Of a stretch of DNA of 64,000 nt, positions 1 to 64,000 are shown piece by piece; within the stretch, counting starts at the first letter, position 1; each line of letters begins with the position of its first letter. The notes under the pieces are model-generated. The model was given only the letters and a program-made list of their open reading frames with translations. It searched no databases and had not been told where the DNA came from. The translations under genes and the position numbers were made by a program. Origin of the DNA: an uncultured Alphaproteobacteria bacterium (GTDB taxonomy: Bacteria > Pseudomonadota > Alphaproteobacteria > CAZZKF01); assembly GCA_964654995.1 (NCBI GenBank), contig CAZZKF010000003.1, positions 12,276-76,275 of the forward strand. The letters run 5' to 3'.

Positions 1-236
1 CCGGGGCCACACCCCCTTGTAGGGCAGAACGGTTGCGAGGGGAGCGGTATAATCGGTCATGGTGCGGGACGTCCGGGTTTTCCGTATTGCTGGCGGGCCC
101 GATCGGGCCACGGCTGGAAGGATTAGCAAATTCCTCTTCTGAATGCTTTGAATTTCCGTTAAGACTTCGCCCAAAGCAAGGCCATAGCCGCGCGCGCCGG
201 CACAATAGCCGGGGATCGCGGCGCCGGCCACAGGGA

Positions 237-980
237 ATGGCGATCTTACAGGATAAGGCCCGAGAAATGGAACTCGAACTCAACCCGGCGCTGGACGTGG
301 ACGCGCTGGCCGCCGCCTTTGCACCCAAGGGACGCATCCACATCGATGATCTGTGGACCGAGCCCTGCGCCGAGCGGATCCTTGCCTGCCTGGAAAACGA
401 AACCCCGTGGCGGCTGGTCTATTACGACAACGGCCAGGCGGTGCAGTTGACCGCGGAGCAGATGCAGGCCATGGACCGCAACGCCCAGAACGCGCTGCTG
501 ACCAAAATCATGACCCGGGCGAAAAACGAGTATCAGTACCTCTATTACACCTACCCGATGCTCACCGCCTATATGGAGGGCTGGGACCCGGACCTGTTTC
601 TGCACCGGGTGTTCGAGTTCATCAATTCGCCGCCGATGCTCGACTTCGTGCGCCGGGTCACCGGCTTCGACGACATCATCAAGGCCGACGCCCAGGCGAC
701 CATGTACCGCAACAACCAGTTCCTGCGCTTCCACCGCGACGAATTCGAGGACGAAGGCTGGCGGGTCGCCTATGTGCTGAATTTCACCAAGAACTGGCAG
801 CCGGACTGGGGCGGGTTCCTGCAGTTCTACGACGACGAAATGAACATCGAGAACGCCTATATTCCGCGCTTCAACGCGCTCAACATGTTCGCGGTGCCGG
901 CCGACCATTCGGTCAGCTACATCACGCCGTTCGCCGGCGCGCCGCGCTATTCGATCACCGGCTGGTTCCGCAACAAGTAG
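237..980 (+). CDS. 2OG-Fe(II) oxygenase superfamily protein (prolyl-hydroxylase-like)
   Basis: ORF 33..980 trimmed to the internal ATG at 237 (MAILQDK). The C-terminal region has an HRDEF motif and a later His (ADHSVSY), typical of the 2OG-Fe(II) dioxygenase fold. Confidence 0.55.
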   Translation: MAILQDKAREMELELNPALDVDALAAAFAPKGRIHIDDLWTEPCAERILACLENETPWRLVYYDNGQAVQLTAEQMQAMDRNAQNALLTKIMTRAKNEYQYLYYTYPMLTAYMEGWDPDLFLHRVFEFINSPPMLDFVRRVTGFDDIIKADAQATMYRNNQFLRFHRDEFEDEGWRVAYVLNFTKNWQPDWGGFLQFYDDEMNIENAYIPRFNALNMFAVPADHSVSYITPFAGAPRYSITGWFRNK

Positions 981-992
981 AAACCGCGCCGT

Positions 993-2117
993 TCAGGGAT
1001 AAAGCGGCGAGGCCTCGAGCCCTTCGGTCTCCGGCAGACCGAGCATGATGTTCATGTTCTGAACCGCCTGGCCGGCGGCGCCCTTGACCAGATTGTCGAT
1101 CACCGAAAGCACGATGGCGCGGCCCGGCACACGGTCCTCGAAGACGCTCAAGAGCGCGTGATTGGTGCCCCGTACATGGCGGGTATCGGGGCTTTGCCCG
1201 GCGCCCAGCACATGAACGAAGGGCGCGGAACGGTACTGCCTGGTGAGCGCCGCGCGCAGATCGTCGGCGCTGGCACCCGCGGCCAGGCGGACATAGAGGC
1301 TGGCCAGAATGCCGCGGTTCATCGGCACCAGATGCGGGGTGAAGGTGACGTTTACGTCGCGCTCGGCGGCATTGCCCAAAAGCTGCTCGATCTCCGGCAG
1401 ATGGCGGTGGCCGGCAAGGCCGTAGGCGTGAAGCCCCTCGGCCGCTTCCGAGAACAGGCTGGCCTGATTGAGGCCGCGGCCGGCACCGCTGACCCCCGAC
1501 TTGGCATCGATGACGATGCCGTCCAGCTCGATGAGCCCTGCCGCCACCAGCGGCGCCAGCGCCAAGAGCGTCGCGGTCGGATAACAGCCCGGGCAGGCGA
1601 CCAGGCTGGCCTTGGCGATATCGTCGCGGGCCCATTCGCTGAGCCCGTAGACGGCCGCCTTCTGCAGTTCCGGCGCCTGATGCTCGGCGCCGTACCAGTC
1701 GGCATAAACGGCCGGATCGGCGAGCCGGAAATCGGCCGCCAGATCGATGACCCGGACCTCTTCCGGGATGGCGGCGACGAGATCGCCCGCGCGCTCGATA
1801 ATCAGTTCGTCGACCAGGCTGTGGCCGGTGGCGTGGAACAGGCCGCGGACGATTTCCTGGCTGTGGCCGTGGGGCAGCGCGCAAAAGACGAAATCGAGAT
1901 CGACGCCGGCCCATTCGACCTCGTCGAGGGCCATCAGGTCGGGGAGCTCCAGCCGGCCCAGGTGCGGAAACACCTCGGCCACCGGCCGGCCGGCATGGCG
2001 ATCGGCGGTCAGCAGCACCACCTCCACCGCCGGGTGGGCGGCGAGCAGGCGAATCAGCTCGGCCCCCGTATAGCCGCTGGCCCCGAGGATCGCGACGCGT
2101 TTGCTGCTTCCTGCCAT
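993..2117 (-). CDS. argC: N-acetyl-gamma-glutamyl-phosphate reductase
   Basis: 374 aa ORF. Shows the GASGYTG NAD-binding N-terminus, the catalytic Cys region (ACPGCYPT) and full-length similarity to ArgC. Confidence 0.9.
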   Translation of the reverse strand: MAGSSKRVAILGASGYTGAELIRLLAAHPAVEVVLLTADRHAGRPVAEVFPHLGRLELPDLMALDEVEWAGVDLDFVFCALPHGHSQEIVRGLFHATGHSLVDELIIERAGDLVAAIPEEVRVIDLAADFRLADPAVYADWYGAEHQAPELQKAAVYGLSEWARDDIAKASLVACPGCYPTATLLALAPLVAAGLIELDGIVIDAKSGVSGAGRGLNQASLFSEAAEGLHAYGLAGHRHLPEIEQLLGNAAERDVNVTFTPHLVPMNRGILASLYVRLAAGASADDLRAALTRQYRSAPFVHVLGAGQSPDTRHVRGTNHALLSVFEDRVPGRAIVLSVIDNLVKGAAGQAVQNMNIMLGLPETEGLEASPLYP

Positions 2118-2157
2118 GTCTTTTCCTTTCCTGCGGCAACTGCCTTCTTAAACCAAA

Positions 2158-2186
2158 AGCGGGCGCCCTTGCAAAAGGCGCCCGCT
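2158..2186 (-). terminator. Probable intrinsic terminator downstream of rpsI
   Basis: Inverted repeat agcgggcgcc / ggcgcccgct with a 9-nt loop. On the minus strand it is followed by TTTTGGTTT, immediately after the rpsI stop. Confidence 0.5.
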
Positions 2187-2219
2187 CGATGACTGGAATG
2201 GATGCGATGTCGTCTTCGA

Positions 2220-2711
2220 TCAGCGCTTCGAGAACTGGAAGCTGCGGCGCGCCTTGCGCTTGCCGTATTTCTTGCGCTCGACAACGCGGGCGTCGCGGGT
2301 CAGGAAACCGCCCTTCTTCAGGGTCGCGCGCAACTCCGGCTCAAAGAGGCTGAGCGCCTTGCTGATGCCGTGGCGCACGGCGCCGGCCTGGCCCGACAGC
2401 CCGCCGCCCTTGACCGTGCACCAGACATCGTACTGATCGGTCCGCCCGGTAGCCGAAAAAGGTTGCGCCAGAATCATCCGCAGCACGGGACGGGCGAAAT
2501 ATTCGAGCTGATCGCGGCCGTTGACCGTGATCCGGCCGATGCCCGGCTTGAGCCACACCCGCGCCACCGCGTTCTTGCGCTTGCCGGTGGCATAGGCCCG
2601 GCCGAGCTCGTCGATCTGGGGCTCCGGCGTCTCCAGCGTCGCATCCTCTTCGGTGCCGCCGGGCGAAGCGAGGTCCTTGAGGTCCTCGAGACGTTTTGCT
2701 TCCTCGGCCAT
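2220..2711 (-). CDS. rpsI: 30S ribosomal protein S9
   Basis: 163 aa inner ORF starting [11 protein letters not shown] and ending [16 protein letters not shown], the canonical S9 C-terminus. The six-frame ORF 2220..3314 is an upstream read-through of the same frame. Confidence 0.95.
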
Positions 2712-2713
2712 GC

Positions 2714-3187
2714 TCAGGCACTCCTCGCGTTCTTGGGATTCATCGCGGCGATATCCACGACCTCCGGGTTCTGGGCCGCATGCGGGTGCTCGGGCGAGGC
2801 ATAGACCCGCAGCTTGGCGAACTGCCGGCGCCCCAGCGGGCCCTTGGGGATCATCCGCTCGACCGCCTTGAGCACGACGCGCTCGGGGTGCTTGCCGGCG
2901 AGAATCTTCTCCGGCGTGGTGCTCTTGATGCCGCCGGGATAGCCGGTGTGGCGGTAATAGACCTTGTCGGTCAGCTTGTTGCCGGTGAGCCGCACCTTGT
3001 CCGCATTGATCACGATGACATGATCGCCGCAGTCGATATGCGGCGTGTACAGGGGCTTGTGCTTGCCGCGCAAAAAGGTCGCGACGATCGCCGCCAGGCG
3101 CCCCAGAACCACGCCCTCGGCATCGATCAGCAGCCACTTGCGCTCGATATCGGACGGCTTGGCTGAATAGGTCTTCATGTCGGTCAT
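2714..3187 (-). CDS. rplM: 50S ribosomal protein L13
   Basis: [32 protein letters not shown] is a canonical L13 N-terminus. rplM-rpsI are adjacent as in most bacteria. Start is either 3187 or 3178. Confidence 0.93.
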
Positions 3188-3348
3188 CCTCTGCGCCGGC
3201 TGGATGTCCGCCGGCCGGTCCCATCTGCCGGTTGATGGTGCGGCCGAGCCCTGCGGAGGACCGCGGCCCCGGTGCACCGGCCCCGCAATATGGCAGAAGA
3301 TGCACCCCTGTCAATCAAAAAACCGCAAGCGAAAACAGGGCGTTAATT

Positions 3349-3735
3349 CTAGGGTATTGTGATACCTTCCGACTCGGCCATGATCTCGCGGCGCTGGCGC
3401 GCAGCATGGTCACGTTTCTTGCGGATGTGAACGCGAAGCTGGCGCGCCGCCGCCTGAAAGGCGTCGCGAATCGCCACATAGACGTCCTCGTGAGCGCCGT
3501 CCTCGGGATTGCCGCGGTCCACCGCCACCTCGCCGCCACCGGCCAGAGGCATGAAGATGTGGACCTCGAACAGCCGCCCCTTGTGCCGGTGGCGGTGCGG
3601 CTCGCTGACCACCACCCGGCACCGCGTAATCCAGTCGGCGTAGCGCTCGAGCTTGGCCACCTCCTCGCGAATCCGGGCCTCGACCGCCGGCGAAGGGGGA
3701 AAATCCTGGAACGTCACTTGAAGGGGAATCGTCAT
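3349..3735 (-). CDS. Ribosome hibernation factor / RaiA (YfiA)-like protein, short form
   Basis: 128 aa from MTIPLQVTFQDF. The pattern LxVTxxDxxxSPAVEARIREEVAKLERY ... EVHIxxP ... DVYVAIRDAFQAARRQL resembles the S30EA/HPF fold. Confidence 0.5.
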   Translation of the reverse strand: MTIPLQVTFQDFPPSPAVEARIREEVAKLERYADWITRCRVVVSEPHRHRHKGRLFEVHIFMPLAGGGEVAVDRGNPEDGAHEDVYVAIRDAFQAAARQLRVHIRKKRDHAARQRREIMAESEGITIP

Positions 3736-3882
3736 GGCATGCTCCGTTGTCCGAAATCCATGGCAGGTGCTTGATCCGGCCATCGCCGGCGCGACGCAAG
3801 GTGGCGCCCGCAAGACCGGATTTCGGGGGCCGGTGTATGGATCAGGCCCCTTATCTACACATGCGCGCGGCGTGCCGGTTTT

Positions 3883-4221
3883 TCAATGATCGCCGTCATC
3901 GGCCACGGCGGTTTCGGCCCGCACCCAGTCGAGATAGGCGGGATTGCCCTGCTCGATCGGCCAGGCGACGATGCACGGGCAGTCGTATTCGTGGATGTCA
4001 CGGATGCGGGCGATGACGTCGGCCACCAGGTCGCTGCGGGTCTTGGCAATCAGCGCCGCCTCGCCTTCCTCGCAGACCTCGCCCTGCCAGCGAAAGACCG
4101 AATCGACATGCTCGAAGACGTTGGCACAGGCAACCAGCCGGCGCCCGACCAGATCGCGGGCAATGGCCAGGGCCGAAGCCCGCGTCGCGGCCGTCACATA
4201 GATGGAGCTGAGCCCGGTCAT
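3883..4221 (-). CDS. cutA: Divalent-cation tolerance protein CutA
   Basis: ~112 aa from MTGLSSIYVT. The CutA1-like sequence includes DCPCIVAWPIEQGNPAYLDWV. Confidence 0.75.
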   Translation of the reverse strand: MTGLSSIYVTAATRASALAIARDLVGRRLVACANVFEHVDSVFRWQGEVCEEGEAALIAKTRSDLVADVIARIRDIHEYDCPCIVAWPIEQGNPAYLDWVRAETAVADDGDH

Positions 4222-5258
4222 GCCATCAGGCTGGGCCGCTGGCGGGCGACGTAAACGCAATAGATCACCGCCGTGAACAGCAGCAGCGCAAAGCCCTGAT
4301 GGATGACGCCCAGCGCGATCGGCACATTATGCACCAGGGTGAAAACCCCGAGCGTGGCCTGCACCAGCACCGCCAGCGCCACCAGATGCACCGCCCCGCG
4401 CAGCCCCGGCGGCGCGGCGCGGTGGAGCTTCCACCAGAAGATGGCGGTGACGAGGACGATCAGATAGGCAAGCATGCGATGATCGAACTGCACGGTCATC
4501 AGGTTCTCGGTGAGATTGGCGTACCAGGGCTGCATCGAGAGCAGGCCGGCCGGCACCAGACTGCCGTCCATCAACGGCCAGGTGTTGTACGCATGTCCGG
4601 CATCGAGCCCGGCGACCAGCCCGCCCGAGAGAATCTGCACGAAGACGAGCCCGCCGATGACCCCGGCCCAGCGGCGGATACGGACATCGCTGCGCCCGTG
4701 CTCGACCAGCAGGCCCAGCGCCACCCAGAAAATATATCCGAAGATCACCACCGCGAAGGCAAGGTGCGCGGTGAGGCGATAATGGCTGACATCGGGCTGA
4801 TCGACGAGGCCGCTTTTGACCATGTACCAGCCCATCAGCCCCTGCAGCGCGCCGAGCACGAACATGATCACCAGCTTCGGCATGATCCCTTCGGGGATGC
4901 GCCGGCGCACCGCGTAATAGATGAAGGGGATGAGAAAGACGAGGCCGATGAGGCGCCCCAGTACGCGATGGGCATACTCGACGTAATAGATGCCCTTGAA
5001 GGCCTCGAGGTCCATCCAGACGTTGAGCTTCTGGAACTCGGGGTATTGCTGGTAGCGGGCGAACTCGGTCTGCCAGGCCTGCTGGCTCAGCGGCGGCAGC
5101 CATCCGGTGACCGGCCGCCAGTCGGTCATCGACAGCCCCGATTCGGTGAGGCGCGTATAGCCACCGAGCGTCACCATGGCGAAAATCAGCACGCAGACGG
5201 TGATCAGCCACCAGCCGATCTGACGCGGCGCCGGGCCGGGTCTCGCAAATTGGATCAT
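4218..5258 (-). CDS. ctaA: Heme A synthase (COX15/CtaA family)
   Basis: 346 aa polytopic membrane protein with the conserved His-containing helices of COX15/CtaA (YAHRVLG, FDHRMLAY). Confidence 0.8.
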   Translation of the reverse strand: MIQFARPGPAPRQIGWWLITVCVLIFAMVTLGGYTRLTESGLSMTDWRPVTGWLPPLSQQAWQTEFARYQQYPEFQKLNVWMDLEAFKGIYYVEYAHRVLGRLIGLVFLIPFIYYAVRRRIPEGIMPKLVIMFVLGALQGLMGWYMVKSGLVDQPDVSHYRLTAHLAFAVVIFGYIFWVALGLLVEHGRSDVRIRRWAGVIGGLVFVQILSGGLVAGLDAGHAYNTWPLMDGSLVPAGLLSMQPWYANLTENLMTVQFDHRMLAYLIVLVTAIFWWKLHRAAPPGLRGAVHLVALAVLVQATLGVFTLVHNVPIALGVIHQGFALLLFTAVIYCVYVARQRPSLMA

Positions 5259-5479
5259 CTCCTTGCCCTCGAACTATCGCCGGGAAGCGCCGTCGCCCGC
5301 ACGCCGCCCACAGACCACAATCAGACGATTCGAGGCGAGGCTAACACCAATCCCGAACCGAGGCCAAGAGGGTGGTGAGCCGGCGACACCGCCCTGGCGC
5401 GATGCGCGCTTTCGGGTGGCGCCGGAGGCCGAGTCCCGGCAGAATGCCGCCGAGTGCATCAACCGGGGGGACGGGCGCC

Positions 5480-6589
5480 ATGAAATCCACCATCTTTCAG
5501 CGCTATTTCCTGCCCGGCTTCGTCTATCAGTCGGCAATCATCGCCGGCGGCTATGCGACGGGGCGCGAACTGGCCGAGTTCTTCATGCCCAACGGCACCC
5601 TCGGCGGGCTGCTCGGCATGGCGGTCGCGGGCCTTGTCTGGAGCCTGGCGCTGGCCGCCACCTTTGAGCTGGCCCGGATCACCCGCAGCTTCGATTACCG
5701 CAGTCTGTTCCGGGCGCTGCTGGGGCGATTCTGGTTCCTCTTCGAGCTCGCCTATCTGACGCTGTTTCCGCTGGTGCTGGCGGTGATCGCGGCGGCCTCG
5801 GGCACCCTGATCGCCCAGACCTTCGGGATCGCCGGCTGGGTCGGGACCGCCGGGCTGATGACGGTGATCGGGATCCTGGTGTTTTTCGGCTCGAGCGCGC
5901 TGGAGCGGTTTTTCGCCGGCTGGTCGTTCGTGCTCTACGCCACCTATATCGTGTTCATCGCCTGGAGCTTTTTTGTCTTCGGCGATGCCATCCTTGCCAA
6001 CCTCAAGGCCGTACCGGTGACCGGCAACTGGATCAAGAGCGGCATCGTCTATGCCGGCTACAACATTTCCGCCATTCCGGTGGTGCTGTTCTGTCTCACC
6101 CACCTGCAAAGCCGGCGCGACGCGGTCGGCGCCGGGCTGCTCGGCGGGCCGATCGCGATTCTGCCGGGCGTCATGTTCTATCTGGCGATGATCGGGCTCT
6201 ATCCGCAGATCGCTGCCGATCCGGTTCCCTCCAACCTGCTGCTCAACAAGCTGGGGGTGCCGGCCCTGCGCCTGATCTTCTACGCCGTGGTGTTCGGCAC
6301 CTTCATCGAGACCGGCGCCGCCTTCATCCACAGCTTCAACGAGCGCATCGCCCGGGTCTACGCCGACAACGGCCACACCATGCCCGATGCCCTGCGCCCG
6401 GCAATCGCCGTCGGCCTGCTGCTGCTGGCCACCACCCTGGGGGTCAAGATCGGGCTGGTCGACCTGGTCGCCAAGGGCTATGGCACGATCACCTATGCCT
6501 TCATCGCCGTCTATCTGGTGCCGCTGTTCACCATCGGCCTGTGGAAGATCGCCCGGACACCGGCGATGGACGTTGGTGACGGCGAATAA
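5480..6589 (+). CDS. YkvI-family (amino-acid permease-like) membrane protein
   Basis: ATG at 5480 (MKSTIFQRYFLPGF). About 11 predicted TM helices, and the GYATGRE motif is typical of YkvI-like transporters. Confidence 0.5.
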   Translation: MKSTIFQRYFLPGFVYQSAIIAGGYATGRELAEFFMPNGTLGGLLGMAVAGLVWSLALAATFELARITRSFDYRSLFRALLGRFWFLFELAYLTLFPLVLAVIAAASGTLIAQTFGIAGWVGTAGLMTVIGILVFFGSSALERFFAGWSFVLYATYIVFIAWSFFVFGDAILANLKAVPVTGNWIKSGIVYAGYNISAIPVVLFCLTHLQSRRDAVGAGLLGGPIAILPGVMFYLAMIGLYPQIAADPVPSNLLLNKLGVPALRLIFYAVVFGTFIETGAAFIHSFNERIARVYADNGHTMPDALRPAIAVGLLLLATTLGVKIGLVDLVAKGYGTITYAFIAVYLVPLFTIGLWKIARTPAMDVGDGE

Positions 6590-6592
6590 AGC

Positions 6593-6620
6593 GGGGCCCG
6601 GACGCACGCGCCCGGGCCCC
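6593..6620. terminator. GC-rich hairpin between convergent ykvI-like gene and tRNA-Pro
   Basis: ggggcccgg / ccgggcccc inverted repeat with a 9-10 nt loop directly after the stop at 6589. No clear U-run follows. Confidence 0.35.
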
Positions 6621-6628
6621 TGAAGTGC

Positions 6629-6705
<77 letters not shown>

Positions 6706-6773
6706 ATGATTCTGCGTCAAACGGGATCGGGTCGGGCGCACTATAGCCCCGGCCCGGCGCCCAGGCAACGCCG

Positions 6774-7256
6774 TCAGTCGGGCTCGGCCAAGGCCGCCCG
6801 CGCCGCCTTGAGCTCGGCCAGAATTGTCTGCAAAGCACCGACCATGGCCGCCGGAATACCCGCCGGTTCGGCGTCTGATGCTGCCGTTGCGGCTGGCGCT
6901 TCATCGGCCGCCGGTGTCGGCGCCATGGCCGAAGCCGGCTCGACCGCGCCACCCCCCTGGGTGATGTGGGCGATGATATCGCCGCCGGCGCGCACCGCCT
7001 CGATCACCGCCCGGGCGCCGTAGGCGCGCAGGATCTTCTGGACGCCGCGGATCGAATAGCCTTCGCCGTAGAGAAGCTGACGGATGCCCTTGAGCAGATC
7101 GACGTCATCCGGCCGGTAATAGCGCCGGCCGCCGCCCCGCTTCATCGGCTTGATCTGACTGAACTTGCTCTCCCAGAAGCGGAGCACGTGCTGGCGTACG
7201 CCAAGCTCGGATGCGACTTCGCTGATGGTCCTGAAAGCTTGCGGTGACTTGGCCAT
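6774..7256 (-). CDS. MerR-family transcriptional regulator
   Basis: N-terminal HTH ([25 protein letters not shown]) as in MerR. It sits downstream of ihfA, the usual position in Alphaproteobacteria. Confidence 0.75.
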
Positions 7257-7268
7257 CTCCGCGGCTGG

Positions 7269-7580
7269 TCAGGACTTTTTTCCGGTCAGCGCCGAGTTGA
7301 TGCGTTCCTTGAGCGTCTGCGAAGGCCGGAACACCAGCACCCGGCGCGGCGCGATCGGTACTTCCTCGCCGGTTTTCGGATTGCGGCCGACGCGCCCGCC
7401 CTTGTGGCGCACGACGAAACTTCCGAACGAGGAAATCTTGACGGTTTCTCCGGCCACCAGGGTCTTGGAGATCTCCTGGAGCACGGATTCCACCAGCTCG
7501 CTGGACTCGTTGCGCGACAGGCCGACCTCCTGGTAGACCGCCTCGCTCAGGTCCGCGCGTGTTAACGTCTTCCCGCTCAT
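7269..7580 (-). CDS. ihfA: Integration host factor subunit alpha
   Basis: [37 protein letters not shown] ... [24 protein letters not shown], the canonical IHF/HU fold with the IHF-alpha signature. Confidence 0.9.
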
Positions 7581-7682
7581 GGCTTTTTTCACCTCCGCAA
7601 GACACAAGGTAGTCCGCGCCCAAAGGGTCGTCAACCGCAAAGCCGGGGGTCAAGGGCACTGACATGCCCTCAAGGGCAGAGG

Positions 7683-8660
7683 CTACCAGCGCACCAGACA
7701 GGCGCCCCAGGTGAAGCCGCCGCCCATCGCTTCCATCAGCACCAGATCGCCGCGCTTGATGCAGCCGTCGGCGACCGCGCTGGCCAAAGCCAGCGGCACC
7801 GAGGCGGCCGAGGTGTTGCCCTGGCTCTCGACGGTCAGCACGACGCGCGCGGGATCAATGCCGAGCTTGCGGGCAGTGCCGTCGATGATTCGCCGGTTGG
7901 CCTGATGCGGCACCACCCAGTCGATGTCGTCCGAGGTCAGCCCGGTGCCGTCCAGCACCTCGCCGATGACGCTGGCCAGGTTGTTCACCGCATGACGAAA
8001 GACCTCGCGGCCCTTCATCCGCAGATGGCCGACGGTTCCGGTCGATGACGGCCCGCCATCGACGTACAACAGGTCATGGCCACGGCCATCCGAGTGCAGC
8101 CGGCTGCGCAGGATGCCGCGATCGGACATATCACCGCGTCCGGTCTCGGCCCCCAGCACGACGGCGCCGGCACCGTCACCGAACAGCACGCAGGTGGTGC
8201 GGTCGGTCCAGTCGAGGATCCGCGAAAACGTCTCGGCGCCGATCACCAGGGCGCGTTCGGCATCGCCGGCCTTGATGAAATTGTCGGCCACGGCCAGCGC
8301 ATAGATGAAGCCGGTGCACACCGCATGAACGTCGAAGGCGGCGCCCCGGTCCATGCCAAGTTCGGCCTGCACCCGGGTGGCGGTGGCCGGAAAGGTTTCG
8401 TCCGGGGTGGCGGTGGCCAGAACGATGAGATCGATGTCGCCGGCGTCCATGCCGGCATTGGCCAGGGCGGCGCCGGCAGCGGCCAGTGCCAGATCGGAGG
8501 TCATCTCGCCGTCGGCGGCGATGTGACGCTCGCGAATGCCGGTCCGGGTGACGATCCATTCGTCGGTGGTGTCCACGATCCTGGCGAGATCGGCATTGGT
8601 CAGGACCCGCTGCGGCAGATAGGCGCCGCAGCCCAGAACCACGGATCGGCGCACGGTCAT
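7683..8660 (-). CDS. fabH: 3-oxoacyl-ACP synthase III
   Basis: [25 protein letters not shown], the active-site Cys region [15 protein letters not shown], and the His/Asn (VPHQANRRI) of KAS III. The start CAT at 8658-8660 overlaps the plsX stop. Confidence 0.9.
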
Positions 8661-9706
8661 GACGCGGCTGCCCGGTTCGGGGTCTGCCGGTCCGCCTCCA
8701 TGTTCTTGAGATCCTCGGAAATCATCCCGCACAGATCGTCGCGGGCCATGTTGACGGCGACCCGGATGGCACTGGCGAAGCCCTTGGCATTGGTGCCGCC
8801 GTGACTTTTCACCACCAGCCCGGCCAGGCCGAGAAAGACGCCGCCGTTGTGGCTGTTGGGATCGAGATGATCGCGCAGCGTCTGCAGCCCCTTGCGGGCC
8901 AGCAGATAGCCGAGCCGCGCCGACAGCGAATCGCGGAATGCCCGGCGCAGCAGGGTCGCGGTAAGCCGCGCCGTCCCTTCGGCCGTCTTCAGGGCGATAT
9001 TGCCGGTGAACCCGTCGGTCACCACCACGTCGACCAGACCGGTGCCGATATCGTTCCCTTCGATGAAGCCGACGAACTCGAGCGGCAGCGGCAGGTCCTT
9101 GAGCTTCTGCCCGGCCCCCTTGACCGACTCATTGCCCTTGAGTTCCTCGACCCCGACGTTGAGCAAGCCGACCTTGGGCCGGGCAAGCCCCAGAACCGTG
9201 CGCGCATAGGCCGCGCCCATCACCGCGAACTGCACCAGATTGTCTTCGTCGCATTCGACGTTGGCGCCCAGGTCCAGCATCACGCTTTCGCCGCGCAGGG
9301 TCGGCATCGGCCCGGCCAGCGCCGGCCGCTCGATGCCCGGCAAGGTCTTGAGCATGAACTTGGCGAGCGCCATCAGGGCGCCCGTATTGCCGGCCGAGAC
9401 CGCCACCGCCGCCTCGCCATCCTTGACCGCCTCGATGGCCAGCGCCATGCTGCTGCCGCGCCCGCGGCGCAACACGTGGCCGGGGCGATCGTCGCTGCTG
9501 ACCGCCTCGTCCGTGTGGCGCACCTCGCAGACCGCCTTGAGGGCCGGAAACCGGCCAAGCAGCGGATCGATGTCGGCCCGATTGCCGACCACCAGAAACC
9601 GCACCGCCGGAAACCGCGCGTGCGCAAGGCTCAGCCCGGCCAGTACGACGTCGGGGCCGGCATCACCGCCCATCGCGTCGATGGCTATGGTCAGGGTCTG
9701 TTCCAA
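8657..9706 (-). CDS. plsX: Phosphate acyltransferase PlsX
   Basis: 349 aa. [18 protein letters not shown] is a typical PlsX N-terminus. Sits in the rpmF-plsX-fabH arrangement. Confidence 0.9.
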
Positions 9707-9733
9707 GGGAGGGGTGCCAGTCGCGGTCGCAGG

Positions 9734-9919
9734 CTAAACGACTTCGGAAATCTCGATCACTTCCCGATCGTCATAGTAGCCACACCGGGCGCACAGGTGA
9801 TGCGGCCGCTTCAATTCCCCGCAGTTGGGGCATTCCGCATAGCTGGCTTTCGGCAGCCGATCATGGCTGCGGCGATTGTCGCGACGCGCTCGTGAAACTT
9901 TCTTCCTGGGAACGGCCAT
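9734..9919 (-). CDS. rpmF: 50S ribosomal protein L32
   Basis: [19 protein letters not shown]... with CPNCG...CARCG zinc-ribbon, canonical L32. Confidence 0.9.
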
Positions 9920-9993
9920 GAGTTCCTCTCTTGTATCTGTCGGCCCCGCCTCGGGCACATAGGGGCATGAATTTACTCAAATGAAGCGCAGCT

Positions 9994-10560
9994 TCAAGCC
10001 CCGTCTTTGAGTTCACGCAAGATTGTGAACGGATTCGCGCGTGCCCGACGGGGTGGGTCGACAACATCGTCACCAGCCAGCGCAGCCCCCGGTTTCCGGG
10101 GATAAGGGTCCAGCGCCAGGCACAAATACTGGGCGAAAATCTCGCCCAGATCGACATCCTCGCCAATCACCGGCTCGACATCGTCCTCATCCGCATCGAA
10201 GATCAGTTCAGCCTTGCGACTCGCCGGCTCGGGCCGACTCGCGTCTTCCACCGCCGGCTCCAGACGCTGCAATCGCAGCCGGAAGCTCTCCTCCAGCCGC
10301 GCATCAACCGGCTCAAGCGTGACCACGCAGGCCTGTTGCAGCCGGGCGACAAAGCGGCCGGTCAGCTCATACTGACCGTCGTCCGCCAGCGCCCGGATCG
10401 AGGCCGTGCAGTCGAACTGCGAGATCGCCACCAGATCGAAGCGCCGCGCCAGCGCCCGGCACTCCTCGGGTCCGGGGCTGAACGACATCTCGCAGGGCTC
10501 GGGGCCAAGCTGCGAGAGCCTGAACGGGCGGCTGAACTCGGCGCCGGCGCCGGCTGTCAT
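9994..10560 (-). CDS. yceD: YceD/DUF177 family protein (large-subunit ribosome biogenesis factor)
   Basis: 188 aa acidic protein immediately upstream of rpmF (conserved synteny), with a C-terminal Cys-containing region. Confidence 0.75.
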   Translation of the reverse strand: MTAGAGAEFSRPFRLSQLGPEPCEMSFSPGPEECRALARRFDLVAISQFDCTASIRALADDGQYELTGRFVARLQQACVVTLEPVDARLEESFRLRLQRLEPAVEDASRPEPASRKAELIFDADEDDVEPVIGEDVDLGEIFAQYLCLALDPYPRKPGAALAGDDVVDPPRRARANPFTILRELKDGA

Positions 10561-10716
10561 CGCATTGTCCTTTTGCTGATGGAGACCGGACGGACATATC
10601 GCTGTCCGCTGCCTCCGACGCCACCGGCATGGGCCCGATCCCGGGTGCCCATGGTCTGCCGGTCGACGGGATATAAGCGGATCATACCACTCCGGCGGCG
10701 CGATTGTCCGGAAAAA

Positions 10717-11304
10717 TCAAACCTGGCGGGTGCTCCTGTCCTGACCTTCATCCGCCGATGCGGGCCGGGCCGGCGGCGGGCCGAACAGGTCCTGTGCGCG
10801 CGCCAGGGCATCGATATCATACGCCTGCAGGCGGGCGATCTGGTCGACCACATAGCCGGCCATCGCCGCCAGCACCGGTGCATCCGGCGGCTGGCCGCGG
10901 TAAAGATTGCGGGCCAGGGCCTCTTCGAACGCCGCAGCCCCGCCCTTGCGTGCCGCCTCATACGCCGCCATGCGGCCATAAAAGGCGGAAACCATGCGTT
11001 TGACCTGCTTGCCGACGCTCAAATCGCCGACCCCCATCTCGCGCAAACTCCGGTCCATGTCGGCAAACATCAGATCGAACAACTCCTGGCCCAGCGCCGT
11101 GCCGCGCGGCCCCAGCTCCCTGAGCCGGGTGAGCAGAAGAAACATGTGAAGCGCGATCATGTCGAACCGGCCATCGACACTGTCGGCGACCCCAAGCCGG
11201 GCGTAAAAGGGCTCGGCCCGGGCCTGGGCAACGGCCGCCAGATAAAGCGCCTGCGCCGCCTCGTCCCGATCCCCGCTGAACAGCCGACGAAAAGAAAATT
11301 TCAT
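10717..11304 (-). CDS. Ubiquinol-cytochrome c chaperone (Cbp3-like) domain protein
   Basis: 195 aa. The pattern FDMIALHMFLLLTRL ... LFDLMFADMDRSLREMGVGDLSV matches the Ubiq_cyt_C_chap family commonly found between bamE and yceD in Alphaproteobacteria. Confidence 0.55.
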   Translation of the reverse strand: MKFSFRRLFSGDRDEAAQALYLAAVAQARAEPFYARLGVADSVDGRFDMIALHMFLLLTRLRELGPRGTALGQELFDLMFADMDRSLREMGVGDLSVGKQVKRMVSAFYGRMAAYEAARKGGAAAFEEALARNLYRGQPPDAPVLAAMAGYVVDQIARLQAYDIDALARAQDLFGPPPARPASADEGQDRSTRQV

Positions 11305-11480
11305 GGATGCTTCCTGTCTGGCGCCACCGCCCGCCCAACATTGACAGGCGCGCGCCGCGGTGCCATCTTCGCGCCTGTTAAGGTAACGTCACTGGCCCGA
11401 GGGTCAACGCCGCCCTCTTGCAGCCTTGCAAACAGCGGCATAATCGGACTTCTTCCGACAGCAGGCAATGGTTTGATGTC

Positions 11481-11957
11481 ATGACCTGGAAAGGCATTGT
11501 TCGCGGGCTGGTTCTGACCGCCTCGGCCGTCGCCCTGGCGTCCTGCGTCAAGAACGTCGAAATCCGCGGCTATATCGCCGACGAGGAACTGATCAGCGAG
11601 ATCGTTCCCGGCGTCGACAATCAGGAATCGATCGAGGCCGCACTCGGCACGCCGTCGATCAAGGCGACCTTCGATAACCGCACCTGGTATTACGTGTCGC
11701 GCAAGACCAAGAACGTCGCCTTTTTCCAGCCCAAGCTGGTCGACCAGCAGATCCTTGCCATTCGCTTTGATGAGGAAGGCAACGTCGAAGAGATCAAGAC
11801 CTTCACCAAGGCCGATGCCCGCAAGGTGCCGATCGTCGACCGCAAGACGCCGACCCGCGGCCGCGAGCTGGGACTGCTGCAACAATTGTTCGGCAATATC
11901 GGCCGCTTTGCCGGCACCGGCCAGGGCGCGCCGGGCCCCGGCGGTCCCGGCCGATAA
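11481..11957 (+). CDS. bamE: Outer-membrane protein assembly factor BamE (SmpA/OmlA)
   Basis: ATG at 11481 (MTWKGIVRGLVLTASAVALASC) with a lipobox LASC, followed by an SmpA/OmlA domain and a Gly/Pro-rich tail. Confidence 0.75.
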   Translation: MTWKGIVRGLVLTASAVALASCVKNVEIRGYIADEELISEIVPGVDNQESIEAALGTPSIKATFDNRTWYYVSRKTKNVAFFQPKLVDQQILAIRFDEEGNVEEIKTFTKADARKVPIVDRKTPTRGRELGLLQQLFGNIGRFAGTGQGAPGPGGPGR

Positions 11958-11983
11958 GCGCTTCGCCAGTCCGCCGATATGAA

Positions 11984-12016
11984 AAGGCCCCGACCGACAT
12001 GCGGACGGGGCCTTTG
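11984..12016. terminator. Bidirectional intrinsic terminator (bamE / hppA convergent)
   Basis: aaaggccccg - 13 nt loop - cggggccttt. The minus-strand reading has a U-run (ttttcata) and the plus-strand has tttgtcat. Confidence 0.6.
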
Positions 12017-12042
12017 TCATGGGCCTGCGGACCCGCCGGGCA

Positions 12043-14124
12043 TTAGCCGGCCAGCGCCGCCAGCAGCAACAATGCGACGATATTGGTGATCTTGATCATC
12101 GGGTTGATCGCCGGTCCCGCCGTATCCTTGTAGGGATCGCCGACGGTATCGCCGGTCACCGCCGCCTTGTGGGTCTCGGAGCCCTTGCCGCCAAGATTGC
12201 CGTCCTCGATGTACTTTTTGGCGTTGTCCCAGGCACCGCCGCCGGCGGTCATGGAGATGGCGACGAACAGGCCGGTGACGATGACGCCGAGCAGCATGGC
12301 GCCGACGGCAGCAAAGGCGGCCGACTGGTCGGCGACGAAGTCGATGATGAAATACATCACCACCGGCGCCAGCACCGGCAGCATCGACGGCACCACCATT
12401 TCGCGGATCGCCGCCTTGGTCAGCAGATCGACGGCGCGGCTGTAATCGGGCTTGGCGCGGCCCTCCATGATGCCGTCGATCTCGCGGAACTGGCGGCGCA
12501 CCTCGACGACCACCGCGCCGGCCGCGCGGCCGACCGCGGTCAGCCCCAGCGACGCGAACAGATAGGGCAGCAGTCCGCCGATCAGCAGACCGACGACGAC
12601 GTAGGGGTTGGACAGCTCGAAGTCCACCGCCACGCCCGGGAAGAACAGGCTGAGGTCCTGGGTATAGGCGGCGAACAGCACCAGCGCGGCGAGGCCGGCC
12701 GAGCCAATGGCATAGCCCTTGGTCACCGCCTTGGTGGTGTTGCCGACGGCATCCAAGGCATCCGTGGTCTTGCGCACGGATTCCTCGAGGTCGGCCATTT
12801 CGGCAATGCCGCCGGCATTGTCGGTGACCGGCCCATAGGCATCCAGCGCCACCACCATGCCGGCCAGGGCCAGCATCGCGGTGACCGCAACGGCGATCCC
12901 GAACAGGCCGGCCAGCATATAGGCGATGATGATGCCGGCGCAGATGATCAGCGCCGGAATGGCGGTTGCCTCGAGCGACACCGCCAGCCCCTGAATGACA
13001 TTGGTGGCATGCCCGGTGGTCGAGGCCTGGGCGATGCTCTGGACCGGACGGAAATTGGTGCCGGTGTAATATTCGGTGACCCAGATGATCAGGCCGGTGA
13101 TCACCAGCCCCAAAAGCCCGGCATAGAACAGCGAAAGCCCGGTAAAGGTGGTGCCTTCGACGGTGAAGGTGGTGTCCATGCCGCCGAACACGAAAGAGGT
13201 AACGAACCACAGACCGATGGCCGAGAGCACCGCGGCGGCGATAAAGCCCTTGTACAGCGCCCCCATGATGTTGCCGTTCTTGCCCAGGCGGACGAAATAG
13301 GTGCCGATGATCGAGGCCACGATGCAGGTGCCGCCGATCGCCAGCGGATAGTACATCGCCGCCGTCCTCGCCTCGCCGACGAAGAAGATCGAGGCCAGAG
13401 TCATGGTTGCCACCACGGTCACCACATAGGTCTCGAACAGATCCGCGGCCATGCCGGCGCAGTCGCCGACGTTGTCGCCGACGTTATCGGCAATCACCGC
13501 CGGGTTGCGGGGATCGTCCTCGGGGATGCCGGCCTCGACCTTGCCGACCAGGTCGGCGCCGACGTCGGCTCCCTTGGTGAAGATGCCGCCGCCCAGACGG
13601 GCGAAGATCGAGATCAGCGACGCCCCGAAGCCGAGCGCAACCAGCGCCTCGACGATCTCGCGCTTGGGCGTCTCGGTCTCGAGCAGGACGCCGTAATAGC
13701 CGGCCACCGCCAGCAGGGCGAGGCCGGCAACCAGCATGCCGGTGACCGCACCCGCCCGAAAGGCGATGGATAGGCCCTGTGCCAGCCCTTCGCGGGCGGC
13801 CTGGGCGGTGCGCACGTTGGCGCGCACCGAAATGTTCATGCCGATGTATCCGGCTGCGCCGGACAACAAGGCGCCGATGAAATAGCCGATCGCCGGCTTG
13901 AGCCCCAGGAATCCCCAGAGGATGGCCAAAACGACGAGGCCAACCATGGTGATCGTCCGGTACTGGCGGTTCAGATAAGCGATGGCGCCTTCAAGAATGG
14001 CGCCCGAAATCTCCTGCATGCGCTGGCTTCCGGCATCCGCCATCAGCACCGACCGGCTGGTGAAAACGCCATAGACCACTGCCAGGGCGCCTGCTGCAAT
14101 GGCCGCCCATATTGCCTCAGTCAT
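12043..14124 (-). CDS. hppA: Membrane-bound proton-translocating pyrophosphatase (H+-PPase)
   Basis: 693 aa with ~16 TM helices. Signature motifs [18 protein letters not shown] and DNAGGIAEM, and a PPase-like C-terminus. Confidence 0.93.
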
Positions 14125-14322
14125 CTGTCTGAAATCCCCGTTTGTTGGTATCTAGGATGGCCCCGTGCCGGCAGATCCCTGACGCCCGTCGAAACCACAG
14201 GCGACCCGCCGCTCCGGCCCCCGGGAGCGCGGGCGAGACCATGCCAGAATTGCGTTTGAAAGGCAAGCGACCTGCCGCCCCGCCAAAACCGGGGCGTGAG
14301 GCGGCGCCAGGGCGCCGTCAGA

Positions 14323-14769
14323 TCAGCGGTCGGCGGGGGTCACGCGGGTCACCACGACGCTGCGGACCGGCACCCCGTCGGCATACTTGCGGGCCACCGG
14401 CAGCAGCCGCTTCTTTACCGCGCCGACGTCGAGCCGACCGTCCGGATTGGTGAGTGCAGGCACGTTGTAAAGGGCCTGCGAAAACCGCCCCCTCAGCCGC
14501 GGTGCAACCCGGGTGATCGCATCCGCGGCATCGCTGCCATCGACTTCGACCTTGAGGTGGACGAAGACGTTGCCCAGCAGCCGCCCGTCCTTGACCAGCG
14601 GCACCAGAACCGGGCTGATGAAGACGAAATAGGGGTCCTTTTCGCTGTCGCCGCCGTCACCCTTCGAGGATGCCGCCGCCGGCGCCGCGACCAGCACCGC
14701 AAGCGCCAAGGCCAAGGCCATCCGCCACCGCGCACCACCACCTGCAGCCATTTGCCGATTCCCTGCCAT
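14323..14769 (-). CDS. FliL-like flagellar basal-body-associated protein (orphan)
   Basis: N-terminal signal/TM segment (MALALALAVLVAAPAAA). The C-terminal pattern DPYFVFISPVLVPLV...LKVEVDGSDA...APRLRGRFSQALYNV...VVVTRV resembles the FliL family. Start is uncertain (14769 or earlier). Confidence 0.4.
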   Translation of the reverse strand: MAGNRQMAAGGGARWRMALALALAVLVAAPAAASSKGDGGDSEKDPYFVFISPVLVPLVKDGRLLGNVFVHLKVEVDGSDAADAITRVAPRLRGRFSQALYNVPALTNPDGRLDVGAVKKRLLPVARKYADGVPVRSVVVTRVTPADR

Positions 14770-14798
14770 TGCCACAATCCGAGATGCGCCGGAGGCTA

Positions 14799-15794
14799 TC
14801 AGAAATGGGTATATCCTTTGTGAACGGCTTCGTGCGGGCGGCCCCGGGCGTCGAGAACACACACCCCGGCACCGGCCTCGAAGCGGCCGATTTCGGTGAT
14901 CGGCACGCCCGTCTCCCGGGCCAGTTCGGCGACCTCGGGGGCGCGCGCCGGCGCGAGCGCAAACAGCAATTCGTAATCATCGCCGCCGGCAAGCACCACA
15001 TCGATATCGGCGGCGTTGTCGGCGATCGCGCGCCGCGCCGGCGCCGACAATGGCAGGCGCGTCTCGTCAATGACGGCAGCCAGTCCCGAGGCCCGGCAGA
15101 CGTGCTCCAGATCGGCCAGCAGCCCGTCGGAAATGTCGATCGCCGCATGCGCCAGGCCGATGAGCCGCGGGCCCACCGTGGTTCGCGGGCAAGGCAGCCG
15201 ATAGCGCCCGGCCAGATAGTCGGCGTCGGCTGCGGCCAATCCGGCAAGATCGCCCTGCACCAGCCGCAGCCCCAGGGCGGCATCGCCCAGGGTGCCGGTG
15301 ACGAACAGATGGTCGCCGGCCTCGGCCCCGGAGCGGCGCAGCGCACCGCCCGCCGGCACCTCGCCAATGGCGGTCAGCGACAGCACCAGCCCGCCGGCAC
15401 TGGCAACGATATCGCCGCCGATCAGCACGATCCCGTAGTCCGCCTGATCCGCGGCCAGCCCGTCGACGAAGCCGCACATCCAGGCGTCATCGATGTCGGG
15501 GGCCAGCGCCAGGCCGAGCAGATAGCCCTTGGGCACCGCGCCCATGGCAGCCAGGTCCGAGAGATTGACGCGCAACAGCTTGCGGGCCACCCGGTCCGGC
15601 GCCTCATCGGTTGGGAAATGAACGCCGGCAACCAGCAGATCCTTGGTAACGACCAGCTCACAGCCGTCGGCTGGACGCATCAGGGCGGCATCGTCGGCGA
15701 GGCCCAGCCCCCAGTCGGAGCCGGCCGCCAGGGGCGCCAGAAGTTCGGAAATCAGACCGAACTCACCGCCCTTGATCCTAGGACCGGGGACCAT
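14799..15794 (-). CDS. thiL: Thiamine-monophosphate kinase
   Basis: MVPGPRIKGGEFGLISELLAPL... with the AIR-synthase-related (PurM-like) fold and DDAA/GGD motifs typical of ThiL. Confidence 0.85.
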   Translation of the reverse strand: MVPGPRIKGGEFGLISELLAPLAAGSDWGLGLADDAALMRPADGCELVVTKDLLVAGVHFPTDEAPDRVARKLLRVNLSDLAAMGAVPKGYLLGLALAPDIDDAWMCGFVDGLAADQADYGIVLIGGDIVASAGGLVLSLTAIGEVPAGGALRRSGAEAGDHLFVTGTLGDAALGLRLVQGDLAGLAAADADYLAGRYRLPCPRTTVGPRLIGLAHAAIDISDGLLADLEHVCRASGLAAVIDETRLPLSAPARRAIADNAADIDVVLAGGDDYELLFALAPARAPEVAELARETGVPITEIGRFEAGAGVCVLDARGRPHEAVHKGYTHF

Positions 15795-16287
15795 CGTCAG
15801 ACCGATCGAGATCGTCGCGAAGCTCGTGCGCCAGCTTGTCCAGCACGCCGTTGACCAGTGCCGGCTCGCCACCATCGAAAAAGGCATGCGCCAGATCGAC
15901 ATATTCGTCGATCACCACCCTGGCCGGCACCTCCGGGCAAAACAGCAGCTCGCGCACCCCGAGGCGCAGAATGGCGCGCAGAACGCTTTCCAGCCGGGCC
16001 AGCGTCCAGGCCCCGGACAGGGCTGCCTCGATGTGGCGGTCGACCTCGTCGCAGCGGGCCAGGGTGTCGGTCACCAGCTCGGCGAAAAAGGCGGCATCCG
16101 CGTCGGCGTAGCTGGCGCCATCGATCTCGGCGCCCAGCCGATGGGTTCGGAACTCGGCGATCACCGCCCGCGGATCCTGCCCGGTGGCCTCGACCTGATA
16201 AAGCGCCTGAACCGCGGCCAGGCGCGCCAGACGGCGCGCGCCCATGCCCGATGGGGGCCGCGCCCTGCCTGTGGCCCGCCTGCTCAC
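15778..16287 (-). CDS. nusB: Transcription antitermination factor NusB
   Basis: RLARLAAVQALYQVEATGQD...VDRHIEAALSGAWTLARLESVLRAILRLGVREL, the canonical NusB signature. Follows ribH as usual. Confidence 0.85.
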   Translation of the reverse strand: MSRRATGRARPPSGMGARRLARLAAVQALYQVEATGQDPRAVIAEFRTHRLGAEIDGASYADADAAFFAELVTDTLARCDEVDRHIEAALSGAWTLARLESVLRAILRLGVRELLFCPEVPARVVIDEYVDLAHAFFDGGEPALVNGVLDKLAHELRDDLDRSDDGPRS

Positions 16288-16757
16288 GGCCGGGACCCTG
16301 CGAGATGCCGGCGCAAGGCGATCATCTCGAGCGCCGCGCGGGCGGCGACACCGCCCTTGTCGCCCTGATCGATGCTGGCCCGGACCCAGGCCTGTTCGCG
16401 GGTCTCGACGGTCAGGATGCCATAGCCGAGCGCCAGCCCGTAAGTGATGGCCAGGTCCTGAAGGCCGCGGGCACTTTCACCGCAGACATAATCGTAATGG
16501 CTGGTCTCGCCGCGGATCACGCAGCCGAGCGCGACAAAACCGTCAAACCGGCTGCGCGCGGTCTGCGCCGGCCCGCCACCGTCGACATCGAGGGCAAAAC
16601 GAATGGCGGCCGGGATCTCGAAGGCGCCGGGAACCGCGACGCGCTCGAAGCCGGCGCCGGCCCCTTCGAGCACGGCAATGGCGCCGCGCGCCAGCTCGTC
16701 GGCGATTTCGGCGTAAAAGCGGGCCTCGACGATCAGAAGGCGCGGCGCATCCGGCAT
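16284..16757 (-). CDS. ribH: 6,7-dimethyl-8-ribityllumazine synthase
   Basis: 157 aa. LIVEARFYAEIADELARGA...VPGAFEIP...GCVIRGETSHYDYV is the lumazine synthase signature. Confidence 0.9.
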   Translation of the reverse strand: MPDAPRLLIVEARFYAEIADELARGAIAVLEGAGAGFERVAVPGAFEIPAAIRFALDVDGGGPAQTARSRFDGFVALGCVIRGETSHYDYVCGESARGLQDLAITYGLALGYGILTVETREQAWVRASIDQGDKGGVAARAALEMIALRRHLAGSRP

Positions 16758-16790
16758 GTCTTCGCTTCCCCTAACACGGATATCCGGCTA

Positions 16791-17924
16791 TCAGCTGGCC
16801 GGATCGTCTGTCGGAATCGGCACCTGATCGACGACCCGCAGGCCATAGCCCTCGAGGCCGACGATATTATGCTGGGTGTTGGAAATCAGGATCATGTCGC
16901 GGACCCCGAGATCAAGCAGAATCTGGGCGCCGATGCCGTAGTCCCGCAACGCCCCGCCATCGCCGGGCGCGCGATCGAGCAGGCGTTTGACATGATCGCT
17001 CAGTGCCGTCGGGCGAACATCGCGAATGATCACGATGACGCCGCGGCCGGCCTCGCCGATCATTTTCATGGCCTGCTGGAACTGGCCGGCACGATCCGGC
17101 TTGGCACCCAGGACATCCTCGAAGATATCGAGGTGGTGCATGCGCACCAGAACCGGCTCGGGCGTCGAGACATCGCCTTTGACCAGGGTGATGTGCTCGG
17201 CGTATTCGGCCTTGTTGATATAGACCTGAAACCGGAACTTGCCGCCGTAGACGCTGTCGATGTCCATGGCCGTGCCGGGAACCGCGGCGATCAGATTGTC
17301 GTGGCGCCGGCGATAGGCGATCAGATCGGCGATCGAGGCCAGTTTCAGCCCATGGAACTGGGCGAATTTCACCAGATCCGGAAGCCGCGCCATGGTGCCG
17401 TCGTCGTTCATGATCTCGCAGATGGCGCCGGCCGGGATGAGGCCGGCAAGGCGCGCGATATCGACCGCCGCCTCGGTATGACCGGCACGTACAAGAACGC
17501 CGCCATCGCGGGCGACCAGCGGGAACACGTGGCCCGGCGTGGCGATGTCGTCGGGTCCCTTGTTGGGATCGATGGCCACGGCGATGGTATGGGCGCGATC
17601 GGCGGCCGAGATGCCAGTGGTCACCCCTTCGGCCGCCTCGATCGAGACGGTAAAGGCGGTCTGGTGGCGCGAGCGGTTGTTCTGCGGCACCATCAGCTCG
17701 AGCCCCAGTTCCCTGGCCCGCTGCGAGGTCAGCGCCAGACAGATCAGGCCGCGGCCGTATTTGGCCATGAAGTTGATCGCCTCGGGTGTCGCCATCTGGG
17801 CGGGAATCACCAGATCGCCCTCGTTTTCCCGGTCCTCGTCATCAATCAGGATGAACATCCGCCCGTTGCGGGCGTCCTCGATGATGTCCTCGATGGCGGA
17901 AAGATACTGATGCACCGACATCAT
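16791..17924 (-). CDS. ribB: DHBP synthase fused to a cysteine-less GTP-cyclohydrolase-II-like domain (RibBX-type)
   Basis: The N-terminal half is canonical RibB (FILIDDEDRENEGDLVIPAQ). The C-terminal GCHII-like half contains no Cys at all; the Zn-binding C-x(n)-CxC triad is replaced (VRMHHLDIFEDVLGAKPD). Confidence 0.85.
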   Translation of the reverse strand: MMSVHQYLSAIEDIIEDARNGRMFILIDDEDRENEGDLVIPAQMATPEAINFMAKYGRGLICLALTSQRARELGLELMVPQNNRSRHQTAFTVSIEAAEGVTTGISAADRAHTIAVAIDPNKGPDDIATPGHVFPLVARDGGVLVRAGHTEAAVDIARLAGLIPAGAICEIMNDDGTMARLPDLVKFAQFHGLKLASIADLIAYRRRHDNLIAAVPGTAMDIDSVYGGKFRFQVYINKAEYAEHITLVKGDVSTPEPVLVRMHHLDIFEDVLGAKPDRAGQFQQAMKMIGEAGRGVIVIIRDVRPTALSDHVKRLLDRAPGDGGALRDYGIGAQILLDLGVRDMILISNTQHNIVGLEGYGLRVVDQVPIPTDDPAS

Positions 17925-18508
17925 GCCTCCTCGGCCAGACGCGCCACGTAACGCGCCAGAATATCGATCTCGACATTGACCGCATCGCCCGGCGCCAGGG
18001 CGCCCAGCGTCGTATGCTCGCGGGTGTGGGGAATGATATTGACGCCAAAGCGCGGGCCATCCACTGCGTTCACCGTCAGCGACACCCCGTCAATGCAGAT
18101 CGAGCCCTTTTCGGCGACAAAGCGGGCCAGCGGCTTCGGCACCTCGAATTCCATACGCAGCGAATCGCCATCAGGCGTGATCCCGACCACACGGCCGACA
18201 GCATCGACATGGCCAGTGGTGATGTGGCCGCCCAGCTCGTCGCCGACGCGGAGCGCGCGCTCCAGATTGACACGGCTGCCCTCGCGCCAACCGCCCAGGG
18301 TGGTGCGCGACAGGGTCTCGGCCGACGCGTCCACCGCAAACGCCCCGTCGAGGACGGCAACCACGGTCAGGCACACGCCGGCACAGGCCACCGAGGCGCC
18401 GACCGGCAGATCGGCGACATCGAATCCGGTTTCGATGGTAAAACGCACGTCGCCCCGACGCTCGATCGAGCGGACGCGGCCGACATCGGTCACGATTCCC
18501 GTAAACAT
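17921..18508 (-). CDS. ribE: Riboflavin synthase alpha subunit
   Basis: MFTGIVTDVGRV... with duplicated lumazine-binding half-sites (GASVACAGVCLTV / GVSLTV), typical of riboflavin synthase. Confidence 0.9.
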   Translation of the reverse strand: MFTGIVTDVGRVRSIERRGDVRFTIETGFDVADLPVGASVACAGVCLTVVAVLDGAFAVDASAETLSRTTLGGWREGSRVNLERALRVGDELGGHITTGHVDAVGRVVGITPDGDSLRMEFEVPKPLARFVAEKGSICIDGVSLTVNAVDGPRFGVNIIPHTREHTTLGALAPGDAVNVEIDILARYVARLAEEA

Positions 18509-18517
18509 GCCTCTTTA

Positions 18518-19624
18518 TTAAGCCTCAACCGAATAGGTTTCCAGCACATCCTGCCCGAGATCGACCAGGCCGGTGCGGCGAAAGGCCGGGCCATCCTTCG
18601 GCTCGGCGAGCCCCAGCGGGCCGATGGCACCCAGGCCGTCGCCACCGAGCACCCGGGCGGCCCGGAACCAGGCCAGGCGATCAACGCGCCCGGCCCGCAG
18701 GAAGGCCGACGTCACTTCGCTGCCGCCTTCAACCAGAAGCCGGGTGATGCCGCGCCCGGCCAGGGCGTGCAGGACCGCATCCACCGCCGGCCGGCCATCT
18801 CCGTCAGCAGCGACCTCGATGACCTCGGCCCCGGCCTTTTCGAGCGCCGCGGCGCGGGCGCGATCGGCGCGATCGGCGCCCTCGGCCGCAATCACCCAGG
18901 TCGGCACCACGCCGGCGGTGGCGATCACCCGGGCGTCCACCGGCGTGCGCAGGCGAGAATCCATCACGATGCGCACCGGCGAGCGATCCTCGAGCCCGGG
19001 CAGCCGGCAGGTGAGTTCGGGGTCATCCGCCGCGACCGTGCCGGCGCCGACCAGAATGGCATCGAATTGGGCGCGCAGCAGATGGCCGCGGGCCCGCGCC
19101 GCCTCGCCGGTGATCCAGCGGCTCTTCCCGGCCGCGGTGGCAATGCGGCCATCCAGGCTGGTCGCGGTTTTCAGCATCACCAGCGGGCGCCCTGCCCTGT
19201 GGCGCAACAGGAACCCGGCGTTGAGCTCTTGCGCTTCGCCCGCGCAGACACCGGTCGTCACCGCGATCCCGGCGGCCTCCAGCGCGGCGATGCCGCGCCC
19301 GGCCACCCGCGGGTCGGGATCCTCAATGGCAATTACCGCGCGGCCAATGCCGGCGGCGATCAGCGCGTCCACACAGGGCGGCGTTTCGCCGTGATGGGCG
19401 CAGGGCTCGAGCGTGATATAGGCGGTTGAGCCGCGCGCGCGCCCGCCCGCCCGGGTGAGCGCCAAGGTCTCGGCATGCGGGCGGCCGCCCGGCGCCGTCC
19501 AGCCGCGGGCGATGATGACGGGCACGCCGTCCCCTTGGTCACGCACCAGCACGCAGCCCACCGCCGGATTGGGCCAGACCCGCCCAAGCCCGCGGGCTGC
19601 GAGAGCGAGCGCCGCGCGCATGTG
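18518..19624 (-). CDS. ribD: Bifunctional riboflavin deaminase/reductase RibD
   Basis: CMP/dCMP deaminase zinc motifs (HAE...PCAHHGETPPC) followed by a RibD C-terminal reductase domain. The start is uncertain (MRAALALAA at about 19624, or upstream). Confidence 0.85.
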   Translation of the reverse strand, partial: HMRAALALAARGLGRVWPNPAVGCVLVRDQGDGVPVIIARGWTAPGGRPHAETLALTRAGGRARGSTAYITLEPCAHHGETPPCVDALIAAGIGRAVIAIEDPDPRVAGRGIAALEAAGIAVTTGVCAGEAQELNAGFLLRHRAGRPLVMLKTATSLDGRIATAAGKSRWITGEAARARGHLLRAQFDAILVGAGTVAADDPELTCRLPGLEDRSPVRIVMDSRLRTPVDARVIATAGVVPTWVIAAEGADRADRARAAALEKAGAEVIEVAADGDGRPAVDAVLHALAGRGITRLLVEGGSEVTSAFLRAGRVDRLAWFRAARVLGGDGLGAIGPLGLAEPKDGPAFRRTGLVDLGQDVLETYSVEA

Positions 19625-19664
19625 CCAGAGATCGACCGGATCGGGAGGGGCACCGCCCCCGGTG

Positions 19665-20120
19665 CTAATCGCCGCCACCGAGCTTGCCCACGAATTCCTC
19701 GAAATCCTTGGCCTCCCGGAAGTTCCGGTAAACGGAGGCAAAGCGCACATAGGCGACCTGGTCGAGATTGGCGAGCCCCTCCATCACCAGTTGCCCGATC
19801 AATTCGGACGGCACCTCGCTCTCGCCCATGCTTTCAAGCCGGCGGACCAGGCCATTGATCATGCGCTGGACACGCTCCGGCTCGACCGGGCGCTTGCGCA
19901 GGGCGATATCGATCGAGCGCTCCAGCTTGTCGCGGTCAAAGGGTGTGCGCCGGCCGCTTTTCTTGAGCACGGTCAGCTCGCGCAGGTGCACCCGCTCGAA
20001 GGTGGTGAAGCGGGCACCGCAGCCGGGACATTGCCGGCGCCGGCGGATGGCCGAGTTGTCCTCGGTCGGCCGCGAATCCTTGACCTGTGTATCTTCGTTA
20101 CCGCAAAACGGACAACGCAT
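19665..20120 (-). CDS. nrdR: Transcriptional repressor NrdR
   Basis: [18 protein letters not shown]...[12 protein letters not shown] zinc ribbon plus an ATP-cone. Canonical NrdR at the head of the rib cluster. Confidence 0.9.
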
Positions 20121-20169
20121 TTCAGCCCCCGACCGGCAACATCATTGCCGTTGTTATCGCCAACGCCCC

Positions 20170-21489
20170 TTACCCCAGTTCCGGGTACAGCGGGAAGCGC
20201 CGACACAGATCGGCAACCCGGTCCCGGACGCTGCGCTCGATATCCCCGACAGCCTGCGGATCCCGCTCCAGCCCTTCGAGTATTTCAACGATCAGCCGGC
20301 CGATCAATTCAAACTCGGGCACACGGAAGCCGCGGGTGGTGCCGGCCGGCGTTCCCAGCCGGATGCCCGAGGCCTCCGCCGGTTTGCGCGGATCGAACGG
20401 AATGGCGTTCTTGTTGCAGGTAATGTTGGCGCGTCCCAGGGCCTGCTCGGCGTCGCGCCCGGTGACCCCGTGGGCCTGCATATCGAGCAGCAGCAGATGG
20501 GTATCGGTCCCGCCCGAGACGATATCGAAACCGGCGCGCTCCAGGGTTCGGCCCAGCGCCTGGGCGTTATCCAGAATGGCCTGCGCATAGGCCCGGAACG
20601 CCGGCGCCAGGGCCTCGCCGAAGGCCACCGCCTTGGCGGCGATCACATGCATCAAGGGCCCGCCCTGCAGACCAGGGAACACCGCCGAATTGATCTTCTT
20701 TCCGAGCGCCGGGTCGCGGGCAAGAATGGCGCCGCCGCGCGGACCGCGCAACGTCTTGTGGGTGGTGGTGGTGACGATGTCGGCGATCGGCACCGGATTG
20801 TCGTGAACGCCGCCGGCCACCAGCCCGGCGAAATGGGCCATGTCGACCATCAGATAGGCGCCGACCGCATCGGCGATCTGGCGGAAGGCGGCGAAATCGA
20901 TGGTGCGCGGGTAGGCCGAGCCGCCGGCGATGATCAGGCGCGGACGGTGCTTGCGGGCCAGGTCCTCGACCTCGTTCATGTCGATGCGCGCGTCCTCGCG
21001 CCGGACCCCGTACTGGACGGCATTGAACCATTTGCCGGACAGCGCCGGTGCCGCACCGTGGGTGAGATGGCCGCCGGCCGCCAGCGCCATGCCGAGGATG
21101 GTATCGCCCGGCTGACACAGGGCCAGCAACACGGCGCCATTGGCCTGGGCACCCGAATGCGGCTGGACATTGACGAATTCGCAAGCGAACAGCTTTTTCG
21201 CCCGCTCGATCGCCAGGGTCTCGGCGACGTCGACGTAGTCGCAGCCGGCGTAATAGCGCCGTCCGGGATAGCCTTCGGCGTATTTGTTGGTCAGCACCGA
21301 GCCCTGGGCCTCGAGCACCGCCAGGCTGACGAAGTTTTCCGACGCGATCAGCTCGATCTCGCGGCGCTGGCGCTCCAGCTCGCCGCGAATCGCCTGATAC
21401 AGCTCAGGGTCGCTTTCGGCCAGCGGCGAAGCCTGAACAACAGCCGGATTTTCGGTCGTCTCACCGATTTCGGACACGGACATCTGCAT
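20170..21489 (-). CDS. glyA: Serine hydroxymethyltransferase
   Basis: Full-length SHMT with the PLP-lysine motif [14 protein letters not shown]. The start is probably MQMSVSE at 21489. Confidence 0.95.
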
Positions 21490-21524
21490 GGACTTTCCTT
21501 GAACCCTCGACACTGACTAGACGC

Positions 21525-21974
21525 TCACTCCGTCGGCGAGACCGACAGCTTTTCAACCCGGCGGGCATGGCGCCCGCCCTCGAAATCGGTGGCCAGAAAC
21601 TCCTGAAGACAGTCGCGGGCCACCTCGATGCCGATGATCCGGCTGCCCAGAGCCAGGACGTTGGCGTCATTGTGCTGGCGCGCAAGGCGCGCGGTCAAAC
21701 CGTTGTGGCAGACGGCGGCGCGGATCTGCGGAAAGCGGTTGGCGGCCATCGCAATGCCGATGCCAGTGCCGCAGACCACCACGCCGCGCTCCGCCCGGCC
21801 ATCGATGATCGCCCGGGCGACCGCGGCGCCGAAATCGGGGTAGTCGACCGAAGCCGTATCATGGGTGCCGAGATCGAGCACCGCGCAGCCGGCGTCTTCG
21901 AGGTCCTGCTTGAGAATTTCCTTGAGGTCGAACCCCGCGTGATCGGCGGCGACAGCAACCGTGATGTCTGGCAT
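21525..21974 (-). CDS. rpiB: Ribose-5-phosphate isomerase B
   Basis: MPDITVAVAADHAGFDLK...VVCGTGIGIAMAANR, the RpiB/LacAB signature. Confidence 0.85.
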   Translation of the reverse strand: MPDITVAVAADHAGFDLKEILKQDLEDAGCAVLDLGTHDTASVDYPDFGAAVARAIIDGRAERGVVVCGTGIGIAMAANRFPQIRAAVCHNGLTARLARQHNDANVLALGSRIIGIEVARDCLQEFLATDFEGGRHARRVEKLSVSPTE

Positions 21975-22313
21975 CGGCCGGGCCCCCGGCATATCTCCCG
22001 CCGGCAGGAGCGCTGGCGGGAATCGAGAGCCCGTTTCTTACCATATGTTGGTTGACGGCGCCAATATCCCACAAGGTCTCGCTGCCGCGAATGGCCGCAT
22101 TTTATCCGCCGCCGGCCGGACGCAGGGTTCGACGTGTCTGAAATAACGATTGCAGGGGAGCCATTCCGGTGGCCGCAGAACTTGTGATAGGATGGCAACT
22201 CGCGCCTGCAACATTCGGCGCAGCAAGCAAATGTTAATTAGTTGAGAGCTATCTTAACCATGGTGCCTTGTGCGGCGGCCCTGTCGGCCGCTCGCACGCA
22301 AGACAATAATGGA

Positions 22314-22742
22314 ATGTCTCTCATGACCGACCAGAAGCAGTCGCCCGTCCCCAGGGACGAACTCTTGCACATGGTCACCGATATTACGGCGGCCTATGTC
22401 GGCAACAACACGGTTGCAACCGACCAGGTGCCCGAGGTGATCACCGCCGTCTATCAGACTTTGGCGCATCTCGGCCAGGGCGATCAGGACCCGGCGACGC
22501 CACCGACACCGGCGGTGCCGATTCGCCGCTCCATCACTCCCGACTACATTGTTTGTCTGGAGGACGGCAAGAAGCTGAAGATGCTCAAGCGCTATCTGCG
22601 TTCGCGCTACGATCTGTCGCCCGAAGAGTATCGGCGCAAATGGGGCCTGCCGCCCGACTACCCGATGGTCGCCCCGAATTACGCCGCCCAGCGCTCGGCA
22701 TTTGCCAAGAAGATCGGACTGGGACGCAAGAAAAAGCGCTGA
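22314..22742 (+). CDS. Ros/MucR-family transcriptional regulator, zinc-ligand-deficient variant
   Basis: The C-terminus YRRKWGLPPDYPMVAPNYAAQRSAFAKKIGLGRKKKR is a diagnostic Ros/MucR tail. The canonical C-x2-C...H-x3/4-H is replaced by C-L-E-D ... K-R-Y-L-R-S-R-Y. An AT-rich promoter region lies upstream. Confidence 0.7.
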   Translation: MSLMTDQKQSPVPRDELLHMVTDITAAYVGNNTVATDQVPEVITAVYQTLAHLGQGDQDPATPPTPAVPIRRSITPDYIVCLEDGKKLKMLKRYLRSRYDLSPEEYRRKWGLPPDYPMVAPNYAAQRSAFAKKIGLGRKKKR

Positions 22743-22763
22743 CCGGCCACGCCGCAACCGGGT

Positions 22764-22964
22764 TCAACCGGACCGGCGGGCGAGCACGTATTCCAGCTTG
22801 TTGATCGCGTTGCGCGACAGCTCGGCCTTGCCGGCCGAGGCCGGTCCGATGATCGAAACTTCGATACCGGTGGCGGGATCGACGGCCGACACTTTCACCG
22901 ATTCACCAATGCGGCGAAATTCGATCAGATAGCCGTCGTCTCGGGGGGCGGTGGGTTCGGCCAT
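22764..22964 (-). CDS. Small conserved-looking hypothetical protein (66 aa)
   Basis: MAEPTAPRDDGYLIEFRRIGESVKVSAVDPATGIEVSIIGPASAGKAELSRNAINKLEYVLARRSG. Codon usage is consistent with the genome. It lies immediately downstream of hemA on the same strand, with no gap. Confidence 0.4.
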   Translation of the reverse strand: MAEPTAPRDDGYLIEFRRIGESVKVSAVDPATGIEVSIIGPASAGKAELSRNAINKLEYVLARRSG

Positions 22965-23009
22965 GTCGCGGCAGCTTTCGGCGCCGGTCAGCGCACCGGG
23001 TGCCGGCAT

Positions 23010-24236
23010 TCAGGCGGCGCAACGGATGTCGCGCGCGATGCCGTGGCGTTTCCACAGGGTGTCGAGCGCAACCACCAGCTCGTCCATCAGCTCATCGGTA
23101 TGCAGCGGCCCCGGGGTGAAGCGCAGGCGCTCGGTGCCGCGCGGCACGGTCGGATAATTGATCGGCTGCACGTAAATGCCGAATTCATCGAGGAGATCGT
23201 CGGAGACGCGCTTGCACAGAACCGGATCGCCGACCCACAGCGGCACGATATGGCTTTGTGACGGCATCACCGGCAGGCCGGCCGCCGCGAACTTGGCCTT
23301 CAATGTGGCGGCCCGTTCCTGATGGGACTCGCGCTCGGCATTGCTTTCCTTCAGGTGGCGGATGCTGGCCAGCGCCCCGGCCGCCAGGACCGGCGACAGA
23401 GAGGTCGTGAAGATGAAGCCCGGTGCATAGCTGCGGACCACGTCGATGACATTGGCGGCACCGGTGATGTAGCCGCCCATGACGCCGAACGCCTTGCCCA
23501 GCGTGCCTTCGATGATGGTCAGGCGGTGGGCGACCCCGTCACGTTCCGATATGCCGCCGCCGCGCGCGCCATAGAGGCCAACGGCGTGGACTTCATCGAG
23601 ATAGGTAAGTGCATTGTACTTGTCGGCGAGATCGCAGATCTCGGCCAGCGGCGCGATATCGCCGTCCATCGAATAGACGGACTCGAAGGCAATCAGCTTC
23701 GGCGCCTCGGGATCGGCCTGCGCCAGCAGTGCCTCCAGATGGTCGAGATCGTTGTGCCGGAAGATGCGTTTTTCGGCGCCTGAATGGCGGATCCCCTCGA
23801 TCATCGAGGCGTGATTCTTTTCATCCGAGAAGATGATGCAGCCGGGCAGCTTGCCGGCCAGCGTGCTCAGCGTCGCGGCATTCGAGTTGTAGCCCGAGCT
23901 GAACAGCAACGCCGCCTCCTTGCCGTGCAGGTCGGCAAGCTCGCGCTCGAGAAGCACATGGTAATGGTTGGTGCCGCTGATGTTGCGGGTGCCACCTGCC
24001 CCGGCGCCGACCTCGTGCAGCGCCTGCTCCATGGCGGCAATCACCTTGGGGTGCTGGCCCATCGCCAGATAGTCGTTGGAACACCAGACGACAATGTCCT
24101 GAACGTCATCATCGCCGTTGTAGCGGATGGCACGAGGAAATTCGCCGCGACGCCGCGCGACATCCATGAAAACGCGATAACGTCCCTCCGCCTTCAAGGC
24201 ATCGAGCGCGTCATCGAAAATCCGGTCGTAATCCAT
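23010..24236 (-). CDS. hemA: 5-aminolevulinate synthase
   Basis: Full-length ALAS with the PLP Lys motif FTTSLSP / TLGKAFG and conserved NDYLAM and [10 protein letters not shown]. Confidence 0.95.
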
Positions 24237-24347
24237 GGGCAGGTCCCAAATCAAAAGTCAGTATACCATACCGCCGTTTGAGTTATATGGACATGATCTA
24301 GATCATGCAACGGCGACAAACCGCCGAACCGCCCGGCTCAATCCGGC

Positions 24348-24878
24348 TTAGAATGGGAACCGCAGAGCCTCGCTCCAGAACCGCTCGAGCTCGCGCAAGC
24401 CGGCGTTCAGCCCGTCAAGACCGTCGCGATCCAATGGACCCGCCTTGATCAACTGCTCGACCTGCCGGTTATACAGCGTCCCCAGCAGGTGGCAAATCTC
24501 GGCCCCCTTCTGGCTGACCCGGATACGCACGGCACGGCGATCGTGGGTTGCACGCTGATGTTCGAGATAGCCGTTTTCGACCAGTTTCTTCAGATTGTAG
24601 GAAACGTTGGAGCCGAGGTAATAGCCCCGGGTCCGGAGCTCGCCGGCGGTCAGTTCATGATCGCCGATGTTGAACAGCAGGAGCGCCTGAACGCTGTTGA
24701 TCTCGGTGATCGCGTTGGCATCGAGCTCCATCTTGATAACGTCGAGCATGCGCCGGTGCAGCCGCTCGATCAGCCGCATGGATTCAAGATACAGCGTGCG
24801 TGCCTGGCCCAGCGGCGATTCATCGCCGGCCAGCATCACGCTTTTCGATACCGGTCGCACCCTATCGCTCACAGTCAA
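24348..24878 (-). CDS. MarR-family transcriptional regulator
   Basis: A winged HTH (ITEINSVQALLLFNIGDHELTAGEL ... NLKKLVENGYLEHQRATHDRRAVRIRVSQKGAEI) typical of MarR. Confidence 0.7.
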   Translation of the reverse strand: MTVSDRVRPVSKSVMLAGDESPLGQARTLYLESMRLIERLHRRMLDVIKMELDANAITEINSVQALLLFNIGDHELTAGELRTRGYYLGSNVSYNLKKLVENGYLEHQRATHDRRAVRIRVSQKGAEICHLLGTLYNRQVEQLIKAGPLDRDGLDGLNAGLRELERFWSEALRFPF

Positions 24879-24990
24879 TACCCGTTTCTACCACCCGGAC
24901 TTATGCGAAGTCCGAGTGTATCGGCGGAACCCCTAACAATCCCTTAAACGTGAGGCGTTGCCGCCGAAAACCGGGGCCCGGGCTATCAGG

Positions 24991-27900
24991 CTACATGTTG
25001 CGCCGGTAACGTCCGCCGACCTCGAACAGCGCCTGGGTGATCTGGCCGAGCGAGCAGTGCTGGACCGCGTCCATCAGCACCTCGAAGATGTTTTCGCCGC
25101 GGGCCGCCGCCTGCTTGAGACGCTCGAGATGATGCGGCGCCTCAGCCGCATGGCGTTTCTGAAAGGCGCGCAGACGGGCAAGCTGGCTGTTTTTCACCTC
25201 GTCCGTGGAGCGCGCCAGCTCGATCACCTGTGGCTCGTCCGACGGCTCGTCGTCAAGGAAGGTGTTGACACCGATGATCGGCAGTGAGCCATCGTGCTTG
25301 CGGGTCTCATAAAGGATCGATTCCTCCTGGATGCGGCTGCGCTGATAGCCGGTTTCCATGGCCCCGAGGACGCCGCCGCGCTCTGCGATGCGCTCGAACT
25401 CGGCCAGCACCGCTTCTTCCACCAGGTCGGTGAGTTCCTCGATGATGAACGAGCCCTGGTTGGGATTCTCGTTCCTGGCCAGCCCCCATTCGTTGTTGAT
25501 GATCAACTGGATGGCCAGTGCCCGGCGCACGGACTCATGGGTCGGCGTGGTGATCGCCTCGTCATAGGCGTTGGTGTGCAGGCTGTTGCAATTGTCATAG
25601 GTGGCGATCAGCGCCTGCAGCGTCGTGCGGATGTCGTTGAATTCCATTTCCTGGGCGTGCAGCGAGCGGCCCGAGGTCTGGATGTGGTACTTGAGCTTCT
25701 GGGCGCGCTCGCGGGCGCCGTAGCGGAAACGCATGGCGGTGGCCCAGATGCGCCGCGCCACGCGCCCCAGCACGGCGAATTCGGGATCCATGCCGTTGGA
25801 GAAGAAGAACGACAGATTGGGCGCGAAATCGTCGATATGCAGGCCGCGCGCCAGATAGCTCTCGACATAGGTAAAGCCGTTGGCGAGCGTAAATGCGAGC
25901 TGGGTGATCGGGTTGGCACCGGCTTCCGCAATGTGATAGCCGGAAATCGACACCGAATAGAAATTGCGCACCTTGTTCTGGACGAAATATTCGGCAATGT
26001 CGCCCATCATGCGCAGCGCGAATTCGGTCGAAAAGATGCAGGTGTTCTGTCCCTGATCCTCTTTCAGGATGTCGGCCTGCACCGTGCCGCGGACGTTCTC
26101 CAGAACCCAGGCGCGGATCTTGTCGGCCTCGCCCTCGGTCGGGCTGCGGCCGTTGTCGCGCTCGAACTTCTCCAGCTGCTGGGCGATGGCGGTGTTGAGG
26201 AACATCGCCAGAATCGTCGGCGCCGGGCCGTTGATCGTCATCGACACCGAGGTCGAAGGATCGCACAGATCGAAGCCGTCGTAGAGCGCCTTCATGTCGT
26301 CAAGGGTGGCGATCGAGACCCCGGAATTGCCGATCTTGCCATAGATGTCGGGGCGCTCATCCGGATCGAAGCCGTAAAGGGTGACCGAATCAAACGCCGT
26401 GGACAGGCGCTTGGCCTTGGCGTGGCGTGAGAGATATTTGAACCGGCGGTTGGTCTGGAAGGCATCGCCCTCGCCGGCGAACATGCGGGCCGGCTCTTCC
26501 TCCTCGCGCTTGAAGGCGAAGACGCCCGCCGTATAGGGGAAGGAGCCCGGCAGATTTTCCTTCAAGAGCCATTTCAGAAGCTCGCCGTCGTCCTCGAACT
26601 TGGGGAGCGCCACCTTGGGGATCGAGCTTCCCGACAGCGTCGTGTGGCGGATCTGGGTGCGGATCTCGCGATTGCGGATGCGAACCACATATTCCTCGCC
26701 TGAATAGCTCTCGCGGACCTTGGGCCAGATATCGAGGAGCTTTTTCGCCCGCGGGTCCATGGCCTGCTCGCGGGTGTCCGCCAACGCATCGACATCACCA
26801 TGCGGCTTGCCCGCGTCGGCCAGCATGCGCGCGGTTTCGCGCAGGCTCTGGCGCTCGCGCGCCAGCCGCACCTGTTCGGCCACCGTCTTGTGATAGTCGC
26901 GCACGGTCTCGGCGATCTCGGCGAGGTAGCGCTGGCGCTTGGGCGGCAGGATCACGAAGGTGCCGGTCGAATGCCGGGTTTCGACCGGCTCCAGCCGCCC
27001 GCCTTCCCACTCGGCGAGGCCGCGCTTGCGGATCACGTCGATGAGGCCGTGATACAGCGCGGTGACCCCGTCGTCATTGAAGCGGGCGGCGATGGTGCCA
27101 TAGACCGGCATTTCCTCAAGCGGCGTCGAGAACAGCTCGTGATTGCGCTGAACCTGCTTGGCGACATCGCGCAGGGCATCCTCGGCGCCGCGGCGGTCGA
27201 ACTTGTTGATCGCCACCAGGTCGGCAAAGTCGAGCATGTCGATTTTCTCGAGCTGGCTCGGGGCGCCGTATTCCGGCGTCATGACGTAGAGCGACACATC
27301 GACCAGCGGCAGAATGCCGGCGTCGCCCTGGCCAATCCCCGGGGTCTCGACGACGATGACGTCGAAACCGGCGATGCGCACCGCATCGATGATGTCGGGC
27401 AGCGGCTTGGGAATCTCGCTGATCGATTCGCGGGTCGCCAGCGAGCGCATGAAAATGCCCGGATGATCGATGGCGTTCATGCGGATGCGGTCGCCCAGGA
27501 GCGCCCCGCCGGTGCGCCGGCGCGACGGATCGACGGCGACGATGGCGATCTTGAGGCGATCGGCAAAATCGAGCCGGAAGCGGCGGATCAGCTCGTCGGT
27601 GAGCGAGGACTTGCCGGCGCCGCCGGTGCCCGTAATGCCGATCACCGGCACGCTAGCGGCCGCCTCGGCGAGGTTGTGCAGGGCGCGGCGCATCTTGGCG
27701 TTCAGGGTGCCGGCCTCGAGCGCCGTAATAATGCGGGCAAGATCGCGCCAGTCGCCCGATTGCAAGCCTTCGAAATCGCCCGGCAGTTCGTGGGCGAGGT
27801 CATGATCGGCCAATCGGCGCATGTCGTCGATCATGCCCTTGAGACCCAAACGCTGGCCGTCGTAGGGCGAATAGATGCGGGTTACGCCATAGGCCTGCAG

Positions 27901-28260
27901 GGCCTCGATCTCATCCGGCACAATGACGCCGCCGCCGCCGCCGAACACCTTGATGTGCTCGCCGCCGCGCTCGCGCAGCATGTCGATCATGTAGCGGAAA
28001 TATTCCATGTGCCCGCCCTGGTACGAGCTGACGGCAATGGCATGCACGTCTTCCTGCAGGGCGGCGGTGACGATTTCCTCGACCGAGCGGTTGTGGCCCA
28101 GATGAATGACCTCGGCGCCAGCGGCCTGAAGAATGCGCCGCATGACGTTGATCGCCGCATCGTGGCCGTCGAACAGCGAGGTCGCGGTGACCACCCGGAT
28201 GCGGTTGCGCGCCTTGTAGAAAAACCGGTCCTGAACCACCTTTGCGGCCGGTTGCGCCAT
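24991..28260 (-). CDS. icmF: Fused isobutyryl-CoA mutase IcmF (B12-binding + MeaB-like GTPase + mutase catalytic domains)
   Basis: 1089 aa. N-terminal B12-binding DxHxxG ([10 protein letters not shown]), a central P-loop GTPase ([16 protein letters not shown]) and a C-terminal (beta/alpha)8 mutase domain. Confidence 0.88.
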
Positions 28261-28336
28261 GTCGGTCTCCAGTCCTCAACCCCTGTGAATTGCGGGCTCC
28301 GATAATCCTATCGCCAATTCGGCGGGAAAGTCTTAA

Positions 28337-29467
<1,131 letters not shown>

Positions 29468-29482
29468 GCAGGGAACGTCAAA

Positions 29483-30376
29483 CTAATCCTTCGCCGGCGG
29501 GCGCAGCCGGGCGATCAGGCTGGAGGTGTCCCAGCGCCCACCGCCCATTTCCTGCACCTCGGCGTAGAAGCGGTCGATCACCTCGGTGATCGGCAGCTCG
29601 ATGCCGAGGCGCCGGGCCTCCTCGAAGCACATCGCCAGGTCCTTGCGCATCCAGTTGACGGCAAAGCCGAAATCGAAGCGGCCTTCGATCATGGTGCCGG
29701 CGCGGTTGTCCATCTGCCAGGACTGGGCCGCGCCTTTCGAGATCACGTCGATCACAGCCGGCATGTCGAGGCCGGCCTCGAGCCCGAAATGGATCGCCTC
29801 GGCCAGCCCCTCGATGATGCCGGCGATGCAGATCTGATTGACCATCTTGGCGAGCTGGCCGGACCCCGCCGGACCCAGCAATCTGACCATACGGGCGTAA
29901 GCGCCGATCACCGGCTCGGCGCGCGCAAAGGCGGCTCTATCGCCGCCGACCATCACCGTAAGCACGCCATTCTCGGCCCCTGCCTGGCCGCCGGAGACCG
30001 GGGCGTCGAGGAAGGCGGCATCGCGTTCGGCCGCGGCCGCGGCCATCTCGCGGGCAAGCTCGGCCGAGGCAGTGGTGTGGTCGATGAACACTGCGCCCGA
30101 TGCCAGCCCGGCGAGGATGCCGTCATCGCCGTAGGCGATGGTGCGCACGTCGTCATCGGCGCCGACGCAGGAAAAGACGAAATCGGCGCTCTCGGCCGCC
30201 GCCCGTGGTGAGTCGGCCACGGCCACGTCATGGCCGGCACCATATGTCTCGCGCCAGGCCTCGGCCCGGGTCCGCGTCCGGTTGAACACGGCGACCCGGT
30301 GCCCGGCGGCGGCCAGATGTCCGGCCATCGGAAAGCCCATTACGCCTAGCCCGATGAACGCCACGTTTGCTGCCAT
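29483..30376 (-). CDS. NAD(P)-dependent beta-hydroxyacid dehydrogenase (3-hydroxyisobutyrate dehydrogenase family)
   Basis: MAANVAFIGLGVMGFPMAGHL Rossmann N-terminus and the catalytic Lys region GSGQLAKMVNQ, typical of HIBADH/MmsB. Confidence 0.75.
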   Translation of the reverse strand: MAANVAFIGLGVMGFPMAGHLAAAGHRVAVFNRTRTRAEAWRETYGAGHDVAVADSPRAAAESADFVFSCVGADDDVRTIAYGDDGILAGLASGAVFIDHTTASAELAREMAAAAAERDAAFLDAPVSGGQAGAENGVLTVMVGGDRAAFARAEPVIGAYARMVRLLGPAGSGQLAKMVNQICIAGIIEGLAEAIHFGLEAGLDMPAVIDVISKGAAQSWQMDNRAGTMIEGRFDFGFAVNWMRKDLAMCFEEARRLGIELPITEVIDRFYAEVQEMGGGRWDTSSLIARLRPPAKD

Positions 30377-30459
30377 TGTTATCTCCTCCGGCTGACCCCA
30401 TAGGCTCCCTGATCTATGCTAAGAGATGCCAGCTCGTCCAGCCGGGAGATCACGCCGCC

Positions 30460-31281
30460 ATGCAGGAAACGCCGGAAACAGAGACCCGGAAACGCACCCC
30501 TGTGCTCATCGCCCTGGTGGCCCAGGTTCTGGCCGGCATCGCCACCTTCGCCCTGTGGCAGCTCCTGCCCTGGGCCGAGCTGGCGCGCCCGGCGCCCGGC
30601 TGGTGGGTGATCGGCGACGGGGTGGCGGCCGCCGCCATCGGCGCCTATCTGGGCCTGCGGTGGTGGTGGGCGCCGCTCAACATCCTGATCCCGCCGGGCA
30701 TCGCCGGCATGCTGATGCTGAGCCTCCCGCCGTCGGTCTACTTCGCCGCTTTCGTGGCGCTGGCGCTGGTCTTCTGGAACAGCTCGGGCGAGCGCGTGCC
30801 GCTCTATCTGACCAACACCCGCACGGCGGAGGCGCTGGCCCGATTGCTGCCCGAGACGCCGGGGGCCACCTTCATCGATCTCGGGTGCGGGCCGGGCGGC
30901 CTGTTGCGCCGTCTGGCGCGGCGGCGCCCGGACATGGAGTTTGTCGGCGTCGAGACGGCACCGCTGGTCTTCGCGCTCGCCTGGCTGGCCGGCCGCATCC
31001 GGAGATGCCCGAATGTGCACTTGCGGCGCGCCAGCCTGTGGGATGAAAACCTCGCCGATTACGACGTCGTCTATTGTTTCCTGTCGACCGAGCCGATGCC
31101 GCGGCTGCTCGCCAAGGCCCGCCGCGAGATGCGCCCGGGCACGCGGTTGATCAGCAATTCCTTTGGCGTCGATGGCGAAGACCCGGACCTTTCGATCGAC
31201 ATCGATGACTGGAAATCGACCCGGCTTCTGGTTTGGGAAATGGGCCGATCAAGCGCGTCTAAAGCGACCCGTAAAGGGTGA
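30460..31281 (+). CDS. Membrane-anchored class I SAM-dependent methyltransferase
   Basis: 3-4 N-terminal TM helices are followed by a methyltransferase motif I (FIDLGCGPGGLLRRLA) and a post-I acidic residue. Start assumed at MQETPETE. Confidence 0.5.
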   Translation: MQETPETETRKRTPVLIALVAQVLAGIATFALWQLLPWAELARPAPGWWVIGDGVAAAAIGAYLGLRWWWAPLNILIPPGIAGMLMLSLPPSVYFAAFVALALVFWNSSGERVPLYLTNTRTAEALARLLPETPGATFIDLGCGPGGLLRRLARRRPDMEFVGVETAPLVFALAWLAGRIRRCPNVHLRRASLWDENLADYDVVYCFLSTEPMPRLLAKARREMRPGTRLISNSFGVDGEDPDLSIDIDDWKSTRLLVWEMGRSSASKATRKG

Positions 31282-31615
31282 ACAGCGCGTAGAACGCGCC
31301 GAGAAAGAAGGTGGCGCTGGAGATCGGCACGCAGATCAGGAACACCCACAGCATCGCCCCGCTGCCTTCGCGGAACTGGGCGAATCGACTGGCGATCAGT
31401 GCCGCGCCACCGGCCAGGGTGCCGATCGCGAACACCACCATCGCCGCATACACCGCTTCCTGCATCACCAGATCGCCGATCTCCCAGAAGCGGGGAATGA
31501 GACTGAAACAGGCGGCCAGGGCGCCGGCATTGGCAATCGTGGGATAGAGGGCAAAGCGTACGCTTTCGCGCCCGCGAAGCCCGACGCCCGACATGTCATG
31601 ATCGTCGCGGCTCAT
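31259..31615 (-). CDS. Small hypothetical membrane protein
   Basis: ~118 aa from MSRDDHDM, three predicted TM helices. Overlaps the end of the methyltransferase gene by ~20 nt. Confidence 0.3.
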   Translation of the reverse strand: MSRDDHDMSGVGLRGRESVRFALYPTIANAGALAACFSLIPRFWEIGDLVMQEAVYAAMVVFAIGTLAGGAALIASRFAQFREGSGAMLWVFLICVPISSATFFLGAFYALFTLYGSL

Positions 31616-31802
31616 GAAACAATTATGCCCCAAGGGCGATCCTGGGCGCGACAAAAAAACGCCGGCAACCAAGGATGGCCCCGGCCGGGCCGGACTAAAC
31701 CGATATTTAACCAAATCTTTCCATGATCGGGCCGTACACGTAGGCGGGTGTTTCTGCAGCGTCACGCCGGCGCGCTCGCGTTATCGGACGGCAGTCACAA
31801 GC

Positions 31803-32660
31803 ATGTTCTTCATCATCGGTTTAGTCGTCGTTTTTGGCTCCGTGCTCGGCGGCTATCTGCCTCACGGAGACATTCGCGTTCTGATTCAGCCGTTTGAATG
31901 GCTGATCATTCTGGGAGCCGGCACCGGTGCCTTCATTATCGCCAACCCGAAACCGATTCTGGTCGGCGTGGGCAAGCATTTCGCCCGCGTGCTCAAGGGA
32001 CCGCCGCACAACAAGGAAACCTATCTCGAGCTGCTCACCCTGCTCTACTCGATCTTCAAGCTGATCAAGTCGAAGGGCATGCTGGCGATTGAGCCGCACA
32101 TCGAAAACCCGCACGAAAGCAGCCTGTTTTCCAATTTTCCGAATTTTCTGAAAAACCACCATGCGGTCGAATTCGTCTGTGATTACCTGCGCATCATGAC
32201 CATGGGCTCGGAAGACCCCCATGTGCTTGAAGACCTGATGGACCAGGAGCTCGAGACTCACCACAGCGAGGCCCATGCAATCGCCGGCGCGATCACCAAC
32301 ATGGGCGATGCGCTCCCGGCCTTCGGTATCGTCGCCGCGGTGCTCGGCGTCATCGTCACCATGGCCAGCATCGCCGAGCCGCCGGAAATTCTCGGCGGGT
32401 TGATCGGTGCCGCCCTGGTTGGCACCTTTTTCGGCATTCTCATGTCCTATGGTCTGGTCTCGCCGGTCGGCAAATATCTGGAAAACTATGCGGCGGCCGA
32501 CGGCAAATACTACGAATGCATCAAGGCTGGCCTGCTCGCCCATCTGCAGGGCGCGGCCCCGGTGGTGTCGATCGAATTCGCGCGCAAGACCCTGTATGCA
32601 CACGAACGCCCGTCGTTCTTCGAACTCGAGGAGGCGATTGAAAACGCGCCCACCGCCTGA
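31803..32660 (+). CDS. motA: Flagellar motor stator protein MotA
   Basis: MFFIIGLVVVFGSVLGGY... 4-TM MotA/TolQ/ExbB topology with the conserved C-terminal helices (ALVGTFFGILMSYGLV). Confidence 0.88.
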   Translation: MFFIIGLVVVFGSVLGGYLPHGDIRVLIQPFEWLIILGAGTGAFIIANPKPILVGVGKHFARVLKGPPHNKETYLELLTLLYSIFKLIKSKGMLAIEPHIENPHESSLFSNFPNFLKNHHAVEFVCDYLRIMTMGSEDPHVLEDLMDQELETHHSEAHAIAGAITNMGDALPAFGIVAAVLGVIVTMASIAEPPEILGGLIGAALVGTFFGILMSYGLVSPVGKYLENYAAADGKYYECIKAGLLAHLQGAAPVVSIEFARKTLYAHERPSFFELEEAIENAPTA

Positions 32661-32683
32661 GGCGCGCCAACCGGGCCCCAATC

Positions 32684-33577
32684 ATGAACAAAGACGAACG
32701 TCCGATCATCATCAAGAAGGTGAAAAAAAGCAGCGAAGGCCACCATGGTGGCGCCTGGAAAATCGCCTATGCCGATTTCGTGACCGCGATGATGGCGTTC
32801 TTTCTGCTCTTGTGGCTGGTCAGTGCCACCACCGAAGAACAGCGCCTCGGCATCGCCGACTATTTTGCCCCGACGGTGGCCAGCGAAAGCCTGAGCGGCG
32901 CGGGTGCGGTGCTGAGCGGTCGCTCGGTCTCGGAGGACGGCGCCCAGTCGTCGGGTTCGGTGATGGTCAGCATACCGAACACGCCGCCACAGATGACCAA
33001 GCCCGATAAGAGCACCGGCGAGGCCAAAACCAAGTCCGCGGAATCCGAGATGGCCGACAAGCTGGTCGCCGAACAGGAACAGGCCCTGTTCCTCGAGGCC
33101 GAACAGGAACTGCGGGATGCCTTTGCCAGCCGCCCCGATCTCAAGGATCTGGCCGACCACATCGTCATCGATCAGACCCCCGAGGGCCTGCGGATCCAGA
33201 TCGTCGACCGCGAGGGCCAGTCGAGTTTCCGCGTCGGCAGTGCCGAGCTGACGCCTGCCGGACGGCGGCTGATCAAGGCGGTGGCCCGCGTCATCGGCCG
33301 TCTGCCCAACCGCATCTCGGTGTTCGGCCATACCGACGCCAATCCGTTTCGCGGCGCCAATGGCGAATCGAACTGGGAACTGAGTGCCGAGCGTGCCAAT
33401 GCCAGCCGCCGGGTGCTGCTGGCCAATGGCCTGTCGGAGGACCGCATCTTTCAGGTCACCGGCAAGGCGGCGACCGAGCCGCTGCTGCCTGACAATCCCT
33501 ATCGCCCGGCCAATCGCCGCATCACCATTCTGCTGATGCGCGAAGCCCCGGTGCTGCCGCCCGACGCCGACGAATAG
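32684..33577 (+). CDS. motB: Flagellar motor protein MotB (OmpA-like)
   Basis: Single TM with the conserved Asp (AYADFVTAMMAFFLLLW) and a C-terminal OmpA-like peptidoglycan-binding domain (FGHTD...NWELSAERANA). Confidence 0.85.
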   Translation: MNKDERPIIIKKVKKSSEGHHGGAWKIAYADFVTAMMAFFLLLWLVSATTEEQRLGIADYFAPTVASESLSGAGAVLSGRSVSEDGAQSSGSVMVSIPNTPPQMTKPDKSTGEAKTKSAESEMADKLVAEQEQALFLEAEQELRDAFASRPDLKDLADHIVIDQTPEGLRIQIVDREGQSSFRVGSAELTPAGRRLIKAVARVIGRLPNRISVFGHTDANPFRGANGESNWELSAERANASRRVLLANGLSEDRIFQVTGKAATEPLLPDNPYRPANRRITILLMREAPVLPPDADE

Positions 33578-33749
33578 AGGGCCGCACAGGCTTTCGCCGG
33601 CCCCGCCCCCGGCCCCGGGGCATCGTTGACACCCCCAGCCCCTTCCAGTACCGGTTAGTGACGGGACCGCCGAGGCAGTTTGCCGGCCGCGGCAGTTCCG
33701 GCATACGCAGGGCACGGCAGACAGGGACTTTCGGGGGCGAGCGGCAGCT

Positions 33750-35597
33750 ATGACGGCAATCGATCCGACCCTGCAGATGTGGGCGGCCTTCGCCATCATC
33801 CTCGGTGGCATCGTCGCCTACATGATGGAGCGCGTGACCCTGGAACTCACGTCTCTGGGGGTTCTCGCCTGCCTGTTGCTGTTTTTCTATTTCGTGCCCG
33901 TCCTCGGGCCCGACGGACAGAACCTCCTGGGCGCGCGGCGCCTGCTCGCCGGCTTTGCCGATCCGGCGCTGGTGGCCATCATGTCCCTGCTGGTCGTCGG
34001 CCAGGGGCTGGTGCATACCGGGGCGCTGGATTATCCGGCCCGCCAACTGGTGCGGCTGGGAGGGCGCTGGCCACCCCTGACCCTGGGGCTGACCCTGCTC
34101 ACTGTGCTGCTGATCAGCGCCGTGCTCAACAACACCCCCGTGGTCGTCATTTTCATCCCGATCATGAGCGCACTCGCCGAACGCCTGGGGTGGTCGGTCA
34201 GTGCGGTGATGATGCCGCTCAGCATGGCGGCGATCCTCGGCGGCATGACGACACTGATCGGGTCGAGCACCAACCTCCTGGTCTCGGGCGCGCTCGAAGG
34301 CCTGGACCACCCGGGTCTGGGCTTTTTCGACTTCACCCTGCCCGGCCTGGTACTGGCCACCGTCGGCTTCATCTACGTCCTGGTCATCGCGCCGCGCCTG
34401 GTCAGGGACCGGGCGACTTTGGCCGGCCGGCTGGTCGGCTCCGGGGGCAAGCAGTTCATCGCCCAGATCGAGGTCACGCCGGACAGCGCACTGGCCGGGG
34501 AAAAGGCTGTGGCCGGCATGTTCCCGAGCCTGCCGGACATGACCGTACGCCTCATCCAGCGCGATGAAGAGGCGATCCTGCCGCCCTTCGATGGCGTCAC
34601 CTTGCAGCCCGGCGACGCAGTCATCGTCGCCGCCACCCGCAGCGCCCTGACCGAGGTTTTGTCGCGCAGCCCGAAATTGTTGCAGGGCGTGCTGGAAGAG
34701 GCGACCAGCGAAGAGGGCGGTTCGCTGGCCACCCCGGCCGGCGACCGCATCCTCGCCGAAGTGGTGGTGGCGCCGGCTTCGCGGATGGACGGGCGCACGC
34801 TCACCCAGATCGGCTTTCGCCATCAGACCGGCTGCATCGTGCTCGGCATCCAGCGCCGCTCCCGCATGATCCGCACCCGCATGAACGAGATCCGCCTGCA
34901 GGCCGGCGACGTGCTGCTGGTGATCGGCAAGCGCTCCGACGTGCTCGGCCTGCGCGCCAATCCCGACGTCCTGCTGCTGGAATGGTCGGCCAGCGAGCTG
35001 CCGACCCGCGGGCACGTCGGCCGGGCGGCCCTGGTATTCGCCGCGGTCGTCGGCTTTGCGGCGCTTGAAATCGTGCCGATCGCGATCACCGCGCTGGCCG
35101 GTGCCGCCCTGATGATCGCCACCGGCTGCCTGAACGTGCGCCAGGCCGCCCGCGCGATCGACCGGCGCATCGTGCTGATCATCGCCGCGGCGCTGGCCAT
35201 GGGGGCGGCGCTCGAGGCCACCGGCGGCGCCGCCTATCTGGCGCATACCCTGATCACCGCCTTTGCCGGCACCAGCACGCCGATCATCCTGTCGGTGTTT
35301 TTCGCCCTGGTTGCGGCGCTCACCAACGTGCTCAGCAACAATGCCACCGCCGTCCTGTTCACGCCGATCGCCGTCAACCTTGCCGGCGAACTGGGTGCCG
35401 ATCCGATGGTCTTCGTCTTTGCCGTGATCTTTGCCGCCAACTGTTCGTTCGCAACGCCGATGGGCTACCAGACCAATCTGCTGGTGATGGGCCCCGGCCA
35501 CTACAAATTCAGCGACTTCCTGCGCGCCGGCACGCCGCTGATCGTTCTCATCTGGCTGACTTTCTCGCTGTTCGCGCCGTGGTATTATAATCTTTGA
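33750..35597 (+). CDS. SLC13/DASS-family anion transporter with two TrkA-C (RCK_C) domains
   Basis: 615 aa. N- and C-terminal permease halves flank a central soluble TrkA-C-like repeat (QIEVTPDSALAGEKAV..., EVVVAPASRMDGRTL...). Confidence 0.75.
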   Translation: MTAIDPTLQMWAAFAIILGGIVAYMMERVTLELTSLGVLACLLLFFYFVPVLGPDGQNLLGARRLLAGFADPALVAIMSLLVVGQGLVHTGALDYPARQLVRLGGRWPPLTLGLTLLTVLLISAVLNNTPVVVIFIPIMSALAERLGWSVSAVMMPLSMAAILGGMTTLIGSSTNLLVSGALEGLDHPGLGFFDFTLPGLVLATVGFIYVLVIAPRLVRDRATLAGRLVGSGGKQFIAQIEVTPDSALAGEKAVAGMFPSLPDMTVRLIQRDEEAILPPFDGVTLQPGDAVIVAATRSALTEVLSRSPKLLQGVLEEATSEEGGSLATPAGDRILAEVVVAPASRMDGRTLTQIGFRHQTGCIVLGIQRRSRMIRTRMNEIRLQAGDVLLVIGKRSDVLGLRANPDVLLLEWSASELPTRGHVGRAALVFAAVVGFAALEIVPIAITALAGAALMIATGCLNVRQAARAIDRRIVLIIAAALAMGAALEATGGAAYLAHTLITAFAGTSTPIILSVFFALVAALTNVLSNNATAVLFTPIAVNLAGELGADPMVFVFAVIFAANCSFATPMGYQTNLLVMGPGHYKFSDFLRAGTPLIVLIWLTFSLFAPWYYNL

Positions 35598-36388
35598 TAA
35601 ACGAGTCGCGAGGCGAACGACGATATGCAGAGCGAGGCGTTGAGGTGACCGACCAGTCGATTGGCCTGCCGAATTTTTCACTGACCGTACCGGCGCCGTG
35701 CCCCTATCTGCCGGACCGGCGCGAGCGCAAGATATTCACCCAGTTGATCGGCGAGAACGCGCAAAGCCTTAACGATGCGCTGACCCAGGTCGGATTCCGG
35801 CGCAGCCAGAACGTCGTTTACAAGCCGGCCTGCGACGGCTGCGATGCCTGCGTTTCGGTGCGCATTCCGGTCGATGGGTTCCGCCCGGTGCGCTGGATGC
35901 GCCGGATCCTGCGCACCAACGCCGACCTCGATGTCCGGGCCAGCGGGCTGGCCAGCACCGACGAGCAGTTTCATCTGCTGCGCCGCTATCTCAAGAGCCG
36001 CCACCCGGACGGCGGCATGGCCGAGATGGACCTTTACGACTTCATGGAGATGGTCGAGGCGAGCCCGGTCGATACCTTCATCGTCGAATACCGCATGCCG
36101 AGCACCGGTGAGCAGCCCCGCTACGGCGATCTGGTCGGAGCGTGCCTCACCGACATGATGAGCGACGGCCTGTCCATGGTCTACAGCTTCTACGATCCCG
36201 ACCAGGACAGGCGCAGCCTGGGCAGCTACATCATCCTTTCGCATGTCGAACTGGCCCGGCGCCTGCGGCTGCCTTACGTCTATCTCGGCTACTGGATCGC
36301 CGGCTGCCGCAAGATGGACTACAAGGCCCGCTTCCGGCCCCTCGAGATGCTCACCGACGACGGCTGGGAGCCGTTTCCCGAACGCTGA
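35594..36388 (+). CDS. bpt: Aspartate/glutamate leucyltransferase (arginyltransferase-like)
   Basis: The CPYLPDRRERK motif and GFRRSQNVVYKPACDGCDAC are the ATE N/C-domain signature of bacterial Bpt. The start overlaps the preceding stop (ATGA). Confidence 0.8.
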   Translation: MINESRGERRYAERGVEVTDQSIGLPNFSLTVPAPCPYLPDRRERKIFTQLIGENAQSLNDALTQVGFRRSQNVVYKPACDGCDACVSVRIPVDGFRPVRWMRRILRTNADLDVRASGLASTDEQFHLLRRYLKSRHPDGGMAEMDLYDFMEMVEASPVDTFIVEYRMPSTGEQPRYGDLVGACLTDMMSDGLSMVYSFYDPDQDRRSLGSYIILSHVELARRLRLPYVYLGYWIAGCRKMDYKARFRPLEMLTDDGWEPFPER

Positions 36389-36510
36389 TCTGGCCGTGAT
36401 CCGATCAACTCGGTGGCAACCGCCACCGGTCGGTTGCGTTTGTTCCCCCGGTTCCTATACTTGCGGCGGGCGAAGTCCCGGATCGCACTTCTGTGGGGGA
36501 GCCGTTGATG

Positions 36511-37593
36511 TCGATCAAGCGCCGCACTTTTCTCAAACGGGCCGCGGCCGGAACCGTGGCCGGGGCGACGCTCAGCGCCCCGGCAATCGCCGCCGGACGG
36601 CGCCGTCTCAAGATGGTCACCACCTGGCCGAAGAACTTTCCCGGCGTCGGCACCGGCGCCGAGCGCCTCGCCCGGCGGATCACCGAGGCCAGCGACGGCC
36701 AGCTCACCGTGCGGGTGCTGGCCGCCGGCGAACTGGTCCCCGCTTTCAGCTCGTTCGATGCGGTGTCCAGCGGCACCGCCGAGATGTATCACGGCGCCGA
36801 TTACTACTGGCAGGGCAAGTCCAAGGCCTTCAACTTCTATTCCGCCGTCCCCTTCGGCATGACCGGGCCGGAACTGGCCGCCTGGATCCGGGTCGGCGGC
36901 GGTCAGGAGCTGTGGGACGAACTGTGCGCGCCGTTCGGCATCAAGCCGTTCTTCGCCGGCGGCACCGGGGCCCAGATGGGCGGCTGGTTCAAGAAGGAAA
37001 TCAATTCGCTGGAGGACTTCAAGGGCCTCAAGATCCGCATGCCGGGATTGGGCGGCGAGGTTCTGCGGCGCCTTGGCGCGGCCGCCGTCACTCTGCCGGC
37101 CGGCGAGATTTTCCCGGCCCTGCAGTCGGGTGCGATCGACGCCACCGAATGGATCGGACCGTGGAACGATCTTGCCTTCGGCTTCTACAAGATCGTCAAA
37201 TACTACTACTACCCGGGCTTTCACGAACCCGGCACCGGTCTGGGGGTGGGCATCAACATGGAGGTCTGGGAGAGCTTCACCAAAAGCCAGAAGGCGATCA
37301 TCCGCGACGCCATGGCCGCCGAGCAGAGCGTCATGGTCGCCGAATTCGACGGCCGCAACGCCCAGGCGCTCGAGGTCCTGCTGCGCGATCACGGCGTCAA
37401 GCTGCGCCGCTTTTCGGACGACATCCTGCGCGCCATCCGCAAGGTCTCGGCCGAAGTCGTCGCCAAGGCCGCCGAGAGCGATGCCATGTCGAAAAAGGTC
37501 TATGACAGCTACACGGCGTTCCAGAAAAGCATCATGGGCTGGAGTGATGTCACGGCGCATGCCTACGAGAACGCCCGGCGTCTGCCCGATTGA
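36511..37593 (+). CDS. dctP: TRAP transporter substrate-binding protein (DctP family), Tat signal
   Basis: MSIKRRTFLKRAAAGTVAGATLSAPAIAAG is a twin-arginine signal, followed by a DctP-like periplasmic binding fold. Confidence 0.8.
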   Translation, partial: SIKRRTFLKRAAAGTVAGATLSAPAIAAGRRRLKMVTTWPKNFPGVGTGAERLARRITEASDGQLTVRVLAAGELVPAFSSFDAVSSGTAEMYHGADYYWQGKSKAFNFYSAVPFGMTGPELAAWIRVGGGQELWDELCAPFGIKPFFAGGTGAQMGGWFKKEINSLEDFKGLKIRMPGLGGEVLRRLGAAAVTLPAGEIFPALQSGAIDATEWIGPWNDLAFGFYKIVKYYYYPGFHEPGTGLGVGINMEVWESFTKSQKAIIRDAMAAEQSVMVAEFDGRNAQALEVLLRDHGVKLRRFSDDILRAIRKVSAEVVAKAAESDAMSKKVYDSYTAFQKSIMGWSDVTAHAYENARRLPD

Positions 37594-37623
37594 CGGCCCA
37601 CACGTCGAGGGAAGCTTCATCCG

Positions 37624-38169
37624 GTGATCGCCGCCCTGACCGCCCTGAAAAACGCCATCGACGGCCTCAACCGCCGGGTCGGGCATGTGGTCTCATGGCT
37701 GGCCCTGTTTCTGGTGCTGGTCCAGTTCGTCATCGTCGTGCTGCGCTATGTGTTCGGCATCGGCTCGATCTGGCTGCAGGAATCGCTGCTGTATTCGCAC
37801 GGCTTTCTGTTCACGCTGGCGGCCGGCTACACGCTGCTGCACGACGCCCATGTCCGGGTCGACGTGTTCTATCGCGAGGCCCGGCCAAAGACCAAGGCGA
37901 TCGTCGATCTGTGCGGGGCGGTGGCCTTCCTGCTGCCCGTCTGCATCGTCATCTGGTGGCTGGGCTGGCCGTTCGTCGCCGCCTCCTGGGCGGTTCTCGA
38001 GGGCTCGCCCGAGACCAGCGGCATCCAGGGCGTTTATCTCCTGAAGACGGCGATCCTCGGCTTTGCCCTGCTGTTGGGCCTGCAAGCCGTTTCCATGGCG
38101 ATCGGCGCCGGGCTCTATCTGGCCGGCCACGGCGAGCTGCCGGAAGCCGACGGCGTCGAGCCGGTGTAA
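37624..38169 (+). CDS. dctQ: TRAP transporter small permease
   Basis: 181 aa with 4 TM helices, located between dctP and dctM. Confidence 0.75.
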   Translation: MIAALTALKNAIDGLNRRVGHVVSWLALFLVLVQFVIVVLRYVFGIGSIWLQESLLYSHGFLFTLAAGYTLLHDAHVRVDVFYREARPKTKAIVDLCGAVAFLLPVCIVIWWLGWPFVAASWAVLEGSPETSGIQGVYLLKTAILGFALLLGLQAVSMAIGAGLYLAGHGELPEADGVEPV

Positions 38170-38199
38170 AGCGGTTCAGGACAAGCGGAACGATCGCGC

Positions 38200-39774
38200 A
38201 TGGGGCTTCCCGAACTGCTTGATCTGTTGATGTTCGCGACCGCCTGTGTCTTCCTGCTGAGCGGTTTTCCGGTGGCCTTCACGCTCGGTGGCACGGCGCT
38301 GTTGTTCGCCGCTCTGGCGACCCTGCTTGGCGTTTTCGATGTCGCCTTCCTCACCGCCCTGCCGCACCGCATCTTCGGCACCATGACCAACGAGGTGCTG
38401 ATTGCAGTGCCCTTGTTCGTGGTCATGGGGGTGATGCTGGAACGCTCCAAGGTCGCCGAGGATCTGCTCGACAACATGGGGCGGCTGTTCGGCAAGCTGC
38501 GCGGCGGGCTGGGGATTTCAGTGTCCGTCGTCGGCGCGCTGCTGGCGGCGTCGACCGGCATCGTCGGCGCCACGGTGGTCACCATGGGCCTGATTTCGCT
38601 GCCCACCATGCTCAGGCGCGGTTATGACCCGCGTCTTGCCTGCGGCTCGATCGCCGCTGCCGGGACGCTCGGTCAGATCATTCCGCCGTCGATTGTGCTG
38701 GTGCTGCTCGGCGACGTGCTGTCGTCGGCCTACCAGCAGGCGCAACTCGCCCAGGGGATTTTTTCGCCCGATACCATGTCGGTGGGCGATCTCTTTGCCG
38801 GCGCCCTGATCCCGGGCATCGGCCTCGTGGTGCTGTACATCCTCTATCAGATCGGCATGGCGATCTGGCGCCCCAAGACCTCGCCGGCGATCGAGCGCGA
38901 GCCCGGCGACGGGCCGGACAAGGGGCGGCTGCTGCGCCTGGCCCGCGCGCTGATAGCGCCTTTGGTGCTGATCGTCGCGGTGCTCGGCTCGATCCTTGCC
39001 GGCATCGCCACGCCAACCGAGGCGGCGGCCGTCGGTGCCGTCGGCGCGCTGATGCTGGCCGGGCAGCGGCTGGGCGCAGCCCGGCCGATCCCGGTGCTTG
39101 CCGGCGCCCTTGGCATGATCGCGCTGGTCATCCTGACGACGACGCTGGATCTGCGGCTCGGGCGCAATGTCGTGCCGCTTGCTGATCGCATCGGCATCGC
39201 GCTGGCGTTCATCGCCAGCGCCGCAGCCACATGGGGGATCGGGGCCAGCCTGCTGCGCACCTATCGCGCCGGCGTATTGGTTGCCGTGATGCGTTCGTCG
39301 ACCCGGATCACCGCCATGGTGTTCGCCATCTTGATCGGCGCCGCGGTCTTTTCGCTGGTCTTCCGCGGGCTCGGCGGTGATGAAGCGGTGACCGACTTCC
39401 TCGCCAATCTGCCGGGCGGGCGGTTTGCCGCGGTCGCCCTGGTGATGGCGGTGATGTTCGTGCTCGGCTTCTTCCTCGACTTCATCGAGATCACCTTCGT
39501 GGTGGTCCCCATCGTTGCCCCGGCGCTGTTGATGATGGGCTTCGATCCGGTGTGGCTGGGCGTAATGATGGCGGTGAACTTACAGACCTCGTTCCTCACC
39601 CCGCCGTTCGGTTTTGCGCTGTTCTACCTGCGCGGGGTGGCGCCCGACGGCGTGTCGACCGGCATGATCTACCGGGGCGTCGCGCCGTTCGTGGCGATTC
39701 AGCTCATCGCGCTGCTGCTGCTCACCTTGATGCCGGGTCTCGCCACCTGGCTGCCGTCGATCGTCTTCGAATAA
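38200..39774 (+). CDS. dctM: TRAP transporter large permease
   Basis: 524 aa polytopic membrane protein of the DctM fold, last gene of the dctPQM set. Confidence 0.85.
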   Translation: MGLPELLDLLMFATACVFLLSGFPVAFTLGGTALLFAALATLLGVFDVAFLTALPHRIFGTMTNEVLIAVPLFVVMGVMLERSKVAEDLLDNMGRLFGKLRGGLGISVSVVGALLAASTGIVGATVVTMGLISLPTMLRRGYDPRLACGSIAAAGTLGQIIPPSIVLVLLGDVLSSAYQQAQLAQGIFSPDTMSVGDLFAGALIPGIGLVVLYILYQIGMAIWRPKTSPAIEREPGDGPDKGRLLRLARALIAPLVLIVAVLGSILAGIATPTEAAAVGAVGALMLAGQRLGAARPIPVLAGALGMIALVILTTTLDLRLGRNVVPLADRIGIALAFIASAAATWGIGASLLRTYRAGVLVAVMRSSTRITAMVFAILIGAAVFSLVFRGLGGDEAVTDFLANLPGGRFAAVALVMAVMFVLGFFLDFIEITFVVVPIVAPALLMMGFDPVWLGVMMAVNLQTSFLTPPFGFALFYLRGVAPDGVSTGMIYRGVAPFVAIQLIALLLLTLMPGLATWLPSIVFE

Positions 39775-39884
39775 GCCCGCCGACGCCGGGGTCACGGTTT
39801 TTTCGCAAAATTTTAATCAAACGGTAACCGGCGTTTCCGAAACTGGGACATGGCTCCTCACAGATCCTTGGAGATCCGTGACCC

Positions 39885-40073
39885 ATGTTGTGGAAACGCG
39901 AACGCCCGGCAACCGCCGAAAGAAGCGACGTGATCGACGATCCGGTCGTGCGCCGGGTGCTCGAGGATGCCGGCGACGGCGTGCAAGACCTGCAGCCGCG
40001 TTTCACCCCGTTCGGGCGCGGGCCGGAACCTGAGATCCTGCGGGCGATCACCGCCGCCCGGTCGATCGCGTAG
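39885..40073 (+). CDS. Possible small hypothetical protein (62 aa)
   Basis: ATG preceded by GGAG about 10 nt upstream. Third-position GC bias is consistent with coding, but there is no recognisable family. Confidence 0.2.
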   Translation: MLWKRERPATAERSDVIDDPVVRRVLEDAGDGVQDLQPRFTPFGRGPEPEILRAITAARSIA

Positions 40074-40092
40074 GGCGCCCTTCCCGCCTGAA

Positions 40093-42321
40093 CTACCCGG
40101 AAAACCGCCCCGATTTGGGGAAGCCCTTGGGCACCGCGCGCCCGGCGCCGCCGCGCCGCCCCAGCCAGTGATCGAGATCGGTGAGCGTGCGGGTGCGGCT
40201 GCCGGCCGGCCAGGTCAGCCCGTCGGCGCGCGAAAACACCGTGACATCGCGAATCGCGCCCTGGGCATAGCGTTGCAGGCGCACACCCTGGCCGCGGGTC
40301 ATGGTCGGCATCTCGTCGAGGCCGAAGATCAGCATCTTGCGGTTGCTGCCGACCACCGCCACCATATCACCGTCCGCCGCCAGACAGGCAATCGCGCGGT
40401 CATGAATGCCGACGTTGAGCACCTGCTTGCCGTTGCGGGTTGCGGCGACGACCTTGTCGGCCTCGACGATGAAGCCCTTGCCGGCGGAACTCGCCACCAG
40501 CAGGCGGCTGCCGGGCCGAAAGACGGTCAGCGCGACGATCTTTTCCTCATTGCCGAGATCGATCATCAGGCGCACCGGTTCGCCCATGCCGCGCCCGCCC
40601 GGCAGCTTGTCGCAGGCGAGCGTGTAGAAGCGGCCGTTGGTGGCGAACAGCAAGAGCTTGTCGGTGGTCTGGGCATGCAGCCAGAAGCGGCCGCGGTCGC
40701 CATCCTTGTAGCGCACCTCGGTGCCGTTCTCGACATGGCCCTTGAGCGCCCGGATCCAGCCCTTTTCCGAACAGATCACGGTGATCGGCTCGCGCTCGAT
40801 CATCGCTTCCAAGGGCACGACATTGGCGGCCGGGGCCTCGCCGAAGCCGGTGCGCCGGCGGCCCAGTTCGGTTTCGGGGCCGAACTGTTCGGCAATCGCC
40901 TTCAAGCCCCTGGCAATTTCGCGTTGCTGGCGCTTCTTGCTCTTCAAGAGCGCCTCAAGCGCCCGGGCCTCGGCCACCAGGCCTTCGTGCTCGGTGCGAA
41001 TTTCAACCTCTTTCAGCTTGTTCAGCGCCCGCAACCGCATGTTCAGAATGGCGTCGGCCTGCACTTCCGAGAGCTCGAAGCGGGTCATCAGCTCAACCCT
41101 GGGCTCGTCCTCGAAGCGGACAATGCGGATCACTTCATCCAGATTGAGATAGGCGACCAGGAGCCCGTCGAGGACCTCGATGCGCTGTTCCACCTGGTCC
41201 AGCCGAAAGCGGCTGCGGCGCTGGAGCACGGCAAAGCGATGATCGAGAAAGGCCCGCAGGATCTCGGGCAAGGACATGACCCTAGGCGTCTGCTCGGCAT
41301 CCAGAACGTTGAGATTGAGTGAGATGCGGGTCTCGAGATCGGTCAGCCGATAGAGGCTTTCCATCAGCACCTCGGCGTCGACGGTGCGCGACTTGGGCTC
41401 CAGCACCAGGCGGATCTCGTCGGTCGACTCATCACGCACATCGGCCAGCAGCGTCACCTTGCGCGAGGTGATCAAGTCGGCGATCTTCTCGATCAGGCGC
41501 GACTTCTGCACCTGATAGGGGATTTCGGTGACCACGATCCGGTACTGGCCGCGGCCGGCCTTCTCGACCTGCCAGCGGGCCCGAAGCCGCAGACTGCCAC
41601 GGCCCGTCTCGTAAGCCGCCATCAGGTTCTCGCGCGGCTCGACGATCACCCCGCCGGTGGGAAAGTCGGGCCCCGGCAAAAACGCCATCAGCTCGCGTGT
41701 GCCGGCATCCGGGTGGTCGAGCAGGTGGAGCAGCGCCTGGCAGATCTCGGCCGCATTGTGGGGCGGAATGCTGGTCGCCATGCCGACGGCGATGCCGGCG
41801 GCGCCATTGGCCAGCAGGTTGGGGAAATAGGCCGGAAAGACCACCGGCTCCAGCGCCTCGCCGTCATAGGTGGGGCGAAAATCGACGGTATCCTCGTCGA
41901 TGTCCTGCAACAGAAGCTCGGCGACAGGCGTGAGCCGGGCTTCCGTGTAGCGCATGGCAGCGGCGTTATCGCCGTCGATATTGCCGAAATTGCCCTGGCC
42001 GTCGATCAGCGGATAGCGGACCGAAAAATCCTGGGCAAGCCGCACCATGGCGTCATAGATCGCCTGATCGCCATGGGGATGAAACTTGCCCATGACATCG
42101 CCGACGACGCGGGCCGACTTCTTGAAGCCGGAACCGGGGTCGAGGCGCAATTGGCGCATGGCATAGAGCAGCCGGCGATGCACCGGCTTCAAGCCGTCGC
42201 GCACATCGGGCAGCGAGCGCGACATGATGGTGGACAGCGCATACGACAGATAGCGCGTGCCCAGGGCCTGCGCGAACGCCACCTCCAGAACCTGGCCGGA
42301 GCCCTCGGATGCCTTGCTCAT
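40093..42321 (-). CDS. parC: DNA topoisomerase IV subunit A
   Basis: Winged-helix / active-site Tyr region of GyrA/ParC (MRYTEARL) with a shorter C-terminal domain typical of ParC. Start at MSKASEGS. Confidence 0.88.
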
Positions 42322-42337
42322 GGCCCGAAATATAGCA

Positions 42338-43105
42338 TCAGTTTGCCTGATCGCCACAAGATATGGCGGATGCCGCGTCGATCCGGTCGGCCAGCCGCAG
42401 GCGCGCCGGCGGCAGCGCCTTGCCGTGAGGGCTCAGCAGATGATGGGCGAGGAAATGGCCGGTGAGCGCCAGCCCGGCAGCGATATCGGCCGGCGTCGGC
42501 GGCGGCGCCCCGGCGTCCCACAGGAAGGCGGGCAATGGCAGCAGGCGGTCGACATAGGGGCCGGCGGCTTGGCTGCACACCGCGCGCCCGGTCCTGGGAG
42601 AGACATAGGCCAGCCCGTCGGTCTGCCCGGTCACCGCGCAAGCCGAGAGGTCGAGCCCGAAGCCCATCTCAGAGAGCAGCCGCAGCTCCCAGCGGACATA
42701 GGCGGGGCCCCAGCGGGCAGCCGCGCCCTCGCTCGCCTCCAAGGCATCGAGCAGCTCGCGGGTGGCCTCGAACATGGCTTCATGCGGCTCGCGCTCGGGC
42801 ATGGCAAGAGAGGCCAGCGCGCAGGCCGCATTGAGGGCGGCGAGCGGCCCCGGCATCGCCATCAGCACGGCGGCGCGCGAGGCTTCAAGCTCGATGGTGA
42901 AGCTGCCGAGATGCTCGGAGAGGCGCGCCCGCCAGCGGGCCGCAACCTCGTTGCCCGGCTGCAGGACGCCGCGCAGACGCCGCCCCACGCCGCCGCGCAC
43001 CAGGCCGAGGTGGCGGCCGTGGTCACGGGTCAGGAGCTCGGCAATGACACTGGTCTCGCCGTGGCGCCGGGTGCCCAAAACGATGCCGCGATCGGACCAG
43101 TCCAT
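42338..43105 (-). CDS. recO: DNA repair protein RecO
   Basis: [21 protein letters not shown]... RecO N-terminal OB-fold and C-terminal Zn-binding-like Cys (SACAVTG). Part of the conserved rnc-era-recO order. Confidence 0.85.
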
Positions 43106-43145
43106 GGTCCCCTACCTGCCACAAGCCGGGGCAGGCGCACCCCGG

Positions 43146-44078
43146 TCAGTCGACAAAGCCCAGCCCCATCTCGCGGTAGCGCTCGGGATCGTCGATCCAG
43201 TTGCGGCGCACCTTGACGTAGAGGAACAGATGCACCTTGCGCCCCAGAATCTCCTCGAGCTCATGGCGCGCTGCCGCCCCGATGGCCTTGATGGTCGCCC
43301 CGCCCTTGCCGAGCACGATGCCCTTCTGGCTGTGGCGCTCGACATAGATCACCTGATCGATCCGGACGCTGCCGTCGCCGCGCTCTTCCCAGCTCTCGGT
43401 CTCGACCGTGGTGACATAGGGCAGTTCCTGATGCAGCCTCAGATAGATCTTTTCGCGGGTGATCTCGGCGGCCAGCAGACGCTCGGAAATATCGGTCAGT
43501 TGATCAGGGGGATAATGCCAGGGGCCGGGCGGCACGCTGTCGGCGAAGTAGCGCTTCAAATCCATCACCCCGTCGCCGGTCAGCGCCGAGATCATGAAGG
43601 TCTCGGTAAACACGCCGGTCCGGTTGAGCTCGTCGGCCAGCGCCAGCAGTTGCGGGCGCTTGACCAGATCGATTTTGTTCAAGACCAGAATCGCCTTGAA
43701 ATCCTGTTCGGTCAGGCCGTCGATGATGCGCCGGTCGTCTTCCTGAATGCCGTGGGCGGCATCGATCAGCACGGCACGGATGTCGGCGCCGCCGGCCGCC
43801 GCCCAGGCGGCTGCCACCATCGCCCGGTCGAGGCGCCGGCGCGGGCGAAAGATGCCTGGCGTGTCGATGAACACGAGCTGGGCCGAATCAAAAACGGTGA
43901 CGCCGGTGATCCGGGTGCGGGTGGTCTGGACCTTGTGGGTGACGATCGACACCTTGGAGCCGATCAGCGCATTGAGCAGCGTCGACTTGCCGGCATTCGG
44001 CGCACCCAGGATGGCGATGAAACCGCAGCGCGGCGGCGCCTTGTCGTCCGCCGGGGTGCGCGCGCGGTTTTCAGTCAT
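43146..44078 (-). CDS. era: GTPase Era
   Basis: GFIAILGAPNAGKSTLLN (G1), DTPG (G3) and NKID (G4) GTPase motifs plus a C-terminal KH domain (VERHSQKGIVLGKGGATIK). Start at MTENRAR (44078). Confidence 0.9.
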   Translation of the reverse strand: MTENRARTPADDKAPPRCGFIAILGAPNAGKSTLLNALIGSKVSIVTHKVQTTRTRITGVTVFDSAQLVFIDTPGIFRPRRRLDRAMVAAAWAAAGGADIRAVLIDAAHGIQEDDRRIIDGLTEQDFKAILVLNKIDLVKRPQLLALADELNRTGVFTETFMISALTGDGVMDLKRYFADSVPPGPWHYPPDQLTDISERLLAAEITREKIYLRLHQELPYVTTVETESWEERGDGSVRIDQVIYVERHSQKGIVLGKGGATIKAIGAAARHELEEILGRKVHLFLYVKVRRNWIDDPERYREMGLGFVD

Positions 44079-44772
44079 TGCCGTCACCCCGTTCGTCATC
44101 CGCCTCGCCCTGGCAGCGGGCCAGCAGCCTGGCGGCGGCCCGCTGTTCGGCCTGCTGCTTGGAGCGGCCGCGGCCGCGGGCCGTGCCGGCACCATCGAGG
44201 CGCACCTCGATGGTGAACAGCGGCGCATGATCCGGGCCTTCGCGGGCCACCATTTCATATTCGGGTGGCGCCATGCCGCGCGCCGCTGCCCATTCCTGCA
44301 GCGCCGACTTGGCATCCACCGGCACCGCCTCCTGCTCCGAGATCAGCGCCCCCCAGTAGCGGTCGATAAAGCGTTCCGCGGCTTCCAGCCCGCCATCCAG
44401 ATACAGGGCGGCGATCACCGCTTCGCAGACGTCGGCGAGAATGCCGGATTTTTCCCGCCCGCCGCTTTCCGCCTCGCCGCGCGACAGACGGATATGCGGG
44501 GCAAGGCCAGCCTCAGCCGCAATCCGGGCCAGGGTTTTCTTGCGCACCAGGGCGTTGAAGCGGCGCGCCAGAGTGCCTTCGTCGTCATCGGGAAAGGCGG
44601 CCAGAAGCCGCGCCGCGATGATCATGCCGAGCACCCGGTCGCCGAGGAATTCGAGGCGCTGGTAGCTCGCCTCCCCTTCCCGGCTGGGATGGGTCAGCGC
44701 CTCGCGCAGCCAGTCGTCGTGCCGGAACCGGTGACCCAGGGTTGCGGCAAGATCGCTCAGAGGTTCGGCCAT
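44071..44772 (-). CDS. rnc: Ribonuclease III
   Basis: ERLEFLGDRVLGMIIAARL is the RNase III signature, with a C-terminal dsRBD. Confidence 0.9.
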   Translation of the reverse strand: MAEPLSDLAATLGHRFRHDDWLREALTHPSREGEASYQRLEFLGDRVLGMIIAARLLAAFPDDDEGTLARRFNALVRKKTLARIAAEAGLAPHIRLSRGEAESGGREKSGILADVCEAVIAALYLDGGLEAAERFIDRYWGALISEQEAVPVDAKSALQEWAAARGMAPPEYEMVAREGPDHAPLFTIEVRLDGAGTARGRGRSKQQAEQRAAARLLARCQGEADDERGDGND

Positions 44773-44796
44773 GTCCGGGGCCTCAGGGACACACGG

Positions 44797-45606
44797 TCAG
44801 TGCAGGCGGGTGAAAAAGCGCTCGAACCGGGCCGCCGGAATCCATCGCCAGAACTGCCATTTGGCGGCCGTGCCGTCGGTCGAGAAAAACAGGATCTCGG
44901 CCCGCCCCACCAGGTTTTCCGCCGGGATATAGCCAACGCCGCTGTTGGCCACCCGGCTGTCGGCGGAATTGTCGCGATTGTCACCCATGGCGAAATAATG
45001 CCCGGCGGGCACCACGAACACACCCGTGTTATCGACCGGGCGCGGCCCCATGTCGAGGGTCATGTAGCTCACCCCGTTGGGCAGGGTCTCGCGATACTGG
45101 GCATAGCGCCGGAGATTGCCGAAGCGGTCGCGGTAGACGAAATCCTCGACCCGGACGCGCTTGACCGGCTGGCCGTTGATGTACAGCACGCCATCGATCA
45201 TCTGCAGGCGGTCGCCGGGCAGCCCGACGATGCGCTTGATGTAATCGGTGCGATTGTCCGCCGGCAGTTTGAAAACCACGATATCGCCGCGTTCCACCGG
45301 CTGGGCGAAGATCCGGCCCTTGATCAGCGGCAGGCTGAAGGGCAGCGAATGGCGGCTGTATCCATAGGCATATTTGGACACGAACAGATAGTCGCCGACC
45401 ATCAGCGTCGGCAGCATCGATTCGGACGGGATGTTGAACGGCTCGAACGCGAAACTTCGGATGACCACCGCGATGAGGACCGCATAGACGATCGTCTTGA
45501 CGGTCTCGACCCAGGTGTCGGGTTGCTCGGCTTTTGCCGCCTTGGCGGCTGCCGCCGGCTTGCCGCCCTTCACATCCTTGTCGCCAAGTCGATCGTTGCT
45601 GGTCAT
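44797..45606 (-). CDS. lepB: Signal peptidase I
   Basis: Catalytic Ser (SESMLPTL) and Lys (DYIKRIVGLPGD) boxes, with a GDNRDNSADSR box E. Start at MTSNDRL (45606). Confidence 0.85.
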   Translation of the reverse strand: MTSNDRLGDKDVKGGKPAAAAKAAKAEQPDTWVETVKTIVYAVLIAVVIRSFAFEPFNIPSESMLPTLMVGDYLFVSKYAYGYSRHSLPFSLPLIKGRIFAQPVERGDIVVFKLPADNRTDYIKRIVGLPGDRLQMIDGVLYINGQPVKRVRVEDFVYRDRFGNLRRYAQYRETLPNGVSYMTLDMGPRPVDNTGVFVVPAGHYFAMGDNRDNSADSRVANSGVGYIPAENLVGRAEILFFSTDGTAAKWQFWRWIPAARFERFFTRLH

Positions 45607-45673
45607 AGTTCTTTCCGTCTGGACGCCGCACCACCGGGCCCGGCGGACATAAAGGAGGCTTGCCGCGGTGCTG

Positions 45674-46126
45674 TCAAGCCTGCACCGATCCGCGGCCGTT
45701 CCCGGAGACCGGCGATCCATCACCCGCCGCCAGCGGCTCGGCGGTGATGATGACGATCGCCTGGGCCAGCGGATGGTCGTCGGTAAGCGTGAGGTGAATG
45801 CGTGGGCGATGCCCCGGCGGGGTGATCTCGTGCAGGCGCGCAAGCGCGCCGCCGGTGAGCTCCATGGTCGGCCGGCCGCCGGGCTCGTTCACCACGCCCA
45901 GGTCGCGCCAGAAGACGCCCTTGCGAAAACCGGTGCCAAGCGCCTTGGCGCAGGCCTCCTTGGCGGCGAAACGCTTGGCATAGCTGGCGGCGCGGTTGGC
46001 CCGGCGCTCCGATTTTTCCCGCTCGATATCGGTGAAGACACGGGCGATGAAGCGCTCGCCGAACCGGTCGAGGCTGTTCTCGATGCGGCGGATATCGATA
46101 ATGTCGTTGCCCAGCCCGATGATCAT
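45674..46126 (-). CDS. acpS: Holo-ACP synthase
   Basis: [16 protein letters not shown]...[14 protein letters not shown] is the canonical AcpS sequence. Confidence 0.8.
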
Positions 46127-46130
46127 GCCG

Positions 46131-46895
46131 TTAGCCGTCGCCAACGCCGGCCCGGGCGCGATGCGCATCCATCTGGCGGCGCATCTCGACAATCGCCGCC
46201 TCCAGCCCGACAAACACCGCCTCGCCGATCAGGAAATGGCCGATGTTGAGCTCGACGATCTGCGGGATCGCCGCCACCGGCCCGACGGTCTCGTAATCGA
46301 GGCCGTGACCGGCATGGCATTCCAGGCCCAGCTCGACGGCGAGGCGAGCCGCCGCCTGCAAGCGGGCAAGCTCGGCTGCACGCGCCGCGCCCTCGGCCTC
46401 GACATAGGTGCCGGTATGAAGCTCCACCGCCGGCGCCCCGACGTCGGCCGCGGCGCGAAGCTGGGCTTCGTCCGGATCGATGAACAGGGCAACGCGGATG
46501 CCGGCGCCTGACAGCCGGGCCACGGCCTGCCCGATCTGGTCGCGGGCCGCGGCGACATCCAGCCCGCCTTCGGTGGTCAGTTCCTGGCGGCGTTCGGGGA
46601 CCAGACAGCAGGCATGCGGGCGATGGCGGCAGGCAATCGCGATCATCTCCGGCGTTGCCGCCATCTCGAGGTTGAGCGGCAGGTCGATCTCGGTCATCAG
46701 CCGGGCGATATCATCGTCGACGATATGGCGGCGATCCTCGCGCAGATGCGCGGTAATGCCGTCGGCCCTGGCCCTGGCAGCAATCCGGGCGCCGCGCAGG
46801 GGATCGGGATGGCGGCCGCCGCGGGCGTTGCGCAGCGTTGCAATGTGATCGATGTTGACGCCCAGGCGCAGAGGCGCAATCGCGGTCGTGGTCAT
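46131..46895 (-). CDS. pdxJ: Pyridoxine 5'-phosphate synthase
   Basis: [27 protein letters not shown]... is a canonical PdxJ N-terminus. The start overlaps the stop of the upstream DUF2062 gene (ATGA). Confidence 0.9.
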
Positions 46896-47500
46896 GATGC
46901 AGCGTGATCCTGATTGCCCTGGGGTCGGCTCGCGGCGCTGGCCTCGAGGCGCTTCTCGAGGCGTTCTTCGAGATGGCGGCGGCGGCGTTCGCGATAGCTG
47001 GTCAGCAGGTGGCCGACCGACCAGAACACCGCCCACCAGACCGCGATCCCGGTGATCAGCCCGCCCACCGTCATCGGCAGCAGCAACGGCCCCAATGTGC
47101 CGATCGGATCGATCAGAATATCGCCCAGCGACAGATGCACGGTGGAATGCGCGGGATCGACCGTCCGCATGCCCAGAACCCAGGCGCCGAGCCGATAGGT
47201 CCACATCCATATCAAGGGGAACGTCCAGGGATTGCCGACCGCGGTGCCGATGGCCGAGGCCAGCACGTTGACGCCGAGCATCCAGGCCAGCAGCACCGCG
47301 AGCAGCAGATGCAGGCCGATAAACGGGGTGAACGAAATCGCTGCACCACAGGCCAGCCCGGCGGCGATCGAGTACGGCGAGCCGGGCAGCCGCGCCACCC
47401 GGTAGCGCAGGTACAGAAACGCGCGGCGCCAGCCGGCGCTGGGCCAGAAGAATTCCCGCACTTGGCGCCAGGCGCGGCGTTTGACTCGGCTGCGAAACAC
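46892..47500 (-). CDS. DUF2062-family membrane protein
   Basis: 202 aa with 3-4 TM helices. DUF2062 proteins are commonly encoded upstream of pdxJ/acpS. Confidence 0.55.
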
Positions 47501-47577
47501 GTTTCCCGTTCTTTCTGTTCCCGTGTGCGTTCCTGCCCTGAATCAGTTGTCTTCGTTCGCGCGCGGCCGAGGCAATC

Positions 47578-49725
47578 CTAGCCCCGCACGCGCTCGACCT
47601 GATGGACGACGCGGCTGGCCCGGAGCGCGGCGATGATGTTGGTCAGATGCTTCACGTCGCGGACCTCGATGTCGACATCGACCCCGAAGAACTTGGGATT
47701 GCGCTCGACGATCTTCAGGTTCGAGATGTTGCCCTGGTTCTTGGCAATCACCGTCGCCAGTGTACCAAGGGCGCCCGCTTCGTTTACTAGCATTGTGGTG
47801 ATTCGTCCAACATGAAATCCCGGGTCCCGGGCATTCACGTCCCAGGATACGTCGAGCCAGCGCTCGGGCACCTCGGCATAGCTTTCCAGCGTCTCGCAGT
47901 CGATGGTGTGGATCATGATCCCCTTGCCCTTCTCGACAATTCCGACAATGCGGTCGCCGGGGATCGGGTAGCAGCATTCCGAGAGGTGCACGGCCATGCC
48001 CGGGGTCAGGCCCTTGATCGGGATCGGGCGGCCTTCGCCATTGCTGGCCGGGTTGCGGAAGAAGGGTTCGGCATCGGCCGGCTGGCCCTTGAACTCAAAG
48101 CCCGGGAAGACCGCCTCGAACACCTGTTTGGCGCTCAGCTCGCCTTTGCCGACGGCGACGAACAGATCCTCATCGCTCTTGAATTTCAGCACCTGGCGGG
48201 CCCGGCTCTGGGCCTTGCGGCCGAAGTCCTGGCCTTCCTGGTCGAAGGCGCGCTCGAGAATGGCAAGGCCGAGCTCCGCATACTGGGCCCGTTCCTGGGC
48301 GCGGATGAAGCGGCGAATGGCGGAGCGCGCCTTGCCGCTGACCACGAAGGTTTCCCATTTCGGCGACGGCGTCTGGGCCTTGGAGCGCAAAATTTCCACC
48401 TGGTCGCCATTGCGCAGGCGGGTGCGCAGGGGCACCAGCCCGCCGTTGACCTTGGCGCCAACGCAGGTATCACCGATATCGGTGTGCACGGCGTAGGCGA
48501 AATCGACCGGCGTGGCGCCGCGCGGCAGGGCGATCAGATCGCCCTTGGGGGTAAAGCAGAACACCTGATCCTGGAACATCTCCAGCTTGGTGTGTTCGAG
48601 AAATTCCTCCGGCGACGAGCCGTGATCGAGAATTTCCAGCAGCTCGCGCAGCCAGCGGTACTGGGTGCCGCCGACATGGCGTTTGCGCGCGCTCTGCTTG
48701 TACTGCCAGTGGGCGGCGACGCCGAGCTCGGCCACCCGGTGCATCTCGCGGGTGCGGATCTGAATTTCGATGCGCTGCTTTTCCGGCCCGATCACGGTGG
48801 TGTGGATCGACTGGTACTGGTTGCGCTTGGGCGTCGAGATGTAGTCCTTGAAGCGCCCCGGCACCATCGTCCAGGTCGTGTGCACGACGCCAAGCGCGCG
48901 ATAGCAGGCTTCGCGGTCGTCGACCAGAATGCGAAACGCCATGATGTCGCACAGCTGCTCGAACGAGATGTTGTTCTTCTGCATCTTGCGCCAGATCGAA
49001 TAGGGCCGCTTCAGGCGGCCGACGACTTCCGCCTTGATTCCGTTCTTGGCAAGCGTGCGCTGCAGCTTGCGCGACACCCGGGCCTGAAGGTTGCCGGCCG
49101 ATTTGCGCAGGAATTCGAGCCGCGCCAGGATCGATTCGCGGGCCTCGGGGTGCAACTCGGCAAACGCCAGATCCTCGAGCTCGTCCTTCATTGCCTGCAT
49201 GCCGATGCGCTCGGCCAGCGGCGCATAGATTTCCATGGTCTCGAGGGCGATGCGGCGGCGCTTGTCCGGGTCCTTGATGTGCGAGAGCGTGCGCATGTTG
49301 TGCAGCCGGTCGGCGAGCTTGACCAGCAGCACCCGGATATCGTTGGACATGGCGAGCAGAAACTTGCGGAAGTTTTCCGCCTCGCGGGCACGCTCCGAGG
49401 TCAGCTCGATCTGCGACAGCTTGGTCACCCCGTCGACCAGGGTGGCGATTTCGGATCCGAACAGTTCCTCGAGTTCCTCGCGGGTTGCGACCGTGTCCTC
49501 GATGGTATCATGCAGCAGCGCGGTGGCGATGGTGGCACCGTCGAGCTTCATGTCGGTGAGAATGCCGGCGACTTCGAGGGGATGCGAAAAATAGGGATCG
49601 CCCGAGGCCCGGGTCTGGCTGCCATGCGCCTTCATCGAAAACACGTAGGCGCGGTTGAGCACCGCCTCGTTGACGCTGCTGTCGTAGGATTTGACTTTTT
49701 CGACCAGTTCGTATTGCCGGATCAC
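47578..49725 (-). CDS. rsh: Bifunctional (p)ppGpp synthetase/hydrolase (Rel/SpoT homologue)
   Basis: 715 aa with an HD hydrolase domain (HPLEVAGIL...LHDTIEDT), a synthetase domain ([12 protein letters not shown]), and TGS and ACT domains. Confidence 0.9.
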
Positions 49726-49875
49726 GATGCTTTACGGGCCGGTCCCGGCCGCCTCTTGCTTCGGCCGGGCCATGGTTGGCCTGGCGTCAATCTCGATCGT
49801 TGTCGCTCGGATCCGGGAAGACAGGGGAAGACGGCCGATCGAAGTGGCCGAATTTGCGTCGGCTCTCGCGCCGCC

Positions 49876-50319
49876 CTATGCCTTCGGCTCGCCTTCGGGT
49901 GCCGGCGCCGCTTCTTCCACGTCCGGAGCGGTCGCGGCGTCACCCGCCGCCTCGGCGGTGGTGCCGGTTTCTTCCTGCGCCTTGAATTCGGACAGGGCCT
50001 TGGCGAGATGTTCGGCGGCCACGTCCTGGCCCTGCTGCAACTCGCGGGAAACCTCGACAAGCGACAGATCGTCTTCCTCGGGCTCGTCGATCTCGACATG
50101 TTTCTGCATGCTGGAGATCACCGCTTCACGCAGCTCGTCCGCCTTGATCGTCTCCTCGGCGATCTCGCGCAGAGCAACGACCGGGTTCTTGTCGTTGTCC
50201 CGATCGACGGTCAGGGGCGCACCGGACGAAATCGCCCGGGCCCGCTGGGCCGCCAGCAGAACCAGCTCAAATCGATTGGGAACCTTGTCGACGCAGTCTT
50301 CTACGGTAACCCGAGCCAT
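49876..50319 (-). CDS. rpoZ: DNA-directed RNA polymerase subunit omega
   Basis: [30 protein letters not shown] is the canonical omega N-terminus, followed by an acidic tail. Conserved position next to rsh. Confidence 0.85.
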
Positions 50320-50451
50320 CTCGAAAACTCCAATCCAGTGATCGCGCGATATAGATAGGCCCGAGCCTCGGATAAAGCAAGAACATCTGACCGAAAAGGC
50401 ATGTTTTGCCGCGCCGCGAGCGCCAGCCGCGCTCCGGCGCCCCACCCGGCC

Positions 50452-52332
50452 CTAGGCGACTTCGTCGACCGGCCGGCCGAACAGGCGCAGGCCGGCGTAA
50501 AGCACCAGGCCGCTGAGCGGCAACAACAGCCACCACGGCGCCCCCAAGGCGGCCGGCACCGTGCCCAGCAGCACCGCCACGGCGCCGACGAACAGGGCAT
50601 AGGGAAGCTGGGTGCGGACGTGCTGGACATGATCGCAGCCCGACGCAACCGACGACAGCACCGTGGTATCCGAGATCGGCGAGCAGTGATCGCCCCACAC
50701 CGCACCGCCGAGCACCGCTGCAATCACCGAATAGAGAATGTGCATCTCGGCCGGCTCGGCCATCGCTTGCGTCGTCATGATCGCCCAGGAGAGCGGGATG
50801 ACGAGGGGCACCAGAATGCCCATCGCCCCCCAGCTGGTGCCGGTGGCAAAGGCCGTGACCGCCGAAATCACGAACACCAGCGCCGGAATCGACCACACGG
50901 GCAACCGGTCGCCAAGCACCGAGACCAGATAGTCGGCCGTGTGCAGAATGTCGGTGACCGAGGAAAGCGCCCAGGCCAGCACCAGGATGATCAGCGGCGC
51001 GAACATCGCTTTCACCCCTTCGGTCCAGGCGTGCAAGGCATCGGTGAAGGAGAGCACCCGATAGCCGATGGTCAGCCCGATGGCCACCAGCACCCCGGCA
51101 AACGACCCCCACAGCAGCGAGCGAAACGGATCGGCGCTGCCGACAATGTCCTGGATGGTTTCGCCGTCGCCGGTCAGATAAAGCCCGAAGGCCAGCCCCA
51201 GGCTCAACGCCACGATCGGGATGACGGCGAGCCGCGCCAGATGGCGGCCATCGGCGGTGGCCTGGACCTTCATCTCGTTCGAGGTCCGGGCGCTCGCCTG
51301 CAGGTGAACATCGGCGACCTCGCCGGTCTCCCGGGCCAGGCGCTCGGCCGCCACCATCGGCCCGAAGTCGCGCCCGGTATGAGCCACCAGAAAGACGAAG
51401 AGCAAGGCCAGCAGCGGATAGAAATTATAAGGAATCGAGTTGAAAAACAGCGCGTACGCCGACTGCGAGATGCCCGAAACCTCGTCGAGCGCGCTTTCGA
51501 TCAGACCGACTTCATAGCCGATCCAGGTGCTGATCAGGGCAATGCAGGCCAGCGGCGCGGCGGTCGAATCGACGATATAGGCGAGTTTTTCGCGCGAGAT
51601 GCGCAGGCGGTCGGAAATCGGCCGCATGGTGTTGCCCACCACCAGCGTATTGGCGTAGTCATCGAAAAAGATCACCAGCCCCAGGACGGCCGCCGTCAAC
51701 TGCCCGCGCCGGGGCGTATTGGCGCCGCGGGCAACGATGAAATCGACAATCCCCTGCATGCCGCCGTTGGCGGTGACGATCCCCAGCATGCCGCCGATCA
51801 TCAGCGAAAAGCCCATGATCGCGACATGATCGGGAACGCTCGCCGCGGCAATCACATGGACGGCAAAGCCCTGGAACAGCCCGGTGATCACGCCAATCAA
51901 AGAAAAGCCGGTGATCGCCCAGGCGCCGACCCAGATGCCGAGAAACAGGGCCGGCACGACCTGGCGGAACAAGAGTGCGATCGCAATGGCGATCAGCGGC
52001 GGCAAAATCGAAACCCAGGCCGGCAGAACCAGAACTTGCGCCGCGGCAAGCTCCTGCCCGCCGGCCTTGAGCACGATTCGGGTGCGCCCGCCGGCCCTGA
52101 GCACGGCGTCCGACACCATGCCCCTGCCGCCGTCGGCGTCCGCCACCGGCAACGGGCTGTCGGTGCCGAGCTCGACCACGAGATCGGCACCCGCCGGCGC
52201 GTCTTTCACACCGATATCGAAAGGGATGCCGGCAAGCACCACCTGCGGCACATCGAGCGTCGGTGCCGCCCGCGCCGTCACGCCAAGCGACAAAAGAACC
52301 AGGAATAAAGAAACAGCAAAGACGCGGCGCAT
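50452..52332 (-). CDS. NhaC-family Na+/H+ antiporter with an N-terminal secreted extension
   Basis: Signal peptide (MRRVFAVSLFLVLLSLGVTARA) plus a ~100 aa extracytoplasmic segment, then ~12 TM helices with NhaC-like motifs. Confidence 0.7.
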   Translation of the reverse strand: MRRVFAVSLFLVLLSLGVTARAAPTLDVPQVVLAGIPFDIGVKDAPAGADLVVELGTDSPLPVADADGGRGMVSDAVLRAGGRTRIVLKAGGQELAAAQVLVLPAWVSILPPLIAIAIALLFRQVVPALFLGIWVGAWAITGFSLIGVITGLFQGFAVHVIAAASVPDHVAIMGFSLMIGGMLGIVTANGGMQGIVDFIVARGANTPRRGQLTAAVLGLVIFFDDYANTLVVGNTMRPISDRLRISREKLAYIVDSTAAPLACIALISTWIGYEVGLIESALDEVSGISQSAYALFFNSIPYNFYPLLALLFVFLVAHTGRDFGPMVAAERLARETGEVADVHLQASARTSNEMKVQATADGRHLARLAVIPIVALSLGLAFGLYLTGDGETIQDIVGSADPFRSLLWGSFAGVLVAIGLTIGYRVLSFTDALHAWTEGVKAMFAPLIILVLAWALSSVTDILHTADYLVSVLGDRLPVWSIPALVFVISAVTAFATGTSWGAMGILVPLVIPLSWAIMTTQAMAEPAEMHILYSVIAAVLGGAVWGDHCSPISDTTVLSSVASGCDHVQHVRTQLPYALFVGAVAVLLGTVPAALGAPWWLLLPLSGLVLYAGLRLFGRPVDEVA

Positions 52333-52534
52333 CGCCCCCAACCACCGTTTGTTGCCTGTCGGCCCCGGGTGTTCGCCGCCCACTATTCTCGAAACCGGCA
52401 GCGATCACAAGACAGAGATAAAGGACGGACCCGCCGCCCCCTTGGTGCAGCGGCGGCCTTCGATGACGGTTGGATCGCGGGCATTGTCGATCACCGGGAC
52501 TGTGCCTCGGCCGGCAAAATGAAGTCCGTCCCCG

Positions 52535-53155
52535 TTACAGGATCAGCTCTGAAACATCCCTGTAATCGCCGAGCTTGCCCTTGATGAAGGTATTGAAGGC
52601 CAGGGAATATCTTGGCTGGCTGGACATATTGACCTGAACGAGGTGCTGCAGGCTTGAAGAGAAGATGATCAGGTCGTTCTTTTGCGGCAGGATCAGGTTT
52701 TTCGTGGTGTTGTAGATGTTCACTTTCCCCTGCTCCGGAAAAAGCTCGATCTGCTGATAGGTTCTGTGGCGCTCGAATATCATCCCGGCCACCGGCTCCG
52801 GCATATCCGTGTAGTACAGGGACCCGGACACCACCGAGTTCGAATGGGTATGGCTGTGCATGCCAACGTTCGGCGGGTTTATCAGCGACCACGACTGCGT
52901 CACATAGAGCTTCTGGCGGATTCCCAGGACTTCGGCGGCAAATATGTCGAGGACTTCCTGGACCGCCTCCTTGATGCTCTTGAGCTCCGGTTCCTCGAAA
53001 ATGTAAAGGTTCTCGGAAATCAGATTCATCTGATTCGGAACCATTTTCAGATTCTTCAGATAGTCGATCTGCGCGTCGCTGATCGCGTGACCGATGTTGG
53101 CCTTGAGATAGGGTTCAACAAATAACGGATGGACTTCGTAGTCGATGCTCGCCAT
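52535..53155 (-). CDS. Putative 2OG-Fe(II) oxygenase-like protein (TIGR02466-like), low-GC islet
   Basis: 206 aa, MASIDYEVHPLFVEPY.... Local GC is markedly lower than the flanks (roughly 50% by eye) with an A/T-rich third position. Contains a His cluster (GMHSHTHSN). Confidence 0.5.
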   Translation of the reverse strand: MASIDYEVHPLFVEPYLKANIGHAISDAQIDYLKNLKMVPNQMNLISENLYIFEEPELKSIKEAVQEVLDIFAAEVLGIRQKLYVTQSWSLINPPNVGMHSHTHSNSVVSGSLYYTDMPEPVAGMIFERHRTYQQIELFPEQGKVNIYNTTKNLILPQKNDLIIFSSSLQHLVQVNMSSQPRYSLAFNTFIKGKLGDYRDVSELIL

Positions 53156-53436
53156 GGCTCGCCAACCCCCCTGCCGCCATGAAGTCAGGCCCGGAAATAT
53201 GCACTACAGAATTAATTGGTGTCCAGAGTTTCTCGCAGCTCCGATTATGTCTCCGGCGTCCAAACGGACTCGCCCGTTCCGACCTTTTGCAGGGCGGTGA
53301 CGGGCCGGCAGCACCGGGCCAGGCCCGGACTCGGCCCGCAGCTTGTGTGCGCTGCCGGCGGCTGGTGCGGCTTGCGCAAGGACCGGCTTGGGCGCTACAA
53401 CCGTCGGCTGGGAGGAGAGATTCGGAGGAGCAATCC

Positions 53437-54168
53437 ATGAAACTGGCGGTGGCGGCGACCAAGGTTCACAAATGGGTGGGCCTGATCCTCGGCGTTCAGG
53501 TGATTCTGTGGATTGCCGGCGGTCTGGTGATGAGCTGGTTTCCCATCGAACGTGTGCGCGGCGAGCACAACATGCGCACACCGCCGGCTTATGACCTCGC
53601 GGATGTCGGGACGATCGTGCCGGTGACACAGGCCCTGGCCCAGGCCGGGCCGGCGCCAGTGCGCCGCCTCGAGCTCGCCTATCTTCTCGACCGGCCGGTC
53701 TATCGCCTCGAGGTCGGCCAGGAGAAGGACAGGGCGCGCCATATTCTGGTCGACGCCCGCGACGGCAGGCGGCTCTCGCCCCTGAGCGAGGACTGGGCCC
53801 GGCGGATCGCATTGAGCGATTTCGCCGGCAACGCGCAGGCCAGATCTGTCCAGCTTCTGTCGGCCACCAACGGCGAATACCGCGGCGCCGTGCCGGTCTG
53901 GCAGGTCGTCCTCGACGATGCGGAAGACACCCACATTTATGTCTCGCCCGACACCGGCCGGGTGGTTGCCCGGCGCAATTCGGTGTGGCGGCTTTACGAT
54001 TTCTTCTGGATGCTGCACATCATGGATTACAAGACGCGCAGCAATTTCAACCATCCGCTGATCATCGGTGCCGCCGCCGTTGCCCTGATCCTGTCGGTGA
54101 GCGGGCTGCTGCTGCTGTTCTATCGTTTCGGCCGGCGCGATTTCGCCTGGATCCGGCGCCGGCGATGA
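53437..54168 (+). CDS. PepSY-domain membrane protein
   Basis: ATG at 53437 preceded by GGAGGAG. An N-terminal TM (KWVGLILGVQVILWIAGGLV), periplasmic PepSY-like repeats and a C-terminal TM. Confidence 0.6.
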   Translation: MKLAVAATKVHKWVGLILGVQVILWIAGGLVMSWFPIERVRGEHNMRTPPAYDLADVGTIVPVTQALAQAGPAPVRRLELAYLLDRPVYRLEVGQEKDRARHILVDARDGRRLSPLSEDWARRIALSDFAGNAQARSVQLLSATNGEYRGAVPVWQVVLDDAEDTHIYVSPDTGRVVARRNSVWRLYDFFWMLHIMDYKTRSNFNHPLIIGAAAVALILSVSGLLLLFYRFGRRDFAWIRRRR

Positions 54169-54188
54169 CCGGTGCGGCTGAACATGCC

Positions 54189-55520
54189 TTATATGCGATC
54201 ATTCCATTCCGTCAGGACGTCGACGATCGTCCCGGTTAATTGCGCAAGGTCTTCGTCGCCGATGACGAAGGCCGGCGTCGCATAGACGATATCGCCGAAC
54301 GGGCGAAGCCACAGGCCGCGCTCGACAAATCGCTGCCTGAGCCAGTCCGGATTCCTCAACTCGTCGACCTGGACGACGCCGATGGCACCCTTGACCCGGA
54401 CGTCGACGACATGCTCGAGCCCGCGGCAGGCTTCAAGCGCACCCATCATGTGCTCTTCGATGGCGCGCACCTGGTCGAGCCGGGGTTCGGTCTCGAACAG
54501 ATCGAGCGAGGCATTGGCCGCCGCGCAAGCCACCGGATTGGCCATGTAGGTGGGCCCGTGCATCAGCGCCTTTTCCGGATCGTCGGAGAGAAACGCCTCA
54601 TAGACGTGGGTGCGCGCCACTGTGGCGGCCAGTGAAACGGTGCCACCCGTCATGCCCTTGCCCAGACACATGATATCGGGAACCACGTCCGCCTGCTCGC
54701 TGGCAAACAGCGTTCCGGTCCGCCCGAATCCGGTGAAGATTTCATCGGCTATGAACAATACGTCATGGCGCTGCGCCAGCCGGTACAGCTCGCCGAGGAT
54801 GTCCGCGCCATGAAATCGCATGCCGCCGGCACCCTGGACGATGGGCTCGATGATCATCGCGGCCAGGGTATCCCGGTTTCCGGCAAGAAACGCGTCGATT
54901 GCGTTCAATTCCTCCGCTGTTTCCGGCAGCGCCAGGACGTACCGCCCCTGGAACTGCTCCTTGAACACCCTGTGCATGCCATCGTCAGGGTCGGTGACCG
55001 ACATCGCACCCCAGGTATCGCCGTGATATCCACGCGAAAAGGCGAGAAAGCGCGTGCGCCCGTCCTGGCCCCGGTTGAGCCAGTACTGCAGGGCCATCTT
55101 GAGCGCGATCTCGACCGCGACCGAGCCCGAATCGGCAAAAAAGACATGATCGAGATCGCCCGGCAACAGAGCTGCCAGACGCGCCGCCAAACGGTAGGCC
55201 GGTTCATGGCCGAGGCCACCGAACATGACATGCGGCATGACCTCCAGTTGCCGGGTCATCGCCGCAACAACATGCGGATGGTTGTAGCCGTGGCACGCCG
55301 TCCACCAGGATCCGATGCCGTCGATCAGTTCGGTGCCGTCGGCGAGCTTCAGGCGCACGCCATTGGTTTCAATGACCGGCAGGGGCGGCGCCGCGGTCCG
55401 CATCTGGGTATAGGGATGCCAGACATGGGCGACACCTTCGCGGTACCATTCGGGCGATGCGTTGTGCCATGCCGGCCTTTCCGGGCCCCGGCGGCTCCCT
55501 GCCGGTGTATCCTTTGCCAT
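54189..55520 (-). CDS. bioA: Adenosylmethionine-8-amino-7-oxononanoate aminotransferase
   Basis: Class-III aminotransferase with DEIFTGFGRTG and the PLP Lys (CLGKGMTGG), BioA-like over the full length. Confidence 0.9.
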   Translation of the reverse strand: MAKDTPAGSRRGPERPAWHNASPEWYREGVAHVWHPYTQMRTAAPPLPVIETNGVRLKLADGTELIDGIGSWWTACHGYNHPHVVAAMTRQLEVMPHVMFGGLGHEPAYRLAARLAALLPGDLDHVFFADSGSVAVEIALKMALQYWLNRGQDGRTRFLAFSRGYHGDTWGAMSVTDPDDGMHRVFKEQFQGRYVLALPETAEELNAIDAFLAGNRDTLAAMIIEPIVQGAGGMRFHGADILGELYRLAQRHDVLFIADEIFTGFGRTGTLFASEQADVVPDIMCLGKGMTGGTVSLAATVARTHVYEAFLSDDPEKALMHGPTYMANPVACAAANASLDLFETEPRLDQVRAIEEHMMGALEACRGLEHVVDVRVKGAIGVVQVDELRNPDWLRQRFVERGLWLRPFGDIVYATPAFVIGDEDLAQLTGTIVDVLTEWNDRI

Positions 55521-55642
55521 GCGAAGCGTTCTCTGTACCGTTAGCGAAACGCCGTGATATTAGTGACGGGCTTGAGAAAAGACCATGGCAAGAGCGCCCC
55601 TTCAACCGGCATAGTTTCGAAAAGGCGAGCACGAAGAACTTG

Positions 55643-56830
55643 GTGGATTTGAGGAAATTTGCCGAAATCAAGCTGGCGCGGCTGCGCGAGCAGACCCTGT
55701 TTCGCGAGGTGCTGAACAGCGACCGTCGTCCCGGCGCCAGAATCGTGCGGAATGGCCGGGAGCTGGTGTCTTTCTGCTGCAACGACTATCTGGGGCTCTC
55801 GCAACATCCGGCCGTACGCAAGGCCGCAAAACGGGTCATCGACCGTTACGGCGTCGGCGCCGGCGCGTCACGGCTGGTGACCGGCAATCATTCGCTTTAT
55901 CGGGCACTCGAAGACCGCCTTGCCGCCATCAAGGGCACCCCGGCGGCCTGCGTGATGGGAAGCGGCTATCTTGTGAACACCGGGGTCATCCCCTGTTTCG
56001 TCGGGCCAGATGACCTGATCATCATCGATGAGCTTTGTCACGCCTGCCTTTATGCCGGCAGCGCGCTCAGCAAGAGCACGGTCATTCCCTTTGGTCATAA
56101 CGATATGGGCCATCTGCACGACCTGCTCTGCGAACACCGCCCCCGGCACCGGCACTGCCTGATCATCACCGAGGGCGTCTTCAGCATGGACGGCGACCTT
56201 GCCCCCCTCGATGAAATGACCGACCTGGCCGAAAGCTTCGACGCATGGCTGCTGAGCGACGACGCCCATGGCTTCGGCGTCATCGGCGAGCGCGGCCGCG
56301 GCAGCACGTTCGCCCACCAGGGGCGGGTCAATGTGCATCTGCAAACCGGGACCTTGTCCAAGGCCGTCGGCGCCTACGGTGGCTATGTCTGCGCCGCGAC
56401 GGCGGTGATCGAGCTGATCAGGAACCGGGCCCGCACGCTGGTCTACTCGACCGGTCTGCCCCCCGCCATCGTTGCCGCGTCGCTGGCCGCCATCGAAATT
56501 ATCGAAGGCGACGCGGCGTTGCGCGACGCGCCGCTGCGCAAGGCCCGGCTTTTCGCCAGGGAATCCGGTCTGCCCGAGCCCCGGTCGCCGATCGTCCCGC
56601 TGGTCACAGGTTCGGCGTCCGCCGCCCTGAAGATGAGCCAGGCCCTCGAGGACAGGGGATTTCTCATCACCGCCATCCGTCCGCCGACGGTTCCGGCAGG
56701 AACGGCGCGACTGCGCGTCACGTTCTCGGCCGCGCATCGGGACGAGGATGTCGTGGCCCTCGCCGGCGCCCTTCGCGATCTGGGCTGCCCTGGCCTGCCC
56801 GGGGGCCGGCCGCAACAGTCCGTGGCATGA
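55643..56830 (+). CDS. bioF: 8-amino-7-oxononanoate synthase
   Basis: CCNDYLGL, SRLVTGN and the PLP Lys region (TGTLSKAVGAYGG) typical of BioF. There is no in-frame ATG; the start is probably GTG 55643 or TTG 55649. Confidence 0.85.
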   Translation: MDLRKFAEIKLARLREQTLFREVLNSDRRPGARIVRNGRELVSFCCNDYLGLSQHPAVRKAAKRVIDRYGVGAGASRLVTGNHSLYRALEDRLAAIKGTPAACVMGSGYLVNTGVIPCFVGPDDLIIIDELCHACLYAGSALSKSTVIPFGHNDMGHLHDLLCEHRPRHRHCLIITEGVFSMDGDLAPLDEMTDLAESFDAWLLSDDAHGFGVIGERGRGSTFAHQGRVNVHLQTGTLSKAVGAYGGYVCAATAVIELIRNRARTLVYSTGLPPAIVAASLAAIEIIEGDAALRDAPLRKARLFARESGLPEPRSPIVPLVTGSASAALKMSQALEDRGFLITAIRPPTVPAGTARLRVTFSAAHRDEDVVALAGALRDLGCPGLPGGRPQQSVA

Positions 56831-57507
56831 GGGCCCTGTTCATCACCGCGACGGGAACCGGCATCGGCAAGACGCTGGTGACCTGTGCCCTGGCCTGGCA
56901 ACTGCGCAGGCGCGGCAAACTGGTCAAGGCCCTGAAGCCGATCGTGACCGGTTATGACCCCGGCAATGCCGCCGCCAGCGATCCGCACCTGATTCTCGAG
57001 GCCCTGGGAGAGACGGCAAGCTGCGCCGCCGTCGAATTGATCTCCCCCTGGCGCTACGCAGCCCCCCTCGCTCCGGATGCGGCAGCGGCACAGGAAAACC
57101 ACCGGATCGATTTCGATGAACTGGTCGAGTTCTGCCGGGCCGCGAAGAACGCCGACGGGGATTTTCTCTTGATCGAAGGCATCGGCGGCGCCTTGGTGCC
57201 GCTTGGCCGTGATCGAACCGTGGCCGACTGGATCGCCGCCCTTGACATCCCCTGCCTTCTGGTTTCGGGCAGCTACCTTGGCAGTCTGAGCCACACCATC
57301 TCGACGCTCGAGGCGATGCGTGGACGCGGATTGCGTATCTCGCGTCTGGTAATCAGCGGCGGCGCGGGTGAGGCGTTGCCGCTCGAAGACACGGCAACCG
57401 CTCTTGCCCCTTTTCTCGATGGAATGCCGGTGACCCTCATTCCCCGCCTTCGTTCCACCGGTCAGTTGTGGCAACAGGCGCCTGAAATTCCGGTTCTGGG
57501 CGATTGA
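56827..57507 (+). CDS. bioD: Dethiobiotin synthetase
   Basis: MRALFITATGTGIGKT P-loop. The start overlaps the bioF stop (ATGA). Confidence 0.85.
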   Translation: MRALFITATGTGIGKTLVTCALAWQLRRRGKLVKALKPIVTGYDPGNAAASDPHLILEALGETASCAAVELISPWRYAAPLAPDAAAAQENHRIDFDELVEFCRAAKNADGDFLLIEGIGGALVPLGRDRTVADWIAALDIPCLLVSGSYLGSLSHTISTLEAMRGRGLRISRLVISGGAGEALPLEDTATALAPFLDGMPVTLIPRLRSTGQLWQQAPEIPVLGD

Positions 57508-57757
57508 CGGCAGACTCCGTAGAGACTTTTCGGGCCGGAGACGCTGCAGGACATGTTCAGGCATCGCGCGGACAGCCGGGCCCGCCACCCACCGCATTTG
57601 AGCGTATGCACGATACCGCTCGGCACCCTGCAGCCGTCAACTCGCGGCCTGCTGCGGATCGGCGAGGACTTCCGCACCCTCGGCGGCATGGGTGACGGGG
57701 GTTGCGTTCCATCAAGACTCGCCTGCTCCGGGCCGCCGTGAACAGCTTTTTTACGCT

Positions 57758-57771
57758 CTTGACATGGGTCA
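57758..57771. promoter_or_regulatory. CRP/FNR-family palindrome TTGACATGGGTCAA upstream of nirK
   Basis: Perfect 5-4-5 inverted repeat (TTGAC-N4-GTCAA), ~150 nt upstream of the nirK ATG, in an otherwise GC-rich 415-nt intergenic region. Confidence 0.5.
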
Positions 57772-57922
57772 AGGATGCATTGTCTGTTCTGCACTAGCGT
57801 CCCGGCGCAACGATAACTTCGCGTCAACGAACGGGTATGGCCGTACGGCCAGCGACTCCAGGAAACCCGTCAAGGCAATGCTACCGACGCCCAGACCGGG
57901 CGTCTCGCCGAAAGGAGCGATC

Positions 57923-59326
57923 ATGACTGCACCGATTCCCGAGCGACGCCGCCCGTTCCGGTGGATTCCGGCGACCGTCGGCCTGGTTCTGCTGATCTGC
58001 CTGCCGGCAGCGACCGCTCTGGCCGCCATGGCCGCCGAGCCAACCGATGTCAATTATGAACCCGAAGCCCGCTTCACGCTGATCACCACGGTGGCGCACG
58101 GCCAGATGGCCTTCATCGGAGAGGGTGGGCTTATCGACGGCATCATCAATCCCACGCTTGTGGTCAAGCAAGGCACGATCGTGCAAATCACATTGATCAA
58201 TGGCGAGGGAGCCAAACACGACATCGTCATCCCCGAATTCGGTGTCAACTCGCAATGGGTCACCGATCCGGAGGGAAGCACCGTCACCGTGTTTCGCGCC
58301 GATGGCCCCGGCGAGTTCACCTATTACTGCAGTATTCCCGGCCATCGCGAGGCCGGCATGGAAGGCTTGATCCGTGTCGTCGCAGAGCCCGAGGTGATTG
58401 TTGGCGGCAAGGCCGACATTTCGCGCCTGCCGACCGACCTGCCCAAGCCGGTGGGCAAGCGCAAACCCAAGACCGTCCGTTACGAGCTCGAAACCCTCGA
58501 GGTCGACGGCCAGTTGAGCGACGGCACGTCGTATACCTTCTGGACCTTCGGCGGCAAAGTGCCGGGGCCGTTCCTGCGGGCCCGCGTCGGCGACACCATC
58601 GAACTGGTGCTCAAGAACTCGCAGGGCAGCCTGATGACCCACTCCATCGATCTGCACGCGGTCAACGGGCCGGGCGGTGGCGGCGCCGTGACACAGGTCC
58701 CGCCGGGCCAGAAGCGCATTTTCACGTTCAAGGCGTTGACCCCGGGACTGTACGTCTATCACTGCGCCACGCCGATGGTCGCCAACCATATCGCCAACGG
58801 CATGTACGGGCTGGTTCTGATCGAGCCGGAAGGCGGTCTGCCGCCGGTCGATCGTGAATTCTACGTCATGCAGGGCGAGGTCTACACGGCTGCCGGCTAC
58901 GGCATGCACGGCTATCAGGAATTCAGTGTCCGCAAGCTGCTCGAAGAACGGCCCGACTATTTCGTCTTCAATGGCGCCGTCGGAGCGATCAGCCGCGATC
59001 ATCCCCTGAAGGCCAAGGCTGGGGAGACCGTGCGCATCTTCTTCGGCAACGGCGGGCCGAATTTCACCTCGAACTTCCACGTGATCGGTGAAATCTTCGA
59101 CCGCGTTTACGAGCACGGCAGTGTGCTGACGCCGCCGCTCAAAGGCGTTCAGACCATTCCGGTCTCACCGGGCAGCGCCGCCATTGTCGATATGAAGCTT
59201 GATGTTCCGGGACGTTATCTCCTGGTCGATCATGCACTGGCGCGCATGGAACGCGGCCTCGTCGGATTTCTCAGGGTCTCCGGCAAGGACAATCCCGCGG
59301 TCTTTCATGAAGGACGAGCCAAATAG
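57923..59326 (+). CDS. nirK: Copper-containing nitrite reductase with an additional N-terminal cupredoxin domain
   Basis: RBS AAGGAG precedes the ATG. Signal peptide (RRRPFRW...ALAAMAA), then a ~100-aa plastocyanin/amicyanin-like domain (HDIVIPEF...YYCSIPGHREAGMEG), then the canonical two-domain NirK with T1Cu (HCATPMVANHIANGMYG) and T2Cu ligands (HSIDLHAV). Confidence 0.88.
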   Translation: MTAPIPERRRPFRWIPATVGLVLLICLPAATALAAMAAEPTDVNYEPEARFTLITTVAHGQMAFIGEGGLIDGIINPTLVVKQGTIVQITLINGEGAKHDIVIPEFGVNSQWVTDPEGSTVTVFRADGPGEFTYYCSIPGHREAGMEGLIRVVAEPEVIVGGKADISRLPTDLPKPVGKRKPKTVRYELETLEVDGQLSDGTSYTFWTFGGKVPGPFLRARVGDTIELVLKNSQGSLMTHSIDLHAVNGPGGGGAVTQVPPGQKRIFTFKALTPGLYVYHCATPMVANHIANGMYGLVLIEPEGGLPPVDREFYVMQGEVYTAAGYGMHGYQEFSVRKLLEERPDYFVFNGAVGAISRDHPLKAKAGETVRIFFGNGGPNFTSNFHVIGEIFDRVYEHGSVLTPPLKGVQTIPVSPGSAAIVDMKLDVPGRYLLVDHALARMERGLVGFLRVSGKDNPAVFHEGRAK

Positions 59327-59406
59327 GCTTGCGTGATTGGCGGCCCGGGCCTCTTTTGCGAAATCGGCCCGGGCCAAAATCACTGCATTGGTTGAAGGAT
59401 GACGGC

Positions 59407-59802
59407 ATGAAACAGGCGGCATTCCGCATTTCGCTCGGGCTGGTGCTGGCAATGTTCACGGCAAGCACAGTGGTGCAAGCTGCCGGCGATCCCGAAAAGG
59501 GCGCCAAGATATTCCAACGTTGCAAGGCCTGCCACACCCTGATCGAGGGGCAGAAGAAGATCGGCCCCAATCTGCGCAACGTGTTCGGACGCAAGGCCGG
59601 CTCCTTGCCTGCCTACCGCTATTCCAAGGCCATGTCGAAAGCAGGAGAATCAGGGATTGTCTGGAACGAGGAAACTCTGGACAAATTCCTCAAGAAACCT
59701 TCCAAGTTCGTGCGCGGGACCGAGATGATGTTCAACGGCATCCGGTCGGCCCAACAGCGCCAGGACGTGATCGAGTTCCTCAAGCAACAGACCACCAGAT
59801 AA
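59407..59802 (+). CDS. Class I cytochrome c (c2/c550-like)
   Basis: Signal peptide, GDPEKGAKIFQRCKACHT (CxxCH), GPNLRNVFGRKAG and a Met ligand region (GTEMMFNG). 131 aa, sits 80 nt downstream of nirK. Confidence 0.8.
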   Translation: MKQAAFRISLGLVLAMFTASTVVQAAGDPEKGAKIFQRCKACHTLIEGQKKIGPNLRNVFGRKAGSLPAYRYSKAMSKAGESGIVWNEETLDKFLKKPSKFVRGTEMMFNGIRSAQQRQDVIEFLKQQTTR

Positions 59803-59809
59803 CCGTACC

Positions 59810-59842
59810 GGTGGCGCCGGCGCCTGGTTCGCCGGCGCCACC
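59810..59842 (+). terminator. GC hairpin immediately after the cytochrome c gene
   Basis: ggtggcgccggcg - cctggttc - cgccggcgccacc, a perfect 12-13 bp stem, with no U-tract. Confidence 0.35.
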
Positions 59843-60388
59843 GAGCGGGCCCGCCCCGAGGGCCGATCAACACCCACAAGCAGGCCAAACGCCAGCCCCG
59901 ACGTGATCTGTCTCGCGGCACGATGCGCCGACACGGCGCGGCCACCGCCGGCAAGGCATGGACGTCACCCCGCTGGCAGCAGGCCTGCGTGCCTGCCAGG
60001 GCCCGGCTCGATGGCCGGTGATCGATCGCGCGGCACCATCGGAGGCACCGGTGCCGGCTTGACCGGACGTAGGCGTCGAGCCCGGCACTGCACCGTCTGT
60101 GGCATGGCGTGCCGGACCCGCGGCAGCGCACGACGTTTCCGGCCCGGCACCGGATCGGGCTGCGGCGGCCGGCCGCCCGTACAGAGCCACCGGATCCTGC
60201 GCTTCGCCTGACCGGTGCGGGATGCAACAGCGCCCAGGATGTGCTCCGCCGGACCAGCACAGACTGGCCGGCCAGGCGGATCCGCGGCCTTCACCCGCAC
60301 GCCCGGCGCTGGAGAGAGCGGCAACGGCCAAAGAAAATCGGCGGGTGGGAGACCGTTTCGGCCTCGCCACCCGCCGTCAGATCGGGGA

Positions 60389-60421
60389 CCCCGCCGGCGC
60401 CTCCGCGAAACGCCGGCGGGG
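60389..60421 (-). terminator. GC hairpin immediately downstream of the cytochrome-porin gene
   Basis: ccccgccggcg - 11 nt loop - cgccggcgggg, a perfect 11-bp stem 19 nt after the stop of the minus-strand gene. Confidence 0.35.
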
Positions 60422-60439
60422 TTCATCATACGGGGAGTT

Positions 60440-61690
60440 CTAGAACCCGACGGCTGCCTGGATGGTGAACCGTCCACCCTTCTGGAAACCGGTCGGAACG
60501 TTCACTTCCTTGTACCATTCGCCAAAGATCTTGACGTTTTCATAGAGGTAGTAGGAAACGTTCGCCGTCAGTGCCGTGAAGTCCTGCATGCCATTGTTGC
60601 GTTCGAAGCCTTCGATCCGCAGCGACGGCACGATCCATGGTGACTCGGCGTCGGGGCGACGGAACACATAGATGCCCTCGAAGTACCAGGCGTTGTTCTT
60701 CTCCTTCATCGGAAAATCGACGTCGATTTCGTTGACATCGTCGCGGGCATGAACAAAGGCGCCGTGGAAGATGGCATCGGCCACTTCAACCTGGGCATCG
60801 ATTCCGAAGCGGTCGAAGTCGCGTTTGATGGCGCAGACCTCCTCCTGTATGCCTTCGTCTTCGACAACCGTCCCGGCCTGGCATTCACCGGAAAACGCAA
60901 AGCCGCCGATCATCACCTGATCGGGCAGCACGTCGAACATCACCCGGCCACTGAGGTTGCTGGCCTTGTCACCCTCGAAATCACTGGCAATGCCGCTGTA
61001 GCTGGCGCTGTAGAAAAGGCGATCAAGAAGCCGCCCGGACACCGACACCACCTGACGGTTGCTTTTCAGGCTGCCATTGGCGTCGGCCCCGCCAAACGGA
61101 CTGCTGATCACAACGTTGCGTCCGCGGGTCAGGGCTCGTCCGCCCAGGGTGTCGTACGGATCGGTCATGAAAAGCTTTCCGTAGCCGAAGGTCACGTTGA
61201 AGAACGGCGCCGCATGGTAGGTCACCCAACCACTTCCGGCGAGCTGGAAGCCTTCGTCGGACTCACCCTCGAGTTCCAGGAATCCCGAAACCTTCTTGTT
61301 GATCGCACCGGCGGCCATCAGGTGAACGGCTTCCAGCGCCCGGTTGTTGCGCTCGCCGCCTTCCACCTTGTCGTAGGGCTGGGACTCGAAGACCACCGCG
61401 CCCGGAAATTGTTTGTCGAATTGAAGCAGATCGGACAGGATGCTGCCCGGATCGTCGGTCTTTCTGAACTTGTAACCATTTTGCTTGAATTTGCGTCCCG
61501 TGGAGTTCAACAGCGGCCATGCCGCATGGCATTCGCTGCAGGCCACCTTGTACTTGCGAGCGAAAGCCGGGATCGCCAGGGCTTGGGGCGCAAACAGCCC
61601 GGCGAAAAACAGTGCCCCCATTGCCGTGAACACTGCCTTTCTTGCGAAACTGCCCGTCATGACGGTTCTCCCTTCTCGTGTTCGTTTCAT
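60440..61690 (-). CDS. Monoheme c-type cytochrome fused to a predicted outer-membrane beta-barrel (Cyc2-like)
   Basis: Signal peptide (MKRTREGRTVMTGSFARKAVFTAMGALFFAGLFAPQALA) and a single CSECH heme motif ~15 aa after the predicted cleavage site. About 370 aa of Gly/aromatic-rich sequence with alternating hydrophobic strands follow. The C-terminus GRFTIQAAVGF ends in Phe, the classic OMP C-terminal signature. Start is 61690 or 61660. Confidence 0.6.
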   Translation of the reverse strand: MKRTREGRTVMTGSFARKAVFTAMGALFFAGLFAPQALAIPAFARKYKVACSECHAAWPLLNSTGRKFKQNGYKFRKTDDPGSILSDLLQFDKQFPGAVVFESQPYDKVEGGERNNRALEAVHLMAAGAINKKVSGFLELEGESDEGFQLAGSGWVTYHAAPFFNVTFGYGKLFMTDPYDTLGGRALTRGRNVVISSPFGGADANGSLKSNRQVVSVSGRLLDRLFYSASYSGIASDFEGDKASNLSGRVMFDVLPDQVMIGGFAFSGECQAGTVVEDEGIQEEVCAIKRDFDRFGIDAQVEVADAIFHGAFVHARDDVNEIDVDFPMKEKNNAWYFEGIYVFRRPDAESPWIVPSLRIEGFERNNGMQDFTALTANVSYYLYENVKIFGEWYKEVNVPTGFQKGGRFTIQAAVGF

Positions 61691-61761
61691 GCGGAGGCCC
61701 CTGCCTCCTTTGACCAACATGAGCGATGGGCACGGCATACCGGGAAATTTGGCATTTATGA

Positions 61762-61775
61762 TTGATATATATCAA
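61762..61775. promoter_or_regulatory. Consensus FNR box TTGATATATATCAA in the divergent cyc2-like / fnr promoter region
   Basis: Perfect TTGAT-N4-ATCAA, 72 nt upstream of the ATG at 61690 and ~310 nt upstream of the fnr-type gene. It lies in the only AT-rich stretch of this region. Confidence 0.6.
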
Positions 61776-62085
61776 TCCACGGAGGTTTCTGATGGTCCAT
61801 ACAGATCGCCCGGCAAGCCGGAACCAACCCGCTTGTAGCATCAGGACGACCCAATATGCTGGCAGCTAAGACGACATCTATGGGCCAATTATTCATCCAC
61901 TTCAATCTGGTAAAGATGTTCAGTGAGTTTGGACACCGACCGGACGCTCGCCCCTTCGCCACCCCGCACACCATCGATGAGCACAACGGCTTAAACCTGC
62001 GTCACTTTGCCACACTGTTGACTTATATCAAAGTAAATTACGTCAGTTCCCTCGGTGGTGTATGCTAATGAGGAGGCGCAGAACG

Positions 62086-62820
62086 ATGTCATTCGAACGC
62101 ACACTGCCGAAATCCTGTCTGGGATGTCCCGTTTACCTGCGCACCGAGTGGTGCGTACTGGGTCGTACCGGGCTGGCGCAACTGGCGCGCCGGCGCAAGC
62201 CCCTCGACTTTCAGCCCGGCCAGATCATTTTCCAGCAAAAGAGCCTGTCGCAGGGCATCTACTGCATCGAAAGCGGCCACATCCTGTTGCGCCAGGTCGA
62301 CACTTTCGGCAACGAAACCGCCTTTCGCGTATTGACCGGCGGCGAAACCGTGGGCTGGCGCAGCCTGTTCGGTGAACAGCCCCACGCCGCCACCGCCCAG
62401 GCGCTGACCGCCTGCCGGCTGTGTCTGATCACGCGCGACGATTTCGAGGATCTGGCGGCCAGCTACCCGGATCTGGTTCGCCGCTTTCTCAAGACCGTCG
62501 CCACCGACCGCGGCCCGGCGGAAGCGCTGTTGCTGCGCAGTCCGTTGCTGCCGGTTCACATTCGGCTGATCCATCTTCTGATTCTGTTGCGTGACCGCTG
62601 CGCGACCTCGGTGTCGCCGCAGGCGTTGGTGCTGGAACTGCCGCTCAAGCGCAAGCAGATCGCCTCGATGATCGGGGCGCGCACGGAAACCCTGTCGCGG
62701 GCCATCCGCCAGCTTGGCGATATGGAGCTGGCCCAGTTCGAAGGCCGCCGGGTGATGATCCCCGACTATACCCGGCTGCTGGAAATGGTCCGTCAGGTGT
62801 GCACCGAGTCCGGCATCTGA
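62086..62820 (+). CDS. CRP/FNR-family regulator with N-terminal Cys cluster and FNR-type recognition helix
   Basis: RBS AGGAGG at 62071-62076. N-terminal CLGCPVYLRTEWC (three Cys) plus internal Cys. A cNMP-like beta-roll (GQIIFQQKS...GETVG), and a C-terminal HTH containing TETLSRAIRQL, i.e. the E--SR motif that reads TTGAT half-sites. Confidence 0.8.
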   Translation: MSFERTLPKSCLGCPVYLRTEWCVLGRTGLAQLARRRKPLDFQPGQIIFQQKSLSQGIYCIESGHILLRQVDTFGNETAFRVLTGGETVGWRSLFGEQPHAATAQALTACRLCLITRDDFEDLAASYPDLVRRFLKTVATDRGPAEALLLRSPLLPVHIRLIHLLILLRDRCATSVSPQALVLELPLKRKQIASMIGARTETLSRAIRQLGDMELAQFEGRRVMIPDYTRLLEMVRQVCTESGI

Positions 62821-62884
62821 TACGGCCGCGGGCGCCGGGTGCACAGGCCTGCCGCTCGGCCCCGGACCATGCCATAATCGAGCC

Positions 62885-63970
62885 ATGACGGATCCCCTGG
62901 TCATCGACGGCGCCCATGGCGAGGGCGGCGGTCAGATTGTGCGCACGGCAACGACGCTGGCGGCGCTGACCGGGCGGCCGGTGCGGATCATCAACATTCG
63001 CGCCAAGCGCCGCAATCCGGGTCTCGCCGCCCAGCATCTGACCGCCGTGCGCGCCCTGGCGGCACTGTGCGGCGGCGAGCTTCACGGCGATGCCCTGGGC
63101 GCGACGCGGCTCGACTTCGTGCCCCTGGGGCCGCCGCAGCCCAGCACCTATGTCTTCGATGTCGGCGCGGCCCGCGAGGGGGGCAGTGCCGGTGCCACGA
63201 CGCTCGTGCTTCAGGCGGTGCTGTTGCCGCTGGCCCTGGCCGACGGCTTGTCCAGGGTGACGATCCGCGGCGGCACCCATATGGCCTGGAGCCCGCCGTA
63301 CGACTATATCGCCGATGTTTACCTGCCGACGCTGGCGCGCCTGGGCATCCGCGCGAGGCCGGCGCTCATGACATTTGGCTGGTACCCTGCGGGACAGGGC
63401 GAAATCACCGTCGATATCGATGGCCTGGGCGCCGCCGACGGGCGCCTGGCGAACACTCTCCGGCTCACCGAGCCGGGCCCCTTGCGCCATGTCTTCGGGC
63501 GCGCCGTGGCCGCCAATCTGCCGGCCCACATCCCCCAGCGCATGGCCGATCGGGCAAGGCGTCTGCTCGCCGACCTCGACCCCGAGGCCCGGATTGTGCC
63601 GCTGCGCGTGCGCGCCGCGAGCCCTGGCGCCGGTCTCTTCCTGACTGCCGCTTACGACCACGGGCGCTGCGGGTTTTCGGCCCTCGGGGCGCGTGGTGTT
63701 CCCTCCGAAGACGTTGCCGCACAGGCGGTCGACGCCTTGATCGCTCACCATGATTCAGGCGCCGTTGTCGATCCGCATCTGGCCGATCAGATCCTGGTGG
63801 CGATGGCGCTGGCCCGCGAGGCCGGCGAATTCACCACCAGCCGGATCACCGACCACTTGGTCACCAATGCCTGGGTGATCGAACGCTTCGGGCTGGCGAC
63901 GATCGACATCGAGGCCTACCCCAAGGGCTTCGCCCGTGTCAGCATCACGCCGGCCGGAAATGACGGTTAA
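62885..63970 (+). CDS. rtcA: RNA 3'-terminal phosphate cyclase
   Basis: MTDPLVIDGAHGEGGGQIVRTATTLAALTGRPVRI... with the catalytic His region (RGGTHMAWSPPYDY) typical of RtcA. 361 aa. Confidence 0.85.
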   Translation: MTDPLVIDGAHGEGGGQIVRTATTLAALTGRPVRIINIRAKRRNPGLAAQHLTAVRALAALCGGELHGDALGATRLDFVPLGPPQPSTYVFDVGAAREGGSAGATTLVLQAVLLPLALADGLSRVTIRGGTHMAWSPPYDYIADVYLPTLARLGIRARPALMTFGWYPAGQGEITVDIDGLGAADGRLANTLRLTEPGPLRHVFGRAVAANLPAHIPQRMADRARRLLADLDPEARIVPLRVRAASPGAGLFLTAAYDHGRCGFSALGARGVPSEDVAAQAVDALIAHHDSGAVVDPHLADQILVAMALAREAGEFTTSRITDHLVTNAWVIERFGLATIDIEAYPKGFARVSITPAGNDG

Positions 63971-64000
63971 TCGTCCTTGTTCTGATCGGTGAGAATCGGG

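Follow-up and report, generated by a model that had tools for sequence, protein, structure and literature searches.

A locus under proposed FNR-type control that links a Cyc2-type cytochrome-porin gene with a copper nitrite reductase gene in an uncultured alphaproteobacterium

A compact locus in the genome of an uncultured alphaproteobacterium carries genes for a candidate surface oxidase, a soluble cytochrome c and a nitrite reductase, each transcription unit behind the same type of operator, and in related loci another electron conduit is substituted. With a probability of roughly 0.5, the locus encodes a module switched by low oxygen, in which extracellular electrons, probably derived from Fe(II), would pass through cytochrome c to NirK under the control of an FNR-type regulator. 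This reading is built on the gene identities, their motifs, a predicted barrel fold, the operator boxes and the recurrence of the linkage in other contigs. The locus occupies part of the window, the whole 64-kb stretch of DNA that was analysed. An earlier note on this DNA had described four adjacent genes, and all of them are found at or near where it placed them (Table 1).

Whether Fe(II) oxidation that depends on nitrate or nitrite is truly enzymatic has been a matter of long dispute, as has the route by which electrons would travel from the cell surface to the enzymes of denitrification. In the enrichment cultures that serve as models, the candidate genes do not lie together, and no periplasmic link has been established (bioRxiv 10.64898/2026.01.22.701106). 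The locus described here is a testable genetic candidate for the coupling of iron oxidation to nitrite reduction.

Table 1. Genes and sequence elements of the locus (positions in the window).
Feature	Positions	Strand	Description
FNR/FixK/Dnr-type box	57759-57772		TTGACATGGGTCAA, perfect palindrome; centred 158 nt upstream of nirK ATG
nirK, three-domain copper nitrite reductase	57923-59326	+	467 aa; N-terminal cupredoxin and two-domain core
Class I c-type cytochrome (c2/c550-like)	59407-59802	+	131 aa; signal peptide; CKACH; PF00034
Spacer	59803-60439		637 nt, 73.6% G+C, between the convergent cytochrome c and cyc2-like genes
cyc2-like gene	60440-61660	-	406 aa; signal peptide, monohaem cytochrome domain and predicted outer-membrane porin barrel, C-terminal Phe
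Canonical FNR box	61762-61775		TTGATATATATCAA, perfect palindrome; centred 108 nt upstream of cyc2-like ATG
FNR-type box	62018-62031		TTGACTTATATCAA, imperfect; centred 61 nt upstream of regulator ATG
Crp/Fnr-family regulator	62086-62820	+	244 aa; divergent from cyc2-like gene; PF00027 (cNMP_binding), PF13545 (HTH_Crp_2)

The nirK open reading frame extends from 57692 to 59326, and its likely start is the ATG at 57923, which has a GGAG ribosome-binding site ahead of it. The product scores 340 bits against the equivalog model TIGR02376 (cutoff 296) and matches Cupredoxin_1, Copper-bind, Cu-oxidase_2 and Cu-oxidase_3. The extra N-terminal cupredoxin attributed to this NirK is confirmed by Cupredoxin_1 and Copper-bind matches at residues ~155-230 of the long open reading frame, and by the three-domain NirK in PDB 2dv6, which aligns full-length with residues 40-467 (E 3.6e-173). 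Type-1 copper ligands can be read from the sequence in both parts of the protein: the N-terminal domain has H...C-x4-H-x4-M and the core has HC...H...M. NirK proteins related to it at 60-66% identity are found in ordinary genomic contexts. The neighbouring gene does encode a c2-like cytochrome c as had been proposed (36.6 bits to PF00034, cutoff 21.3); against NF043008 (CycA) it scores 84 bits, under the cutoff of 240. A homologue with 50-53% identity lies directly 3' of nirK in two other contigs, L053 and L139. Cytochrome c550 has been reported as the physiological electron donor of HdNIR, the nitrite reductase of Hyphomicrobium denitrificans, and the c2/c550-like cytochrome is the probable electron donor to the NirK of the window.

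The third gene had been placed at 60440-61690 as a monohaem cytochrome fused to a porin. Its location stands, and its start is moved to the ATG at 61660, which follows an AAGGGAG site and agrees with public gene calls (406 aa, P0001). According to published criteria, Cyc2 has the motif AXPXFAR[Q/K][T/Y] before CXXCH and PXL after it, at least 365 amino acids and an OprP/OprO-like porin, and the first motif is called unique to Cyc2 (Keffer et al. 2021, PMC8406198). The predicted signal peptide ends in ...PQALA (MTGSFARKAVFTAMGALFFAGLFAPQALA, followed by IPAF...), and a single CSECH lies 12 residues into the mature protein, in the order AIPAFARKY-KVA-CSECH-AAW-PLL. Thus A-I-P-A-F-A-R-K-Y corresponds to the first motif, with five residues from R to the first Cys, and PLL supplies the PXL motif 4 residues past CXXCH. 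C51, C54 and H55 are invariant among 27 homologues. The length of 406 aa lies above the minimum and the C-terminus reads ...AAVGF. The structural model, a check that the earlier note had proposed, yields an OprP-like barrel in agreement with the C-terminal 16-stranded porin of Cyc2; the cytochrome domain is of low confidence (pLDDT <50) because the model contains no haem. An hhalign profile comparison with longer proteins that carry the motif shows homology along the whole length (probability 100%, E 1.5e-68). The assignment rests on the consensus criteria, the barrel model and this homology, which together support a Cyc2-type cytochrome-porin and putative Fe(II) oxidase. The protein belongs to a compact Cyc2 sub-family (~380-410 aa), of which 168 clusters at 50% identity reach E<=1e-30. 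In 24 of 48 analysable genome loci of this sub-family the immediately adjacent open reading frame carries 1-8 CxxCH motifs, which fits a hand-off of electrons to periplasmic cytochromes.

The fourth gene (open reading frame 62062-62820) likely starts at 62086, behind GAGGAGG. The alignment of five orthologues shows an invariant ETLSR recognition helix (E--SR type) and invariant Cys11, Cys14, Cys60, Cys110 and Cys113; C23, the third N-terminal cysteine of the window regulator, is not conserved among them. None of the named NCBIfam cutoffs is reached (Fnr 53.6 bits against 228, FnrL 51.1 against 300, FixK 36.5 against 300), and the protein is therefore filed as an FNR-type member of the Crp/Fnr family and not as an orthologue of any named regulator. 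The two domain matches and the helix bear out the divergent FNR-type regulator of the earlier description. Its cysteine pattern, CxxC (11, 14), C60 and CxxC (110, 113), is compatible with an Fe-S sensor, though it is not spaced like the Cx2Cx5C...C122 (C20, C23, C29, C122) of E. coli FNR.

The perfect palindromes noted upstream of nirK and of the cytochrome-porin gene are both present. An additional box in the regulator promoter was not on the earlier list, and with it autoregulation is possible. The window holds four TTGA-N6-TCAA sites against 0.37 expected (0 of 100 shuffles reached four), three of them in the promoter regions of the nirK/cyc2-like/fnr cluster. Likewise, L139 has 4 sites against 0.10 expected and L053 has 4 against 0.22, in promoter positions. 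Boxes upstream of nirK occupy orthologous positions in these relatives (6704 and 6877 in L053; 5265, with one mismatch, in L139). In L139, TTGATGAAAGTCAA lies 112 nt upstream of the cyc2-like gene and TTGATAAATATCAA just upstream of fnr, and a conserved ATGACATTTATCAT upstream of the cyc2-like genes is common to L003, L054 and L055.

A single operon of nirK, the cytochrome c gene and the cyc2-like gene is ruled out, because the cyc2-like gene is convergent with the other two across the 637-nt gap and is therefore not co-transcribed with them. This spacer has no gene in public calls, no Rfam match, no terminator-like site, no Pfam match for any open reading frame and no remnant of mtoA or mtoB. 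Housekeeping genes flank the locus, with bioA, bioF and bioD on its upstream side and an RtcA-like gene on its downstream side. Genes for an MtoAB/PioAB/MtrAB-type conduit are absent from the 64-kb window.

The search for the same genomic context, which had been suggested earlier, finds the same four gene families linked in L139 in another order, cyc2-like <-> fnr-nirK-cyt c-mtoA-mtoB. This contig holds the closest cyc2-like homologue (55% identity); the identities of fnr, nirK and cytochrome c are 62%, 72% and 53%, and its mtoA encodes 10 CxxCH motifs. L053 has the order fnr-nirK-cyt c-mtoA-mtoB, without cyc2, and its mtoB product is a porin of 743 aa of the MtrB_PioB family. Related nirK-cyt c units thus adjoin two non-homologous types of predicted outer-membrane electron conduit, Cyc2-like and MtoAB/PioAB, and this suggests that the electron entry points of such units may be interchangeable. 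The linkage in L139 and the presence of MtoAB/PioAB beside nirK-cyt c in both contigs support the proposed functional coupling. Note that a single metagenome assembly yielded both L139 and L053, whose source organisms may be related to that of the window, and therefore they are not fully independent observations.

A rather unlikely account, yet the strongest of the alternatives, is that the genes share a regulon and form no dedicated path. They would cluster only through their common FNR-type low-oxygen regulator; Cyc2 would feed electrons from Fe(II) into a general periplasmic cytochrome c pool that serves mainly a high-affinity oxidase under microoxic conditions, and NirK would also draw on this pool, to which bc1 contributes as well. 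Every unit comes with a box and an orientation of its own, and what is conserved at the core is the divergent pair fnr<->cyc2-like, kept in five other contigs (L003, L054, L055, L139 and L140). There is no nirK downstream of the cyc2-like gene in L003 (8 kb) and L054 (~1.3 kb); on the fnr side, the L003 sequence stops inside fnr and L054 has only a DUF4139/DUF4140 gene, and the L055 and L140 contigs stop just past the cyc2-like gene. Most members of the sub-family do not lie near nirK, and 0 of 128 other sub-family loci from genomes and metagenomes, many of them on short contigs, have nirK within reach. Among the known iron oxidisers with Cyc2, most are microaerophiles that rely on cbb3 oxidases (PMC8406198, PMC8114936). 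Against a mere shared regulon, however, the four-gene linkage survives rearrangement in L139, two non-homologous outer-membrane conduits both adjoin nirK-cyt c, and none of the three loci (window, L139 and L053) contains oxidase genes.

It is distinctly less probable that the cytochrome-porin is no Fe(II) oxidase. It might accept electrons from another extracellular reductant (e.g., reduced humics, sulfide minerals or a partner cell), or its barrel might serve as a passage for nitrite or NO with the haem as sensor or scavenger. The best structural match of the model is OprP, an anion-specific porin, and members of the sub-family are present in Nitrospirota and in sulfur-oxidising lineages, among them Thiomargarita, Parabeggiatoa and Acidiferrobacterales. 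Many Cyc2 homologues are functionally unverified and may have other functions (Keffer et al., PMC8406198). However, the protein retains in full the cytochrome signature by which validated Fe(II) oxidases are defined, the periplasmic cytochromes next door in half of the loci favour electron transfer over the passage of solutes, and the equivalent neighbourhood is occupied by MtoAB, which conducts electrons rather than anions. Chance adjacency of a functionally unrelated Cyc2 homologue and regulator to a nirK-cyt c operon would suit the convergent genes, long spacer and housekeeping flanks, and is already strongly disfavoured by the reordered L139 locus, whose protein identities of 53-72% argue against a recent within-species rearrangement, and by the same type of box on all units of all three loci.

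For the preferred reading, a module that carries extracellular electrons to nitrite, we infer the direction of electron flow, the Fe(II) donor, the regulation by oxygen, the cytochrome c link and the physiological role as follows. At low oxygen, presumably sensed by an Fe-S cluster on the conserved cysteines, the regulator would bind the TTGA-N6-TCAA boxes and activate transcription of nirK-cyt c, of the cyc2-like gene and of the regulator gene itself, each a separate unit. The Cyc2-type protein, an outer-membrane barrel with one c-haem, would be reduced by a soluble donor outside the cell, of which Fe(II) is the most probable. Published potentials are +208 mV for Cyc2 of M. ferrooxydans PV-1 and ~0 +/- 100 mV for Fe(II)/Fe(III) at pH 7 (PMC8406198). 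The periplasmic c550-like cytochrome would ferry the electrons to the three-domain NirK, where they would enter by the extra cupredoxin and pass through the type-1 to the type-2 copper, reducing nitrite to NO. In the relatives a decahaem conduit of MtoAB/PioAB type in the same neighbourhood would replace Cyc2 or work alongside it. A route from Cyc2 through cytochrome c to NirK within the periplasm would by itself conserve no energy: such a chain pumps no protons and would therefore not be a self-sufficient energy-conserving pathway, so that the selective value of the module as a catabolic pathway is in doubt. Its role could instead be that of an electron sink, the detoxification of nitrite or Fe(II), or one arm of a larger chain for nitrate-dependent Fe(II) oxidation.

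More tentatively, such a unit may be modular across uncultured Alphaproteobacteria, with NirK, a dedicated c550, interchangeable conduits (Cyc2, MtoAB or both) and one FNR-type switch. If this is true, nitrite-dependent Fe(II) oxidation or electron uptake would for the first time have an enzymatic route defined at the gene level. The gene set is small and defined, and heterologous expression or deletion would allow a direct test of the coupling. The locus also suggests that Cyc2 homologues beyond the classical iron oxidisers can join anaerobic or microoxic regulons, which bears on the use of cyc2 as a marker gene in metagenomes.

Several known systems resemble parts of this locus. NirK is homologous over its full length to HdNIR (PDB 2dv6; 6tfd), with the same domain order, all copper ligand motifs and a c550-type cytochrome gene next door. 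Unlike HdNIR, its neighbourhood in the window and in the relatives includes predicted outer-membrane electron conduits, and its host is distant from named genera (ParC at most 72% identical to any named relative). The cyc2-like protein shares with Cyc2 of A. ferrooxidans and M. ferrooxydans PV-1 and with Leptospirillum Cyt572 the signal peptide, the single CXXCH near the mature N-terminus, both sequence signatures, a length of ~400 aa, the OprP-like barrel, the C-terminal Phe and, in its family, frequent adjacency to periplasmic c-type cytochrome genes. Unlike known Cyc2, it belongs to a sub-family without a characterised member, and its gene has an FNR box upstream and a divergent Crp/Fnr gene as its neighbour, is linked to nirK, and lies neither in a rus/cox-type operon nor in an obligate iron oxidiser.

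MtoAB, PioAB and MtrAB are electron conduits of the outer membrane that have been linked to Fe(II) oxidation and to electron uptake, as proposed here for the cyc2-like protein. Preceded by an FNR-type box, such conduit genes come after nirK-cyt c in L053 and L139, in the neighbourhood role that falls to the cyc2-like gene in the window. These conduits are not homologous to Cyc2 and consist of a separate 10-haem periplasmic subunit and a porin of the MtrB_PioB family. With the FNR/FixK/Dnr regulons of denitrification the locus shares an E--SR type Crp/Fnr regulator, TTGA-N6-TCAA boxes before nirK and apparent autoregulation; unlike in those regulons, the regulator falls under every named equivalog cutoff and the predicted regulon takes in an outer-membrane cytochrome-porin. 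The same concept, Cyc2 or MtoA to periplasmic cytochromes to denitrification sinks, is found in nitrate-reducing Fe(II) oxidisers such as Ferrigenium of culture KS and Ca. Siderophilus (bioRxiv 10.64898/2026.01.22.701106, PMC10993476, PMC8114936). Unlike in these organisms, the genes for the candidate surface oxidase, cytochrome c and NirK are here physically linked and carry one type of operator.

The best-supported reading of the four-gene region is a low-oxygen module in which extracellular electrons, most likely from Fe(II), would reach NirK through a cytochrome c. The adjacency of the four genes, their motifs, and the palindromes claimed in the earlier note are confirmed by ORFs, family matches, and boxes at nirK and the cyc2-like gene. 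NirK scores 340 bits against the TIGR02376 NirK equivalog (cutoff 296) and aligns over its full length with the three-domain NirK of PDB 2dv6 (E 3.6e-173), and its extra N-terminal domain is covered by cupredoxin and plastocyanin matches. The score of the cytochrome c on the c550 CycA model is below threshold. Four TTGA-N6-TCAA sites are observed in the window, where 0.37 are expected. The fourth (36505-36518, TTGATGTCGATCAA) shares bases with the start codon of a gene for a TRAP-transporter solute-binding protein and may be a chance or a repressing site.

Features of the window and of two related loci
Feature	Position	Strand	Remarks
nirK	ORF 57692-59326, ATG 57923	+	467 aa, same product in public gene calls; GGAG site precedes ATG
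Class I cytochrome c	59407-59802	+	131 aa, CKACH motif, PF00034 match; 80 nt downstream of nirK
cyc2-like	60440-61660	-	406-aa ORF, convergent to cytochrome c gene across 637-nt spacer
Crp/Fnr regulator gene	62086-62820	+	divergent from 406-aa ORF
TTGA-N6-TCAA box TTGACATGGGTCAA	158 nt upstream of nirK		
TTGA-N6-TCAA box TTGATATATATCAA	108 nt upstream of 406-aa gene		
TTGA-N6-TCAA box TTGACTTATATCAA	61 nt upstream of regulator gene		
TRAP-transporter solute-binding gene	36508-37593		MSIKRRTFLK...; upstream of DctQ- and DctM-like genes
IcmF-like fused B12-binding/MeaB/methylmalonyl-CoA-mutase gene	24991-28260		1089 aa
Single tRNA gene	6632-6705		only Rfam match in 64-kb window
Three-domain nirK-cytochrome c unit with MtoA/PioA-like decahaem cytochrome and MtrB_PioB porin	contig L053, 5928-12469		
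Same kind of unit	contig L139, 3-6161		

The 406-aa protein has no family in Pfam or NCBIfam searches. Members of the Cyc2 family have a signal peptide, one CXXCH motif, and at least 365 aa (Keffer et al. 2021, PMC8406198). The consensus AXPXFAR[Q/K][T/Y] upstream of CXXCH is described as unique to Cyc2, PXL lies four residues downstream of CXXCH, and the porin part is 16-stranded, modelled on OprP/OprO (PDB 2O4V, 4RJW) (PMC8406198). The 406-aa protein reads ...PQALA/IPAFARKY-KVA-CSECH-AAW-PLL..., in exact agreement with these sequence features. All 26 close relatives recovered by a word-indexed search (34-54% identity) are unnamed or labelled "hypothetical". At E<=1e-30, a full profile search over 1.8 billion cluster representatives gave 168 clusters; the number rose to 1,796 at E<=1e-10 and to 4,396 at E<=1e-3. 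The family is a small sub-family within a large superfamily. Twelve longer proteins (398-511 aa) were taken from the weaker matches, several of them checked for the AIPAFAR...CxxCH signature, and compared with the family profile to profile (probability 100%, E 1.5e-68, 365 columns, both domains). The exact signatures and this match bear out the earlier suggestion of a Cyc2-like fused cytochrome-porin, and by published sequence criteria and profile homology the protein is classed as a putative Cyc2-type cytochrome-porin. A PDB sequence search with the family profile gave no significant match. The window protein matches the strict form of the motif, as do 18 of the 108 full-length sequences from the top 150 representatives; the strict expression matched few because the sub-family tolerates variants (e.g., AVPSFARD, AVPAYARKY).

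All nine of the closest homologues keep two cysteines in a predicted barrel loop (GECQAG...EEVCAIKRDF; alignments A1 and A2 of cyc2-like proteins), which points to a disulfide. At least 90% of 27 sequences conserve His120 (in the numbering of the 416-aa form), a candidate distal haem ligand. Horizontal acquisition of the cyc2-like gene was considered; its GC3 is 0.75 and that of its neighbours 0.76-0.84, a difference too small to argue from.

The E--SR signature marks regulators that bind TTGAT-type boxes. In five orthologues of the regulator (alignment A3), the ETLSR recognition helix and Cys11, Cys14, Cys60, Cys110, and Cys113 (CxxC 11/14, C60, CxxC 110/113) are invariant. The regulator reaches the cutoff of no named equivalog, and its cysteine spacing differs from the Cx2Cx5C...C122 cluster of E. 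coli FNR. Such a pattern would fit an Fe-S sensor and may define a separate group of sensors in the Crp/Fnr family. Given the helix and the cysteines, "FNR-type" was a fair description, and we infer that the regulator senses oxygen.

The four-gene linkage proposed for a search in other genomes was found, in a different order, at a close homologue and not across the family. When NirK, cytochrome c, and FNR were run by tblastn on 50 genome and 80 metagenome cyc2-like loci, nirK was near the cyc2-like gene in none and the regulator adjoined it only in L003, so conservation of the four-gene synteny across the whole family is rejected. A c-type cytochrome gene stands immediately beside the cyc2-like gene in 24 of 48 loci analysed, as would be expected if an outer-membrane protein passed its electrons on to carriers in the periplasm. 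Two cytochrome families recur directly downstream, one trihaem (about 237 aa) and one with one or two haems (about 100-209 aa); they may serve this Cyc2 sub-family as dedicated acceptors in the periplasm. Downstream cytochromes are gene +1 in one set of loci (L009, L014, L015, L017, L019, L020, L023, L026) and in a second set (L011, L016, L024, L031, L037, L039, L043, L052). Both families are found in gammaproteobacterial and Emcibacter MAGs.

The informative linked loci came from individual look-up of close homologues, not from the family-wide scan. Among the closest homologues, L003, L054, L055, and L140 keep the divergent pair of fnr and cyc2-like genes, and in L003, L054, and L055 the cyc2-like gene is preceded by a conserved ATGACATTTATCAT box. 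The closest cyc2-like homologue of all, P0154 (55% identical), is encoded on contig L139 in the order mtoB<- mtoA<- cyt c<- nirK<- fnr<- ->cyc2-like, which combines a conduit of the MtoAB type with the cyc2-like gene. Identities to the window proteins are 72% for NirK, 53% for cytochrome c, and 62% for FNR. This contig has four perfect TTGA-N6-TCAA boxes (0.10 expected) and a single-mismatch box upstream of nirK. Its arrangement differs from that of the window, and the four-gene association therefore survives a rearrangement. P0033, nearest to the window's NirK in the first search (69% identical), is on contig L053 (fnr-> nirK-> cyt c-> mtoA-> mtoB->), with boxes upstream of nirK and mtoA (4 found, 0.22 expected), a 743-aa MtrB_PioB porin as MtoB, and ten CxxCH motifs in MtoA. 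For the units of both contigs, NirK is 72% identical to that of the window by tblastn, the MtoA/PioA-like cytochrome has 10 CxxCH in 306 aa, and the region between cyt c and mtoA contains an FNR-type box.

Other features of these loci were also observed. The fnr-cyc2-like intergenic regions L003:360-790, L054:2627-2900, and L055:3557-3870 have a conserved AAACATGACATTTATCATTTTTTTC segment in common, which contains an ATGA-N6-TCAT palindrome, a variant operator distinct from TTGA-N6-TCAA. In L054, a gene for a 340-aa 4Fe-4S dicluster (Fer4_7) protein follows the cyc2-like gene (4213-5235). Beyond the regulator, L054 and L055 each have a DUF4139/DUF4140 gene.

In the proposed module, the regulator would activate nirK-cyt c, the cyc2-like gene, and its own gene at low oxygen. 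The outer-membrane monohaem cytochrome-porin would oxidise a soluble reductant outside the cell, most likely Fe(II), and a c550-type cytochrome would carry the electron to NirK, with the extra cupredoxin domain as the probable entry point, where nitrite would be reduced to NO. Potentials of c550 and type-1 copper are about +250 to +350 mV, and that of nitrite/NO is about +350 mV. The Fe(II)/Fe(III) potential is about 0 +/- 100 mV at pH 7, and that of Cyc2 from strain PV-1 is +208 mV (PMC8406198). Potentials along the proposed chain run downhill. No energy would be conserved by the chain alone, because it is all periplasmic and NirK is not electrogenic; the module would act as an electron sink, a route of nitrite or Fe(II) detoxification, or one arm of a larger chain.

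The chief alternative is that the genes have a low-oxygen regulon in common but no dedicated path, with Cyc2 passing electrons to the general pool of cytochrome c and mainly to an oxidase. The L139 and L053 loci place two unrelated kinds of outer-membrane conduit beside related nirK-cyt c units with the same kind of operator, which is the strongest argument that conduit and reductase would work together. Two points limit its strength: both contigs derive from a single assembly (ERZ26661859), and the neighbourhoods of NirK homologues at 60-66% identity are ordinary. A different substrate, or a role in anion or NO passage, is less likely for a cytochrome-porin with the Cyc2 signature and frequent cytochrome neighbours. 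Mere chance adjacency is also less likely, given the rearranged L139 locus.

The flanks of the region are housekeeping genes (bioA, bioF, and bioD upstream, an RtcA-like gene downstream); elsewhere the window has ParC, an H+-pyrophosphatase, and an IcmF-like mutase. No further denitrification genes were among its scanned ORFs. The NirK match to 2dv6 raised Hyphomicrobium as a host. The relatives of ParC belong to other, only distantly related alphaproteobacterial lineages (Sphingomonadales MAG, Rhodospirillaceae, Kiloniellaceae, Kordiimonas), with at most 72% identity to those named, and the host is therefore an uncultured alphaproteobacterium other than Hyphomicrobium. An identical locus is present in a JGI metagenome and a Logan assembly. 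The spacer between the convergent genes (59803-60439) has 73.6% G+C, compared with 51.5% in the other intergenic region. It has no called gene, Rfam family, terminator-like site, or Pfam match on its ORFs, and periodicity of its third-position G+C is weak. Decayed mtoAB is rejected, since mtoAB is absent by tblastn from the 64-kb window; the spacer could be another decayed gene or an unrecognised element.

All the parts fall into groups already described (Cyc2 family, three-domain NirK, class I cytochrome c, and Crp/Fnr regulators), and the 406-aa protein is not a new protein family. An incomplete literature search found no report of physical linkage of a cyc2 homologue with cytochrome c and nirK, of FNR-type boxes on a cyc2 gene or cyc2 with Fnr, or of Cyc2-type conduits alternating with MtoAB-type ones next to nirK; this is absence of evidence only. 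A flow of electrons from Cyc2 or MtoA to denitrification enzymes is the standing hypothesis for nitrate-reducing Fe(II) oxidisers, and this locus gives the long-standing question of enzymatic Fe-N coupling a defined set of genes on which it can be tested.

Follow-up and report, generated by a model that had tools for sequence, protein, structure and literature searches.

A divergent Cyc2-like fused cytochrome-porin with FNR-type promoter boxes, encoded beside a nirK-cytochrome c operon of an uncultured alphaproteobacterium

No genetic marker of microbial iron oxidation is in wider use than Cyc2, a family by which bacteria obtain electrons from dissolved iron; few members have been tested, and the function of divergent homologues, which according to Keffer et al. 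may differ, is uncertain (PMC8406198). Known fused cytochrome-porins of this family are Cyc2 of A. ferrooxidans, Cyc2PV-1 of M. ferrooxydans and Cyt572 of Leptospirillum (McAllister 2020, PMC7029218; Keffer 2021, PMC8406198). The family is recognised by a signal peptide, a single CXXCH, flanking motifs, length and fold, i.e. by the diagnostic motif AXPXFAR[Q/K][T/Y] ... CXXCH ... PXL, in which the first element is worded as lying "5 amino acids upstream" of CXXCH, by a length of at least 365 aa and by an OprO/OprP-like porin of 16 strands (Keffer et al. 2021, PMC8406198). The carriers named by the same authors include the genera Burkholderia and Ralstonia (PMC8406198). In the rus operon cyc2 is paired with cyc1, and in the MtrCAB, MtoAB and PioAB systems the decaheme cytochrome is a separate protein, enclosed by a barrel of about 26 strands (PMC10654088).

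We applied the criteria of Keffer et al. to the product of a gene located at 60440..61660 on the minus strand (406 aa plus stop) of a 64-kb stretch of DNA, which was analysed as a whole and is called the window below. Likeness to characterised Cyc2 was judged by these published criteria, and sequences were compared with homologues from Caballeronia and Ralstonia. Motif, spacing, length (406 aa against the minimum of 365 aa) and fold support membership of the Cyc2 family, of which the protein is a divergent new member; since every checked feature was found (motifs, length, 16-strand fold), the sequence-only reading of the gene as Cyc2-like is supported. In our opinion the best explanation, which we consider probable rather than secure, is that this is a Cyc2-family outer-membrane protein that provides an Fe(II)-type electron entry to a periplasmic cytochrome and is under FNR-type control.

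The open reading frame is real, its stop codon is at 60440-60442 on the minus strand, and its GC3 of 0.74 is typical for a coding frame. The gene had at first been extended to 61690, which is the ATG of an alternative upstream start (MKRTREG...), while the start in public assemblies is ATG 61660 (MTGSF..., 406 aa, P0001, 100% identical), and P0001 is called identically in the NCBI, JGI and Logan assemblies. We favour ATG 61660 because GGGAG is found 7 nt upstream of it and because the resulting signal peptide, with 29 residues, is about as long as those of the homologues. The start of the longest ORF, 61738, was rejected because of its position within the predicted promoter. Just past the stop codon there is a GC-rich 12-bp inverted repeat (60388..60422) that is similar to a terminator hairpin, lacks a T-run and was not called by the terminator scan. 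Sigma-70 promoter and intrinsic-terminator scans of 59300-62200 gave no result, and an Rfam search of 59700-62150 gave no match.

The predicted signal peptide (residues 1-29, 61574..61660, minus strand) has, by inspection, a basic n-region (R7, K8), a hydrophobic core and a cleavage site after A27-L-A29, i.e. before I30. The alanines at -3 and -1 are invariant across 27 homologues (alignment A1), in agreement with the cleavable AxA-type peptide originally proposed. The Cyc2 signature occupies residues 29-51 (61508..61576, minus strand) and reads A-I-P-A-F-A-R-K-Y, K-V-A, C-S-E-C-H (61526-61540), A-A-W and P-L-L. The stretch A29-IPAFARKY37 matches AXPXFAR[Q/K][T/Y] and stands three residues before C41, and P49-L-L51 corresponds to PXL, the proline being 4 residues past the heme histidine (H45-A-A-W-P49). 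The only CxxCH of the protein, C41-S-E-C-H45, starts 12 residues past the predicted cleavage site, i.e. as close to the mature N-terminus as had been claimed, and exactly one such motif is present in each of the 27 homologues. C41, C44 and H45 are invariant in these 27 close relatives as well as in 12 distant ones, P49 is shared by at least 90% of the sequences of the close alignment and by all of the distant one, and L51 is invariant in the close alignment. Neither the close nor the distant alignment reveals a Met or His conserved as distal heme ligand, which speaks against the explanation we favour.

One may ask whether this is an ordinary porin with a chance CxxCH, or even a non-functional or mis-called ORF, given that the protein has no match in Pfam, NCBIfam or the PDB sequences at E <= 1 or <= 10. 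The conservation effectively refutes this reading, and we hold its probability to be close to nil: the CxxCH and the 30 residues around it show little or no variation over the 27 close and 12 distant relatives, and a profile search found 1,830 cluster representatives at E <= 1e-10. The coding-typical GC3 also contradicts it, as do the gene's own Shine-Dalgarno sequence, promoter box and terminator-like hairpin.

Residues 87-406 (60443..61402, minus strand) constitute the porin domain. The AlphaFold2 model (mean pLDDT 78.7, pTM 0.77) has 16 transmembrane strands, and structure prediction thus bears out the beta-barrel proposed by the sequence-only reading. The 10-residue block means of pLDDT are mostly 80-95 from about residue 91 to 406, with two loop blocks that dip to 66. 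In the heme segment (residues 18-47) pLDDT is below 50, so that the model does not establish the placement of the heme in the barrel. The likeness to porins is found at the level of the fold: the protein has no match to the Pfam porin models (Porin_4 and relatives) at E <= 1, and a precomputed PF13609 match is present in only 2 of 31 homologues. In structure the protein is most similar to OprP, a phosphate/anion porin, and next to the anion-selective Omp32, which together with the model agrees with the OprO/OprP-like 16-strand porin of the family description; identity in structural alignments with 16-strand porins (OprP/OprO, Omp32, OmpF) is 9-14%. The C-terminal beta-signal R-F-T-I-Q-A-A-V-G-F (60443..60472, minus strand) has hydrophobic residues at positions 1, 3, 5, 7 and 9 from the C-terminus, and its final Phe, already pointed out from the sequence, is kept in 27 of 27 homologues. 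The protein was also described as rich in Gly, Tyr, Phe and Asn, which is true of Gly (10.3%) and Phe (8.2%) but not of Tyr (3.7%) and Asn (4.8%).

There are a few points in the loops that need to be discussed. A 40-residue loop joins strands 5 and 6 (residues 162-201); by its position it is loop L3, it carries a conserved DPYDT...LTRG...GGAD, and its conservation within the subfamily (0.65) is about that of the strands (0.63), while the long surface loops L5 (0.21) and L6 (0.23) are poorly conserved. Contrary to the initial statement that there are no other Cys pairs, Cys260 and Cys276 are present in the strand 9/10 loop, L5 (60833..60883, minus strand), where they flank a predicted hairpin (strands at residues 264-268 and 271-276). 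Both cysteines are found in 15 of the 27 homologues and neither in the other 12, and they probably form a surface-loop disulfide.

The structural matches to OprP and Omp32 are also what one would expect if the protein were primarily a channel, i.e. an OprP-like anion porin that passes nitrite, nitrate or another solute to the periplasmic NirK, with the heme serving as a sensor, as a gate or as protection against NO/Fe(II) chemistry and not for the entry of respiratory electrons. The FNR-type box that the gene has in common with the adjoining nirK (see below) can be read in the same way. We think that this is improbable, since the heme motif and its flanks, not the strands, are the most conserved part of the protein (column conservation 0.76 vs 0.63), the motif is invariant in distant relatives that have no nearby nitrite reductase, and a periplasmic c-type cytochrome is encoded alongside again and again, an indication of electron transfer.

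Fused porin-cytochromes had been called rare, a view that does not survive the profile search, in which 4,425 cluster representatives (50% identity) were found at E <= 1e-3. Over its full length the subfamily profile can be aligned with a more distant group of 400-480 aa in which the N-terminal motif is the same (hhalign E 3.5e-62), and it also aligns with a Caballeronia plasmid protein annotated 'cytochrome C' (E 1.8e-12). The Caballeronia and Ralstonia homologues were found by a tblastn search of plasmids with a distant relative; P0001 and P0031 gave no match as tblastn queries against plasmids, and a further homologue search with a distant alignment as query gave unnamed metagenomic proteins only. 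In the FARQT-type homologues from Caballeronia and Ralstonia, motif, heme site and PXL are spaced exactly as in the protein described here. Two observations weigh against the favoured explanation: the likeness to FARQT-type Cyc2 homologues is mostly confined to a 48-residue heme region, and all members of the subfamily of about 385-406 aa are annotated 'hypothetical' and come from uncultured organisms, none of them characterised.

The relatives are mostly from sulfur-oxidising or sediment/vent Gammaproteobacteria and Nitrospirota (including Woeseiaceae, Thiomargarita, Parabeggiatoa, Acidiferrobacterales and Thermodesulfovibrionales), and multiheme cytochromes are encoded near several homologue loci (L019, L049, L047, L060). 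Both facts would suit a general outer-membrane electron gate rather than an Fe(II) oxidase, one that takes up electrons from surfaces, cathodes, humics or reduced sulfur/metal-sulfide phases or, working in reverse, reduces an extracellular acceptor. In addition, Meier et al. 2019 report for Cyc2 homologues of such bins that they group with the one from 'Ca. Tenderia electrophaga', a cathode oxidiser, and that they are expressed on inactive sulfide chimneys (PMC6850669). However, these sequences may fall outside the present subfamily, and one heme that is buried inside a pore of 16 strands has no contact with solid surfaces; according to Keffer et al., it can handle dissolved species only (PMC8406198). 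We regard the electron gate as an unlikely, though not a far-fetched, alternative to Fe(II)-type electron entry.

Next to the Cyc2-like gene the window contains a copper nitrite reductase gene, nirK (57923..59326, plus strand; TIGR02376, 341 bits against a cut-off of 296), whose product has an extra N-terminal cupredoxin domain of the Hyphomicrobium HdNIR type (PDB 2dv6, E 3.6e-173; also identified with Pfam). In the same operon, and convergent with the Cyc2-like gene, lies a gene for a periplasmic class I cytochrome c of the mitochondrial/c550 type (59407..59802, plus strand; Pfam Cytochrom_C, PDB cytochrome c matches at about 1e-26, a sub-threshold match to CycA c-550), a candidate for taking over electrons from the Cyc2-like protein. 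On the other side, a divergent gene (62086..62820, plus strand; Pfam cNMP_binding and HTH_Crp_2) encodes a Crp/Fnr-family regulator of 244 aa with N-terminal cysteines C11, C14 and C23 and weak, sub-threshold NCBIfam matches to Fnr and FnrL. A divergent fnr is retained at the closest homologue locus of the genome collection (56% identity). The 70-aa ORF at 61856-62068, called in public assemblies, is probably no gene, as it occurs at only two of the loci compared, which are copies of one contig. Its place is between the box at 61762-61775 and fnr, in intergenic promoter DNA that is richer in AT, and it overlaps the box at 62018-62031.

The idea that the Cyc2-like gene always stands beside nirK was rejected, as a clear NirK orthologue within 6 kb was found at none of 50 homologue loci. 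At about half of these loci, a same-strand c-type cytochrome gene adjoins the Cyc2-like gene, a pairing that parallels cyc2-cyc1 of the rus operon; one of these cytochromes is c4/flavocytochrome-c-like and also matches the structure of A. ferrooxidans cytochrome c-552 (1H1O). Other features of the neighbourhoods oppose the Fe(II)-type explanation: the Nitrospirota members are surrounded by pyrimidine-biosynthesis genes, and the window has neither a further marker of iron oxidation nor a further c-type cytochrome. The Cyc2-like and nirK-cytochrome c units are convergent and separately terminated, which also counts against that explanation.

The palindromic pattern TTGAY-N4-RTCAA, used as the strict definition of an FNR-type box, occurs 4 times in the 64 kb, against 0.11 expected, and three of the four boxes are in promoter regions, namely of nirK, the Cyc2-like gene and fnr. 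The perfect FNR/CRP-family box TTGATATATATCAA (61762..61775) is centred about 108 nt upstream of ATG 61660, or about 78 nt upstream of ATG 61690; the centre of TTGACTTATATCAA (62018..62031) precedes the start codon of crp/fnr (62086) by about 61 nt, and TTGACATGGGTCAA (57759..57772) lies about 150 nt upstream of nirK. The homologue loci (431 kb) contain 17 strict boxes; 8 of these, at 6 loci, are situated upstream of the Cyc2-like gene at a distance of at most 350 nt, and 2 further ones are upstream of a cytochrome gene that precedes it. The boxes here and at the homologue loci suggest induction of the Cyc2-like gene at low oxygen and are evidence for FNR-type, low-oxygen control of part of the subfamily.

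Based on the above, the following mechanism can be proposed. Sec would export the protein, signal peptidase would cut it after Ala29, and one heme c would be bound at C41/C44 with H45 as the likely axial ligand. The remaining 320 residues would form the 16-stranded porin. Since the heme peptide, with its approximately 55 residues, is too short for a free-standing cytochrome domain, its presumed place is inside the barrel or close to it, with the long loop 162-201 as the probable contact. If characterised Cyc2 is a guide, the pore could admit dissolved Fe(II) or a different small reductant from outside the cell, which would reduce the heme, and the electron would then pass to a periplasmic c-type cytochrome. 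What the data show is the gene with its motif and its boxes, its relatives and neighbours, and a predicted fold; from them we infer heme attachment, localisation, electron donor, direction of flow and partner proteins, and from family membership a role in extracellular electron transfer. The gene has its own promoter with a perfect FNR-type box and probably answers to low oxygen via the adjacent Crp/Fnr regulator. As the nirK-cytochrome c operon is apparently induced together with it, the final acceptor of the electrons could be the copper nitrite reductase, which would amount to Fe(II)-dependent nitrite reduction, or else a high-affinity oxidase. In the first case electrons might travel from Fe(II) via the Cyc2-like protein and the cytochrome c to the Cu nitrite reductase. 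We also speculate, and only tentatively, that the short FNR-controlled subfamily is the outer-membrane entry of an enzymatic, anaerobic Fe(II)-oxidising chain with nitrite as its end point, composed of the Cyc2-like protein, the c550-type cytochrome c and the three-domain NirK under one Crp/Fnr switch in an uncultured marine-type alphaproteobacterium.

Fe(II)-dependent nitrite reduction is often ascribed to abiotic side reactions. Should the link seen here be functional, an enzymatic version of the process could be tested with a small set of genes, and, if the route is true, this would be a compact path of nitrite-dependent iron oxidation that is open to reconstitution. The locus adds a divergent, unannotated Cyc2 subfamily that is wholly missed by standard Pfam/NCBIfam annotation, and, in this genome, a physical and apparently regulatory link between a Cyc2-like gene, a copper nitrite reductase and NirK's cytochrome c donor. 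What is new is the set of FNR-type boxes at the Cyc2-like gene, the divergent crp/fnr and the nirK-cytochrome c operon, boxes that recur upstream of homologues.

It is instructive to compare the general features of this locus with the known systems. With MtrCAB, MtoAB and PioAB it would share, by analogy, the use of an outer-membrane barrel for moving electrons across the membrane. The construction is different, as here there are 16 strands and one heme in the same polypeptide, with no decaheme gene nearby; an MtrB/MtoB/PioB-type complex was rejected on the grounds of the strand number (16 vs about 26) and because no multiheme cytochrome gene is present in the 64-kb window. The classical porins OprP/OprO, Omp32 and OmpF have no significant sequence similarity to the protein and no heme peptide, whereas the Cyc2-like protein has a predicted one. 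With Cyc2 proper, the shared features are the signal peptide, the single N-terminal CXXCH with AXPXFAR[Q/K][T/Y] before and PXL after it, the predicted 16-stranded OprP-like barrel, the C-terminal Phe and, in many homologue loci, an adjoining gene for a periplasmic c-type cytochrome. The differences are the shorter chain (406 aa, subfamily 382-406 aa, vs typically at least 400 aa), the co-varying Cys pair in a surface loop, the FNR-type promoter boxes, the uncultured alphaproteobacterial host and the nirK neighbour; compared with FARQT-type Cyc2, K-Y replaces Q-T and the porin part has no detectable BLASTP similarity. Among the closest known proteins are the Burkholderiales homologues, i.e. 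the 'cytochrome C' WP_206366205 of Caballeronia sp. SBC1 pSBC1_3 and an ORF of a Ralstonia syzygii megaplasmid, which are longer (about 450 aa) and have longer loops. Their motif, heme and PXL spacing is identical to ours, with 44% BLASTP identity over the 48-residue heme region (E 2e-10) and a profile match at E of about 1e-12. The Caballeronia gene is flanked by genes for a HiPIP and a c-type cytochrome, whereas the gene described here has nirK, a c550-type cytochrome c and fnr as its neighbours.

The interval 60440-61690 holds a single long ORF on the minus strand, with its stop codon at 60440-60442 and three candidate in-frame ATG starts, at 61738, 61690 and 61660. We chose 61660 because it agrees with the public gene calls, is preceded by GGGAG 7 nt upstream and gives a signal peptide of 29 residues, about as long as that of the homologues. 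The resulting 406-aa product (MTGSF..., termed P0001; gene 60440-61660) is 100% identical in the NCBI, JGI 3300023440 and Logan SRR9849954 assemblies, all of the same contig. The ATG at 61738 falls within the predicted promoter and was rejected; 61690, the coordinate used in the sequence-only reading, is the middle one of the three, and the mature protein is the same whichever start is used. The GC content of the gene is 58.6% as opposed to 65.2% for the window, which is compatible with lateral acquisition but is no proof of it.

As had been claimed from the sequence alone, the protein begins with a signal peptide (basic n-region, hydrophobic core, cleavage between A29 and I30 after A27-L-A29), carries a heme motif near the mature N-terminus (C41-S-E-C-H45, the sole CxxCH, starting 12 residues past the cleavage site) and terminates in R-F-T-I-Q-A-A-V-G-F, i.e. 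in Phe. When the 27 closest relatives (34-54% identity, each annotated as 'hypothetical') are aligned, A27, A29, P31, F33, A34, C41, C44, H45, L51 and the terminal Phe are invariant, and this conservation excludes the explanation that CxxCH is a chance motif in a porin. The statement that there are no other Cys pairs has to be corrected, since two further cysteines, C260 and C276, are present. Across the subfamily of close relatives (about 385-406 aa) either both or neither of them occur, which suggests a putative disulfide that may stiffen the surface loop L5. The composition described as rich in Gly, Tyr, Phe and Asn stands without Tyr (3.7%) and Asn (4.8%), neither of which is enriched. No conserved distal Met or His heme ligand was found in the alignments of close or distant homologues. 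In strand 2, at residues 110-113 (window 61322-61333), 96% of the subfamily have R-A-L-H-E-V-E-L as opposed to R-A-L-E-A-V-H-L here; the conserved His is replaced by Glu and a His is found three residues further on, i.e. the two residues are seemingly swapped.

The AlphaFold2 model built from the 27-sequence alignment (mean pLDDT 78.7, pTM 0.77) predicts a barrel of 16 transmembrane strands, the opposite of a soluble or helical topology and in agreement with the beta-barrel proposed earlier. From about residue 91 to 406 the pLDDT means of 10-residue blocks are mostly 80-95, with two loop blocks down to 66. The predicted turns are short on one side of the barrel (mostly 2-4 residues, one of 9) and longer loops are found on the opposite side; a 40-residue loop joins strands 5 and 6 (residues 162-201), and there is an additional hairpin between strands 9 and 10. 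The Foldseek matches (Omp32, OmpU, OmpF, OprP, OprO) are consistent with a 16-strand porin. The heme peptide (residues 18-47) and its placement relative to the barrel are modelled with low confidence, as expected from the absence of the cofactor in the model.

Export would be by Sec, with cleavage after Ala29 (this residue is the 'A' in the motif of the family); heme would be attached at C41/C44 with H45 as ligand, and BAM would insert the barrel by means of its C-terminal signal. Between the mature N-terminus and strand 1 there are only about 55 residues. A cytochrome domain standing by itself would need more, and the barrel would therefore have to pack the heme. Column conservation is highest in the heme peptide (0.76), followed by loop 162-201 (0.65) and the strands (0.63), and it is far lower in other long surface loops (L5 0.21, L6 0.23). 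Since loop 162-201 is located where porins carry the constriction loop L3, and is conserved like the strands and unlike L5 and L6, we consider it a candidate for a part of the heme pocket. By analogy with the family, a dissolved reductant, most likely Fe(II), would reduce the heme within the pore, although a protein of this build could instead work with other donors or acceptors outside the cell, like the Tenderia-like one, and sequence alone cannot separate this from Fe(II) oxidation. The electron would then pass to a periplasmic cytochrome c, from which it might here continue to NirK or an oxidase.

The gene is convergent with an operon, on the plus strand, of nirK (57923-59326), which scores above the NCBIfam equivalog threshold for copper nitrite reductase, and directly after it a mitochondrial/c550-type cytochrome c gene (59407-59802). 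NirK is closest to the three-domain Hyphomicrobium denitrificans enzyme with an extra N-terminal cupredoxin (2dv6, E 3.6e-173). Each unit has its own terminator-like hairpin, a 14-bp GC-rich one at 59809-59843 after the operon and one at 60388-60422 for the Cyc2-like gene. The approximately 540 bp between them (59844-60387, about 69% GC) are unusually long for convergent genes; no gene is called there, and a convincing ORF and an Rfam match are likewise absent. Across the homologue loci, the vicinity of nirK is not conserved. In about half of these loci the Cyc2-like gene has a c-type cytochrome gene of 1-3 hemes and 90-260 aa as its immediate neighbour on the same strand; the Parabeggiatoa cytochrome resembles c4/flavocytochrome c and matches 1H1O, the structure of A. 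ferrooxidans c-552, as well. One could also suppose that the protein chiefly conducts anions for NirK and that its heme is an accessory, but this is disfavoured, as conservation peaks in the heme region and a cytochrome is the recurrent neighbour. A second, gammaproteobacterial subfamily member from the same run as the window contig (P0023, 38% identity; L007/L008, Logan SRR9849954) has a 94-aa cytochrome c immediately upstream and a Crp/Fnr and a MerR regulator close by; a cytochrome-d1-like beta-propeller gene is also found near it. Nitrospirota members sit between pyrC and carA.

A Crp/Fnr-family regulator gene (62086-62820, plus strand) is divergent from the Cyc2-like gene. The palindrome TTGAY-N4-RTCAA has its half-sites arranged in the manner classical for FNR/Dnr/NnrR. 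Four copies lie in the 64-kb window, where 0.11 would be expected, and three of them are at promoter positions: upstream of the Cyc2-like gene (TTGATATATATCAA, 61762-61775), with its centre 61 nt 5' of the regulator ATG (TTGACTTATATCAA, 62018-62031) and upstream of nirK (TTGACATGGGTCAA, 57759-57772). Boxes of this type at three promoters suggest one putative low-oxygen- or NO-responsive regulon. The fourth perfect palindrome (TTGATGTCGATCAA, 36505-36518) is at the very start of an ORF for a DctP-type TRAP solute-binding protein (36493-37593) and may be due to chance or mark a further regulon member. A 70-aa ORF called in public assemblies (61856-62068, plus strand) is situated in the intergenic promoter region, between the box that precedes the Cyc2-like gene and fnr, and overlaps the fnr-proximal box; among the fetched loci only two have it, both copies of one contig, and it is probably no real gene. 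The homologue loci contain 17 boxes in 431 kb, eight of them at most 350 nt upstream of the Cyc2-like gene (six loci, both Emcibacter genomes included), and two more precede the cytochrome gene that heads the pair (L046, L048). The locus of the nearest homologue from the genome set (L011, at 48% identity) retains the divergent fnr gene, which is 56% identical. FNR-type control thus appears to recur across the subfamily; this and the local pairing with the nirK-cytochrome c operon go beyond the sequence-only reading, and the two together put forward Fe(II)-dependent nitrite reduction as a hypothesis that can be tested.

The remaining window genes are of a housekeeping kind with an alphaproteobacterial flavour (ubiquinol-cytochrome c chaperone, CtaA, H+-pyrophosphatase, IcmF-like fused mutase, TRAP transporters, ParC, Era and SpoT, among others). 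The best named relatives of ParC are alphaproteobacterial (a Sphingomonadales MAG, Govanella, Luteithermobacter, Kordiimonas, Kiloniellaceae) at 66-72% identity; the host accordingly lacks a close cultured relative. GC3 is 0.69-0.77 across 52-62 kb as opposed to mostly 0.8-0.88 in the rest of the window. At 52400-53200, where a 2OG-Fe(II) oxygenase gene is located (52535-53155, GC2 0.29), GC dips locally to about 55%, the window as a whole having about 65%.

Fused porin-cytochromes had been called rare, yet an exhaustive profile search across 1.84 billion cluster representatives gave 4,425 proteins at E <= 1e-3 (1,830 at <= 1e-10, 168 at <= 1e-30), so the fusion is common; the close subfamily forms a small branch. 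All 50 loci in the species-representative genome set come from metagenome-assembled genomes, mostly of Gammaproteobacteria (Woeseiaceae, Thiomargarita, Parabeggiatoa, Thiotrichales, Acidiferrobacterales, Ectothiorhodospiraceae, Methylococcales, Pseudohongiella), the others including Nitrospirota/Thermodesulfovibrionales and two Emcibacter (Alphaproteobacteria). From sulfide chimneys, Meier et al. 2019 reported bins of Woeseiaceae, other Gammaproteobacteria and Nitrospirae with Cyc2 homologues, which may or may not belong to this subfamily; one homologue was highly expressed (PMC6850669).

The operational definition of Keffer et al. 2021 (PMC8406198) comprises an N-terminal signal peptide with a single CXXCH, the motif AXPXFAR[Q/K][T/Y] shortly before it, stated to be unique to Cyc2, PXL four residues past CXXCH, a length of at least 365 aa and a 16-strand porin modelled on OprO/OprP. 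P0001, reading A-I-P-A-F-A-R-K-Y, K-V-A, C-S-E-C-H, A-A-W, P-L-L, has all of these features. A tblastn search with a distant relative found homologues on replicons of Caballeronia and Ralstonia, and Burkholderia and Ralstonia are named as genera rich in Cyc2 homologues (PMC8406198). The Caballeronia and Ralstonia proteins read ALPAFARQTGLACVACHVSFPEL and ANPLFARQTGLNCASCHTIYPEL, with motif spacing identical to P0001, and are matched by the subfamily profile (hhalign E 1.8e-12 and 5.5e-13). With BLASTP, pairwise alignment is limited to the heme region of 48 residues (44% identity, E 2e-10), in keeping with the porin part of Cyc2 being known as poorly conserved. The profile is aligned along its full length to a more distant 400-480-aa group, which shares the N-terminal motif (E 3.5e-62). 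In Caballeronia, the CDS in question (WP_206366205) is annotated to start past the signal peptide and a portion of the FARQT motif, and it therefore appears truncated at its N-terminus. Motif, spacing and predicted fold support the earlier Cyc2-like reading, and with it the view that P0001 is a new and divergent member, hitherto without annotation, of the Cyc2 family of fused cytochrome-porins; the family is known, and the system is therefore of no new kind. The Caballeronia gene, annotated as 'cytochrome C', is flanked by a HiPIP gene and a c-type cytochrome gene (the three lie in a row on plasmid pSBC1_3 of the soil bacterium Caballeronia sp. SBC1, record 45955-48972). In the homologue loci where a cytochrome gene adjoins the Cyc2-like gene, the pair is reminiscent of cyc2-cyc1 in the rus operon (PMC10654088).
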